DNA of 64,000 nucleotides from Adineta vaga (taxonomy: Eukaryota > Animalia > Rotifera), in NCBI GenBank assembly GCA_021613535.1, contig CP075492.1, positions 20,290,755-20,354,754 of the forward strand, read 5' to 3'. The notes beneath the pieces were generated by a model. It had not been told where the DNA came from, did no database searches, and saw only the letters and a program-made list of their open reading frames with translations. This document shows positions 1 through 64,000 of the stretch, in pieces; position 1 is the first letter of the stretch; every line of letters starts with the position of its first letter. The translations under genes were made by a program, and so were the position numbers.

Positions 1-311
1 GTTGCTGTAGATAATGCTGAAGATGATAGTGAAACTGGAGGAAAAACTGGTAAAACTGATGCACGAGCCAGATTATGTTCACCAAGTGTACGTATTTGAT
101 ATGGTTCAATGACAGTACCACTTGAATCATTATCATCAGCATCATTCGTATTCATAGGAGCTAACGTTGGCAAAGTTGGACTATTGCGTGCAGTTGCTGT
201 TGGTGAAATAGGATTCATATGAGCCATATAGAGTTCTTCACTTTCCAAATACATTGCCAACAATTCATCATCTGCGATAGTAGCTGTTGTTGATGGCTGT
301 TGTTGAGCCAT
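1..311 (-). CDS. N-terminal part of next Terminon ORF (MAQQQPSTTATIADDELLAMYLESEE...), runs off window
   Basis: ATG at 311, open frame read toward window start. A pyrimidine tract and AG acceptor lie at 336-337. Acidic, Pro/Ser-rich N-terminus like ORF 3791. Confidence 0.6.
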   Translation of the reverse strand, partial: MAQQQPSTTATIADDELLAMYLESEELYMAHMNPISPTATARNSPTLPTLAPMNTNDADDNDSSGTVIEPYQIRTLGEHNLARASVLPVFPPVSLSSSALSTA

Positions 312-437
312 AATTGTTTGATTCAATTACAAAATCTACAATTGTAAACAAAAATTAGAAAGAGAAAAGTTAATCAATTAAATTTAGATGAAAACTTTAA
401 AATAAAAAGCATGCAATAGAAACGAAATGAAAAATCT

Positions 438-2381
438 CTATTGAACTAAGAGAGTATTAGATGAATAGCAATGTTTAGTTGTAAGACGAATTCGTAGGCC
501 TGATTTTTGAAAATTAGGATCTTGATTAAGAATTGTAGACCAAATATGATAAAATTTCTGATTAAATTCATATCTTCTACCCCAATCATATAAATAATAG
601 AATTCAATGGAACGATGTTTTTGTTGTCGTTGTTGTTTTTGTTCTTCTCCTAATGTATATTTTTGTTCATTGAAATATTGGAAGAGTTGAGTACGAAATG
701 AATCGTATTGTGTTCGATTGAGATACAATGAATTTTGAGATGGATAGAATCGCTGAAGAAATTGTTGTTCAAGATATTCAATAAAATCCAATGAATAACC
801 ATTGGCAAGAAATGTTAATTCAATTTGTAGTCGTTCTTCTTGAAAATCAGCTAGAAAAGAACAATAGTGAATAGCACGTGCAAGTGCAAATCGAAACCAT
901 TGCCGATGAGTAATTCTTGGATGTTTGCTTGCATATGGTAATAGAAAGAATTGTTTATGATTAATATCATGATAAACACATGTCATTAAACGTCCATTGA
1001 CATTTTCAATATATGCATCAAGAAAATGTACATAACTACCACTTGATTCTGTTAATTGTACATCTGGATGTTGTTCATTCAATTCAAGAATACATGTACT
1101 GAATGAGTCCGTTGAATTGTTCCATGTCAGAATACCTTTCTGATGATATCGTCCATAGAATCCACGATTTAAACGAACAAGACGAACAAGTGGTAATTGC
1201 CAATATTGTAGATAAATATCGATTAATAATTCCATTAACGGTAAATTCATTGGACCACCACGACTATAACGATAGATTTTTCCATTGTATGTAAAGATAT
1301 TATTGGATAAAACTAATCGAACTAATTCCATAATGCGCTTAAATTTTGATTGATCTTGCGGCTTGGTATTCAGTTGATGATTTAAGAAACGTTCTAATGT
1401 ATTGAGTAAATCTGTATGTGTTACTCTTGTTGATAAATCATGAATTTCATATGTAATAAACTGAGTATTTAATGTAAAAGAATCACTTTGTGAAGTAAAC
1501 TGTTGTAATTTTTGTATAAAATCAATACCGTTGATTAATTTTGTTGATTGAGCAAATTTCTCAAATAATGGCCGTAAAATTTGATCAAGATATATTGATA
1601 GTTTGTAGATAGGAGACTTGAGACATGATGAAAGTCTTGGCTTTACTAACGTATTATCATCGGACGGTTGTGGTAAAAAATAAAGATATGATAATTTCAT
1701 TTTTGATGAATCATTAATATGAAATTTTTCTAAATATTCCATCGATATAAGACGTTTCAATTCCAATTGATTCAAAGTCACATTGATTGCTTGTATAATT
1801 TTATTTAATTGTTGTTCTTCTGAATTAAATTCATCAATAGTATAGATCACTTCATAACAATTCTGATTATTTTCCATATAATCCAAAGATTTCATTTGAA
1901 ATTCAGTTTGATCACCAAGATAATATGTATTATAACCATCTGCAGTTCGTTTGAAGATTAGTTGATCTTTTTCAAGTTCAAATCGAATTGATTCCATTAT
2001 TTGTTTTTCATAACGAATACGTTTTTCAAGTGTAACTGATATAGGTTGTTTAAATGATTTGATAAATTCGTTTTCAAGTCGTCGCCGAAAAGAACTTTGA
2101 CGCATAAGATCAATAGAATATTTATTGAAAAATGCGGTTAATTGGCGACGAAGTGGCATAATTTGTTTGGTAAAAATTTGAGCAAGTGTAGAAGATGATG
2201 TTGATAAGAGACGTATTTGGCATGGTATGACGTAGGTTGGTCCACGATTAAGAAATTGTAATTGTTCATAAGATAGATTATTTAATACATTTTGATACAT
2301 AGTTGGTGGACATTTAACATTGGAGAAAAGGCTCCGACGATTCAAATCGAGCTTTTGACCGTCGGAGCATTGACGAAAAAA
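438..2381 (-). CDS. Catalytically inactive Athena-like reverse transcriptase, expressed by -1 frameshift from the upstream CC-ORF
   Basis: PLE RT motifs (L..GPTY, ADG, YFLP, FLDAYI, LLPY.S.HP, NGY) are present, but the catalytic motifs are replaced: YEIHDLST, GGPMNLP, RYHQK instead of RYIDD. Intact, intronless frame, open from the slippery site. Confidence 0.85.
   Translation of the reverse strand, partial: FFRQCSDGQKLDLNRRSLFSNVKCPPTMYQNVLNNLSYEQLQFLNRGPTYVIPCQIRLLSTSSSTLAQIFTKQIMPLRRQLTAFFNKYSIDLMRQSSFRRRLENEFIKSFKQPISVTLEKRIRYEKQIMESIRFELEKDQLIFKRTADGYNTYYLGDQTEFQMKSLDYMENNQNCYEVIYTIDEFNSEEQQLNKIIQAINVTLNQLELKRLISMEYLEKFHINDSSKMKLSYLYFLPQPSDDNTLVKPRLSSCLKSPIYKLSIYLDQILRPLFEKFAQSTKLINGIDFIQKLQQFTSQSDSFTLNTQFITYEIHDLSTRVTHTDLLNTLERFLNHQLNTKPQDQSKFKRIMELVRLVLSNNIFTYNGKIYRYSRGGPMNLPLMELLIDIYLQYWQLPLVRLVRLNRGFYGRYHQKGILTWNNSTDSFSTCILELNEQHPDVQLTESSGSYVHFLDAYIENVNGRLMTCVYHDINHKQFFLLPYASKHPRITHRQWFRFALARAIHYCSFLADFQEERLQIELTFLANGYSLDFIEYLEQQFLQRFYPSQNSLYLNRTQYDSFRTQLFQYFNEQKYTLGEEQKQQRQQKHRSIEFYYLYDWGRRYEFNQKFYHIWSTILNQDPNFQKSGLRIRLTTKHCYSSNTLLVQ
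2331..2381 (-). promoter_or_regulatory. Programmed -1 ribosomal frameshift signal
   Basis: T TTT TTC at 2381-2375, 6-nt spacer, stem GCTCCGACG/CGTCGGAGC (2368-2360/2339-2331) extended by TCAAA/TTTGA. The -1 frame is open into the RT. Confidence 0.85.
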
Positions 2382-3791
2382 CGTACTTTAAGATCATAAA
2401 GAGTTTGAAGACGTTCAGCAATATTTCGAAAACGTTGTTCCATAACAAAACACATTCCATCAGTAAATCTGTCATTAGCTAAATAATTACGTTGTTGCTT
2501 TTCAAATTGTTTGTATTCTATATCAAATTTTTGTGTATATTCTTCCATTTTAGCTTCAGCTGTTCGAATATATATCATTAACATATCAGCTTTCGTTCGT
2601 TGAAGAAGTTGTTCATAACCATAACTAATACGTCGTCGAACATCTTGATCTCGAACAGTTATTAATGTTGGTGGAGCTGGTATTCGAACAGAATTAAATA
2701 AATCAGAATAATATTGATTTGAAACACGTTGTTTTAATAGAGCAAGTTCTGTTTTTGCTGTTTCTTTATTTAATTTACTTTGAGAAAGATTTTCAAATAT
2801 TTTAAGCTAGAATTAAGAAAAGAAAGAGATATCTAGTTAGTTGGAGAAAGAAAAGTATCGAACTTACTTGATCAGCATAGGGAATTTCACGATTAAAATC
2901 AGATACAAATAATGCATCATAATAATCATATTTAATTATTGCAATTTCATGTTCAATAATAATTTGTTGTAGACGAATGCCATATTCTTGAACATAATTT
3001 GTAATAGTTTCATCTATTTCCGAAGTAAAACGATGATTCAATTGTATTTTGTTACCATTGAGTTGATGTGCAACAATTCGAGATTCTTTTTTGAGATAAT
3101 GTAGTTTTTTTGTAACATAATCATTACATGTAACATAATTTATTTGTTCGATTTTAGTACTGTTATGTTGTGGATCAGCAAGTATCATTGATTTCAATTT
3201 TTTAGGCCAAATACACAGCGGACTTCGTGATGTTAACTGGAGTCGTCGAGACATGGTTATTTGCCAATCAGATGATTCATCATTCATTAATCCACCTGTA
3301 CCTGAATCTAAATAAGTTTTCCAAAGTGAAATATGTAAATTAAGTAATGCCAATTTATGTTCAAGATATGCAATTTGTTGTAAATCTTCAATGGTTAAAT
3401 TACTTGTATTTGCTTGAAGATATGGTTGTATAGTTTCTTGAAATACTTTATTATCATTTGATAGATAATCTGGCATTTCATCTGATACTGGTATTGGTTG
3501 AAGTAAATCATTTTTAAATTTTTTTATAACCGATTCTGGTGATGTTGGTGATAATAATGGACGTTTTGTTGTTGTTGTTGTTGTTGTTACCGGTTCATTT
3601 GAAGCTGATAATTGACTTAATTTTTGTGATAAACGTTGTTCAACATCTGCTTTGTCACTATCATCATTATCAGTATCTTTACTAGGATTAGTAAAATATT
3701 GTAGGAAATCAATATCCACATCTTCGTTTTCATCCAAATCATCACCATGTTCATGAAAGATATCATCGAAGTGTTTTAATTCACCTGACAT
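2342..3791 (-). CDS. Terminon coiled-coil ORF (exons 3791-2868, 2806-2342)
   Basis: ORFs 2802..3791 and 2342..2584 are joined in frame by a 61-nt GTAAGT..TAG intron (2867-2807). Ends RFFVNAPT over the slippery site. Confidence 0.8.
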
Positions 3792-3935
3792 CTCTTAGTT
3801 TCGATTTTGACAATCTGAAATAAAAAGAAAACGAGAGAATATGAAGAGAGGATGCAAAAAAGAATTTTAAGGAATGACAGATAATTTTCTTGATTAATAG
3901 TATATAAAATGATTGGCAAAAAAACATGCAAAGAA

Positions 3936-5956
3936 TTAAGCTTGATTAATAAAATATTGTTGAACCAAAAGATTATATGATGAATAGCAATGTTTGGACT
4001 TTAAGACCATTTTTAAACTATTTCCTTTCACATTCGAATCTTGACCAATAATTTCAGACCAATGCTTATAGAATTGTGCATTGAATCGACAACGATTACC
4101 CCAATCATACAAATAATACAAGGAAATATATCGATGTTTTCGAATGAATTCTTTTTCTTCATTTCGAACAATTTTTTATTGTTGTATACTTCGAAGTAAT
4201 TGCTGTCGAAGATTCATAAATTGATCTTGATTTGATGGAATAACTATGCGATTGTTACTAGTATATCGTTGAAAAAATTGACGTAGATGATATTCAACAA
4301 AATCCAATGAATAGCCATTGGCAAGAAATGTTAATTCAATATATTGTCGTTCTTGTTGAAAATCTTCAAAACGAGTACAAAATTGACCAGCACGTGATAG
4401 AATGTAATGAAACCACTGCCGATGTGTTAATCGTGGATGATCAGATGTATAAGGTAATAGAAATAATTGTTTCATTGGATCATGATAGACATGTGTATAT
4501 AATTGACCATTTTGATTTTCGATATAAACATTGAAAAAATAAGCACTTGTACCAGTCACTGTTTTCAGTTTGAGTTCATTTGGTAAAGAATTTTTCATTT
4601 TATTGATAACAAATTTCAATTTTTCTTTTGTACTATTCCAAGTAAAGAAGACCTTATTATGATAGCGTGCATAGAATTCTGTTCCAAGACGAATATCTCC
4701 AATTAATCGTACTTCCCAACGAAACATATAGATACTACCTAATACTTCGATTAATGATAAATTTAATGGACATCCTTGAAGATATTTATAAATTTTTTTT
4801 TCATAAATAAAATAATTATTTTCCAAAACAATCTTTATTAATTCGATTAATGTATCAACTGTAAATTCAGGAAATCGATTCGTTGATGTTAAACTTGATA
4901 AGTAATCATTGACGCTCGATGTTAAACTTGAATGTGAAATATGAGAATAAAGATCAAGAATTTCCATTGTTACAAATAATGTATTGGATTTAAAATGATC
5001 TCTTTGTTTACAATATAAATAAAATTTTTTTATAAAATCACCACCATCAGCTACTGTTGTTGTTCGAGAACTATTTTCTATCATTGGTCGAAGATATTCA
5101 TCAAGATATTTAGCAAAAGCATAGATTGGACTTTGACGACATGAAGAAAGTCTTGCTTGTAATGAAAACATATCACCATTCTATCAAAAAGAATAACGAA
5201 CAAATCAGAAACGAATAATAATAAGAAAAATGATATTAATTGATCAATTTCTGGTAGAAAATACATATATGGTAATTTGAAAGATATTTTTGTATCAATG
5301 AGAAATTTTTCATAAAATTGTTCTGAAAGCATTTTATCTTTGAATAATTTTTCGAATTGAACATTGATTGATCGAACAATGTCATCAATTTGATTGGTAT
5401 CACCTACCAGTTGATAACGTTTTGTATTTTGTATATAAGTATCAGCTAAATCATAGAAATCTTGTATTGAACCAAGATAATATGTATTATATTCATCAGC
5501 TGTACGTTGTAAGACTAATCGATCTTTTCGAAGTTGATTTTCGATAGATTCAATTAATTTTCGTTCATATAATGTACGTTTTTCAACAGATTCTGGTAAT
5601 GGTACAGAAAATGATTCTATCATAGCTTTTTCAATTAATCGATTAAAATTCATTTGTCGTGACACATCAATTTGATATCTTGAATCTAATTTTGTTAATT
5701 GATTTCGTAAAGATGCCATTTGTCGAAGGACAATTTGATCTAACATAGAATTAGCTGGAACTAAATGCATTTGACCTGGTGATACATAAGTTGGACCACG
5801 TTGTAGAAATTGTAATTGTTCATCAGTTAGACGATGTTTAGTACATTGATACATTGTTGGAGAATAATATAAGGTAAGAGTTGATTTGTGATTAGAAATA
5901 GTGCTCCGACGGTGAATCAAATCTAATTCATAGCCGTCGGAGCTTTGACGAAAAAA
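3936..5956 (-). pseudogene. Second catalytically dead Athena-like RT, now disabled
   Basis: ORFs 5081..5920, 4176..5171 and 3936..4121 are collinear with RT 438..2345. The 59-nt intron 5239-5181 has a TT donor instead of GT, and there is an in-frame TAA at 4178-4176. RYHNK replaces RYIDD. Confidence 0.8.
5903..5956 (-). promoter_or_regulatory. Programmed -1 ribosomal frameshift signal (second copy)
   Basis: T TTT TTC at 5956-5950, 6-nt spacer, 10-bp stem GCTCCGACGG/CCGTCGGAGC (5943-5934/5912-5903). Confidence 0.85.
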
Positions 5957-6228
5957 CGTAATTGAATTTTGTAAATTGCTAAAATCCGTTGACTTTGATT
6001 TTTAAAATAACGTTCCATAATATTACACATGGTTTTTGTTAATTTTTTATGTGTAGGACCATGTATTTGATCACTATTGAATTTTGCCATATCATTATTA
6101 AATTTACTTTCATTTTCATTCATTTGTGCTTCCATTGTTGCTACTTGAACACTTGTTATATCCGAGACAGTTCGTTGTAAAATTTTATCATATCGTTCAA
6201 TTAAACGTTGACGTATTGCTGGATTAGT
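5923..6228 (-). pseudogene. 3' remnant of coiled-coil ORF truncated by telomeric repeats
   Basis: Homologous to the C-terminus of ORF 2342..2584 (ends RFFVKAPT). Abuts CTTGAGGG at 6229. Confidence 0.75.
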
Positions 6229-6230
6229 CT

Positions 6231-6252
6231 TGAGGGTGAGGGTGAGGGTGAG
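6231..6252 (+). repeat. Telomeric-type repeats (TGAGGG)3-TGAG
   Basis: Seen directly. TGAGGG and TGTGGG are bdelloid telomeric repeats. Confidence 0.9.
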
Positions 6253-6387
6253 TTTAAAAGTAATATTTAAACGAGTTCAAAGTTAAACAACCATATCTTC
6301 TGTTCACAGATATCAAAGTATTTAGAACAAATGCAACCACAGTGATATGTCTAAGCAAGTACGAACAACTTGCAAAGAAAGATCATG

Positions 6388-6458
6388 AAATCAAAGCAGG
6401 ACTCGAACCCACATCTTCCGATAAACGGTCGGCTGTTCTACCGTTAAACTATTTGATT
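6388..6458 (-). ncRNA. tRNA-like cloverleaf (GTT at anticodon position)
   Basis: Acceptor stem AATCAAA/TTTGATT, A-box TAGTTTAACGGTAG, B-box GGTTCGAGTCC. Non-canonical C33, T37 and G27.A43. Confidence 0.75.
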
Positions 6459-6790
6459 TTCTCTCCAACTAAGATATTAGTTGCATATCGAACATCTGTT
6501 TAAATATCTAAGATAGTAGGACAATAAAGATATCGATTATTTAAATGAACCCGTAGTGCTGCACGAGAACTTTATCCTAATACGAAGAACCTAATAAGAA
6601 TCATCTGAAGCAGCACAACAGAACTCTCTATTCACAATATTCAAGGGATATCCGAAAGATAATCAAGAATATTAGAACATTAGAGTTACTACTTCAGCAG
6701 TATGAAACCCATAAGTTAATCATTAGGAAATATACGCAGCAAAGTGTTTTCAAAGAAAGGTGAGTTTAAAAGTAATATTTAAACGAGTTC

Positions 6791-7130
6791 TGGGTGTGTT
6801 TGAAAATAGGTATAAAAGGATCAATAGTTAGAAATCTTTCCATTTGTCCACGAATCTATGACTGTCAAGTCATTCAAAGGAAACCACAGCGATATGTTTT
6901 AACAAATACGAACAATTTGTTAAAGAAGATCACTAAATCAAAGCAGGACTCGAACCTACATCTTCCGATAACCGGTCGGCTATTCTACCAATTAAACTAT
7001 TTGATATTCACTTCAGCTCATTAATAGCTACATATCAAGACTCTGAATAAGCATGAACATAGATAGAACAGGACATTAATGGTCAAGTGATTATCTAAGA
7101 TGATTCCTTATTGTTGCACGAGGACTAAAA
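6791..7130 (-). mobile_element. tRNA-mimic retro-unit subtype B, 5'-truncated
   Basis: Starts TGGGTGTGTTTGAAAATAGGTATA, as at 48391. Shared blocks extend to TTGCACGAGGACTA. Confidence 0.7.
6935..7006 (-). ncRNA. tRNA-like cloverleaf (GGT at anticodon position)
   Basis: ATCAAA/TTTGAT stem, TAGTTTAATTGGTAG, GGTTCGAGTCC. Confidence 0.75.
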
Positions 7131-7153
7131 TGATCAAATCAAGTATGTGGAAG

Positions 7154-7480
7154 TACGGGTTCATTTAAATAATCGACATCTTTATTGTTCTAGTATCTTA
7201 TATATTTAAACAAATGTTCGATATGCAACTAATATCTTAGTTGGAGAGAAAATCAAATAGTTTAACGGTAGAACAGCCGACCGTTTATCGGAAGATGTGG
7301 GTTCGAGTCCTGCTTTGATTTCATGATCTTTCTTTGCAAGTTGTTCGTACTTGCTTAGACATATCACTGTGGTTGCATTTGTTCTAAATACTTTGATATC
7401 TGTGAACAGAAGATATGGTTGTTTAACTTTGAACTCGTTTAAATATTACTTTTAAACTCACCCTCACCCTCACCCTCAAG
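7154..7480 (+). mobile_element. Inverted copy of subtype A unit ending in (CTCACC)n-CTCAAG
   Basis: Near-identical reverse complement of ~6229-6555. Confidence 0.85.
7251..7321 (+). ncRNA. tRNA-like cloverleaf (GTT), same sequence as 6388-6458
   Basis: AATCAAATAGTTTAACGGTAGAACAGCCGACCGTTTATCGGAAGATGTGGGTTCGAGTCCTGCTTTGATTT. Confidence 0.75.
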
Positions 7481-8257
7481 ATGACTACTGACAGCACTCA
7501 AACTGATTGTACTCCAAAAGAATCATTGTTAGAAAGTAATAATGATAAAACTTTTAATATGGATCAATCGTTAACGACTGACACTGTTATTGTCAGTCAA
7601 CAATCAATAATCCAATTCAATGCGACAAATATGATTCCAAGTCAAATTCCATCGATGCCAAATCGGATGCAATTAATTTCTTCTCATACTACAGCTCAGT
7701 TAGGCCGACGCCGTCGGCGAAGACGACAACGCCAAAGAAGACAACAACGACAACAACGGCAGCGACGACGACAGCAACACGAAAGACCGCAACAAGGAAG
7801 ACCATCTGAATTAATAAGACTACCACGATACCGACGATGGTCTTCAAGTGACAGTGAGCGTCGCTATTGGGAGGAGATGGGTTTTCCTGAATTCATAGAA
7901 GAGAACCTCACGCCAGTCTTGGAAACCTATTATTGGGAAACAATGGATCCAAACGAAAGACGAGAAGCATGGGAACAAAATCATTTAAACGAGTTACAAC
8001 GAAATACTGCATTAGATCAACAAGATTCTTCAGATTATCTCGAGGCGTTCGCTGTTCTTGAACACTTGCAATTAATAGAAGATGAAATCGAACAAACTCA
8101 TCAAATTGATTCAATTAAACAACTTGAAGCAGAGGAATTACAACGGCGATACAATGCAGAACAGATACAACTCCCGGAATGGCAACAAAATCCGTACGAA
8201 GAATACATTATCGCAGAACATAGCAAGTTAACATATGATGAAATGGAGGAATTATAA
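7481..8257 (+). CDS. Terminon-associated ORF with Arg/Gln-rich basic tract and acidic coiled-coil (probably 5'-truncated)
   Basis: 258-aa ORF starting exactly at the telomeric junction, followed by a 3' region with hammerhead-like motifs and telomeric tails (9171, 9485). Confidence 0.55.
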   Translation: MTTDSTQTDCTPKESLLESNNDKTFNMDQSLTTDTVIVSQQSIIQFNATNMIPSQIPSMPNRMQLISSHTTAQLGRRRRRRRQRQRRQQRQQRQRRRQQHERPQQGRPSELIRLPRYRRWSSSDSERRYWEEMGFPEFIEENLTPVLETYYWETMDPNERREAWEQNHLNELQRNTALDQQDSSDYLEAFAVLEHLQLIEDEIEQTHQIDSIKQLEAEELQRRYNAEQIQLPEWQQNPYEEYIIAEHSKLTYDEMEEL

Positions 8258-9101
8258 CCAATAGAAACATATCAAAGTCTACAAGTAACAGACCCGTAAA
8301 TGTAAAACCAAAACAAACTAAAAATTGTAAACATAGAGCAACATTTTCGATATTTACCTCAACTAATAAATCACACGAACATATCGGTCATTCTATTTCA
8401 TTTTTCTAACCCAATTTCAAATATACTAAAAATAACTTTTCAACATTTAGTTTCAGATTACTTTCATCCTCACACTTTCGCAAAACTTAATAACCAAGAT
8501 GACAACAGGTTTCGCTATCCTCAACTCTCAATTATCTGATATTTCACAACAACTTCAATTTCAGAGCGGATAAATAAACCATCAAATTAGACGAAGTCAA
8601 TACAAACACAAATCGATCTTATCGTTCTTCAAATAGGCGTCAACAAGCCCGATTATGTTTGACTAAAACTACTATTAATTCTGTTAGTGGATAAATTCTT
8701 CCTGCAATCATATATTTTTGATTATCGTATCACATGAATTTATTCCTATATGTTCATATGTTTCAGTTACTAGCGACAGAATATATATAAAATTCGTCTG
8801 AACCCGATCGAGCAAAACAGAAACAAAAGCTGTACTAGAACTCCACTATTTTGGGTCGCCTATCTATGCGAGATTATCACAATCCCAGACGCTCAATGAT
8901 GTTCAAGTCGATCGGTAAAATCTTGCTATGTATAAACGCTGAATCAACAATATTATCTTCAGAAACATAGATGTCACTAGGTTACAGTATCACGCAGTCA
9001 TTCACCGCTTTGTTTCTCAATAACAATATTCAATATACAAGGCTGATCAAAACATGATATAATGTGCTATTCGCATAATATACGAATAGTCATTCAATTA
9101 A

Positions 9102-9151
9102 TCAATCTAAAGAGATCCTTGAGCAAGATCGAAACAAGCGCTTGTCATGGA
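9102..9151 (+). ncRNA. Degenerate hammerhead ribozyme followed by TTCTA-CTCACACCCTCAAG
   Basis: CTAAAGA (from CTGANGA), GATC..GATC stem II, GAAA, CAAG/CTTG stem III, TC. Confidence 0.6.
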
Positions 9152-9420
9152 ACCGCTTATCCATATTCTACTCACACCCTCAAGATCGAAGTTTTGTCCA
9201 CTGCTGCATAGCTCAAGAATAACAGGTAACCAGTCGTGATATGCTCTTCCGTGTGATAGAAATGTTTGCTGAATATAGATCTTGACCAGTCTAGTCGATT
9301 AAGATTAGATAATATTTTAAGTCTAGTTATATTGTGCAAAGTAATCAAGATCATTGTATCTGAATCAATCTAATGTCTTAATCTTTTAAAGATTTATTCG
9401 CATAGATATAATATCTACGC

Positions 9421-9469
9421 TCCACCTGATGACATCCTGGCAAGACAGAAACAACACTGATGTCGTGGA
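9421..9469 (+). ncRNA. Degenerate hammerhead ribozyme followed by TTCTA-CTCACCCTCTAG
   Basis: TCCAC/GTGGA stem I, CTGATGA, GAAA, GTC. Stems II and III are decayed. Confidence 0.6.
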
Positions 9470-9815
9470 ATGCTTCTATTTCTACTCACCCTCTAGTTTA
9501 AAACTTGGTTTTCCATGCGAAATTCTAACTTTTATACAAAAGAAATGTCAAATTTGTAATCAATGTTAAAAATTGCGTACATCAACTCATGCAAATCTAT
9601 TGATCTCGAAAAAAGGTTTTTCAAAACTTGATCAGCGAAGTCGTGTTACGTGGGCAAGCCGTAATACTGTGTGCAGTCATTCACCAGCTCTTAACTTAAG
9701 TCCACTCCCTTCTGTCAAGAAAAGTCAGTTTTGATGAAACTGTTCGATTTGAGTAAAGTTTTCATTATCGCATTCATCAATCGTCTTTAAAATATAGAAG
9801 TCTTGAATTATTTAG

Positions 9816-10777
9816 TCATTGTTTTTGTTTCTTCTTTGTTTGCTGCCGTCCAACAAAATTATTCCAACAAGGTATGATAGCCGGGACACATTGTTGATAA
9901 TCAATATATGACTGGCCAAAAAATCGAACGAGTTTCTTTTCTTCGATGGGTATTCCAATAGCATCATAGACACATGTAAAAACGATGAAAGCTAAACGAT
10001 CCAGTGACATCGTAGGTGTGATTATTAAAGGGAGAAGTGTAAATAGATATAATGGATGACGACAAAAGCGAAACAGACCAGTAGTGACTAAAGTATGCAC
10101 GCCAGTCGTTCGTTGCTGGGACATCGTCGTTGTAGAAAATGGACAACTGATAGTTCCAGTTTGACTGAACAATTGTTTTATACCAGAAAATTCTAATGGA
10201 TCAAATTTGAAGATCACATACATACCTGAAAAAAAATAGAATTGAAGCACAATGAAGGAAAAGAAAATATTTTATCAGAGTGACCTGGAGCATGAATGAT
10301 AGTAAATATTGTCAACAATACAAACTGTTGTTGATAGAGACTCATTGTTGTTGGCAGCCAATTCCATAGTTGTACATGAGTATGTTGCCAGAAGCCTAGG
10401 ATCACGAAGACAGTAATACTAACCATGACACAATAAGCGGTCCGAAGTGTCTGTTTAGGCAACAAGTATCGAGTGATCACTGCTTGCACAGATTCTTGTG
10501 CGAACACTGTATGTGCAATAGCAAAGATGGCATAGAGTAGAGCGTCAAATGCCAATTTTCCCCAGATAGACGATGATAGGGAGTTGATTTCTAAATAGGG
10601 TACTCGAAAAAGTGGACTCATAAATGGCAGATAATTCGAAATAAAATTGATAATAAGCTGTGGCATTTTCATGTCACAAGCTGTCCAAGCAAAAAGTATC
10701 TGAGCAAAGACACCACCGAATAGAATGTTCAAAAGTAACCAGATAATACGAGCCACAGGACTCAGTTGTTGATTCAT
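9816..10777 (-). CDS. Nurim/MddA-like isoprenylcysteine-carboxyl-methyltransferase-family membrane protein (intron 10284-10226)
   Basis: Multi-TM protein with GIKQ, GLFRFCRHPLY and EEKKL..FG.SY.DY...VP motifs. A 59-nt GT-AG intron joins the two ORFs. Confidence 0.8.
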
Positions 10778-10954
10778 CTAGAAAAGAAAATGTTTGTCAG
10801 TATCTAATGACATAAAAAGAGGAATATTAAAATAATGTAACAAAATGGTAGATAACATGATGATGAGTCCGTTCTTTTAGTGTTATGCTATCTAACCATC
10901 GAACGTTCATTTTGTTTGTGACATTACTCAATACTTTTTAATTATAGTATATAG

Positions 10955-11458
10955 CAGAGTTGGAACCGATCCGGTCTAAAAAAACTTTCCAAACCGGTAA
11001 ACACCGACGAAAAAGGTAACCGATATATTAGAATTATGATTCTACAGCGCTCATATGTTTATATTTTCCCGAAGCAATATGCATGATGTCTCTAAGCGAG
11101 AAAAAACACTTTTTTACTCAACAGCCTATTGCTAATTTACAAATCCTAAATTGTTGGATCTCAAATCTGAGCTGTAGCAGTTGAGAGGTTTGTCTTAAGT
11201 GATATTCTTTTCATTATACTTCCTAGAAAGAAAATAAACTTCGATTAAAAAATTAAAATATTTAGAGAAATCGAAGAAAACAAAATTAATTTATCTTGGA
11301 ACAATACGATTATTTGAATTGAACAGCTGAAACTTGCCGGGACATATTTTACTAGGAATGAGATTGTATCCAAAAAAATTATAAAATTCATTTTTTACTA
11401 AATCCTGAGGGAACGTACAAGTGAATCTAGAAATTTCTTTGAATCGGTTACAACTCTG
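10955..11458. mobile_element. Non-autonomous hAT element (MITE)
   Basis: TIR CAGAGTTG(G/T)AACCGAT and 8-bp TSD GTATATAG. Confidence 0.85.
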
Positions 11459-11559
11459 GTATATAGTTATAATATATTAGCTTAAGGAGCTAAGTGTACC
11501 TGTTACGATAATTCAAAATTTAATTAAAAATCAAAAGTGAAGAAATTCACGAAAATATA

Positions 11560-12379
11560 CTTAGGGCATACCAAAAGTAGTGGCGTCACCCTCTGATTTC
11601 TTCAATAGAAAGCTTGGATAAGTTTTCTTTTTCTATGTAGTGACAGAGAAAACGCCGCTCTATTTTCTGCACTATAAAACAAACACAGTATACCATGAGA
11701 TGCAGCGTGAAAAGCTCTACAAGTTTTAAGGAACAGCTTATTTTATATTATGGATAAGGAAAAGGAAGTTCCCTTCGCACAGATAAAACTGAGCTTTTTA
11801 AGGACGGTCAGAGAGAGTTTGACTGCTGTTGAAAACAAGAAATATGCAATTAAAATAAGTAACATTATTCAGATTGTCGAGCTACTTATGGTGCATCTTT
11901 TGATGTATTTTGTTGTTTTTCAAATAAAGAATATTAGGTGATAAAAAGATGAAATGTGCAAAAATGAATTCATCTTCTACCAAAAAGCATCGTTTTTGCA
12001 AGATCGAAAATTGATGACTTAAAGTTTTGATCGTTATATGGTCAAAAAGTACAACTATAAAATAAGTGATCTTATATAAACTGTAGAGCTTTTTCGTGCT
12101 GCATTTTGTGGTATATTCTGTTTTTCTATTCAACTTAGTAAGTGGGTGTAAACTGAAATGCAAAGCATGACCATTAATTCTGTTTGAAATGTTAAAAAAG
12201 TTGTACACAACAACAGCTCTTATCAAAATTTTATTATTATGATATTAGTCGAAGAGTGATTAAGTAGTGCAAAAAATAGAGCGGCGTTTTCTCTATCACT
12301 ACATAGTAAAGGAAAACTTATTCAAGCTTTCTATTGAAGAAATCAGAGGGTGATGCCATTACTTTTGGTATGCCCTAAG
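11560..12379. mobile_element. MITE with ~115-bp TIRs and TA target (Tc1/mariner-like)
   Basis: TATA-CTTAGGGCATACCAAAAGT...ACTTTTGGTATGCCCTAAG-TATA. Confidence 0.8.
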
Positions 12380-13954
12380 TATATCAATCGACTCATTATT
12401 ATAAAAAATCTTATTTGTGATGAAGAAAAATGAGAATTATCGTCAAAATTTAGTAAAAGTGATTTTTGTCAACAAAGAAAGAAGGATAAAAAATATGTGA
12501 TATATACCTTTTTTGATTAGAAGTATGATGAATCGAAGGTCATAAAATATTTGAGTATTTTGCTTACTTGAAAAATTGGCTAGGTTTACAAAATCGACCA
12601 ATACGTATCTCACTCGACGCGATTCAAAGCGCCACTACTAATACTGCTTTGAGTCTACACTTGATTATCAACTGATGTAATAACAAGCGAAAAAAAAATC
12701 TTACTGAAAACTGATTTTTTCCCTAGTCTCAATCCTGTTCATCCTTTGAGAAAATCTAGAAGGATCTTTCAGGATCCCAACAAGATCTATACCTCTAAAA
12801 ATCATAACAGGATTTCAATACCAGAATTGAATAAAATCTCAACAATCATAAATTGAATGGTTTTTGAAAATTTTACTATGTTTTTCTTTTGAGCACGATA
12901 GAATTGTGATAATCAATAGAAATCTCCTATGATTCCTCTTTCTGAAAGAAAAGGTTATATGGAGCATAAAAATGCTTAAAATTTATCGGTTTATTCAAGC
13001 CAAGTTGGTATCATACATTTACCTACGTTGCATATACGCGTTTTATTTTTCCTATATCTGGCAAAAAATGCAAAGGAAAGACAAACTGTGTAGTGCAGCG
13101 CGATGAGAAAAACGTGCATGAAAGGTATTCATCCATATTCAGCTAATGACCATGTGCATGTAATAGCACGGTTGGTCGATTCACCTAAATAAGCATTACT
13201 TGGAAAAAACCAAGTAACTTTATTGAATATAAACATACGAAGTAGCTTACTTTCTACATACACAAAAACAACTTCAATACATTCGAGCATAAATTTCCAT
13301 TGTAAGTATGCCTAATTATCCATATATCCATTAGTCTACGTAACGCGATACGATAGGCATAAATATTTGCTTTAGAATTCGAAAGAAATGTTTAAAGACA
13401 CCTGAAGGCGGAAGAAAATGCGTTTTATTATTTGAAAAATTGTTTTTTTGTGAGTCAATAAAATGTACACATTCAGCAGTAATTCCAATATTGTACGGTA
13501 CAATGTATTCTGTCTCACTTTCAAACTATCCTAGCACCTTGATGTCAAGCTCGGAACTCCTCTATAAAATGTTGTGAAGAGTTTAACTATATTGATTATG
13601 GAAAAAAATGTACGAGTTCGATCTGAGTTTTCTTCTCAAGTGTGCAACGATGTATTCTTTATTTCAGAAAAGAGTCAGCGAATCCGTTGAATTCACGCTG
13701 CTTCTTTCTATTCGGGTCACATTTAAATCTGCACCTAAATAAATAGACAAAGTCTGATCAATTTGAAAAAATTTTCTTTGTGGATTTTGTCCAATATATC
13801 TTCTATATTAAAATAAAGCTGACATTCAAGGCACATCATTAACCCTTTAACTAATAATTTTTTTTTGAAACTAACTACTATCCGTTTCAGAGTAAAAGAC
13901 AACTAACTATAAATTGGCTCACTCTTATTTTCTCTCTATTGTTCCTTGTGAGTA

Positions 13955-14884
13955 ACGGGTGGGGCAGAAGAAATTGCCGGGTTTTGTAAGACTATTTTCT
14001 CAAATTAGACTAGATGAGAAAGTTTCGTTCTGAAGTCAAAAGATAGAGAATTTCGTGTAGATTTTACTAATATGTTCTTTACGAAATAAACATTTCTCCT
14101 TCTTTTATAATATTAAAGGTAATGGATACTACAAAAACATCATTTTCTCAACTGCAAAATGAGACACTTTTGGACTCAAATTTATGCCTGGTTTATTGTA
14201 GTTCCAAAATTTCTTCTTGTTCCTAAACGATGCAGAATTTGTCAGTGTATCTACTAGTGTCTTGATTTTTTTAAGCTTAATTGTGTCTGCTTTAAAGAAC
14301 ACAAAACATTAAGAAAATACCTCTCGGCCAACGGAATCGTACATTTCGTTGCAAATTTTCTCAGAACGTGGTTTTACAAAAACTACTCTCTTTATATCAG
14401 CAGATGCAGAATTTCAAGCTCTACAAAATACTGTTCTTTATAACAGTTAAGTTCCTTTTCTGAATTAATGGTAGGGCTGAAATCTTTTGTCTGATACAAA
14501 AAGGCACCAAAAATGGACAATTAGGCATTTTCTGCAAGCGGTTTTTCTAATGGCGAAACCTTAGCCGCCGATTTGATATTGCGATTCAAAAACAGATACT
14601 TCTCTGTACTTTATGATACTGTATTTGAATAGTGTATGTAAAATCATTTAACAAAGAAAAGTAACACTTTATTCCAGTAAAATGCTGAGCAAATGATGTT
14701 GTTTGTGGTATCCAGTACCTTTAATACTAGAAGAGAAGGACAAATGTTCATTTCGCCAAAAAAATATCAATAAAATCTACACAAAATTCTCGATCTTTTC
14801 ATATCAGAACGAAACTTTCTCATCCAATCTATCGTGAGAAAACAGTGTATCATAAAAGCCGGTAATTTCTTCTGCCACACCCGT
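13955..14884. mobile_element. Fold-back MITE (~160-bp arms) with nested insertion at its centre
   Basis: ACGGGTG.GGCAGAAGAAATT.CCGG inverted at both ends; TA flanks. Confidence 0.75.
14117..14720. mobile_element. Kolobok-like non-autonomous element
   Basis: TTAA TSD and TIR AGGTA.TGGATAC.ACAAA, inserted in the centre of MITE 13955-14884. Confidence 0.7.
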
Positions 14885-14936
14885 TACTACGTTATTTTTA
14901 GGTATATTCATTTATTGTTCGTTTTCTTTGATCAAA

Positions 14937-15701
14937 ATGATGGAATCGTTGTTTGGTGAAAAAAGAATTCATAGTAAAAAAGGTGATTATAAAGATGCCG
15001 ACTATCTTCGTGTTATCGGAGCTGGTTTGCCTCGTACAGGTACATCATCACTCAAAGCTGCTCTCGAATTACTCGGTTTCGGTCCTTGTCATCATATGAT
15101 GAATATATTTGATGATCCTTCGAGAGGTATACAATTTATACGAGCTCTTGATGGCTATCCAGTAGATTTCCACGAATTGATGAAAGGATATGGATCAACA
15201 GTAGATAATCCAGCAGCCGAATTCTACAAAGAAATTCATCAAGTCTATCCAAATTCAAAAATTATACTTACTGTACGTGATAGTGGTGAAAAATGGTTCG
15301 AAAGTGTGGAAAATACAATCGTACCAACAGGAAACGACATTTTCTATTTGATTGCTGTTTATCCAATACGTTTTTTGCGTTTACAATGTCTTCTTGGTAG
15401 AAGAATACACCAAAGATGGATTACAAGATATGGAAGTTATGGACCACAAATTCACGATTTACATAATGCTCGAGTCATTAGTGAAAATAAAAAAGATGAC
15501 TTGCTTATATTTAATGTTAAAGAAGGCTGGCCACCATTATGCAAGTTTTTGGATGTACCCATTCCGACGGAAATTCCATTTCCAAATATTAATGACACTA
15601 AACTCGTGCAACGTGTGGTTCGCAAGGCCAGAGTTGGTGGATTGATAGTTTGGGCATTTATTTTTATTATCATAGCTATTCTTATTCGTATTTTCCTTTG
15701 A
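14937..15701 (+). CDS. P-loop sulfotransferase-family protein with C-terminal TM (Sulfotransfer_4-like)
   Basis: VIGAGLPRTGTSSL, CHHM, GW.PLC.FL, PFP.IN motifs; intronless. Confidence 0.85.
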   Translation: MMESLFGEKRIHSKKGDYKDADYLRVIGAGLPRTGTSSLKAALELLGFGPCHHMMNIFDDPSRGIQFIRALDGYPVDFHELMKGYGSTVDNPAAEFYKEIHQVYPNSKIILTVRDSGEKWFESVENTIVPTGNDIFYLIAVYPIRFLRLQCLLGRRIHQRWITRYGSYGPQIHDLHNARVISENKKDDLLIFNVKEGWPPLCKFLDVPIPTEIPFPNINDTKLVQRVVRKARVGGLIVWAFIFIIIAILIRIFL

Positions 15702-15718
15702 CTGATTATTTGAACTAT

Positions 15719-16483
15719 CTTGAGGTGAGGGTGAGTTTAAATAAGAATTTAGCTACTACGACGCGTTTCGACTCAGCTACGAGTCTCAGCAGGTGGCTTA
15801 ATATAATAATCTGCATACGATTTGAATAAAAAAATTTAAAATTAAATAAATTTCAATTGATCTTTATTTTCTGTCAATGTTGCTCGTGCTTTCTTATTAT
15901 GGAACTCTTTTAATATCCAATATATGAATATTTTTAGAATTTTCTAATTCATAAGTGATTTTTTTAAGTATTTAACCACATTTGAATAAAGACTCATGAA
16001 TTAAATGAATGATTTAGGATTATGTGTTATGCTGAATTATAGAAATGAACCATCTTCAGGGTGAGTAAAGCTACCATAATACCAGGTATTTCTGAAATCG
16101 ATTACCTCTTGATTTATTAAGGTTTATGATCTAGAAAAAGGTTTCATTAAATGTTTTATCTAAAGGACAGAAAAGGTTCATGAGATGTGTTGTTAAATAA
16201 ATGTGTATGGGAAGGGGGATATCTCGATTTATGTAAGTGTTTTGTTTTACAAGATGTATGCTAACTGTTAGTAGGATGTCTTGTTTTTTTTGTAAAGTCA
16301 ATGATTTTAGTTTTTAATCAATTTCAATTAAGAATGTATTGAGCTTGTGTTGAATATCGTATTGTGTTATTCGTATTAAAATGTTTTCACGTAGAGTAAT
16401 GATCGCCATGACGTTGTCAAAGGTTGGAACATTTTTGTGAGAGAATCTTGTTTGTATTGTGAAGACTGTTCATTGAATATCGC
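15719..16483 (-). mobile_element. Hammerhead-type Athena pLTR-like unit(s) joined through telomeric repeats
   Basis: CTTGAGGTGAGGGTGAG at 15719, hammerhead about 20 nt inside, second GGGTGAG junction near 16058. The distal boundary is uncertain. Confidence 0.55.
15755..15797 (-). ncRNA. Minimal hammerhead ribozyme with core mutation
   Basis: Sense GCCAC-CTGCTGA-GACTC/GAGTC-GAAA-CGCG-TC-GTAGT. Confidence 0.7.
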
Positions 16484-16624
16484 TTAACCCTTTCACTCCC
16501 GACTTTTTTTTTACAAAATTTATGTTTGAAAAAACATTGCTCAATGACTAGAGGGTATTTTAGGATCACTGGTTAAGTTTCAACCAAAAAGCTGTATTTT
16601 TCTATGAGTATGTGTGTATTCAGT

Positions 16625-17550
16625 TTATTGTTGGTACACAAAGTTTTGATGATACAAAGAAAAACATTTTTTCACACAGAGACAAACACCACAAAAAATG
16701 CATATGACATTCGTTCTTTTTTCTTTTTCTTTTGTGCTACAGTAAGCGCATCTACGATAAATTGAAATAACATCTGGCAAATGAGCTAGCAACCGTACTT
16801 TTTCAGAATCTTCCGAATCACTGCTGCTTTTCTCGATGCGGATCTTCTTCTGATTACTCCTTGCCAAAGGTCTTCCTATTCGTTTTCTACTACAATAGTT
16901 ACCTATTAGTGCGGTGCTAATATATGATATATATTTTACTGTACTAATATTACTACTATCGGAATGATCTTTATAATAAATAAATGAATTTACTAATGAC
17001 ATCCCAAGAAAATGAAAAAATATTCTCATCCAGTTTCTCTTTGACTTTCGATCAATTGTATAATACTTAATTTTTTGATCGGATAGATCTACTCCTCCCA
17101 TGTACTTATTGTACTCACTGATTGCTAACGGACAAGAAATTTGCTTTTTACTACCATCTTTATATCGTCGAGTAACTTCACTTGATTCTTCAGGATCAAA
17201 GTAATTTGATGCGACTAGGACTTCTTTCTTGTCCATCCATTTTATCACAGAAATTCCATTTGCTGATAGGTATCGAAAATCTCCTCTTTCTAATGCTTCA
17301 CCTTTTTTCAATTCAATTGGGAAGTATTTTCTATTGGATCGAATTGTACCGGTAGCTGATATCTTTTTTTCCTCAGCTTGTAAAGTAAAACGATGGACGT
17401 AAAATAGCTATCAAAAAATAATTGACGATTCTTCAAATTTATTCCATCTATTAATGATAAAACTACATGCTCACCTAATGACAAATATCGTTCTACAGAT
17501 TTTCCTGTATAAATTTCTCGACAATAACCAGTAATATAAGTCTGTCCAGA
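16625..17550 (-). pseudogene. piggyBac transposase C-terminal fragment
   Basis: YNKYMGGVDLSD and C-terminal Cys-rich domain; frameshifted upstream. Confidence 0.85.
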
Positions 17551-17554
17551 TATA

Positions 17555-18488
17555 CACCATGATCACGTTGATTTTGACCGTTTTGTGTAGCTTACTGTGT
17601 GCGAGTGACACATCGGAAATTTTTTATTTCGATAGTGTTGGATAACGCATCAATTCTTCTATCGAACCATATAGTTTCGATTTTATCTTTTTTGATTGCA
17701 CTTCAGAAATTAATAAACTACGAAAAGAATCAGGAAAACACTTTTGCAACAGGACCAAATTCCATAGCGTCTTTTTCTAATCGCTAATAGGTTTTACTTG
17801 ATAAACAAACTGTATCGGACAGTGCATCATGAAAAACTCTATAAGTTACAAAAGGCCATTTCAATTTGTTTTGTTTTCAGACGACGAATACCAAATCTCC
17901 TTCTTCAGAAGAAGCGTCTCGTTTCACACGATTAAAATATGTATTTTTACAGTTTTGTATTTGAATTACCCAATGTATCGTCATAAAAAAGTCATACGCA
18001 CCAAAAGAACCAGCTTGAAAAGTTCTAAAACCTGCTCAGTAATGCTAATTAAAAACTTAAAAAAAAATTTTTTTTTAATGCTCCTAGATCATTATTAGCA
18101 TTGTCAACGTTTGATCAGTGAGACTTTTGCCCATTTTCGAAGGAAAAAGAGTAAAAATAAAATACGCGATCTTATGTAAATTGTACAGCTTTTCACGCCA
18201 CATCTTCTAGTATATATTTTTTTTCAGAGAAGCCTGTTAAATGATGCAAACGAAAACTTCGAAGTATGGTCACACATTCTGTTCTGACAACTTTTGCAAA
18301 AGTGTTTTTCTCATACTTTTCGTAGTTTATTAATTTCTGAAGTGCAATCAAAAAAGATAAAATCGAAACTATATGGTTCGATAGAAGAATTGATGCGTTA
18401 TCCAACACTATCGAAATAAAAAATTTCCGATGTGTCACTCGCACACAGTAAGCTACACAAAACGGTCAAAATCAACGTGATCATGGTG
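17555..18488. mobile_element. MITE with ~200-bp TIRs nested in piggyBac
   Basis: TA-CACCATGATCACGTTGATTTTGACCG at both ends, inverted. This explains the duplicate ORFs 17599+ and 18444-. Confidence 0.85.
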
Positions 18489-18790
18489 TAGATTGTTTAG
18501 GAAAAACTTCGTGAAATCTATGAGACACGGCATAGTACGATATCAGATACATAAGAATATCTATTTAACCCTTCACAGATGCGTCCTGAATAAAAAAGAT
18601 GCAAATATTACTTCGAGATCTTGGAAACTTCAAATAGTTTTGAAATTTTTTGAAAAACATAAATTTTCACGAGGTGGGAAATATATATCCCACCGGGAGT
18701 GAAAGGGTTAACTAATAATGATTACTATTTTGCACATCAAAGAATGGTGCCTTGCTCAAAACTTGATTCTAAAAGCATCATCTATATATG

Positions 18791-19727
18791 CTAACAGTTT
18801 AGATTCATACCGTTTCCACCAGCGATGACAACACCCACAAGTGCACCTGGCATCCAACGCATGATTCGATGATGAATTGTATCAGATATATACACAATTT
18901 TTGTTTGTTCATCAACCCATACACCATTGGGTGAAGCTAAAGTTTCAGTATCGTGAGCCCAATCAGTCCAGTTCGATCCAGCAACTTCAACGCCTGAGAA
19001 AGCATTCTTTTCCCATTTTTGAATTCGAGCATTTCCTGAATCGGCCACATATAAATCATCAGTAGTTCGATCAAAATAAAGTCCATCAGGTGAACTAAGA
19101 TATTCATTTCCATTTCCTCTCTCATCCGTTTGACCAGCAACAACTTCTGTCAAATTTGTTTTTGGTGACCCTTTGATTACACGATGTCGATCCGATTCTG
19201 ACATATAAACGTTCTTTTCTTCATCAACTGCTATACCAAAACATGATCGACATTCATCGCCTAGTTGAATACCTTTCAATGCTCCTTTCGTCCATTTTTC
19301 TACTCGATTCCCAACAAAAACCGAAACGTATATTGATGGTCCATCATCATCATCTTCATCAACATAAATCTTTGAAGGAGAATTAATATCAAATGCCACA
19401 GTTGTACCTGAACCGTGAGGTGTATTTAATGAAAACATTTGAACTCGTTGATTACCAAAATCAGCTACATATAATGTATTAGTTCTTGTCAACATGAAAA
19501 TTCCTTTCGGCACAGACAATTCAGTTGCTCCAGCACCACTGATACCTGTACCCGCTACTGTTTTACCATTTGGATCCCACTTAGCACAAGGACTAATCTC
19601 AATCGATTCTATAGACACATGGAAGTAGAATACGAGAGTAACTTAATAAAGAAAGAAAAATTCTTGAAAAAATACCTAGATTAATTTGACTTGTATACTT
19701 ACAAATGTAAATAATACTATTCAGCAT
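18791..19727 (-). CDS. Secreted NHL-repeat (beta-propeller) protein, 3' exons apparently lost
   Basis: NHL repeats (LYVADFGNQRVQ, LYVADSGNARIQKW). Short signal-peptide exon 19727-19703 with a 61-nt intron. The donor after GGNG has no visible downstream exon. Confidence 0.75.
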
Positions 19728-20135
19728 AGTTCGCAACAACTGACAAGAATAAAGAAGAACTAAAGATAATATACATCGATATCAACGGCATGTGCATCAA
19801 TGACAACGTTTTTTTTCTCGTTTTATAAGTATCGATAAGACCATTTTCTCGCCTAAAATATTTTTCAAAAAGAAGGTGAGGATATGGGGTGTAGATGAGG
19901 GTATAGAATCTGCACCCACACTCTCAAGCAAGATTGACTATCGATACAATCTAAAATGTCCTAATCACCTTCAGATGCAACTTTCGAAATGTACATTACT
20001 ATACTCACACTTGTAACATTTGTTGATGATTACAAAAATTAAAAAAGACGTTTCTATAATCGTATTGTAATATCATCATTTATTTGCAAATTTCCAAAAT
20101 ACATTTTATTCTATAAATGATATTCAAACAAAAGT

Positions 20136-20910
20136 TTAATCGTTTTTTAATTTGTTTAATGGAATATATACTTCAGCACTATTCATAGCAGTAAATCCTC
20201 CAGCAATTAGAACATTTCCATTTTGTAAAACAGTTGATGAGTGTAATTCTCTTTGATCATTCATATTATCCTCGATTGTCCAAGTGCCCGTTTGAGGATC
20301 ATACAATTCACCAGAATTTAACGCACCTGAACAGACATCTCCACCAGCAACTAAAACTTTTCCATTTGATAACACAGATGCTGTATGATATTGTTTACCA
20401 TCAGTGAGAGTTCCAGTAATTGACCAAGTTTCTGTTAATGGATCATATAATTCAGAACTTGTAGAACATCCTCCACTAGTGACTAATACTTTTCCATCAT
20501 GTAAAACAGATGTTCTATGTGACATTCACGCAATATTCATACTACGAGTCAACGTCCAGATTCCACTTGTTGGATCATACAATTCAGCACTACTGAAAAA
20601 ACCTTCTACACCAGTAATTAAAACTTTTCCATTTGGTAATACAATTGCTACAGCAAACATTCGTCCATCTTTCATATTATCAACACTTGTCCAAGTTCCA
20701 TTTGATGAATCATAAATTTCGGTAGTGTTATCCGTTCCACTCATTGATAATACTTGTCCATTTTTTAGTACGACAGCTGTATGTCGATATCGTGCATTAT
20801 TCATACTACCAGTTACTGTCCAATTTCCTGATAATGGATCGTATAACTCACAATTTGTTATAGCCGTAGCTCGACCATTGTCACCACCAGTCACTAATAC
20901 TTTTCTATTA
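20136..20910 (-). pseudogene. Kelch-repeat protein fragment
   Basis: HTAS.L.NGKVLV.GG repeats, in-frame TGA at 20528-20526, 5' end cut at the mariner. Confidence 0.8.
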
Positions 20911-22219
20911 TTGGGTTGGTGCATAATTAACGACCGTTTTTTTTTCTCCTAAGTTTATTCAATAAAAGAACAAAGTACACTCAATACATGTTCAAATGGT
21001 CATTCTGGAGCATAATCGCCACCTACTTCAATAACTGCTTCCCATTTGCTTGGTAAAAGATCGATTCCATGTGCAAAAAAGTGACGATCTTTGGATGCTA
21101 TCCACGCTTTGACATCATCGACAAGATCGTCCAGATCATCGTAGACTTTGTCTGCCTGCCAATTTTTAAGTGAACGATTGACGTGATAATCTGTAGGAGC
21201 TTCGGTGGGAGAATAGGGTGGGTGTTCAAGAAGTTCCCATCCTTTGTCGTCGATTGATTGGGTTACTTGATGTGCGACGTGGGGCTTGGCGTTGTCATGG
21301 TGAAACACGATGTGATTCTTCTTGCGAGGTCGTTTCACTTTAATAGCGGCTTCCAAACGATCGAGTTGAGTTGAATAGACGTCGCTGTTAATGTTGTGCT
21401 GCTTTTTTCCGTTTCTGTCAGGAATAGGCCATTCATGCTTCACATCCTTGTCGTCCCACCAGTAACAAAAACTTTGTTGGCGAACTTGAGTAATGATTTC
21501 CCAGTGAATAATTCCTGAGCGGTCCCATCATACACACCACATGGCCTTCTTGCAGTGAAAGTTTCGTGAAATACCTTTCGGGGATTGGCCACGGTTAACA
21601 CACATCTTCTTTCGCTTGACGTTTTTGAAGAGTAACCATGACTCATCTCCGGTGACGAAGAACTGAAGAAATGGATTTTGGTCGTTTCGCTGAAGCAATT
21701 GGTTGAAGATGCGCACTCGCTCGGTCTTGTTATGATCGGAGAGTTCATGAGGGACCCGCCCAGCCAGTTTCCATACTTTTCCTAAGTCTCTAAGCCGTCT
21801 AACAATGGTCGAATGGTCGACATTGAATTGCTCGGCCAACATTCGTGTAGTCAAACTTTCACCCTCTTCCACCGCTTGCAGAAGAGCTTGATCATCAAAA
21901 TTAGACAAACGACCTCTTCCTTCTTCATCTTCTAAGCTTGTGTTGCCGGATTTAAAACGTTCAAACCATCTTCGAACCTGTCGTTCACCGATTGTTCCTT
22001 GGTCGAAGAGTTCGTTGAGATCACGCCATGCCTCGGCGGCAGTGTGACCTTTCTCGAAGTGGTAGAGCATAATATGACGTATATGAACGTGGTTATCAAC
22101 ACGCATTCTTACTAACAAATGTCGGCGATACTATCTGAAAAAATTTTTAGACGAAATGTCAAATTAAAAAGGTTCAAAAGACGGTAATAAAAACGGTCGT
22201 TAATTATGCACCAACCCAA
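20911..22219 (-). mobile_element. mariner transposon
   Basis: TA TSD and ~30-bp TIR TTGGGTTGGTGCATAATTAACGACCGTTTT. Confidence 0.92.
21000..22118 (-). pseudogene. mariner (DD34D-type) transposase with one premature stop
   Basis: VPHEL, TGDESW, HDNA, YSPTEAPTDYH. ORFs 21528..22118 and 21000..21443 are in frame across TGA at 21530-21528. Confidence 0.88.
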
Positions 22220-24591
22220 TACAAAAATAATTCCTAAGACGATCAAATTAATCTAAAGAGTGGCGTCTTCACTTTTGTAGAATAGACGATGTGGTTTGAT
22301 AAAGTGAAGTTATCGTTGATTCTTGATCTTTTGAAGAATTCTTTAAATCATGCTGATTCAAATTAGTTCAGAATAATGAACAATGAAACGATACGTTAGA
22401 ACAGAAAGACTATCTCCTTTCTACGTAACGAAGAGACGACTATTCATATAGTACAAGTTGACACTTTGTTTATTTTAAGTACGATTAGATCGATAAAGTC
22501 GCATTGTTCTGACTTTATCTTTTTCCATTTGCCTTCTAAGTTATTCAATGAGAAAAATGTGTGATTAATTAAATACTTATTCCGAAATTGTAATCGAATT
22601 TGATGCTGCTTGAATACCTTCACTGTTGTAATACTTACATTGACTATTACTCATACCATGTTCTCTTCTTTTTATGAGCCATCATCAAATTGACAAATTA
22701 GAGAGATTTTCTGATCGACGTAGTGTTTTTTTCATAAGTTTATTTGTTTAACTTATTCTCGATCAATGTCGAGCAAATATCGTTTCATCAATCTTTTTTA
22801 AAGTCCCCGAAAAGGGTCAGGTTCCACAAAGGATTGATTATAAATACCTTTGGTTGTTGTTGTACAGTTTGACCGATCAATACGCAGGAATTTTATCGAC
22901 GATTTTCAAACTATATGATGGTCGATCAGGTAACAACTTGACAGCATTGATTGAAGAGAAGGTGAACTAAATAGCCAAAGTACCACAGACATTGTAGACA
23001 ATTTTACCAAACAAGAACGCTGTTGATGTTACCAGGAGCTAGTGAATAAGTCGAATGAATGAATGGAACAAGTTCGTGACTATTTATAGTCTGGTATGAA
23101 GAAGATTGTTATCTGTTTTCTCTTGTCTAGACTATAGTTTTCATCAAGTTCATTTGTCCATGACGATAACCATTTCTATATCAAAATCGATGTGTTTCTG
23201 ACATGTCAGTGCATGATCGGGTTTAGTCTGTCTTTGTGATCTTCTTAGACATGTGTCATTAGCTATCTACAGTGTATGTGTTTATATTGATATCTTCTGA
23301 TCATTTGTATTCATTGCGGTTATCCATCTATCTTCTTCCTGTTCTCTTTCTCTCCTTATCTCACGAGGGACGTATACATTGAAGGAAAGAGAACGAATAC
23401 AAGAGAACACAGTATCACAGTGCATAATATTTCACAATTGCCGATATGTTTTTCGCTACAATGCTAAAAATCTTTGTCATTTCACGTCACGTATACTATT
23501 TTCATTTTTTCCATTGCATATCACATATTTAGTTAATTCATATTGGAATCATGTGAAACAGTGCCGTTTTCTTTGCAAATTGAACACAGTCATTTTTTCT
23601 GATAACGTACATTGGGAATACTCAGTCAATATAGATAGATGATCTGATATAGACTGATTTAGAGTTATGCATTACAATAAATGCGCTAGTGACGTTCAGA
23701 AAAATTGAAAGGGTTTCTTCTATCTGTTTTTTTTCTCCCTGAAAGAAAAACAGATAGAAAAAATCTTCAGCTCTGTTGTGAATAGTTTTCTCGATTAAAG
23801 AATGAATTTTCAGAAACATATGAATAGATTCCTTGAACTTTTCCAAAAAGGTGTTTATTGAAGGATTAAGTTCCTGTTTAATCATCATTAGCTAAAGAGG
23901 CTATATCTAATCTAACTGAATAAAAAAATGGATATGAAACATAGTCGACAACACTAGAAACAATGTAACAGAACGATAATAACATGCGAGACGGACGTCT
24001 ATCGTGACCTAATGAACGGAACACAAAAAGATAAGTGGATGGCAGAACAGAAAGAAAAAAGCATCTACCAGTGAAATGATGTGAGATCGAATGATTTTTT
24101 TTCCGCGCAGATAGGAATGCTCTTTTTATCGAAAAAACGTGAATTTATTCTATTGCGAATTTCGCTAAAATAATCCTATATTTAGAGGAAATAGAAACTA
24201 TTTCAAATACTAAATGAATTTCAATAAATAAACACAGAAATTGCTTTCTGTTATTCCGAAGCTTTGGTTACATAGAGATTTTCTCACCATGAAAAAGTAT
24301 GTCACTGTCTCACTATTTGTTGTCCACAATCATTAACCAGTAGCCATTAGTTTGTCACTAATCTTGACAGAAAATTCATAATTGATTAAGAATAAAACGT
24401 ATCCAATAGAAAAAGCGTTCATGTTTCTCATTGGAGCACGAAGATGTCTTTTCATGAAGAAAATTTCGATTCTCAGTTAATTAGGAATCTTCTTTTTACA
24501 ACACAAGCGTGATGATAACTCACTCATAGCAGAAAACAAACAGTATAACGTTCATAGATAAAGATATTCTTTCTACCATATTGATTGTAAC

Positions 24592-24690
24592 TTTTGTTCC
24601 TATAGAAACAGCGTCCTGGCGTCCTACTGCTGATTATATATGATACGGAACCGTTTAGAACGCCAGGACGCTGTTTCTATAGGAACAAAA
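24592..24690. repeat. ~31-bp inverted repeat, probable transposon remnant
   Basis: TTTTGTTCCTATAGAAACAGCGTCCTGGCGT and its reverse complement. Further AGGACGC/GCGTCCT motifs extend to ~24900. Confidence 0.6.
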
Positions 24691-25712
24691 TTCCACATCC
24701 ATAGTGATGAAAATTCCTTGAGAAGAGCGTCTTTCAAATGAATCTCACTTACAAGTGACTCATCGGGACGCTAGGACGCTTTATGTTAGAACGATTTTTT
24801 CTTCCTAGTTAACTTTAATTTTTTTCTATGTAGATTCGGCGTCCTGGCTTTTATTTAGCCCCGTATAATATATGTTCAGTAGTCGAATGACAGGACGCAG
24901 GTTCTAAATACAAGAATATCATATTGAATTCATATTAAGGAATTGGTATAAGGTAGCTTCTTAGCATTGGATAAATGTCTAGGATACACGAAAACCATAA
25001 CTATCATCGCCTTCCGTTTTTGATTAGTCGATTTTATGACTCTAAAAACCTGATTAGTTATGTGACGCGATGAGATGGTGAACCAAAACATATTTATATT
25101 ATGTGATCTTTGACACTGACATATGCACACTAACTACATTTTTCTCATATGGCCTCTCCTTTCGGTTGAGGGAAACATATGATGACGCTGACTATCTCAG
25201 CTACCAACGCTCTCTCAACGTGTTCTTCCAACTTCAACCTGCACTCTTCCGCATACACGTCTCAACCAAGATCTAACCTCGAAGTCCCTCCCAAGCCATG
25301 TCTTATGAAGTTCTGAGCATTTTCGGAAAAAATGTTTTTTTGACCTTTGACCCTGACACAAGATATTCAGCTATGTTTAGAAAGTGAAAAACAACGACGA
25401 GCTAACCTTAGTGTTTGTGAATGCGCTATAGAATCAACAACGGTTATGATAGAAAGTCTTCAACGAATATCTAATTTAGATATATCAAAATGGACTGATA
25501 CATCAAATGTAATTAATTTGTCCAAAACAAAGATGCTATCATACACTGGTACAAACTAGTAAATGAGCTTACTGATCAAAGAGTAGAACTATTTTTTTAG
25601 TATTATTTTATTTATTTAATCATGAAATTTTAGTTTCTTCTACAAAAATCTAACTTCAATGTTCCATAATGCCTTTTTTTCAACAACTGTCACACGTTGT
25701 TTTTTATGATTA

Positions 25713-26797
25713 TTACTGCTGATGAGTTTTTAGGAACATATTAATGTACTCTTTATAATTTTTCTCTATTGTTTCACGTTTCATTCCAAATTCCTCCAAT
25801 GTAAAGGTATTACGACCTTGTTTACCTTGAGGATTATCACGAAGCCAACTAAGCATAGCTTGTTCAACGTCCATTGACAATGTCATATTAAAATGTTTAT
25901 AAATTCGACAAATATTATCAATCGGTTGCGTGAATAAATCCTCGTAGAGTATATCTAAAACAGGTACATGTGTATTGGTTTTTCGAAATTTCACAAGTCT
26001 TTCCGATTATTGCATTGGATTCGTCTTTATCAAAGTACACATTCACATAAGCCATAGCTAGACGAGCACATGAAGGAAATGCTTCATCCAATCGACGATG
26101 TGTCATCATGATCAATAAAGCATCCGGATAAAATTTTAACAAATTATCTATGTAAAGTATATGAGCTGTCGTTTTAAAAAGTCAATGAGATTGAGGTTCA
26201 CCAACACTATTTAACATTTGAAGAAATATTTTGTGATATTGATAGATGAAATCTTTATTTGCATCATCTAGACACCATGTTGCAAAATCGTTTTCATGAT
26301 AATCCGTAAGTAAATAATGGGCCCAGTTTAGACCAGCTTAAGAAAGAATAGAAAGATCTTCTTCATAAGAAAAATGAGGATGAGAAGCTCACATCTCTTG
26401 CTCATAATTAACAAAGCCTAATGAATTGAGCATTTCACTGTGTGCCTTGATAATTTCCTTATGTTGTTTATTTCTTGAAGTGTCAGAACGAGCTACAGGT
26501 GAAATTGGATTCATCATATCCATCAAAAGAGGTGCTCGACATGCCGGATTACAAGAAAGTGAGTTATACAGAAGTGTTGTGCCAGTACGAGGTAAACCAC
26601 GTACTACCAATGGTGATTTTATTGTTTGTTTTGTTACTTCTAATTATCGTTTAGAAACTATATAATTAAGAACATTTTTGCAAATTGAATAATTCCTTTC
26701 AAGTGTTAAACAGTAAAGATGCCGTCCAATTGATGATAATTGATTGTTGACAAGAATAGAACGAGCATTGACTTGATATGCATGTAAGATATCCATA
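25713..26797 (-). pseudogene. Sulfotransferase (Sulfotransfer_3-like) pseudogene
   Basis: GLPRTGTTLL, YPDA..I.THR and LEEFG motifs spread over several frames with stops. Confidence 0.75.
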
Positions 26798-26799
26798 TA

Positions 26800-28102
26800 C
26801 AGGGTGTCCCAGAAATAACCTACTAAAAAAAATTATTTTTCTCCGCCAATTCTCAATCAAATTGGACATTCTTTTTTTTATCTGAAAGGGCATTCTTCAA
26901 AGTTTTATTTAAAGAAAAAAGTTTCATAAGTACTGCTCGAACGTGTTACCATTCACATCAATACAAAATTTTAATCTTTTCAGAAGAGAATCAAAAACAT
27001 TTTGTAATGTTTCTTTTTTTATAGACTTGATTTCTTTTTCAATTCTGTTCATTAATTCATTGATATCTTTGATCTTGCTTGTGTACACTTTTGTCTTGAT
27101 GTAACCCCACAAAAAAAAAGTCCAGAGGTGTGAGATCTGGAGATCGAGGAGCCCAAGATATTGGACCACCTCTTCCAATCCATCTTTCATCAAAATTTTC
27201 ATCTAACCATGCACGAACTTGTTTTGAAAAATGTGGTGGCGCACCATCTTGTTGGAAAATAACTTTTTGTTCAGCCTTTTCGTCTTTAAAATTGGATTAA
27301 AGTAATCTTTTAATAACTCCAGATAATTCTGCTGGTTGACTGTTTCATCATTAAAAAAGTAAGGACCGATTATTTGTGTTTTTGACATTGCACACCACAC
27401 ATTGATCTTAGCCGAATTCATAGCAACATCGACAGTAATATGTGGATTACTTGTTGACCAAATGCGGCAATTATGCTTGTTCACAATCCCGGAAAGATAG
27501 AAACATGATTCATCCGAAAAGAAAACATTACCATCATTTGCTTGATCTTCAAGAATGGGTATTAAATATTCGGACATTTCAACACGCAGATCCATATCTT
27601 CATCATACAATTGCTGAGTACAATGCATCATATATGGCTTAAATCCGATAATATCACGCATTATTCGATGTGCCTGGCTCTTCGAAATGTTCGTGTCTCG
27701 AGCAACACTTCTTACAGTGTTGATCGGTTCCGTGCTCAAAACCTCTTCAACTTCGTCAATCTTATCTTCAGTTATTGCTGTTGGACTTCCCGGAGGACTG
27801 ATATCTTGAACTGAACCAGTCTCGAGAAACTTTTGATAGATTGCTGTAATTGCATGCCTTTCTGGAATTTCAGTTGCTTCTTGTCGCCGTAATTCGCGGA
27901 TAACCGTTATAGGAGACTCGAATTTTGCCATTAAGATGACGACCTGGATTTTAGTCTCCAAAGAGTATCGCATGATAGAGATCTGAAATAAAACAAAACT
28001 TTGAAGAATGCCCTTTCAGATAAAAAAAAGAATGTCCAATTTGATTGAGAATTGGCGGAGAAAAATAATTTTTTTTTGGTAGGTTATTTCTGGGACACCC
28101 TG
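26800..28102 (-). mobile_element. Tc1/mariner DD41D (rosa-like) transposon with frameshifted transposase (27973-26924)
   Basis: TA TSD, ~110-bp TIRs CAGGGTGTCCCAGAAATAACCTAC. FSDES, and QQDGAPPH..SPDLTPLD with 41 residues between the aspartates. Confidence 0.9.
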
Positions 28103-28194
28103 TAGTTGATTATAACTAGATTTCTAACAGTATAGTTTGATCTCGACTTGATTTGAAGTTTTTATACTTTTTGAATCGAACTAGAGATATCTAA

Positions 28195-28239
28195 GCCAAC
28201 TGATGAGACTCTTAGCCGGGTCGAAACACGTGTCTTGGT
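28195..28239 (+). ncRNA. Intact minimal hammerhead ribozyme
   Basis: GCCAA-CTGATGA-GACTC/GGGTC-GAAA-CACGTG-TC-TTGGT; predicted cleavage after 28234. Confidence 0.85.
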
Positions 28240-28246
28240 AGCTGAT

Positions 28247-28353
28247 CTCACCCCACACCCTCACCCCACACCCTCACCCCACACCCTCACCCCTCACCCC
28301 ACACCCTCACCCCACACCCTCACACCCTCACCCTCACCCTCACCCTCACCCAC
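28247..28353 (-). repeat. Mixed telomeric repeats (C-strand on +)
   Basis: CCCTCA/CCCACA units immediately after the hammerhead. Confidence 0.9.
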
Positions 28354-28703
28354 CTGTGTCGGGCATGATGTTAAAATTCGAAACTAATCAACAATAATAA
28401 GAAAAATATCCCTATATATAATATTTTGAGCCGTTCATGACTTCAAATATTTCCAAACAAACCAATTTTAATATGTATGGTAGTAAGTTTTTATCAGGTG
28501 TGAATTGCCAAGATATATCGAAATGTTCCAGACCGTACCTGATAGTTCACAATTCACTGATACTTCCAAGCAGTATATTTAGATAAAATCTTGATCGTGA
28601 AGAATTAGTTTTGATCGTATGTGTCATCGTATTGATAAATAATGTGTTTGTTGATCAATTCAATTCATTCAAAACAGATTTTAAGAATAAATGAGAAAAG
28701 AAA

Positions 28704-29248
28704 TCAAGAATACAATATGTGAAAAAGAAACAAAATGATTAAAATGAAGTTAGTGGAATACAAAAAAAGAAGAAAAAAAATGAAACAAATTACATGTCTT
28801 GTGATAAAATATCTCATCATAGATAAGTTCACATTTAGGATGTAAACGATTTTTTGATAAAGTTGTGCTGCAGCTTCACTACCTACTTTTCTCAGAACTT
28901 CTTTAGTAACAAAATGAGTAAGCAATTCAGCACCTTCCGTCGAATAGATATCTAATTGTTTATAATGTCCTGATGTCTCTCGGGCAATTTCTTCAAAATT
29001 CTCTTTTGCTCCGTCATGCATATAAAATGTATGAATAGGAATATTTTTATTTTTTAACTTTTTCAATTCGACTTTGTAATGTGTGGGAGTTTTATAGACA
29101 TTCTTACTCCAATATTCTTCTCCACCATCGCTTTTTCACTCTTAGCTGTTGCACCTCCGATTAAAATAACTTTGGAAATCCCTTCAGGTTGTTCACTTTG
29201 TTGAAAAGCATGCCATAATCGTATCACTATACAGTAATTGTTATGCAT
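28704..29248 (-). pseudogene. Decayed fragment of vWA-like domain protein
   Basis: VILIG.A and IPIHTFY....A..NF..IA.ET.G pieces in different frames. Confidence 0.4.
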
Positions 29249-29819
29249 TGAGTTAGATAAGAATAATCGAAAAGTTTGTTCTTAAAAATGGTTCAAGTAT
29301 TTAAAGATAATTATGTCAAAAAATTTTTATATTAATAAATATATAATTTGAATAAAGTTTTGTTCAAATATGTTTCGTAAAAATAATAGAATTAAAAATA
29401 AAATTATTTTAATTGTCGAAAAAATATCTTAAAATTTTCTGGTGCAAAATCAAAAACAAACTATCTAGTTCGTTTGATAATTCTAGTCAATTTTCAAAAG
29501 TTCATTGAAAGATAAACTGTAAATAATTTTCATAGAGTTCAAATAGTTCACATGATATTGCACAACAATAAAAAAAAGACATTAAACTAACAAATTTTGA
29601 CATCAGAAAACCGACAAGGACAGTATAGTCGTGTATTATCATGTTTATATGTAAAAAATTGTGGTGTAAGGACAAGATCGTAAAAGGGCCTTTTTGCATT
29701 AGAAATAATATTCCTTATCTTTTGTGATAAATGTGACAATGATAAGTATCTATTTAAAAGGTAGTTTTATATAACAAGAACTCATTCTTTTTTCATCTTA
29801 GCCTGCTTTGAAGGATAAT

Positions 29820-32800
29820 ATGTATAGAAACCCAAGTTTCAATGGAGATGTTACTGAAAATAATCGATTACAAAAATGGTGGCGTCATCGATGGTTTAAA
29901 ATCGGTCTCATCTCTTTTATCATTTTAACAATTATTGTAGTTACTCTCTCCTTGGTATTAAAACTTATCGTTTTCGCACCACAGAAGCCTAAAACGACTA
30001 CTACTACCACGACAACATCATCAACTTCAACATCCATAACAGCAATATCAATTTCAACAACAACAACAACGATAACATCAACATCGTTTTCAACAGCATC
30101 AAGCCCACAAACCACCACCACCACCACCACCACCACAACAACAACAACAACAACAACAACAATAACATCAACATCAACATCAATTTCAACAACAACTACG
30201 ACCAGACCTCAACAATCAGGTAAGTTTTAAAGTAAGGCTGATTAATCTTCCAAAATCCATGTTTTAAATCAGATATTTGTACTTTTGCATCTAATCCTAT
30301 GCGGGTGAGGGTGAGACACACCCTCAAGATGCATCATTCAGATTGATGAAATGAGTTTTTGGAAAATCCTTAATACACTTCCAGTCTAACCAATATCAAA
30401 TTTATCAACAACCTTCCTATTTAGAGAGTAATAAAGACTGAAATACAATATCTTTTCATATGATCTCAAAGTCACTGTGTGCTTTAAAAAGATGCATGGA
30501 AGGAAAGATATCACCCTATCAAAAAGTTTCTGACGCCAGTCAATTTATCCGACATTGAAACGCAGCCATAGTAGCATTGCAAAGGAGAGAAGGAGAGAGA
30601 GCAAATGCCAAAACCATCGAGAGAGTCGTATCGTTATTAGTTCATCTGACTTCAAACTATTGGATCAATTGAATTAGAGGATGATAGATTGATCTCATCT
30701 AATCGTGAGAGTAATTTCTTTTTCATTGGTCTCAGTTCCTGTTGCAATAGTTTTAGTGTTTTGAATACCGGCTCGGTAATCCTTCTTCTCTTCGATATTT
30801 TCGTTTTCGAAAAAATGAAGTTAAACAAGAAAATTTTGCTCACATAAAATGTTCAAGCTCAGTCTTTGATTTTGTTCAAAATGATTTTTATTCTCGTAGT
30901 CCGACTCCAATTCCATCAGCATATTTTTCTCTTGAACGCGGTTCTGGTCCTATACATCTTTCATACAAGATGACTCAAAAGTCATGCAATCGAGAAGCAA
31001 TAAAAAATTTCTGCAACGGGTCTAGAAAGCTCGCTGATGTCTTTATCATTAGTAAAGGCATATTCGCACTCCGCGTCTATAAAGACAAGATTACAAAGAA
31101 CTTCATTTAAGTAACACTGTTGACTGTATGCGGGTAAGATAACAAATATAGAAATATCAGTCTGTTTTTATGCTCGTTTCAGATAAAAATTTGATTTTTA
31201 TAGTCAACTGTAATACATTGTGTTTTTAAAAACCTTCAAATCAGCATGTCTCAGAACAAAAGTTTATCTATACTTATATGCTTCTAGTGAAAGGCATAGC
31301 AAATTTCCATCGTTTTAAAGTTACTTGAATAAAATGTAAGGACACGTACTAAATATAACCCTCACCCTCTAAAACTACTGGTACCAACATGCATTACTAA
31401 TGACTCCTTCCTCCACATTTCTTCCACGTTGAATATATTTAAATGCTTCTATCTAGGATGGTCTTTTACTGGTAACATGAATAATGCACGAAATCGACAC
31501 ACAGCATCTATATTAAGAAATGGAAAAGTGTTAGTTGCTGGTGGGGCTGGTGTACATACTCTTCTAGATAGTTCTGAGTTGTATGATGCATCTACAGGGA
31601 TTTGGACAACAACTGGTAGCATGAATCATATACGATCTGATCATACAGCATCTATATTAACAGATGGTAAAGTATTCATTACTGGCGGGCGTGATACTAA
31701 TGGTGCTCTAAATAGTGCCGAATTGTATGATCCATCAACAGAAATCTGGACAACTACGAGTAGCATGAATTATGCACGACGAGAGCATAAAGCATCAGTA
31801 TTAACAAATGGAAAAGTGTTAGTCACTGGTGGACGTAATGCGACGCATAATTTGAATAGCACTGAAATCTATGATCCATCCACAGATACTTGGACTGTCA
31901 CTGATAGTATGCATAATCCACGTTCATGGCATACAGCATCAGTATTAGCAAATGGTAAAGTATTAGTTACTGGTGGATCTAGTGATGATGGTTATCTGAA
32001 CAGTGCAGAACTATATGATTCATCAACAGAAACGTGGACAACTACTGATATCATGAATAATGCACGATTTTTTCATACTGCATCCGTATTAAGAAATGGC
32101 AATGTGTTAGTTGCTGGAGGAACTATCCGGCATGATAACTCAAGTAATACTGAATTATTTGATCCATCATCAGGAATTTGGACACCTACTGGTAGTATGC
32201 ATAACGCACGAAATAGTCATACAGCATCTGTATTAGAAGATGGAAAAGTTTTAGTTACTGGTGGAACTAGTGTTGGAGATCTATATAGTGTTGAGTTGTA
32301 TGATCCCTCACGAGGAATTTGGACAAGTATTGGTGATATGAATCATGCACGATATGATCATACAGTATCCCTGTTACCGAACGGAAAAGTATTAGTTACC
32401 GGTGGATCTTTGCATGGCCTGGGTTCTCTTGACAGTTGTGAGTTATATGATACATCAAGAGGAAGTTGGACAGCTATTGATAATATGAATAATGGAAGAT
32501 TCGACCATACATCATCGGTACTAACCAATGGAAAAGTGTTAGTCACCGGTGGATACTGGAATGGTGATGCTATAAATAGTACTGAGTTATATGATCCAAT
32601 AAAAAGAATTTGGACCATTACTGGTAGTATGAATTATGTACGAGCTGATCATGCAGCATCTGTATTAGCAGATGGAAAAGTTCTAGTCACTGGTGGACGG
32701 CGATTTAACAGTGTTTCTGTTTTCAATAGCACTGAATTGTATGATCCATTATTAGAAAAGTGGACAATTATTGATAGTATGAAATATAAACGATTTTATC

Positions 32801-34533
32801 ACACAGCATCGATATTACCAAATGGAAATGTATTAATTACTGGTGGATCTTCGTATTTTGAAGCTATCAATAGTTCTGAATTATATAATCCATTAACAGG
32901 AACGTGGTCATCCACTGGTAGTTTAAATCATCAACGTTCACGACATATAGCATCTGTATTAATAAATGGAAATGTATTAGTTGCTGGAGGACAGAACGGT
33001 ACTGTTTCCCTAAATACTGCTGAATTGTATGATTCATCCAGAAAGACTTGGAGAATGACTGGTAGTATGATGTATACACGTACTGATCACGCTACATCTT
33101 TATTAAAAAATGGAAAAGTTTTAGTTATTGGTGGATCTCTAGATGGTTACCGTGTTCTAAATAGTACTGAATTATATGATCCATTCACAGAAACCTGGAC
33201 AACTACTGGAAGCATGAATTATCCCCGACGTGGTCACACAGCATCTCTATTAGATAATGGAAAAGTGTTAGTTACTGGTGGAGTTAATAGTAATCATTAT
33301 CTAGATAGTGCTGAGGTGTATGATCCATCAACAGACATTTGGACAAGTATTGGTAATATGAATGGTAAACGAAGTTATCATACAGCATCCGTATTAAAAA
33401 ATGGACGAGTGGTAGTTGCCGCAGGAACGATGAACGGTTTTAGTCCTCTACAAAGTGTTGAATTATACGATCCATTCACCGAGACTTGGATAACTACTGG
33501 TAGCATGAATCATATACGGCAAGATCACGAAGCATTGGTATTAACAGACGGAAAAGTGTTGATTATTGGTGGAGATGCATATGGTGGTCCTTTAAATAGT
33601 ACTGAATTGTATGATCCATTAACAGAAAGTTGGACAAGTACTGGAAACATGAAATATGCACGAGTGGGTCACACAGCATTTGTCTTGGGAAATGGAAAAG
33701 TGATGGTCACTGGTGGAGTCAAGTATGATGAACGTGTAAGTATTACTGAGTTATACGACCCATCGACAGGAAATTGGACAACCACTGGTAGTATAAATCA
33801 TGTACGAGATAAACATACAGCGTCTGTATTAACAAATGGAAAAGTATTAATAGCTGGAGGATATAACGGTACTAAGTATCTAAATAGTACTGAATTGTAT
33901 GATCCATTAACAGAAAGTTGGGAAATTATGGGTAGTATGAATCATGCACGAGCTGGACATACAGCATCCATATTAACAAATGGAAAAGTATTAGTTGCTG
34001 GGGGATATGATGGGGTTGATCTCGTTAATAGTTCCGAATTGTATGATCCATCGACGGGTGCCTGGATAATGAGTGGTAACATGAATCATGCACGAGCTAA
34101 CCATAGAGCATCCGTATTAACAAATGGAAAAGTGTTAGTCACGGGTGGGGCGGTTTCGATGATGAGTTATCAAAATAGTGCTGAATTATACGATTCATCA
34201 ACAGGAATTTGGACAATCACTGATAGCATGCATGATCGACGAGTGGGACACACATCATCTGTGTTATTAAATGGGGAAGTCATGGTGACTGGTGGAGAGG
34301 ATGATCTTATATCTCTGAATAGTGTTGAGTTGTATGATCCTTCAACAGAAACTTGGGAAAATTGGGGTAGTATGAATCATGCACGATCTTTTCACGGAAC
34401 ATCCATATTACTAAATGGAAAAGTATTAGTTACTGGTGGAAGGACTTTTGAGGTTGGTTCTCAAAATAGTGCTGAGTTATGTGATCCATTATCAGAAATT
34501 CAAACAAATACTAATAATATGAAGAGTACGTAA
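29820..34533 (+). CDS. Type II membrane protein: TM, Thr-rich stalk, 21 kelch repeats (exons 29820-30219, 31457-34533)
   Basis: CAG|GTAAGT donor at 30220 and TAG acceptor at 31456 join in frame. 21 R..H.AS.L.NGKVLV.GG repeats, with a degenerate 22nd after the stop. Confidence 0.85.
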
Positions 34534-35415
34534 TAGAATCACAGTGGATCCGTATTAACAAACAAACATGTATTGATTCGTAGCGAATATATTGAGAGTC
34601 TGTTTCGAACAGTGCAGAATAATATTAAATAAATTAATAATAAAAATTTGTTCGGCTTATCCGCAGGTAATGTAATTACAATATCATATAGTTTATTATT
34701 AGTCTTTTTTACTATTCACATTTAAAAGAAAACTGTTCATTTATTTGTCGAATAATCGTATAATCGACATTCGATAACGTCTTTTTGTAGAACGGTAATA
34801 CTGTGTAGTTTTCGAGTATTTTTATCAATAATATTTCGTCGAATACATCTATCGAAATAATTTCCATAACAGAAGCAATTTGATGACATACAAACATAAC
34901 TAGATTCATCACAAACAAGAACCGATGTAAATGAATGAAGATCTAAACATTTCGATCCTTGTATATGTTTAGACAAACTATTCAAAAGTAAAATAACATT
35001 TTCATGATTTTACACAAACATAATTTGGAGGCAGTTGAGCAAAAACTGTTTAACTCACGTTGATATCTTAAAAACAATTGAAAGATTATTATTTTCTATA
35101 GAAAAAAAAAGTTTGATATGAAATATCATCACGCGTGTAAAAAGAAATGATATCATTTTTTATTTTTATTGATAAAGTTCGTGTGACACGTCGATGAGTG
35201 GTAAGAGGTAAAAGACCAACATTTTGAGCACGTACTTAAATAACTGTTTTTCTTTTATTGGAATCTTGTGGAAGAACCTTCATCTTTATCAAACAGTTGG
35301 CTGACGAAAGTATGGTAAAATGGCCTTTCAACTTATTTTCATGTCGGTTTTCTTTCTAATAACTGCTGTTCCTTTTGCTATCATTGTTGTGCTTCGTTAC
35401 TTTGTTACCTCATCT

Positions 35416-35575
35416 TGAGGGTGAGGGTGTGGGTGAGGGTGTGAGGGTGAGGGTGTGGGTGTGGGTGAGGGTGTGGGTTTGGGGTGAGGGTGGGTGTGAG
35501 GGTGAGGGTGTGGGTGAGGGTGTGGGTGTGGGTGAGGGTGTGGGTTTGGGGTGAGGGTGTGAGGGTGTGGGTGAG
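35416..35575 (+). repeat. Mixed TGAGGG/TGTGGG telomeric array (~160 bp)
   Basis: Seen directly; joins the 3' end (TTCTA-CTCAC) of the minus-strand Athena element. Confidence 0.92.
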
Positions 35576-36047
35576 TAGAATTACCACAAATACAAAGTAT
35601 TTTCACTTTTTTTGACAAAAGATTATCAAGTGGCAAGTATTCGTATAGAAGACTCACGAAGAATACCTGGACAAATTGACTTTTGAATGTGTGAGGCTGG
35701 GAATGTGAATGTAATAAGCATATGTTTGTTTTGTTTTATGTGTTGATGTTCTTTGAACAATGGGAACCTGTTTTGGCTCTTGATATTATTAATATCGTTA
35801 TTTCGAAAATGCGGGTCTTTACGAGGATTGGCGATTTCTTTTGAAGGACGGTAAGTGTGCTTCTGAAGGTGTAATCGAAAGAGTGTAGACTAAATCTACA
35901 AGAGAAATACAGATTAGAGTAATTGTTGCGATATGGAGACAGCAAATTCATGAATAAAGTTGTTGCTTTAGTATATCAATTCTAGGAACGAAGAGTATGA
36001 ATTACAACAAAAGATTGTTTGGAAGATTTCATAGTTAATAGAATAAT

Positions 36048-37338
36048 TTAAGAGTTATCTACTTTCGTAGTTGTTGGAAACAGTATTTTTAAGGTTTGTT
36101 CAAGATTAAATTGACCACATTGAATCATGTTAATTTGGCGATTTTCGATGGCAATGACAATGGTATCAACAATCGGTGGCTTTGTAAATTTTTCTTGATT
36201 CTTCAGTAGTTTTTGTTTTTCGTCGTTTACTTTTTGAATACATACTTCACAAAATGCTTCAGCGTGATATATAGTTTCTTGTATTATATCGTTTATAAAT
36301 TGATTTATGGAATGTGCTTCAATACTTGTTGTTGAATGGACTGTAGGCAACAAATAGTGTTTATCAAACATAACATGTGTAAATATATCTATAATTTTAG
36401 CTAAACCAAGATTTTGAAAAGTGCACAATGATAATGTTGAGGATTTCGGGGATGTCAGTAACCAATTTTTGAACAAAGCAATTTCATGTCTAAGTTTGTA
36501 TTCATCATCAATTGCTTTCCAAATAAGTTTGGCTGAGTGTATCTAAATAAATTCGACAAAATGCATAATATATGAAATGTAATATTTGTCTTTTGTGTTT
36601 ACATACCTCTGTCTGTGTTGGTCTTAATTTGTAGAAATTTTGAACTAATTCATGATCTTTCGCATGAAATTTTAGAATACTTCTACGTCTTTGAAGTTCC
36701 ATACGTAATTCATATTGATCTTGGTGTACAATGTTCTTGATGATAGTCATGAGCTGATTCGAGTCAATGAAAGCTGGTATTTGTTTCATATGTTCGACGA
36801 CATCAGTCTGAATCTTTTCCAAATTCTTCTTATATCGATTACGACGCTGTTCGACTAAGACTCTTGAACGACCGTAAGTGTAACTCATTGAATTGACGAG
36901 GGCCATATTTTTCGATACTCGTCCACTCCATATATGTTCAGTAATCCCAAGTTCGTAAAAATAATTCCATTGATCATTTTGAACTTGTAAATAATTGGGT
37001 GTATTGACTAATTGAGTCAATGGACGGACAAGTGCGAAGATTTCATCGATATCTAATAATTTACTGAAGAAATGTCCCTCTGTATCAGATATGATTGCCG
37101 TTAATAATAGTGCTTTAAAATCTTCGTTTGAAAGTTTTGTATAATCGGTTAGGAATAGAGTAGGATCTGCATTGGAGATAATGTAGAAAGGATAGTATTG
37201 TTTCTTATTAATAAATGATGTGTTTGATTCATTGAATTGCATAACTTGATCTAGTTGCCATTGTTGAACACTTTTGTTCGAAACTGACCTTCTATGGCGT
37301 TGTTTCTGGATACCTCGACTTTGTTTTGATTTTGTCAT
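36048..37338 (-). CDS. Terminon coiled-coil ORF (intron 36606-36543)
   Basis: ORFs 36508..37350 and 36048..36476 are joined in frame by a 64-nt GT-AG intron at a position similar to the one in ORF 3791. Basic N-terminus. Confidence 0.75.
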
Positions 37339-37536
37339 GTTTCTGTACACTAGGTGTAATGAAGAGAATATATGGTTTCAGATAATCTAAAGTAGACAAG
37401 AAAAGAACAGTGAACGTGTAACTTTATGCTATTTTGAAAAAGAAAAGAATCATCGAAGAAGTCAACACAAATGAACAACGATTTCTAAACAAAGAAGATT
37501 CTTCTATAATATAGGAGCTGTAGATGTTTATATTGT

Positions 37537-38996
37537 TCATTGTACAGGAATGGGTCGAGTAGATTTATTTTCTAAATGTAGAAGTAAAAAACGATGCGAC
37601 ATAATATAGTAATATGAAGGATAGTATATTTACTTTTTCTCAATGGATCTTTCAACAGAGGTGAACGCGGACGTTTACATGATAATTCAAAATCTAGATC
37701 AGGATTATTTTGATGACCGACAATTAATCGGATATTGCTATGTTCTGTATTCTTAAACATATCATTGTGAATTTCATGGATAGATCGTTGCAATCCTGAT
37801 AATCTTGCTTCATGTACACAATGAATAAAAATCGTGTTTTGATATTTGTCATTCCATTTTTTCTTCACTATTGTTTCTGGAAATGGTGTGATTATTCGTC
37901 GATCCGTTTGAATATCTGTAATAATATCAACTGTAGCAGCGTTTTGTGTTACTATTGTTTGTGGTATAGTTGGTTGAGCTAATAATTTTTCACGCATAGT
38001 TAAGAATTCTTGTTCATTGTTGAGCAATGGTATGATACGTGAGGAATACGACGGAAGATATTTCGTAAAAAATCGTTGAAATTCTTTATTGATGTGTTTT
38101 GATGGATAACTACAAGAGAATCATGAAGAGTTTTATTTAAGAAAAGAAAAAGAATCATTACCTATTATATAATAACATCAATCGGACATTGCGTTGTTCT
38201 TGATTGAATATTTCCAATGTTGTTGAATATCGAAGAGCTCTCATAAGTGCAGTTTGTATACAATTTCGAAAGATATGTCGCGGATGATCTGATAGAAAGC
38301 AGAGAATGGTCGGCTCTGCTGCTAGCTTATGATAGACTGATGATATAAGAGTACCGTTCTGATTTTGAAGAAGAATATCTAAAAATGGAAGACTTTTACT
38401 AATCTGATATTCTAATTTAATATTCGGATGAAATTTATTTGCTGTATCCAATAGTTTCGTGAGATTTTGCTTCGAACCATTCCAAGTAAAGAAAACATCG
38501 TCAATATATCTATGTATAATGGAAGAATGAGAAGCATCGATGTTTGAAAACGAGCATTCAGCTGAACTTACCGGCCATATAATTCACGAGAGGGTAAATT
38601 AGAAAGAATGGTTTGTTTTTCCCAATACCACATGAATATATTTGCTAATGTTAACGTAAATGGAGAACCCATAGCTCCACCGATAATTTGTCGATAGAAT
38701 TTATTATCATGTACAAACACATTTTTCTGAAGTACCATACGAGCCAGTTCGATAATAGTATCGATCGAAATCCCATTCGAATGAGTACATTGATGCTCAC
38801 GAAGAAATTGTCCGAGAATCATTAATGACTCTTCTTGTGGTAATATCGTATATAGATTGTTAATATCGAAAGTAACAAAGAGTGTGGACGAATTCAAGTA
38901 ACCATTTCGAATATATGTTTGAAATTTATCGAGAAGATCAACACCATCATCGATAGTTGTGTGTCGCACGTATTTATCGAATAGTGGACGAATTAA
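37537..38996 (-). pseudogene. Athena reverse transcriptase, 5' half lost at piggyBac
   Basis: FDINNLYT, GGAMGSP, R|YIDD (intron 38571-38510), FLDI, SDHPRH; further introns 38161-38110 and 37633-37572. Confidence 0.85.
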
Positions 38997-40818
38997 CCCT
39001 AGTACTCCCAAGCCTATTTTTAGCGATAAAAATAGAATGCATTTTGAGAAGGATATTTTTGTCTCTTTCAACAAGCATCTGATTAAAACTGAGTTGTTTC
39101 TAAGTATTAGTCAATCAAAAATGACTAAACTAATTGGTTTTGTTTATTTAGAACAATTAATACGAAAAACGCGTTTCATACTATGCTGTTTGCATATAGG
39201 CTCTGAACATTTGTAGCATGTATTAGAAACTTTTCTGTCACTTGAATAATCGCAAAGTGAACATCGTTTTCGCTTGGAGCGTGCAGAATCTGTGACAAAT
39301 GTTTCTAATTCTGTTTCTATTCGCGGATAACCAAATCGAACTAGCGCATTTTGAATATCTTTGTGTAATGTTGATGAGTTTTTTATGCGAAAATCTAAAA
39401 GATAGGATGTCAGAAGTGTTCCTAACTCTTCTAGAAATAGACGACGCTTGTATTTTTTATTCGCATTCCAATTTGGATTTTTCTTTTTCCATAAGCTCAT
39501 TGCATTGATAGCAGCAGCATCAATCATTCCATAAAAAACACATAGTGGCCATCGTCTTGTACCTCTTTTTACAGAGTACTTGTGACACATTTCGTCAATA
39601 GTGTCAACAGCCCCTTTGCTTTTGTTATAGTCCAGAACAATATTCGGTTTTCCAGTTCCGATATCTACTTTGCTATCATGATGCATAGAAGAGAGTAATA
39701 TGACAGCTTTGTTTTTCTTTGGAACGTAAGACACCAGTGTTAGATTGTCGCTGAAACCGAATATCGATGAACCAACGTCGCGATTTTTATTTGACTGAAA
39801 TTCGATAGGAATCTCGGGCTTATTTTTTCTCAAGGTTCCTACCAAAGTAAGTTTCTCTGAGTGTAATTCTTTCGCTAAATGAATACTGGTAAAGAAATTG
39901 TCGATCGTAACATTTCTATTCGAGCCGTACATTGGTTTCATTAGCTCTAAAACGACATTAGCACCAACAAATCGTTGCCGTTGTTCATTAGGTTGCCGTT
40001 CGATATAAGGAAATGCATCGAATATATAGTAAGAATTGACATCGACACAGAACCAGAATTTAATCGCATATTTATCCGGTTTAGATGGATATATTGACGA
40101 AATGGACACTTCCCTCGAAATCCCAAAAGCCGTTCGTCAATTGTAACATGCGATCCAGGGTTGTAGCATTTCTTTAAATTTTCTCGAAAAATCTGTCCAA
40201 ATTTCACGAGATACAGCGAATTTGTCCGTTCGTTTCCTCTCTTCTCGTGCTGTTTTATTGTCAAACCGAATTGATGAAATTATTGTTTCAAAGCGATTTC
40301 TTGACATGGTAGCTCTGAATATCGGAGATTCCAGTGGGCTTCTATTCCACAAAGATTTAATATTTTTCTTTGATTTTCTCATTAATCCACCCAATAATAA
40401 AAGCCCAATAAACGCTTTGAGTTCAATTAATGTTATTCGTTTCCGTTCACCATTAGAAGCTGTGTTACGATTTCCTTCGATATTTGAATAAACCATTATC
40501 TTGTTCAGCTTTTCCTCTGATATGAAACACAGAAAGGCGTCCTCGACAGAAGTTATGTTTTCACTAAATTCTGTAAGTCCAGAATTCTCAGTGGCAGTAT
40601 TAGAAAACGTTGTTTTGCTTGCATGTGATGGAATTGAGAACCAGGTCATCCTGGATCTGGAACTAAAGGGAGTTTCCTCGATAAAATCTATATTCGCATC
40701 GATTTGCAGGCGATCAAATTCTATGAGATCAATTTCACTCTCATATTCCGATGTTTCACTTTGAGCATCATGTGTTTCCGAACCATTTTCGCTGTCTACA
40801 TCAGAACAGTCTTCATTA

Positions 40819-43761
40819 CAGAGCTAGGACAAGTACAAGTACAAGTACCGCAAGTAAAAGTATTTTACTTGTACTTGCTAACCTTCATGATTAGAGGCGT
40901 ATGACTGCTGGATGTACAGAGGTGGAAGACGCCTGTATCAATATGTGTTTGTATACAGAAGCGGTTTCTGTTGAAGATCGCGTTTACATAAGAATGATGA
41001 AATGGTTTTCCAGGGCATAACACATTTAACACGCAAAGAACATATCACCATGTGATAACATATGATTGCATGACGTCATATACGTATATATGTACATATG
41101 GATGACTAGGATGAAAAAAGATGTATCATGACGTCATTGCGTGTCAATCTTTTGAATTCTCCGTTTTTCTTATGCTTCTAGTAGTTTCGCTCCATATAAA
41201 TACTGAATCGTATGATAGCAAAAGATTAGAAAATAGTTACTTCTTCCACCTGACCTTTTCGTATTATATAAACTTCTTCGATTTCAAGCCTGGAAAAGGC
41301 AAGAAGATATATGGCACATGTAAATCTCGTGGTGAAACTTATACGGACATAGTTGGTTTAACAGGAAACTTCCATAGACATCTCAAACGTGCACATGATG
41401 ATGTTTATATTAAAGCAAAATCTCCGAATTCTACCAAGCCCATTGAAGATACAAATGATGTTTCGGAATCATTGACAAACAACAACGATAAAATTAATCA
41501 AACTATCCTTGAAGAATTAATTGTGAAGTACAATTTGCCTTTATCAATAGCTGAATCTCATAGCTTTAGGAGCTTTATGAAAATACTTACTCCAAAATGA
41601 AAAAACACGTCCTCTCGTTACTACACCAAAGTATTATTACCATCCTTGATAAAGAATATAGAAAACAAAATAAAAAATTTGCTTCAAGATGTTAAACATC
41701 TAACAATTACAATCGATCTTTGGACTGATAGAAGAGGAAGATCCTTTGTTGGTGTTACAGGTCATTTTCTTGATTCGCATAGTGTTCCACAAGCTCTTCT
41801 TTTGGATTTTTTACGCTTCAAAGGTGCACACACTGAAGAAAATATCCATAATATTACGGAACAAATACTGGACAAATTGGAGGTAAGCATAACTGATATC
41901 ATTAGCTCACCTAATGCGAATTGTAGTACGAATCTTTTAAGATCTTATTCTATGAAAGTGTATAAAAATATCGGAATTTTAAGCTAAAAGTATATTTTCT
42001 ATCAGTCAAGAAAATGTGATATTGTAATCACTGGTGCATGATGAATTTCTTTTATAGATCAAGGATAAAGTGTTTCGCATTGTGACAGACAACGCTGCTA
42101 ATATGAAAAAAGCATATAAATTTGGTTTGAATGTGGTGGAAAATCACGGAAATGTTTCAGAAGATAATAATGATCAACAACAAGGTGATAATTCATTAGA
42201 TTTTATCATTGATGATGTTACGGCACCAGATGAATGGACTTTAATTGATTGGTGTGACAGTGACAAAGATTCCGCTGGTGCAAATACTGACCGTGAAATA
42301 CGTTTGTCATGTTTTGCGGATTCCCTCCAGTTGTCTATTCGAGATGGATTGAAAAATACTCCTCTCTTATCGAAGTCGTTATCAAAATGTATCAAGTTAG
42401 CTCGACGATCTCATAAGTCAACCAAAGTAGCAGAACTTCTTGAGGATGTTGGAAAGACAATAAATCGGTCAAATGCAACAAGATGGAGTTCTGAATATTT
42501 ATTAATCAAATCGATTAAAGCTTTAGGGGAAAAAATATTGATGAAATTATGGATCTTATTGACGATAGTAATTTTAAATTCAGTAGTAATGATTTCACTG
42601 TATTGCAAGAAGCAATCGACATTTTAGAGCCGTTTGCTGAAATAACTTGTCGTATTCAATCGGAATCAGTTGTTACTGCTAGTCTTGTGGTTCCATCAAT
42701 GGTTCATATTATCGATCATCTCAAGAATAATAAGCCAAGTATTCAGTTTTTGAAAAAAATGTGTAATCAACTTGAGACTTCTATTTATACAAGATTTGCT
42801 GGTATCACGAAACGATTAACACAACGAATAGTTTCCACAGATGATCCTTTCTCGGATCCACTTTACTTTGTTTCTGCCGTTTTGGATCCTGAGTTTAAGT
42901 TCTATTGGCTTGCTCAAATGGACTATAAGCCCACGATGGAAACACAGATGAAACAGTTATTGATTCAGTTAATATTAAATGAGTGCGATACAAATGACAA
43001 CATATCGTTCGACGATACACTAAGTTCACAATCATCACCATCAAAATTTACTCTAAATAGTTATGCAACACAAGTAGTTGATACGTCAATCATTAAAAAG
43101 CGAAAATTGTTCCAGTACGATGATAATCACAATTTTTTACTTAAGTCAAAAGTGAATCCTTTGAGCGAAATTAATGCGTACATAAATGATCCAATGCGAT
43201 CCAAATTCTCACTATACTGGAACAGATCGCAGTTACATTCGTTAAAAGCTGTGGTTGAACGAATATTTTCTGTGCAAGCATCTTCAGCACCTATTGAAAG
43301 AGTTTTCAGTCAAGCAGGCATCATTATGACTCCTAGACGAACATCAATGCAAGAAGAAGTTTTTAGAAGTTTAGTCTTTTTACGTGTGAATCAAGACTTC
43401 ATCTAAGAGACGATTTTAAAACTGACTCTTAGTCTCCATACACTTAAATATTTTTACTTTACCTTTTTCTCAGAAATTGTTTTATGCATGTTCCGTTTTC
43501 ACGATTTTTTAATATTTATAATACATGATTTTAAATAACAACACAATCTCAATGGCTTAATTTTGCGTATATCAACTACAGTGGAACGCAATACCTAAAT
43601 ACTAAAATAGATTTTGATCCCATGATAAGAAATGGACATCAATTCATGGTCAGAGTGTTGGACCGACTTAATTCATAAAACGACCGCTGCAGGAAAAAGC
43701 AAACACTAAGTACAAGTACTCTTGTTGAAGTACAAGTACAAATACTTGCGTCCTAGCTCTG
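40819..43761 (+). mobile_element. hAT transposon
   Basis: TIR CAGAGCTAGGAC, 8-bp TSD CTTCATTA, subterminal CAAGTA repeats. Confidence 0.92.
41121..43406 (+). pseudogene. hAT transposase (BED finger, DDE, dimerisation domain), disrupted
   Basis: NFHRHL, IDLWT, VTDNAANM, TRWSS, SAPIERVFS motifs; stop, intron and frameshift. Confidence 0.85.
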
Positions 43762-45096
43762 CTTCATTATTTTCTTCTTCAAACCAAGTTCCTTCTTCCA
43801 TTATTTTATATTATGACTCTCGACATTTTTGTTCGTATTATACACGAATCCAAAAGAAAGAATAGAAAATTCAGAAATAAAATGAAGTAAGAAGAACACC
43901 ATAGAACATACTTGAGTCATGAAAAAAAAATCGAGAATAGTGATAGAAAATGTTTGATTTATTCATAAGTACAGAATATAAGAAAGGAAAGGAAAATATG
44001 TGCATAGTAGAATGATATTCTATCAAACATGTATTTCTTTCACACGAGACAATTATATATTATTCACAATGTCTTTCATGCTTCCAACCATGAAAAAAAA
44101 AGATTTTTACAGTATTTTCATGCTTTTCAAAAGCAGGGTCCATTTGGACCCTGGTTGGTAGTACTAGGGTTAATAACTTCGTTTTTTTAAAATAAAATTA
44201 CTTTGTGTTTTTTTCAGTTAAACATGCTCGTTAGTTCTTTTCGAAGAATGAGTTTGTACATTCTATGAATTTTCGGGAGACTTATATAAATTGATGTCTC
44301 GATTGTTCTCGATGAATGCATTCCTATTCTTTGATACACATTTTCAGAGAAGACTTTCTCTCGAAATTGCGTATATAGAAGAAAAAAAGAATATTCCTGG
44401 AAATCTGTACTAAAAAAAACGTTGAGATATTTTGATAATCGTTTTTTCTTCTTCTTCGTAATTACAGTCTCTACTTTGTATTTGCATGACTGACACCGCC
44501 AAAATCGAATGGATATATCTTTTTTTAATTGAGTTTGAAATTGTAAAGATAATCAAAATCATTTGTTAAATATTAGTTTCTCTACTGAGATTTCACGTCG
44601 GAAAAACAGGAAGTTTATTGTCAAAAATCTTTTAAAGTACCGCAGGTAGAAATTAAAGATGAAAAAAAATTTATCAGAAATATTCCATTCCATTTTCCAG
44701 GAACGAAATTTTTCTCGGAAACTGCTCATATATATGAGAAAGCAGCTTCTCTTTCTAAATAATTGCGTCTAAAATATAGAAGAGAAATAAATGTTCTTAC
44801 ATTATAGTGATTATTTTTTATACGTTGCATTTTTCTTTTACGATACAGCATATAGAGTCAACTCAAACAACAGGCGAGATTAAAAATGAAATTGATCACA
44901 GAGAGAGACGTCTATTAATCTTTAGAGTATTCTAAAGTTGGACTGGAGCCTTTTAAAAATGCTATTAACGTCATTAGAATCTTTTGATGAACTATTATTA
45001 GTGTCCATGTTGTTTTGATTTTTATTGTAAAAAGTCATACTGAAGTTGTTTAGTTTTCGCGTATATACTCCTTCTTACTTTTTATACTTATGATAG

Positions 45097-48070
45097 ATGT
45101 TGATCAACCGTTTGTTTTTAATCTATGCGTATTTACATATATCGATAATTAATACGAGTCACTTCTTTGGTGGAACAATTACATGGTGAGTTATTTGCAG
45201 ATTTTCATTAGTTTCATGTAAAACTTGTATTTTTTTAGGCGTCCTTCTAATAACATTCCATCTGGGTCAACAGTTTCTCTTATCGTACGTAAACGTTGGT
45301 CATGGAGACGTGATTATTATTCACCTATGTGTTCTTCTGATACTATTTCCGCACAAAGTCCTATGATGGGTGATTTCACCAGTTTGAGTTGTCTATCTGG
45401 TAATTGTAGCTATTGGACTGCTACTACTGCCACACAATTATATTGTACTGATTTTAGCATTGAATCCGACTTTTCTTCCGGAGAATATTTTTATACAACT
45501 CCTATACCGTTTAACCTTTCATTCATTGTGAGTTTTACTGGCAGTAGTTGGATGCCTAGTCTTGTTGTTGGATATAGCGGAAGCTGGAGTTTTAGGAGTC
45601 GAATTAACACTGTACTTCGACCAGATGGCTATATTAACAGTAGTCCCGTTGCTATCATTGATCCTATTATCTACAAGCAAATAGGTGTTCAACATGTATA
45701 TACTGTTCGAATGTCTGATTATGATTTAACTGATATACTGAGATGTCGATGGGCAACGAATCAAACTAGTAATACAAATGGAGGGGATGAGTGTGGTGGT
45801 GTATGCCTTGGCGTGCCCGGTGCTGTTCTCATTTCATATAATTGTACTATTGTTTTTACACTTACCATTGCTAGTAAGTACGCAGCAGTCGCACTACAAT
45901 TAGAAGATTACTATGATAGTGCATCGTTAACACCAATGAGTTCGATTCCTATTCAGTTTCTATTCTATGGCTACAGTCTTAGTGCCAATTGTACTACTCC
46001 ACCAGATATTGTTGGATATCGACCAAATAGAGGTAAGATATGACAGCTTATTGTACATCATTTGATTACTAACAATTATTTGGTTTTAAGCTTGTATCGG
46101 TACGTTACCCGGGATCCTTGTCACGGGATATATTATAGCAAGAACTTATTGTCCCGGAACAAGTATTGATCAGTTTTTGACTATTTCTCCAATTGGTATG
46201 ACAAAGAGTAATGTTACCGCTCTTAATTCTAGTTAGTACATATTACATTTCGTTCATCTCATAACTTTTATCTCTTGTATATTAGCAACTTATCAAATCA
46301 CTCTCGCATGGACTCCCAATTATAGCCAAAGTGGTCCACAAGTGTTCTGTGCAATAGCTGTTGACAATAATTACATTTCGTCCAACCAATGGTGTTTTAC
46401 ATATCTAGTTAATGCCACAACACCCGGCATCATAAGCACAAGGTCTTATGGTCCGCTTATCTTCTTTCAAGATCAAACTCTCTTCACTATTTACGGTACT
46501 ATATTTTATACTGACAGATAGATATCACTTATTTCAGTTCTTGAATTAAATTCAGGAGTATGACTAAGAATGAAGAAGGGATACTTAATTTTTCCCATTC
46601 AGATTCATACCCTACAATTTACTGATTAATTTTTATCGATGATACTAAAATATATTCATCTTTTCTAGCAACACAAAATGTTAGTCGACCACGACGCACT
46701 GGTATTAATATTTATTTTCATGATGCTAATATTAGTGCAATTGTTTCCACGTTTGATTGTTCTAACGCATCGGAAATAACATATACAGCTAACACTATTC
46801 TCGTCAATTTTACCACAGCACCATGGATTTCTGGACACTCGTATTATGTCATATTCGATCCAGGTATATAGGAGTTCCTCTATCTGAATTTACTTTTATT
46901 TATTTTTTTCCATTCAGGCGTCGTTTTGGGAATAGACTTTTGTGGTAAGTAATCATTGATTGACAATATCAACTGGAAGAGAAGATATTTACATTATGGC
47001 TGTTTATAGGTGCCGAGTCTCTTCCAGTCATCGATCCAACACCCTGGACATTTAATATTATAGATCAAACAACCACGACTTTAACCACTACGACTAGCAC
47101 AACTAGTACCTCAACATCATCAAGCAGCACTTCGAGTACTTCAACCTCCTCGACAAGCACTTCAACAACATCCACCAGCACAAGTTCTACTTCAACGTCT
47201 TCAACAAGCACCTCGACATCATCCACCAGCACTTCATCAACATTCACTAGTACCTCAAGTACTTCATCATCATCAACTAGTACGTCCAGTTCTTCAACAA
47301 CATCCACTAGTACTCAGAGTACTTCAACATCGTCAACTAGCACTTCGTCATCGTCCACCAGCACAAGTTCTACTTCAACATCCTCAACGAGCACATCATC
47401 AACATCTACCAGTACTTCGTCAACATCCACTAGTAGTACCTCAAGTACTTCATCATCGTCAACTAGCAGCTCCTCAACATCCACGAGCACTTCGAGTACT
47501 TCAGCATCGTCAACTAGCACTTCGTCAACGTCCACCAGCACAAGTTCTACTTCATCATCATCGACTAGCAGCTCTTCGACATCCGCCAGCAGTTCGAGCA
47601 CTTCAACATCCTCAACCAGTGCTAGCCCTACTTCATCATCATCAACAAGCACCTCTACATCGTCTAGCAGTACTTCGAGTACCTCAACTACTTCGACAAG
47701 TACTTCATCAACATCCACTAGTACCTCAAGTACCTCACCATCATCAACTAGTACGACCAGTTCTTCAACATCATCAACCAGCAGCTCCTCAACATCCATC
47801 AGCACTTCGAGTACCTCTACGTCCTCGACAAGCACTTCAACAACATCCACTAGTACTCAGAGTACTTCAACATCGTCAACTAGTACCGCTAGTACTTCGA
47901 CGTCCTCGACAAGTACAGTAATAACTTCGACCAGTACCATCACGACTTACTGTTTTATACCAAAAATCACACTTATGCCAGGTGGATCGTCATTATTATC
48001 TCCCATTGAATTTCGATATAGTGAAAATTTATATATTCATTCACTCATTGGATTAACATGTAACAATTCT
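45097..48070 (+). pseudogene. Multi-exon secreted/adhesion protein with Ser/Thr mucin tract and start of a REJ-like region, truncated by telomeric repeats
   Basis: Signal peptide plus SHFFGGTITW exon, ORF 45225..46043, several short introns, ~290-codon S/T tract (47070-47940), then CFIPKITL..SSL.SP..F. The next intron (GTAAGT, 48071) is cut at 48079. Confidence 0.6.
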
Positions 48071-48080
48071 GTAAGTTTCT

Positions 48081-48106
48081 TGAGGGTGGGTGAGGGTGTG
48101 GATGTG
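48081..48106 (+). repeat. Telomeric-type repeats at gene truncation
   Basis: TGAGGGTGGGTGAGGGTGTGGATGTG. Confidence 0.85.
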
Positions 48107-48113
48107 TTCCAGC

Positions 48114-48158
48114 AGCCATGACGCGTTTCGAACCCGCTACGGTTCTCATCAGATGGCT
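48114..48158 (-). ncRNA. Intact minimal hammerhead ribozyme in a 216-bp-period unit (partial second copy 48316-48355)
   Basis: Sense AGCCAT-CTGATGA-GAACC/GGTTC-GAAA-CGCG-TC-ATGGCT. Confidence 0.88.
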
Positions 48159-48355
48159 TCTTGTTCAAAAAAGATCAGAATTAAATTAATTTCAACTGGA
48201 AAAAGTCAAAACTAACTTAATTCTATCATTCTTAAACGCAATACACTGTTATAAGTCAATTTTAATGACGAAAAATCAGAAAAACCAACTTATAATGGTA
48301 TTGTTGGCTTGAGCAGTGTGTGTTCCAGCAGCCATGACGCGTTTCGAACCCGCTA

Positions 48356-48398
48356 GAGGGTGGGTGTGGGTGTGGGTGTGGGTGTGGGTGTGGGTGTG
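48356..48398 (+). repeat. (TGTGGG)n telomeric repeats capping the truncated hammerhead copy
   Basis: Seen directly. Confidence 0.9.
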
Positions 48399-49040
48399 TT
48401 TGAAAATAGGTATAGAGATAATCAAATATTAGAAATCTTTTCATTTTGCCCACGAGACTAAAGATTCGAATTTATTTAAAGTATCCACATAGATATGCTT
48501 GAATAAGTACGAGAAACTTATTCGAAAAGATCATTATATCAGAGCAGGACTCGAACCCACATCTTCCGATAACCGGTCGGCTATTCTACCAATTAAACTA
48601 TCTGATGTTCTCTTCTGTTAGTTAATAACAACATATCAAAACTCTGAATAAATCGAGATCGATAGTTCAGGACATAAATGATCAAATGATTAACTAATAA
48701 AGATTCTTATTGTTGCACGAGGACTATAAGAACCTAGTTAAGCAAAATAAGAAACTTCCAATGTAGCAAAACAGAACTCTTAATCCACGACATATAAAAG
48801 ATATTTAAAGAAAATCAAAAGATAATCAAAAGATATCAATGTATATATCACGACAATAGAGTTACTACATTTTCCATATCTTTAATACGAAACTAAGATC
48901 TTTGTTCGCAACAAGGTCGTAACAACGAAGGTGTGTTTGAAAATAGGTATAGAAAGAATCAAATATTAGAAATCTTTTCATTTTGTCCACGAGACTAAAG
49001 ATTCGAATTTATTTAAAGTATCCACATAGATATGCTTGAA
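48394..49040 (-). mobile_element. tRNA-mimic retro-unit subtype B, 537-bp period with ~110-bp terminal redundancy
   Basis: GTGTGTTTGAAAATAGGTATAG... at 48394 and 48931; homologous to 6791-7130. Confidence 0.78.
48536..48607 (-). ncRNA. tRNA-like cloverleaf (GGT)
   Basis: ATCAGA/TCTGAT acceptor stem (compensatory relative to ATCAAA/TTTGAT); A and B boxes intact. Confidence 0.75.
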
Positions 49041-49887
49041 TAAGTACGAGAAACTTATTGATTGTGTGTGGTGTGTTGTATTTCGTTGTGCAAATTGATT
49101 GGTATCAAACGATTCATTCATTCTTGATGTGTTATGGTCCGTGTGAGGTGTGATTGTTCTGTTTCCCCTAATTTGTTCGTGGTCGTTATCTGCCACTTGA
49201 ACTCCTGTTATAAGTTCGCCAATTTTTTGTATTTCCGCCTTTAAATCTTGTACGTTGTTCGTTAAACGGTTCCAATCTTGTTGATTTTCTTCCAATCGAG
49301 ATTTTGTTGTGTCTTGCCATTGACGTGTTTGCGTTTGAATAGCTTCAATCTGGTTTTTCATTGTATTTTGTTGATTTGTTATTTCATTTGATAAATTATT
49401 GGATCCCTCTCTGTTTTCTCCAGTTATGTTCATGTATATTTCGTTTAGTTTCTTTTCTAAATCTGTTAACCGTGTGTTGTTGTTGTTGTTAGCCTCGGAT
49501 AATTTTTGTACAGCTTGTTCAACAGTGACTTTTTCAAAACCTGAAGTTGCTTGGTCCGTATTCATGTTTCTTTTGTCCAATCTATATTGTGTTCTTTATG
49601 TTCAGTAATTCGAGGTTCAAATTGTCAGGGTCGCCATGTAAGGATAAACTTTGTTTGTGGTCAGCAAGTGTCCCTTTATTTATCAATCCTCCTTCCTTTT
49701 ATAGCGATGCTCTCTCCTTTCTCTCTCCAACGAGCACACCAATTAAAAGAGATGAGAAAGGAAGAGAAGAGAAACAGAAGAGCAGAAAGATATCAACGAT
49801 AGATACACATAATGAGAAGATGAACGAGTCTATTCACCCCATAGAAATAAGAAGATAGGTGAACATCAATATATACATATTGTTACA
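49041..49887 (-). mobile_element. 5' fragment of an LTR retrotransposon (LTR 49887-49637, PBS, truncated gag-like ORF from 49580)
   Basis: 251-bp LTR TGTAA...TTACA with TATAAAA and AATAAA, followed immediately by PBS-like TGGCGACCCTGAC and a coiled-coil ORF. Confidence 0.8.
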
Positions 49888-50514
49888 GTTCTATCCCTCA
49901 TTGATCCATTATTGAAAAAGAAAGCGATTGATTTAACACAATGGAGAAATAGAATGCGACCTGATTCGACAACAGTTGAATTAGCTCATTTGTATTTCAT
50001 ACCGAAAGCGCATAAAGTAAGTTCAATAAGTCAGAAATAACAAGGATTCAATAATAATTCAAATTTTCTCTTTCTTTCTACTAGATTGATACACTATTAA
50101 GACCATTTGTATCATCAATAAAAGCTGCAGCAACCGGTGTATCACATTTTCTTGATCAAATCTTACGTCCATTGTATGATCAAATAGCTAAATCATCAAC
50201 ATTTGTTAATGATATAGATTTTGTTCGACAATTAGAACACTATCGGGATAATGGTCGACTCCGTTCAACAACTATATTTATCACTTTCGATGTTACCGAT
50301 CTTTATACAATGATTCCACATGATGGATTTCTCATTGCTTTGGGTAGTTTTCTTGAACGTCACTCTACAAATAATCTAGTTCATAATATGACTATTGATA
50401 CAATTATGAAAATGACTCGTCTAGTCTTGACAACAAATTGTTTTGCATTCGAAACAAAATATTATCAACAAATTCGTGGTGGAGCAATGGGATCACCATT
50501 AACAATGACTCTAG

Positions 50515-52455
50515 CGGCCTGTCCACGTAACTGCGTACCTCAGTGACCGAATTCGACCAACGTCATTAAGTGAAACTAACATCACCGTCGTGTAGAGCAA
50601 GGTCGAAATCACTAGAAGTCCGTTTTTTATCTTAGTGGCTATATATTTTTGTGTGAAAGTCAATCATGCAAACAGCACGAGTCCGAAAAGTGAAGAATGG
50701 TCCGAATTTTAACTTACTGTAGTTTTAAAATTTTTCTATAGGAGAACATTTATTTTTCGAAACTTTTTACATGAACTAGTATTACCCTCAACAGACTATG
50801 TGATTATGAAAAAATGCCTATGATTCGTTATTTCTTCTTGAAATTATCTATGTTTGTAAACCTGGTACATTGATGATCGTGATTCCGTCACGAAATATAT
50901 CAATAATTCATTTTAAGTGAAATCTGAGTTGTTTTCTTTTTACAAAATTAGTACCCTAAATACACTTTTCCACATTCTATATATTGCTATGATTAGAAGC
51001 TTTTCGAAACGTCTTATGAGGTTACAAATTGCGTGACGGAATCACCATCAAATGATCTAGTTTACATAAAGAAAAATAAGTAGACCATTTTATTCTTGAA
51101 AACTCGATTTAAAATGAATTTTGACTGTAGCCAAGAGTTTTGTTGGACTAGTTTTTTGTTTTAAAAGCTTTCTTCAGAACGATCTGTGCTGTTGGCAGAT
51201 ATTCGTTAAAAGATATATATCCATATATTAGGTGAGCAAGAAGTTCGCGGTCGCCGTCATAAATTAAAATTTCTGCAAGTGACCGCGAACGTTTTACTCA
51301 GTCTAGTAGATCAAGAACATGTAACTCTTCATGCTCTACAACTTTCACATAGAAATGATCACCAGAAAAAGTGGCATCAGGGCTATTTTTGGCTAAAACT
51401 GAAGAAATATGCATATTTCGACTAGTTTCAAGAAGATTTTTATGAGACTAACCGATCATTCAATCGAAAAGAATGACATATTTGGAATCAGCACAAAAAA
51501 CTGAGTTAATCTACATAGTTCTCAAAGTTCTCTACGGACTTTCATCTCCCCTCAAAAACTTCGCCCCGGTCCCCCTCAGGGATGTGTTCAAAAATGAAAG
51601 TCCGCATAGGCTTTTGAAAACTGTGTAGATCAACTCAGTTTTTTGTGCTGCTTTCAAATATGTCATTCTTTTCGATCGAATGATTGGTCAGTCTCATAAA
51701 AATCTTCTTGGAACTAGTAAAAATATGCATATTCTTTCAGTCTTAGCCAAAAACGACCCTGATGCCACTTTTTCTGGAGATTATTTTTATGTGAAAGTTG
51801 TAGAGCATGAAGGGTCACATGTTCGTAATCTACTAGATTGAGCAAAACGTTCGCGGTCACTTGTACAAATTTTAATTTATGTAGGTGAAGACCATATTTT
51901 TGTTTAACCTAATATATGGATATAATTAGATATTTTATATTAGTGAAATTATGTCTTTTTATTTATCTTTCATTTATTTCTGTTGATATAATAACATTAT
52001 TTAAAATATAATGTAGTGCTATGCCTTTTTGAAGAACAATAGAAGTCGAAAAAACTTAGCCATTTCTCAAATGTGATTCCGTCACGACAATGTTTCCTGT
52101 TCATAAAATCAAAATAACTTTTTTTCTGATGTTTGCTTTATTATATGCATATGTTGTCATCAGAACTAAAACTTCTTTATAGAAAGTTTCTTTCTCACGT
52201 TTATCGTTGAGCTAAGTTTTTCATTTGTTTCCATAACTCTCGATATACAGTTCCGTTTTGTGTGATTCCGTAACGCACCTATATTTGAATGATAAAACTG
52301 GCAGAGAAACATATATTCTAATGAAACTTTGTACACATGTAGAGGAATTAGACTTATATAATTTATGAATTTTCATGACTCGTTCAACCTCTGTGGATTT
52401 AGATATTGAAAAAGTAATGTGACAAAACGTGATTCCGTCACGCTTGGACAGGCCG
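50515..52455. mobile_element. Non-autonomous DNA transposon inserted in RT
   Basis: TIR CGGCCTGTCCA; TSD CTAG (or TA with a TIR one base longer). Removal restores MTLANIYM. Repeated GTGATTCCGTCACG motifs. Confidence 0.88.
51218..51922. mobile_element. Fold-back MITE (~350-bp arms) nested in the previous element
   Basis: TATCCATATATTAGGT...ACCTAATATATGGATA with TA flanks; almost fully palindromic. Confidence 0.85.
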
Positions 52456-53610
52456 CTAGCTAATATTTATATGTTCGAATGGGAACAACCTTTAATTGAA
52501 TATCAAAAATCACAAAATGAATTATATGGAAGGTATGATCTAGAGATTCTTTTTTATCTTTCTCTCCCTCCCTCTCTCTCTTCGCCTACTTCTAGATACA
52601 TAGATGATGTATTTATGACCACAAACTCATTATCTAAAATGAATATTCAGTTAAATCAAATGGGAAAGAAAGATGCAAATATTAAAATTACTTGGTCACT
52701 GGGTACAACTATGGAATTTCTTGATGTATGTGTTACCAATGAGAATGGAAAACTAAAAACATCTGTCTATCATAAACCAGCTGCCGAACCTTATATTTTA
52801 CCTTTTTTATCCGAACATCCACGTCATATACATCGAAATACAATTAAAGGTGCACTCTTTCGAGCGGCACGTCTCTGTTCAAATGTTGAAGATTTCGATT
52901 ATGAGCGGTTACACATTGAATTAACTCTACTATTAAATGGTTATCCATTAAAATTTATCACTTATCATTTCAAACAATTCTTTCAGCAACATCACGTACC
53001 ATCATTATTATCAGATCAACCACAAGATCAAATAATTTATGAACAATTTCATAAAAAGATACTTGTTCAATTATCACGACGCTAACAAAAAAGAAATGAA
53101 TCAATAACAAACTGCTACACAAATAATGAATCGAAAAAAATTAATCAATCAAAAAATTCAAACACTAAAAATATTACAATTCAATATACTTTTGAAAATG
53201 GACCTCTTTCAAAATTGAAACATAAGCTGAAAGATCTTTGGAAGAGACATTATGTGTACGAAGGTTCGCCAATGAATCATGTACGCTTACAAATGAGAGC
53301 GCGTACTAATCAATCTTTAAGTCAACTTTTTATCCAGAAAAAACCACGAAAACATATGCTTGCTAACATAGAACCACTTCCTACAACTTCGATGATTGCT
53401 GTTACTACAACAGTCACAAACATAAATATTTAGTATTGATTTTTTCCGTCATCATATATACACTATTAAAGAAAACCATTTAAATCGATATCATTCACCA
53501 GTCGTTACTACCTCAGAACGCTGAGCTAGAACTAAATATCTGACGTATGATATCTGCTGACTTTTTCTACGTATAGATAGATAACTCTTAATCATATATT
53601 TAATCTATCT

Positions 53611-53966
53611 GGAAGTTTGAAGTTTTCATACAAAAGTAAATATCTGATATCTGGATATCTAACTGATTTGTGCTGTACATACTTGGATCACTATTAGTGA
53701 CTTATCCACTGTATTTGGAAATTTGAAATTTTCCTGCAAAAGTAAATATGTGATATCTGGATATTTGCCAACCCTCTCGACATATAGACAGAGCAGCATC
53801 ATTAAAATATCCATGTGATAACAGAAATTCAAATTTTCATATAAAAGTAAATATCTGGTATCAGAATATCTGTTGATATTGATGTGCATAGGGACATGTA
53901 GATGCATTGATGTACTTTAACATGTATTGCAAGTGAAAACTTTCCATGTGAAAGTAAATATCTGAC
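53611..53966 (+). repeat. Degenerate tandem repeat, ~106-bp period, four core copies
   Basis: AA.TTTTC....AAAAGTAAATAT.TG.TATC recurs near 53620, 53726, 53832 and 53940. Confidence 0.6.
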
Positions 53967-54712
53967 TTTTGCAGTAGAAGAAGAGACGAAGAAAATGCTG
54001 TTTAATTAAAACTGGTTACAGCTTGAGATTTGCCACCTCCTCTACTTTGTATTACTATGATTCTCGGAAAGAAAATAGAAAGACCAAGTACTATTTTATG
54101 AGTCATTAAAATTAGAGAATATTTGACTAGAATAGTTTTTTCAATGCTTGAAATATTATTTCCATTTTTGGCACACAGCTAGATCCAACAAAATAATCAC
54201 AAACATCCGTCTGGTTTTTATACACATATTTCTTGTAAAAATTCTATCAAATGATCTGATATATATGTCATCTATTTTCTTCTTTTTCGCAGTTTACAGC
54301 GTCACAAAAAACGTAACAGATCTCGTCAAATACGATTATCATTTTAGGAGGTCTGGTTACTTTGTCGAAGTCGGTTAATATGATAGAAATTGAAGTATGA
54401 TTCAATAGTATAGTATCTCTATTATTCTTTATAAGAAAAATTTGTTTCCAAACATTTTATTCAAACCTAAATATCATTGCCATATGTGGCAGTTTATAGT
54501 AAGTTAAGGAAAATAAAAGAAAAATGAATATTCTCTTATCTTTAATCGTTCTCAGTGTATCTTTTGTAGAACCTTATGGCGATTTAAAACGTTTTCTTTT
54601 CTTCTAAATCATGACTATAAATATTATTTGCAACAATTTGTTGCGGTATTTTATCAGTGTCTAGTTTTTCCAAACAGTAAGTGAATTTTAGATCTATATT
54701 ATTAAAAAAGTA

Positions 54713-57700
54713 ATGTTATTGAACATTAACTTTCGCAGACATCTGACACTACTTAGATCTTATCTACGCGAATTGAATCTATTTCAAAGTGGTATCAAAA
54801 ATGAATCTGTCATACGAAATGAACGTCGATCAACGCATCTCTATTTGATTCTTTCAATCATATCATTTATTATTATAGCATTCTACTATTCTATCGAATC
54901 TCGTGAAAACACGATTGTAATCAAATCACCTTCATTCGTCAAATATTCAAGTCTACCTAAAGGAGTATCCTTGCAATGTCCTTGCGCAACACTGGCGGTG
55001 AAGTACAAGCAATTCGTTGCCATTGAGCCTGTGTATCATGAATTATGTGAAAGTGACTTTATTTCTGAAAGATTTTTACAACAATTATTGGCTCTGTACA
55101 AGAAAACTTGGAATAACTCAATTCAAACTGATTTTCATCGAATAGCCATATTTCAATTTAAAACACTTGGTATATTTTGTCAATTGATACAAGAAACAAT
55201 CAAACATGCAGTTGAAACATTTCTGCAAACAGATTTTATTCAATCACATTTGCTTGCACAAGATTTTTTTCAGAATCATATTGAACTGTTATTAAGAGAT
55301 TTTGTCGCGTTGACTCCAAAAACATTTTTGAGAACATTAACATTTATTCAAGATATAACTGCACAAAATTTATTCATGACTGGTGCCTCAATAACAAGCG
55401 TCTTATCTTTTAGTAGGCGCAATCCAACTTTTAATGACTTTGGAAATTTGCCATTTCATGGAATAAATTATATATTCTCAGATAATTCTTCATGTCAATG
55501 TACAAGTTCAACTGCTAACAGTTGTATGGGTTTAGCAACATTCAAGAATGATTCTGTGCTTGGTTTTTACACAGGCTGTTATATGGTGAGTGCACTTCTC
55601 AAATCAACACTCGAAATACTTTATAATCAAACTATGATTGATAGTCTCACTAACTCATCGAACACTTTTCAAAAACTAAATTTATCTGCTTCAAATTCGA
55701 CAATTAAAACATTATTAACTCAAATGTTTATTATTCATTGGTCTAATAAAACATCTTTTGAACAATATTTTAATAATTGTGCATCAACTTCATGTCAATA
55801 TACAATCATTCAAGGTAACAGTTTCTTATTGATTGTAACATTATTAATTGGTCTGTATGGTGGTTTATCGTCCGTTCTAAGTATTATTTGTCCTATTATT
55901 ATTAAAGCAATATGGCCATTTATTCGAAAACTTATTGTCAGACGACGAAGAACAATTGCTACACAAGATACAAACAATGGAATTAGTAGAGGTAAATATA
56001 AATTAAACATTAAGTGTATAGACGGTTCAAAGATTAGTTATAATCGTTATCATGAAAAATGTTTAAAATAATCTTTGTAGAAATTGAACAACATCACAAA
56101 AAATTGTTCCATTCTATTTTTCAGAAACTTCCGTCAATGATCGTATAAAACAATTTTTTCAAGTTCTGAAACAAAAATTGATCGAATTAAATCTATTCAA
56201 AAGTATTCCTCCAACAGACGATATCAATATTCTTCAACAACAATACACTACGACACGACTTTATCTAATCTGTGTACTTTTAGCTGTAATTATTCTTACT
56301 GTTTTTACAGCAATGAGATTACCGAAAATTCGTGTTACTATTCGATCACCTTCATTAGAAGATTTTATTTATCTTTATGATCAATATCAATTATCACTCA
56401 ACTGTCCATGCAATCAAATATCAATAGAAAATCGATTAATTTCATATATCATGCCACATTATCATGAAGTTTGTTCCAGTAAATTTGTCACTTCTGCTTG
56501 GATCAACATTCAGTTTGTTCAAAATTCATCGAAATTATTATATACACATGATATTCGTTATCATTCTCAATTTTATTTTCAACTTTTATCAACATTATGT
56601 CGCATAGCAAATCAAACAGTTTATGATTCTCTAGAATCATTCTATCAAACTAAATTTATCTCAAATCAAGCGCTTAATTCTCAAACATTTGAAACACGTA
56701 TAAATATACTTGTAGAACAATTCAAAAAAACAGTACCTGAATCATTTGAACGCTCGTTGAATTTATTAACAGCAAACTTCGAAATCAATCAATTCGTTTC
56801 ATCCATGAACTCAATCGTCGCAAAATATGATCTAACAGTCAATGGCACATATATTCCTCAATTGGAAATGTATGTATACTATTGGTATAAGAAATCCAAA
56901 TGTAATCCAAATGAACTAGTCGGATTACACGACTGCTTGTGTATACCTATGGGATTTGATGAATGTCGTCGAGAAATCGTGATCAGTGAAGGTGAGACAA
57001 CACATGTTATTCCAGGCATGTATCAAGGATGGTTTCCTTTACAGTCACTTCTTATGTCAACATTGGAGTGTTTTTATAATCAAACATGTTTTCTTCAGAT
57101 CACAAAATTTATTAATTCAACATTATCATCAACCAATTTTTCTATCTTGAACGAACCATCATTTTTATTGACTAACGGTAAATATCAACAAATTGGTTCA
57201 TTAGCTAACAATCTCTTTATCCAATCGTGGAAGAATAGTAGTTCATTTCAATCCTATTTTAATCAATGTCAACCTGTAGAATGTTCATATACTTACTCAA
57301 GTCGATCAAGTCTTATTTCTATGATAACAATGACAATTAGCTTGATTGGTGGTTTCAATACTGCTCTACATCTATTCCTCCCATTTATCGTTCAATTGGT
57401 GACTAAAATTTGGAAATATTTCCAGCAACGACGAAGTAATATTATCATAGAACAAGAGACAAATTATTCAAGAATAAGTATGAAACTCTATTTTCAATTA
57501 TTATATAATAAAATCATCTATTGAAGGATTTTGTGATTGTTTTCATAATCTTGTTGCATCTGGCAAACGAAAGATCGTACAATTAAATCTTTTTCCTACA
57601 ATTCCAAGATCAAACGATCCCAAAATTATTCGCAGAAGTCAAAGAACAACTCGAGTATATTTAATTTTACTATTATCATCTTTATTCATTCTTATTCTTT

Positions 57701-60552
57701 ATACATTATTAAGACAAGAAACTTTTACAGAGATTATTCAAAATCCATCAGTATCAAAATATAGAGAATTATTCTCTCAATATTCTTTCAAATTGCAATG
57801 TCCTTGTAGTCGTATTGCAATTAAACACAATCAATTTATTTCTCAACTCGACCCACAATATCATCCGATTTGTCATAGTATATTTGTTTCTCCACGATGG
57901 TTAGAAAGTCTAATAGGCCCAAGTTTCTATGGTCTTTTAAGAATGTCTTATGGTGATGATTATCGAGCATTAATTCATGTACAATTTCAGACAATAGCAA
58001 AACTTTGTAAACTTTCTAAAATTATGTTGAATATATCAATATCACGTTTCGAACAGACGGATTTTTTTACAGCAAATGTTATCTCCAATGACGAATTCAA
58101 TCTTCGAATAGAATTATTAATAGAACAGTTTAAACAAACAACATTTAATCAATTTATGGAGACATTCAAATTAATTCAACTAATAAATCATGGAAATCAA
58201 TTAGCTACAGTGTTGAAGTCGAATTGGAATTTTATTTTCGAAAGATCTTCTGATCACAATGAAACTCCTAGTCTGCTAAAAGATATGTTGGCTGTACCAC
58301 AACAATACGGTGTAGAGAACTGTTCATGTGACGTGCAATCAAACTGTTCAAAGTATCCTGGTATTTACGTCGAGAATCCGAAGAAGCTATTCACCGAAAC
58401 GATACCAGGATTTCTCGTCGGATGTTTACCATTGAATGCTCTTCTTCAATCAAATTTAGATTGTCTTTTTAATGAAACATGTCTATCTATAATGCGAGCA
58501 TTTATTTTCTATGTTAATCCTATTCCATTCGAAGTCTTAAAGTATTCATCATTAGCAATCCCAAATACAACGATCGATACCATTCTGAATCAATTGTTTG
58601 TTTCCAATTGGTTGCAAAATACATCATTCGATCTTTATTTTAATCAATGTGCCCCTCAATTGTGTCAATATTCATATTTAATAGAATATAATACAGTTTA
58701 TGTTGCGACCACTTTGATTGCGCTCTTTGGTGGTCTAACTATTGGTCTACGTTTATTTGTGCATTATACAGCACTAATAATACACAAAATCGCTGACAAT
58801 CTTAAGAAAAAAAATCGAATCGTACCAAATATACATGAATCGGATATTACTCCAATTTCGACAACAACAAAAGTTCAGGTGAATATATTTTGTTAGATTT
58901 GACTTTTTGCACTATGAAAGCGATTATGTCATATATCTTCGATGTCTTTTGCTTCGTTTTCTTGCAGTTATTGTCTGTAACTAGTGGTGAAGAAGAAAAT
59001 AGATTGTAAGTACAGTCAGATAAGCGACGTTTGTTACTCGAACTCTTTTGTGACTTTTTTTAACGACATAGAAAACACAAAGATCGAGTCATCGTAATTT
59101 GTATCGGTCTGCTCTCCGTAACAGCGTTAATTGTCACTTACATCATTTTACTTATATATCGGAAAGAACAACAAAATGTCACGATGTTCACGACACAAAC
59201 AACTCAAATAAGTACTGATAGTACAATAACAGTATCGATATCCACACCAGAAAGTACATTTTGATTCTAATATAAAAGAGATAACTATAGATTAATATTA
59301 GTTCTTTTAGATTCTTGTCATATGACTTTAAAATATCAATCTCATACGTATGAAACTGGTCTTCATCCTATGTCAATTGTTACTGGTGATTTTAATCGAG
59401 ATTCAATTGTAGATTTAGGTGTAACTAATTTTGAGTCTCATACTATAAGTATATTGTTGGGTAATATAAATGGAACATTTCAGACACAACATATCTTTTC
59501 GACAGGAGATGGATCCGGTCCGCAAGAAATAACAATTGGTGATTTTGATAATGATACATTCTTAGATTTAGGTAAGTGTTCGTGATTTCGTATTAGCTCT
59601 TTTTGGACAACAGATTTGTGTGTTCACATGATAAAATCACAAAGACAAAGAAATATTGTTCATTTAAAATTGATCTTTCTTGATTTTAGCTGTAACGTTA
59701 TCTATAAAAAAGAGAATTGTGATTTTCTTCGGTGCTCCAGAAAATAAATTATTTCACTCGCTCCCATACGATTTTCCTTGCTATGCTTATGACAATATAC
59801 CGGGTTTAATTGAAGCCAGTGATATGAATCATGATGGATTTGTTGATCTGATTTTTACTCAAAACACAAATATAACGCCTATTTCGAATAAACTGCTGCT
59901 TTTTTTAAATGATGGTAGTGGACGTCACTTTAAGAGTATAGATCATTATTGGAACTATCTTGTAGATCAGAATGATATAATTGCCATAGTTATCGGTGAT
60001 TTTAATAATGATGGAATAGAATCTGATATGGCTCTTTGTACCCATGATAGACGATTAATAACGATTTTATATAATTCCAGTAATTCAGATCATTATTCCA
60101 GACCTTCTCAAACTCTTCTGACGAATGAATATCCATCGAAAATGACCAAAGGAAAATTCAATGATGATGAAATAGATGATATAGTAATTATTTCTTTTCA
60201 CTCAAATACATTACAAGTTCAACTTAGTTTTGGAAATGGAAATTTTTTAACACAAATTTATCTTACAGATGTTTATCCAACATCTATTACAGTAATTAAT
60301 TTTAATGACGATAAAATTGATGATCTAGCTATATTACATTGTAATGGAGCGGTGAGCGTATTTCTCGGATTAAAGATCGGAATCTTTAATCGACATTATT
60401 TATCTTTCCAAAATTATACAACGATCAATGGCAAATGCGCTCAATCCTTGAGAGTAATTGATTTAAATCAAGATGGTAGAGACGATGTCGTTTTTGTTGA
60501 TCCAGAAATGAACGTTATTCGACTTTTATTAGGTTCACAATGTGATGAATAG
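54713..60552 (+). CDS. Large multi-exon membrane protein: three Cys-rich TM-flanked modules followed by FG-GAP/VCBS repeats
   Basis: ORFs 54713, 56178 and 57793 share LNLF, TRLY, CPC, C.S.F, GC..L..S.L and YF..C.P..C.Y motifs. ORFs 59322 and 59680 have GDFN.D...DL repeats. Short introns lie between them; exact exon boundaries were not all resolved. Confidence 0.72.
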
Positions 60553-61000
60553 ATGTGAATGTTGTTCGTCTATAGATGTTGTTATTTTTCTCGTTCTCTA
60601 AATATAATGTATATCTGTTATATTGAAATGTTTTTATTAACATATACATTTGAAAAAGAGATATTCTGCTAAAAATCGAGTTGTTACACAAAGGATCATT
60701 GTTGGATTTCGTGATATTGTTAAATGTTGTTTTAATATTCAATAACAAACAACTATATGAATAAAAGGAGACTACAATATTTGTATGTTCTTAATCCTCC
60801 GTCATTTTGAATCACAGATATAATTAGCGATAATTAGAATCTATGACGTTGCGAAAGAAGATTAGTATATATTGTTGATAAAAATGCTTTCGAAATAATT
60901 AACTGGTTAATGTATTATCATAGAATGATTTTAACAATAATTTCTAAAAACATAAGTCAACCAGGGTGGATGTCGGTGAATGTGAGAGAATAAGATATAT

Positions 61001-61022
61001 ACCCACACCCACACCCACACCC
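61001..61022 (-). repeat. Short telomeric-type repeat (ACACCC)n
   Basis: Seen directly. Confidence 0.75.
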
Positions 61023-61200
61023 TTTTCTCTGCTCAATTATTTCATCTCAACTATATCTGTGTATATTCAAATCATTATAGCAAATCCATCATTATATTGA
61101 TAATCGTTGATAAGTAGATTACCTTTATTTCTAATGTAGAAGTACAAAAAATCCTTTGATAAACTTTGAATTTATTTTACATAAATTATTTCTGATAAAA

Positions 61201-61854
61201 ATGAAAACGTTCTCATTGAACTTATTAATAATTTCAACATTTTCATTATTAATTACTGGACAAAATGTTGAAGATTATTTGAAAAGAGAACGTTTTAGTA
61301 TATCTTCTTCACCATCAAATACAAAACTTCCTCGTGGAACTGTTCTTATGATTGCTTCGGCAGAAATGGATAATTGGTTTAATCTGAATGGTAAAGGTAT
61401 GGGTTAATATACTGGTTGGTATATTTGTGATGGAAGAAATGGAACACCAGATTTACGTGGTCGATTTGTAGTTGGAAGAGATATTTTCAATACTGGTTCT
61501 TCTTATCCAAATATGGGTATGAAAGGTGGATTAGAAAAAGTTACTCTAACTGTTGATGAAATGCCAACACATTCTCATACTTTTCAAGCGCAGACATCAG
61601 TTGCCGGTGCACATTATCATAATTATAATGATATAACTTATGCAGATGGATGTGATGTACCTTTTCCAACATATGGAGGAATTCGATCCGGTACATCAAA
61701 TAATCGAGCATGTCAAATAGCAAGAGTAACAGATACAGCAGGTTCTCATAGCCATTCGGTATCTGGAACTACAAGTAGTATTGGTGGAATTAAAGCTCAT
61801 GAAAATCATCCACCATATTATGTTATTGCTTATATTATTTATATTGGCGTTTGA
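61201..61854 (+). pseudogene. Signal-peptide-bearing phage tail-collar/short tail fibre-like protein with one in-frame stop
   Basis: LPRGTVLM..GWYICDGRNGTPDLRGRFVVG..GG.EKVTLTVDEMPTHSH..HENHPPYYVIAYII. TAA at 61405-61407 is in frame. Confidence 0.78.
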
Positions 61855-61993
61855 ATTTAAAAATTTTCATGAATTTTATTATTTAAAATTGCTTGTATCT
61901 TGTGTTTTTTTATAAATATATTTACAAGTTTACTTTATTCATATCGTTTACCTCAACAAAGGTCGGAATTGCATTTGTAAATGGTACCGTATT

Positions 61994-62040
61994 TGTGGGT
62001 GTGAGTTTGGATGAAGACTGAACACCCACACCCACACCCA
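61994..62040. repeat. Head-to-head telomeric-type repeats
   Basis: TGTGGGTGTGAG, spacer, (ACACCC)3. Confidence 0.65.
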
Positions 62041-62099
62041 AACTCTTCACTAGAAAACATACAATAGACGTTCGGCAATTAGTGATGGTCTCGACATGT

Positions 62100-62333
62100 A
62101 TTGAGAAAAATTGAACATTACTTATTGATGGGAAGCTAGCACGACGGATTTATGTGAGCTCGGAATTCCTTCCATTATGGTTTGTAGGGGCGAAATCTAC
62201 GTGAGTGCTACGAAATACCTGTAGAACACATCACACAAGTCTCGCACCTAGAAATTTTAATGGAAGGAATTCCGAGTTCATCTAAATTCGCCGTGCTATC
62301 TTCACATCAATACTTCAGTTCAATCCTATCAAT
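62100..62333. mobile_element. Degenerate inverted-repeat element (MITE-like)
   Basis: CTCGGAATTCCTTCCATTA/TAATGGAAGGAATTCCGAG, with flanking imperfect arms. Confidence 0.6.
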
Positions 62334-62582
62334 CAGTTTAAGTTCTTCAGAAAATAATAGGAATTACATATTGATATTTTATTTGAGTCTAATAATATTT
62401 CAGATATATTCAAAATTGAATCTCTAAATAAACTGGTGAATTATTTCGAATAGATATTATTTCTTATAGATAAATCACATAGAATGAAAAAGTAAGAGAG
62501 TTTTGAAAGAGAAAGTCATAAATTGTTGAATAAAGTAACCAATGAGCGTACATTTGCTGCTTAAAATTGAAATAAATGTTCC

Positions 62583-64000
62583 TTATACGATAACTATAGA
62601 ATCCAACGAGTATTCCTTTGTTTCACCTAGACCAAACATATTTCGATAGTGACGATACCAATTACTTTGAAAACGTTCTTGTGGATCATAAAGTCGTTTA
62701 AGACGAAGAAATTCAGCAAATTGCGGATAGCAAGTTTCGATCTGTGAACGTGTGGCATATTTATGATAGGTTAAAAAATAACTTCCACCACGTGCAATAG
62801 CCATATCAATTAGACTACGAAACGTGTTAGCGGAATGTTCAATGCCGGCAGGTGTATGAGTGGTATTTATATTGAAAATAGTGCAGGCATAGGGTTGTTT
62901 AGCCCAAGGTAAGAAACTATCAGTATCTGTTTCAATCAACCGAATAGTTCCATAGACCATGTTAACATTATTAGCTCGGAAATATTCTCGAGCTTCGGTT
63001 AGAAAATCGGCCAGAGCAGAACGTGGAACATAAATTTCGGTGATAATTTCGCTGGCTTGTTCTCCTGTACCAAGTCGATGATCAAGTTCATGATGATAAT
63101 CATCAAGATAGATACTTAACTGATGAAGATCAGATGCATAAATTTGACCAGTCGTAGATAAATAATATTCTGTGTACTGTCGAAATGCCATAGCTTTATC
63201 AGCATGAGACAGATAAAAAAGTTCGTTCCAATGAGATTCGGTCAGCTCTTTTTGAACATCAGGTAATGGTGTATTTAAATCAACAGGTCGATAGCAAGAA
63301 AAGACACCTCGATATAAAAAATCATCAGATTTCTCATCGGTAGAAAATTGAAAATCACCGTAAAGAAATCCGTCTTGAATACGTTGTTGAAATGCTTCTT
63401 GTAATTTATCAACTGTAATCAACTCTACAATACGTTCCAATTTTCGTCGAGGTAATAAACGTAATATCACCGAATAAATTACCCCAAACAAACCATAACC
63501 TCCACCAACTAAACCAAACAACTCGACGTTTTCTTCACGACTACATGTAAGAAGTTTACCATCTGCATTAATTAATGTCAATGATTCGACATCAGAAATA
63601 AGAGGTTTCATCTTCAATCCTCGACCATGAGCATTACATGACAATGATCCACCAATAGACAATCGATCTGCACCTGTTTGCTTTTGAGCAATACTCCACT
63701 GTTCCGGCCAAGGGAGATCTTTTTGCGTTTCAACGAGATAATCAATTAATTTTGGCCATTGAATTCCTGCTTCAACTTCAATCAATCCTGTTGTCTTATC
63801 GAATTTCAATACTCGATTCATTTGAATTGTATCGATCAAGATTGTATCCGTACCAAATTGTTGACAACCCATAGCATGTCGACCTCCAGCGATGGAGATT
63901 GATTGATTATGTTCCGCAGCTCTTATAATAGTTTCATGAATAGCATCTGCTGAATCTACTTTGACAATTTCAGCTACCCTTGTATTATTTAATTGAGAAT
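62583..64000 (-). CDS. FAD-binding oxidoreductase (aldonolactone oxidase/DprE1-like), 5' end outside window
   Basis: I.GGRHAMG, SIGGSLSCNAHGRG, GGYGLFGVI, GGSYFLTYH, K..YDP..RFQS motifs; intronless over 1.4 kb. Confidence 0.88.
   Translation of the reverse strand, partial: SQLNNTRVAEIVKVDSADAIHETIIRAAEHNQSISIAGGRHAMGCQQFGTDTILIDTIQMNRVLKFDKTTGLIEVEAGIQWPKLIDYLVETQKDLPWPEQWSIAQKQTGADRLSIGGSLSCNAHGRGLKMKPLISDVESLTLINADGKLLTCSREENVELFGLVGGGYGLFGVIYSVILRLLPRRKLERIVELITVDKLQEAFQQRIQDGFLYGDFQFSTDEKSDDFLYRGVFSCYRPVDLNTPLPDVQKELTESHWNELFYLSHADKAMAFRQYTEYYLSTTGQIYASDLHQLSIYLDDYHHELDHRLGTGEQASEIITEIYVPRSALADFLTEAREYFRANNVNMVYGTIRLIETDTDSFLPWAKQPYACTIFNINTTHTPAGIEHSANTFRSLIDMAIARGGSYFLTYHKYATRSQIETCYPQFAEFLRLKRLYDPQERFQSNWYRHYRNMFGLGETKEYSLDSIVIV

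What the first reader, a model, noticed from the sequence alone, without database searches (positions are those of the whole stretch)
6229..7480. Telomere-tailed non-coding retro-unit that carries a tRNA mimic instead of a hammerhead ribozyme
Seen: four copies (6388-6458 minus, 6935-7006 minus, 7251-7321 plus, 48536-48607 minus) of a 71-72-nt cloverleaf with intact A and B boxes. Each lies about 135 nt upstream of a C-rich telomeric tail, inside a 512/537-bp unit whose 3' end is repeated in tandem. The acceptor stem covaries (ATCAAA/TTTGAT vs ATCAGA/TCTGAT). The anticodon varies (GTT vs GGT) and the loop is non-canonical (C33, T37), so the fold rather than decoding seems selected. I see no CTGANGA/GAAA core in these units, while most other telomere-tailed units here have one. 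Known: Athena/Terminon pLTRs carry hammerheads and attach to telomeric overhangs. Inference: this family uses a tRNA mimic for RNase P/Z processing into monomers, as an internal Pol III promoter, or as an RT-binding handle. That would make it a tRNA-based counterpart of retrozymes/pLTRs; I do not recall a description of this.
Basis: partly seen in the sequence, partly recalled or inferred. Interest (0 to 1): 0.9.

Follow-up and report, generated by a model that had tools for sequence, protein, structure and literature searches.

The report
tRNA-derived cloverleaf in telomere-attaching retroelements
A small non-coding mobile element at rotifer chromosome ends carries a strongly conserved tRNA-shaped segment and shares its 3' end with a reverse-transcriptase-encoding relative, so it most likely hitch-hikes on that relative rather than replacing a ribozyme.

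Summary
Four 71-72 nt cloverleaves (Rfam tRNA 45-52 bits) lie about 135 nt upstream of C-rich telomeric tails, inside 512-537 bp non-coding units with a repeated 3' end and no hammerhead core. Two of the four are arms of one 98% inverted duplication.

The genome looks like Adineta vaga. It holds about 15 full cloverleaves and at least 13 "half" copies. The halves start at tRNA position 30 and end long elements (at least 7 kb) that carry Penelope/Athena-type RT motifs. Those elements also have a hammerhead core about 265 nt upstream of the half.

The cloverleaf is the best-conserved part of the unit (0.86-0.92 identity against 0.50-0.58 elsewhere). It recurs in four metagenome contigs from other bdelloids. 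Its core resembles bacterial-type tRNA-Asn (81%) more than the host tRNA-Asn (63%).

Tails have been exchanged repeatedly between the short units and the RT elements. Covariation in the cloverleaf is weak (2 pairs), but it is strong in the adjacent hairpin (6 of 8 pairs).

Best reading: a non-autonomous, SINE-like partner of an Athena-type element. The tRNA-derived block would be part of the shared 3' handle for the RT. Processing by RNase P/Z and a Pol III promoter for the template RNA both fit the copy anatomy poorly. I rate it a new variant of a known kind. The scan also noted this same stretch in a second reading (s1-502112).

The parts
6229..6252 (-). C-rich telomeric tail, (CCCTCA)n, of unit A, joined to the capped end of the left flank
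6253..6387 (-). 135-nt 3' tail region of unit A, including the covarying hairpin at 6355-6373
6388..6458 (-). cloverleaf 1 (anticodon GTT), tRNA-Asn-derived
6459..6758 (-). 5' body of unit A (non-coding, no hammerhead core)
6759..6790 (-). 32-nt partial copy of the unit-A tail, placed upstream of unit A (pLTR-like partial tandem)
   Evidence: D2
6791..7153 (-). unit B, 5'-truncated, of a different tail subtype; cloverleaf 2 at 6935-7006 (anticodon GGT); very short tail
7154..7480 (+). unit C, an inverted 98% duplicate of the 3' 327 nt of unit A; cloverleaf 3 at 7251-7321; tail at 7457-7480
   Evidence: (I1)
48395..48932 (-). full-length unit (copy 4): 5' body, cloverleaf 4 at 48536-48607, hairpin about 48501-48523, then tail
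48351..48400 (-). (CCCACA)n telomeric tail of copy 4, followed by a 5'-truncated hammerhead-type unit
48933..49055 (-). ~123-nt partial tail copy upstream of copy 4 (pLTR-like)

Best explanation
These are copies of a low-copy family of short (about 520 bp), non-coding retroelements that attach to telomeres. They depend on an Athena-type (endonuclease-lacking, Penelope-like) element for their reverse transcriptase. Both kinds of element end in the same ~205-nt 3' module. It runs from the 3' half of a tRNA-Asn-derived cloverleaf, through a covarying hairpin and conserved GTGGA-type motifs, to a run of reverse-complement telomeric repeats that can pair with the G-rich overhang. The tRNA-derived block is the most constrained part of the module. 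It most likely acts in the RNA as part of the handle by which the RT or its RNP picks the template, at a fixed distance from the priming tail. The short units keep the whole cloverleaf, and the RT-encoding elements keep only its 3' half. Shown here: the anatomy, the shared module, the conservation, the tail exchange and the bacterial-type tRNA-Asn resemblance. Inferred: the role in RT recognition, and the reason the short units retain the full fold (stability, localisation or capture of the RT in trans).
For: The module is shared between short units and long elements (at least 7 kb) with RT motifs of the Penelope/TERT type. On a tree of the tails the full/half label needs 7 changes, at least 4 of them forced by well-supported branches, and one short unit and one RT element have tails separated by zero-length terminal branches. 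Identity along 7 full units is 0.50 in the 5' body, 0.86 and 0.92 in the cloverleaf halves, 0.71 in the hairpin and 0.58 in the rest of the tail. Four metagenome contigs from other bdelloids carry cloverleaf, hairpin and telomeric tail, and two of them also carry the 5' body. 88.5% of cloverleaf pair cells form standard pairs, against 35-49% for slid controls, and most changes are A-U/G-U switches that only preserve pairing on this RNA strand. The hairpin shows compensatory changes in 6 of 8 pairs across 31 sequences. All copies end in 1-8 telomeric repeats, show scattered 5' truncations and partial upstream tail copies, and lie in the outer ~3.5 Mb of contigs.
Against: There is no direct RNA or protein evidence. 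The only laid data were contigs of runs merely guessed to be RNA, and they show no RNA ends. RT elements work with half a cloverleaf, so the full fold is not needed for recognition and its retention in short units is unexplained. Covariation in the cloverleaf is weak (2 pairs). Its predicted folding energy is no better than that of shuffled sequences. The sequence-level conservation, including a perfect B box, could reflect a DNA-level role. The Athena classification of the RT rests on motifs and context, because Pfam and PDB searches gave nothing.
Confidence: 0.55

Rival explanations
1. A classical tRNA-derived SINE: the A and B boxes of the cloverleaf drive Pol III transcription of the RNA that is reverse transcribed.
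For: A-box-like and perfect B-box sequences sit at tRNA spacing. The unit is short and non-coding, and its 3' tail is shared with an autonomous element.
Against: The cloverleaf sits about 325 nt inside the unit, and that upstream part is copied along with it and conserved across species. No copy begins at or just before the cloverleaf. 20 of 28 modules have T4 (11 have T5) within 30 nt after the cloverleaf, and a conserved T4 lies just before the telomeric tail, so Pol III products would usually lack the tail.
Confidence: 0.13
2. One reading: the cloverleaf is an RNase P/Z processing signal that cuts read-through or multimeric transcripts into monomers, taking the place of the hammerhead.
For: The short units lack any hammerhead core. 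The elbow nucleotides (G18 G19, T54 T55 C56) and the acceptor/T-arm helix that RNase P and Z recognise are kept.
Against: Cleavage at the cloverleaf would separate the 5' body from the tail, yet full units retain both, and no copy starts or ends at a cloverleaf edge. RT-encoding relatives have only the 3' half, which cannot form the acceptor stem, and they keep a hammerhead core as well.
Confidence: 0.1
3. A DNA-level role: the B box (with or without the A box) binds TFIIIC and acts as a barrier or positioning element that keeps subtelomeric copies transcribable.
For: The most invariant stretch is the B-box/T-loop sequence. It is conserved in primary sequence in both full and half versions, well beyond what a hairpin needs. 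All copies are subtelomeric.
Against: The conserved block extends well beyond the B box into the anticodon arm and trailer. Substitutions in stems are wobble-compatible on the sense RNA strand. The adjacent hairpin clearly evolves as RNA.
Confidence: 0.07
4. A functionless passenger: a tRNA gene was captured once by template switching and simply carried along.
For: Retroelement RTs do switch templates. The core resembles a real (bacterial-type) tRNA-Asn.
Against: The block is 0.86-0.92 identical where flanks of the same copies are 0.50-0.58. It persists in other bdelloid species and across at least four tail subtypes. The decoding features are lost while the fold features are kept.
Confidence: 0.08

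Closest known systems
tRNA-derived SINEs paired with a LINE through a shared 3' tail (stringent 3'-end recognition)
   Same: Short and non-coding, with a tRNA-derived domain bearing A and B boxes. The 3' end is shared, and repeatedly re-matched, with an RT-encoding partner.
   Different: The partner is Penelope-like/Athena-type, not a LINE. The cloverleaf is internal (about 325 nt from the 5' end) and is followed by T-runs. The boundary of the shared tail lies inside the tRNA-derived domain. Integration is at telomeric repeats, without target-site duplications.
Athena / Terminon 3' ends of bdelloid rotifers (hammerhead followed directly by reverse-complement telomeric repeats; PMC6431247, PMC8557442)
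   Same: Reverse-complement telomeric tail, 5' truncation with telomeric capping, partial tandem (pLTR-like) copies, subtelomeric location, and RT motifs of the Penelope/TERT type in the long relatives.
   Different: There is no hammerhead next to the tail. In the RT-encoding relatives the hammerhead core lies about 470 nt from the tail, and in the short units it is absent. The last ~205 nt instead hold a tRNA-derived block and a covarying hairpin.
Retrozymes and other non-autonomous Penelope-like derivatives (for example MRC1 of Chlamys elements, PMC8557442)
   Same: Non-coding units that rely on a PLE-type RT, form pLTR-like repeats and share 3' sequence with autonomous families.
   Different: Retrozymes are defined by hammerheads in their repeats and by circular RNA. 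No hammerhead is present here, and circles could not be tested.
3'-terminal tRNA-like structures used as replication tags (plant viral TLS, Neurospora Mauriceville retroplasmid; my own knowledge)
   Same: A tRNA-shaped, non-decoding RNA domain near the 3' end of a template copied by a polymerase or RT.
   Different: Here the cloverleaf lies 135 nt from the 3' end and has no CCA terminus. Priming is by pairing of the telomeric tail with the chromosome overhang.

Membership tests
functional tRNA gene | covariance-model score above the Rfam gathering score | tested here: met
   45.2-52.5 bits against a gathering score of 29; host tRNAs score 62-72 bits
functional tRNA gene | canonical anticodon loop (U33, purine 37) and a sound 7-bp acceptor stem | tested here: not met
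   C33 and U37 in all copies; top acceptor pair unpaired in 7 of 19; pair 27-43 unpaired in all
functional tRNA gene | identity with a host isoacceptor (recent capture of a host tRNA) | tested here: not met
   No host tRNA among the 25 best genomic matches. 56% overall and 63% core identity to the host tRNA-Asn, against 81% core identity to a bacterial-type tRNA-Asn
tRNA-derived SINE | tRNA-related head at the 5' end acting as internal Pol III promoter for the whole unit | tested here: not met
   A and B boxes are present, but the cloverleaf starts about 325 nt into the unit, and T4-5 runs follow it in 20 of 28 modules
tRNA-derived SINE | 3' tail shared with an autonomous partner retroelement | tested here: met
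   Each tail subtype occurs on both short units and RT elements; 7 label changes on the tail tree
tRNA-derived SINE | partner is a LINE (non-LTR element) | tested here: not met
   The partner has Penelope/TERT-type RT motifs and a hammerhead core. The LINE near copy L006 is separated from it by a telomeric junction
Athena/Terminon-type element | 3' end of reverse-complement telomeric repeats, 5' truncation, telomeric capping | tested here: met
Athena/Terminon-type element | hammerhead motif immediately upstream of the telomeric tail | tested here: not met
   Absent from the short units; about 470 nt from the tail in the RT-encoding relatives
Athena/Terminon-type element | RT of the endonuclease-lacking Penelope-like clade | tested here: inconclusive
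   Motifs in L030 ORFs fit the PLE/TERT pattern, and an Atlas look-alike cluster is named reverse transcriptase, Rotifera. Pfam and PDB gave no hit. No phylogeny was made
retrozyme | hammerhead ribozymes in the terminal repeats; circular RNA | tested here: not met
   No CTGANGA core and no Rfam ribozyme; circles are not testable with these tools

The most novel reading that the evidence does not exclude
The tRNA-Asn-derived block is the specific RNA tag by which an Athena-type RT, a sister of telomerase RT, selects and positions its template at a fixed distance from the telomere-pairing 3' end. The tag would have come from a horizontally acquired bacterial-type tRNA. This would be a living example of a tRNA-like 'genomic tag' serving a telomere-adding RT, exploited by a dedicated non-coding parasite that keeps the full cloverleaf.
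Probability: 0.25. Interest if true: 0.85.

Novelty: new variant of a known kind. Interest (0 to 1): 0.6.

Why it matters
Penelope-like and Athena RTs are the closest relatives of telomerase RT, yet how they choose their RNA template is unknown. The only 3' signal described so far is a hammerhead placed next to the telomeric tail. This family offers a second, hammerhead-independent 3' module with a sharply delimited, strongly conserved tRNA-derived block. The module is present in an RT-encoding lineage and in a dedicated non-coding hitch-hiker. It gives a concrete, mutable RNA element for testing template recognition by a telomere-attaching RT. It would also be the first SINE-like partner of a Penelope-like element that I could find described. 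The bacterial-type tRNA-Asn resemblance hints that foreign DNA contributed a functional retroelement part in bdelloids.

Tried and rejected
1. Recent capture of a host tRNA: rejected.

2. A known ribozyme hidden in the units: Rfam at E<=10 found none, and there is no CTGANGA core. An alifold pairing of the first four bases of the half with the T-stem never varies, so it carries no evidence.

3. The short unit as the piece of the RT element downstream of its hammerhead: local alignment scored no better than shuffles, and an nhmmer profile of the 5' body found nothing in 15 half-type upstream regions.

4. The LINE (APE plus RVT_1) upstream of copy L006 as partner: it is separated by a telomeric junction and another unit's end.

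5. Thermodynamic support for the cloverleaf: z-scores of -0.2 to -0.7, uninformative.

6. A cloverleaf in the half-type elements: alifold finds only the T-arm hairpin and a mini-hairpin, and Rfam finds no tRNA there except one sub-threshold hit.

7. Expression: no listed run is on record as RNA. The contigs laid cover the tail and the half at depth ~57 in two runs but cannot show ends or strand. Inconclusive.

8. Naming the RT by Pfam or PDB: no hits.

9. The Terminon paper (Arkhipova et al. 2017) could not be read. A mention of this module there cannot be excluded.

10. The right-flank ORF 7481-8257 is not similar to an ORF of the half-type element.

Full report
WHAT IS THERE

The window is the last 64 kb of contig C3 of a 100.8-Mb, six-contig genome. 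Its telomeric repeats are TGTGGG and TGAGGG. With these repeats and Athena-type ends present, it looks like the bdelloid rotifer Adineta vaga.

They score 45-52 bits on RF00005, above the gathering score of 29 but below the 62-72 bits of the host's own tRNAs. Each ends 135-136 nt before a C-rich telomeric tail.

Unit A runs 6758 to 6229 on the minus strand and is preceded by a 32-nt copy of its own tail. Copy 4 runs 48932 to 48395 and is preceded by a ~123-nt copy of its tail. This partial upstream repeat is the pLTR-like arrangement typical of Penelope-like elements.

Copies 1 and 3 are not independent. They are the arms of a 328-nt, 98% inverted repeat that includes the telomeric repeats on both flanks. 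None of the four units has a CTGANGA core on either strand, and Rfam finds no ribozyme at E<=10.

THE FAMILY IN THE GENOME

A BLAST of unit A finds 28 places. A 26-nt T-arm pattern finds 30 places, against 0 for the reversed control. One of those 30 is a host tRNA-Ser.

The 72-nt cloverleaf has 15 full-length copies and at least 10 copies that match only from nucleotide 29-30 onward. No host tRNA is among the 25 best matches. All copies lie in the outer ~3.5 Mb of contigs. All end in one to eight telomeric repeats followed by unrelated DNA.

Full-length units of about 520 bp are few: unit A, copy 4, L006, L008 and L010. The others are 5'-truncated at scattered points, often capped by telomeric repeats.

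THE KEY FINDING: A SHARED 3' MODULE

Aligning 28 copies shows a ~205-nt module common to all. It consists of:
- the 3' half of the cloverleaf, from position 30 in the anticodon stem through the T arm and the 3' acceptor strand;
- a short trailer;
- a hairpin;
- conserved GTGGA-type motifs;
- a short conserved leader before the telomeric repeats.

In 13 or more copies only this module is present, joined to other sequence upstream.

The largest such group (L013, L015-L018, L021, L004/L022) is the 3' end of an element at least 7 kb long. Its ORFs carry RT motifs of the Penelope/TERT pattern: a DVT..Y..IP-type motif A, a G.AMGS...AN.YM-type motif B and YIDD (the classification is from my own knowledge of these motifs). 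A language-model look-alike search places the fragment in a Rotifera cluster named reverse transcriptase. Pfam and PDB searches found nothing.

These long elements also carry a hammerhead core (CTGATGA ... CGAAAC) about 265 nt upstream of the half, which is about 470 nt from the tail. So in the family as a whole the hammerhead and the tRNA-derived block coexist. Only the short units lack the hammerhead.

The half-type elements do not fold into a cloverleaf. Alifold keeps only the T-arm hairpin and a mini-hairpin, and Rfam does not call them tRNA. Their upstream sequences show no significant similarity to the short unit or to each other. By eye they share a short CCAAACATCA-like motif about 10 nt before the junction. 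A single ancient junction followed by divergence is therefore more likely than repeated precise joining. This last point is inference.

SELECTION

Over seven full units (five from the genome, two from the metagenome), mean pairwise identity by region is:
- 5' body: 0.50
- 5' half of the cloverleaf: 0.86
- 3' half of the cloverleaf: 0.92
- trailer: 0.71
- hairpin: 0.71
- rest of the tail: 0.58

Four metagenome contigs (L044-L047), clearly from other bdelloids, carry cloverleaf, hairpin and telomeric tail. Two of them also carry the 5' body with its conserved motifs.

On 19 cloverleaves, 88.5% of pair cells are standard pairs, against 35-49% when the partners are slid. Only two pairs, both in the acceptor stem, show compensatory double changes, and the shuffle control is only marginally exceeded. 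Most variation is A-U/G-U switching, which preserves pairing only on the sense RNA strand.

The tertiary-fold nucleotides are kept (U8, A14, G18 G19, the T54 T55 C56 loop, A58). The anticodon loop, however, has C33 and U37. The predicted folding energy is no better than that of shuffled sequences.

The neighbouring hairpin, by contrast, has compensatory changes in 6 of 8 pairs across 31 sequences. The module therefore evolves as a structured RNA.

ORIGIN OF THE CLOVERLEAF

The host cytosolic tRNA-Asn(GTT) is only 56% identical overall and 63% identical in the core, nucleotides 8-64. The best matches in the phage collection are bacterial-type tRNA-Asn(gtt) genes.

Against one of them, the D arm, anticodon stem, variable region and T arm are nearly the same (81% in the core). 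The acceptor stem has been replaced by an A/U-rich one, and the anticodon loop has changed from the Asn form.

A bacterial-type tRNA-Asn source is therefore plausible. The sequences are short, however, and no donor can be named.

TAIL EXCHANGE

Each of the four or five tail subtypes occurs both on short full-cloverleaf units and on half-type RT elements. On a maximum-likelihood tree of the ~155 nt after the cloverleaf, the full/half label needs 7 changes, at least 4 of them forced by well-supported branches. No bootstrap tree allows a single change. One short unit (L010) and one RT element (L021) have tails separated by zero-length terminal branches.

This is what repeated template switching inside the near-identical conserved block would give. 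It is also the signature of a non-autonomous element that keeps its 3' end matched to its active partner.

MECHANISM

Shown: the RNA 3' end is complementary to the telomeric G strand, and copies sit on telomeric repeats in the orientation expected for priming from a G-rich overhang. This is as described for Athena (PMC6431247, PMC8557442).

Inferred: the conserved tRNA-derived block, with the hairpin, is the part of the 3' module that the RT or its RNP recognises. The short units exploit it in trans.

The copy anatomy argues against a Pol III promoter for the template RNA, and against RNase P/Z trimming:
- The 5' body is copied together with the cloverleaf and is conserved across species.
- No copy starts at a cloverleaf edge.
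- 20 of 28 modules have a T4-5 run within 30 nt after the cloverleaf.

Why the short units keep the whole fold is open. Stability, localisation or access to nascent RT are possibilities.

A DNA-level TFIIIC role for the perfectly conserved B box cannot be excluded.

RNA data were uninformative. No listed run is on record as RNA, and only contigs could be laid.

LITERATURE

Full-text searches and targeted reading found no mention of a tRNA-like element in Athena, Terminons or other Penelope-like elements, nor of SINEs in bdelloids beyond a database count. The primary Terminon paper could not be opened.

VERDICT

It is wrong in presenting the cloverleaf as the hammerhead's substitute.

The best filing is as a new variant of known kinds: a SINE-like, Athena-dependent element whose shared 3' module contains a tRNA-Asn-derived block. 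Interest is moderate to high for retroelement and telomere biology.

Earlier notes of this scan on the same stretch (s1-502112) and on the hairpin (s1-485041) agree with what I measured.

Noticed in passing
window 6228-7481: The whole finding is a palindrome. Two DNA ends, each capped by about 3.5 TGAGGG repeats and the same unit, face each other (328-nt arms, 98%). The right flank ORF 7481-8257 starts with ATG exactly at the junction and is arginine-rich. It resembles the head-to-head telomere seams noted elsewhere in this genome.
   Followed up: partly
L013 about 600-1700; L004/L022: The 3' regions of half-type RT elements also occur as inverted duplications. Hammerhead cores lie on both strands (L013 852-880 minus and 1242-1270 plus). 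The palindrome centre scores as plant MIR1120-like hairpins in Rfam, below the gathering score.
   Followed up: partly
L037 3552-7635 (G000:C5:1825551-1829634): A non-LTR element with an APE endonuclease ORF and an RVT_1 ORF (137 bits) lies upstream of copy L006 but is separated from it by another unit's telomeric end.
   Followed up: yes
window 28200-28348 and 48100-48160: Canonical hammerhead-type ends: a CTGATGA...CGAAAC core followed within ~25 nt by mixed CCCACA/CCCTCA repeats. The strict core pattern finds only these two in the window.
   Followed up: partly
window 35416-35571: A ~155-nt tract of mixed TGTGGG/TGAGGG repeats (the C-rich pattern matches on the minus strand), interrupted every few units.
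   Followed up: no
window 63640-64000: The contig, and so the assembly of this chromosome arm, ends in ordinary sequence without terminal telomeric repeats.
   Followed up: no
L010 341-368, L006/L037 about 2150-2200: Short units are often stacked directly onto the telomeric tail of a hammerhead-type unit. In L037 the preceding unit's core reads TAAA instead of GAAA, so it is probably inactive.
   Followed up: partly
L044-L047 (metagenome contigs Ga0116231_10037517, Ga0116226_10091134, _10265774, _10170033): Environmental contigs that carry the same unit must come from other bdelloid rotifers. They could serve as extra lineages for a covariance model.
   Followed up: partly
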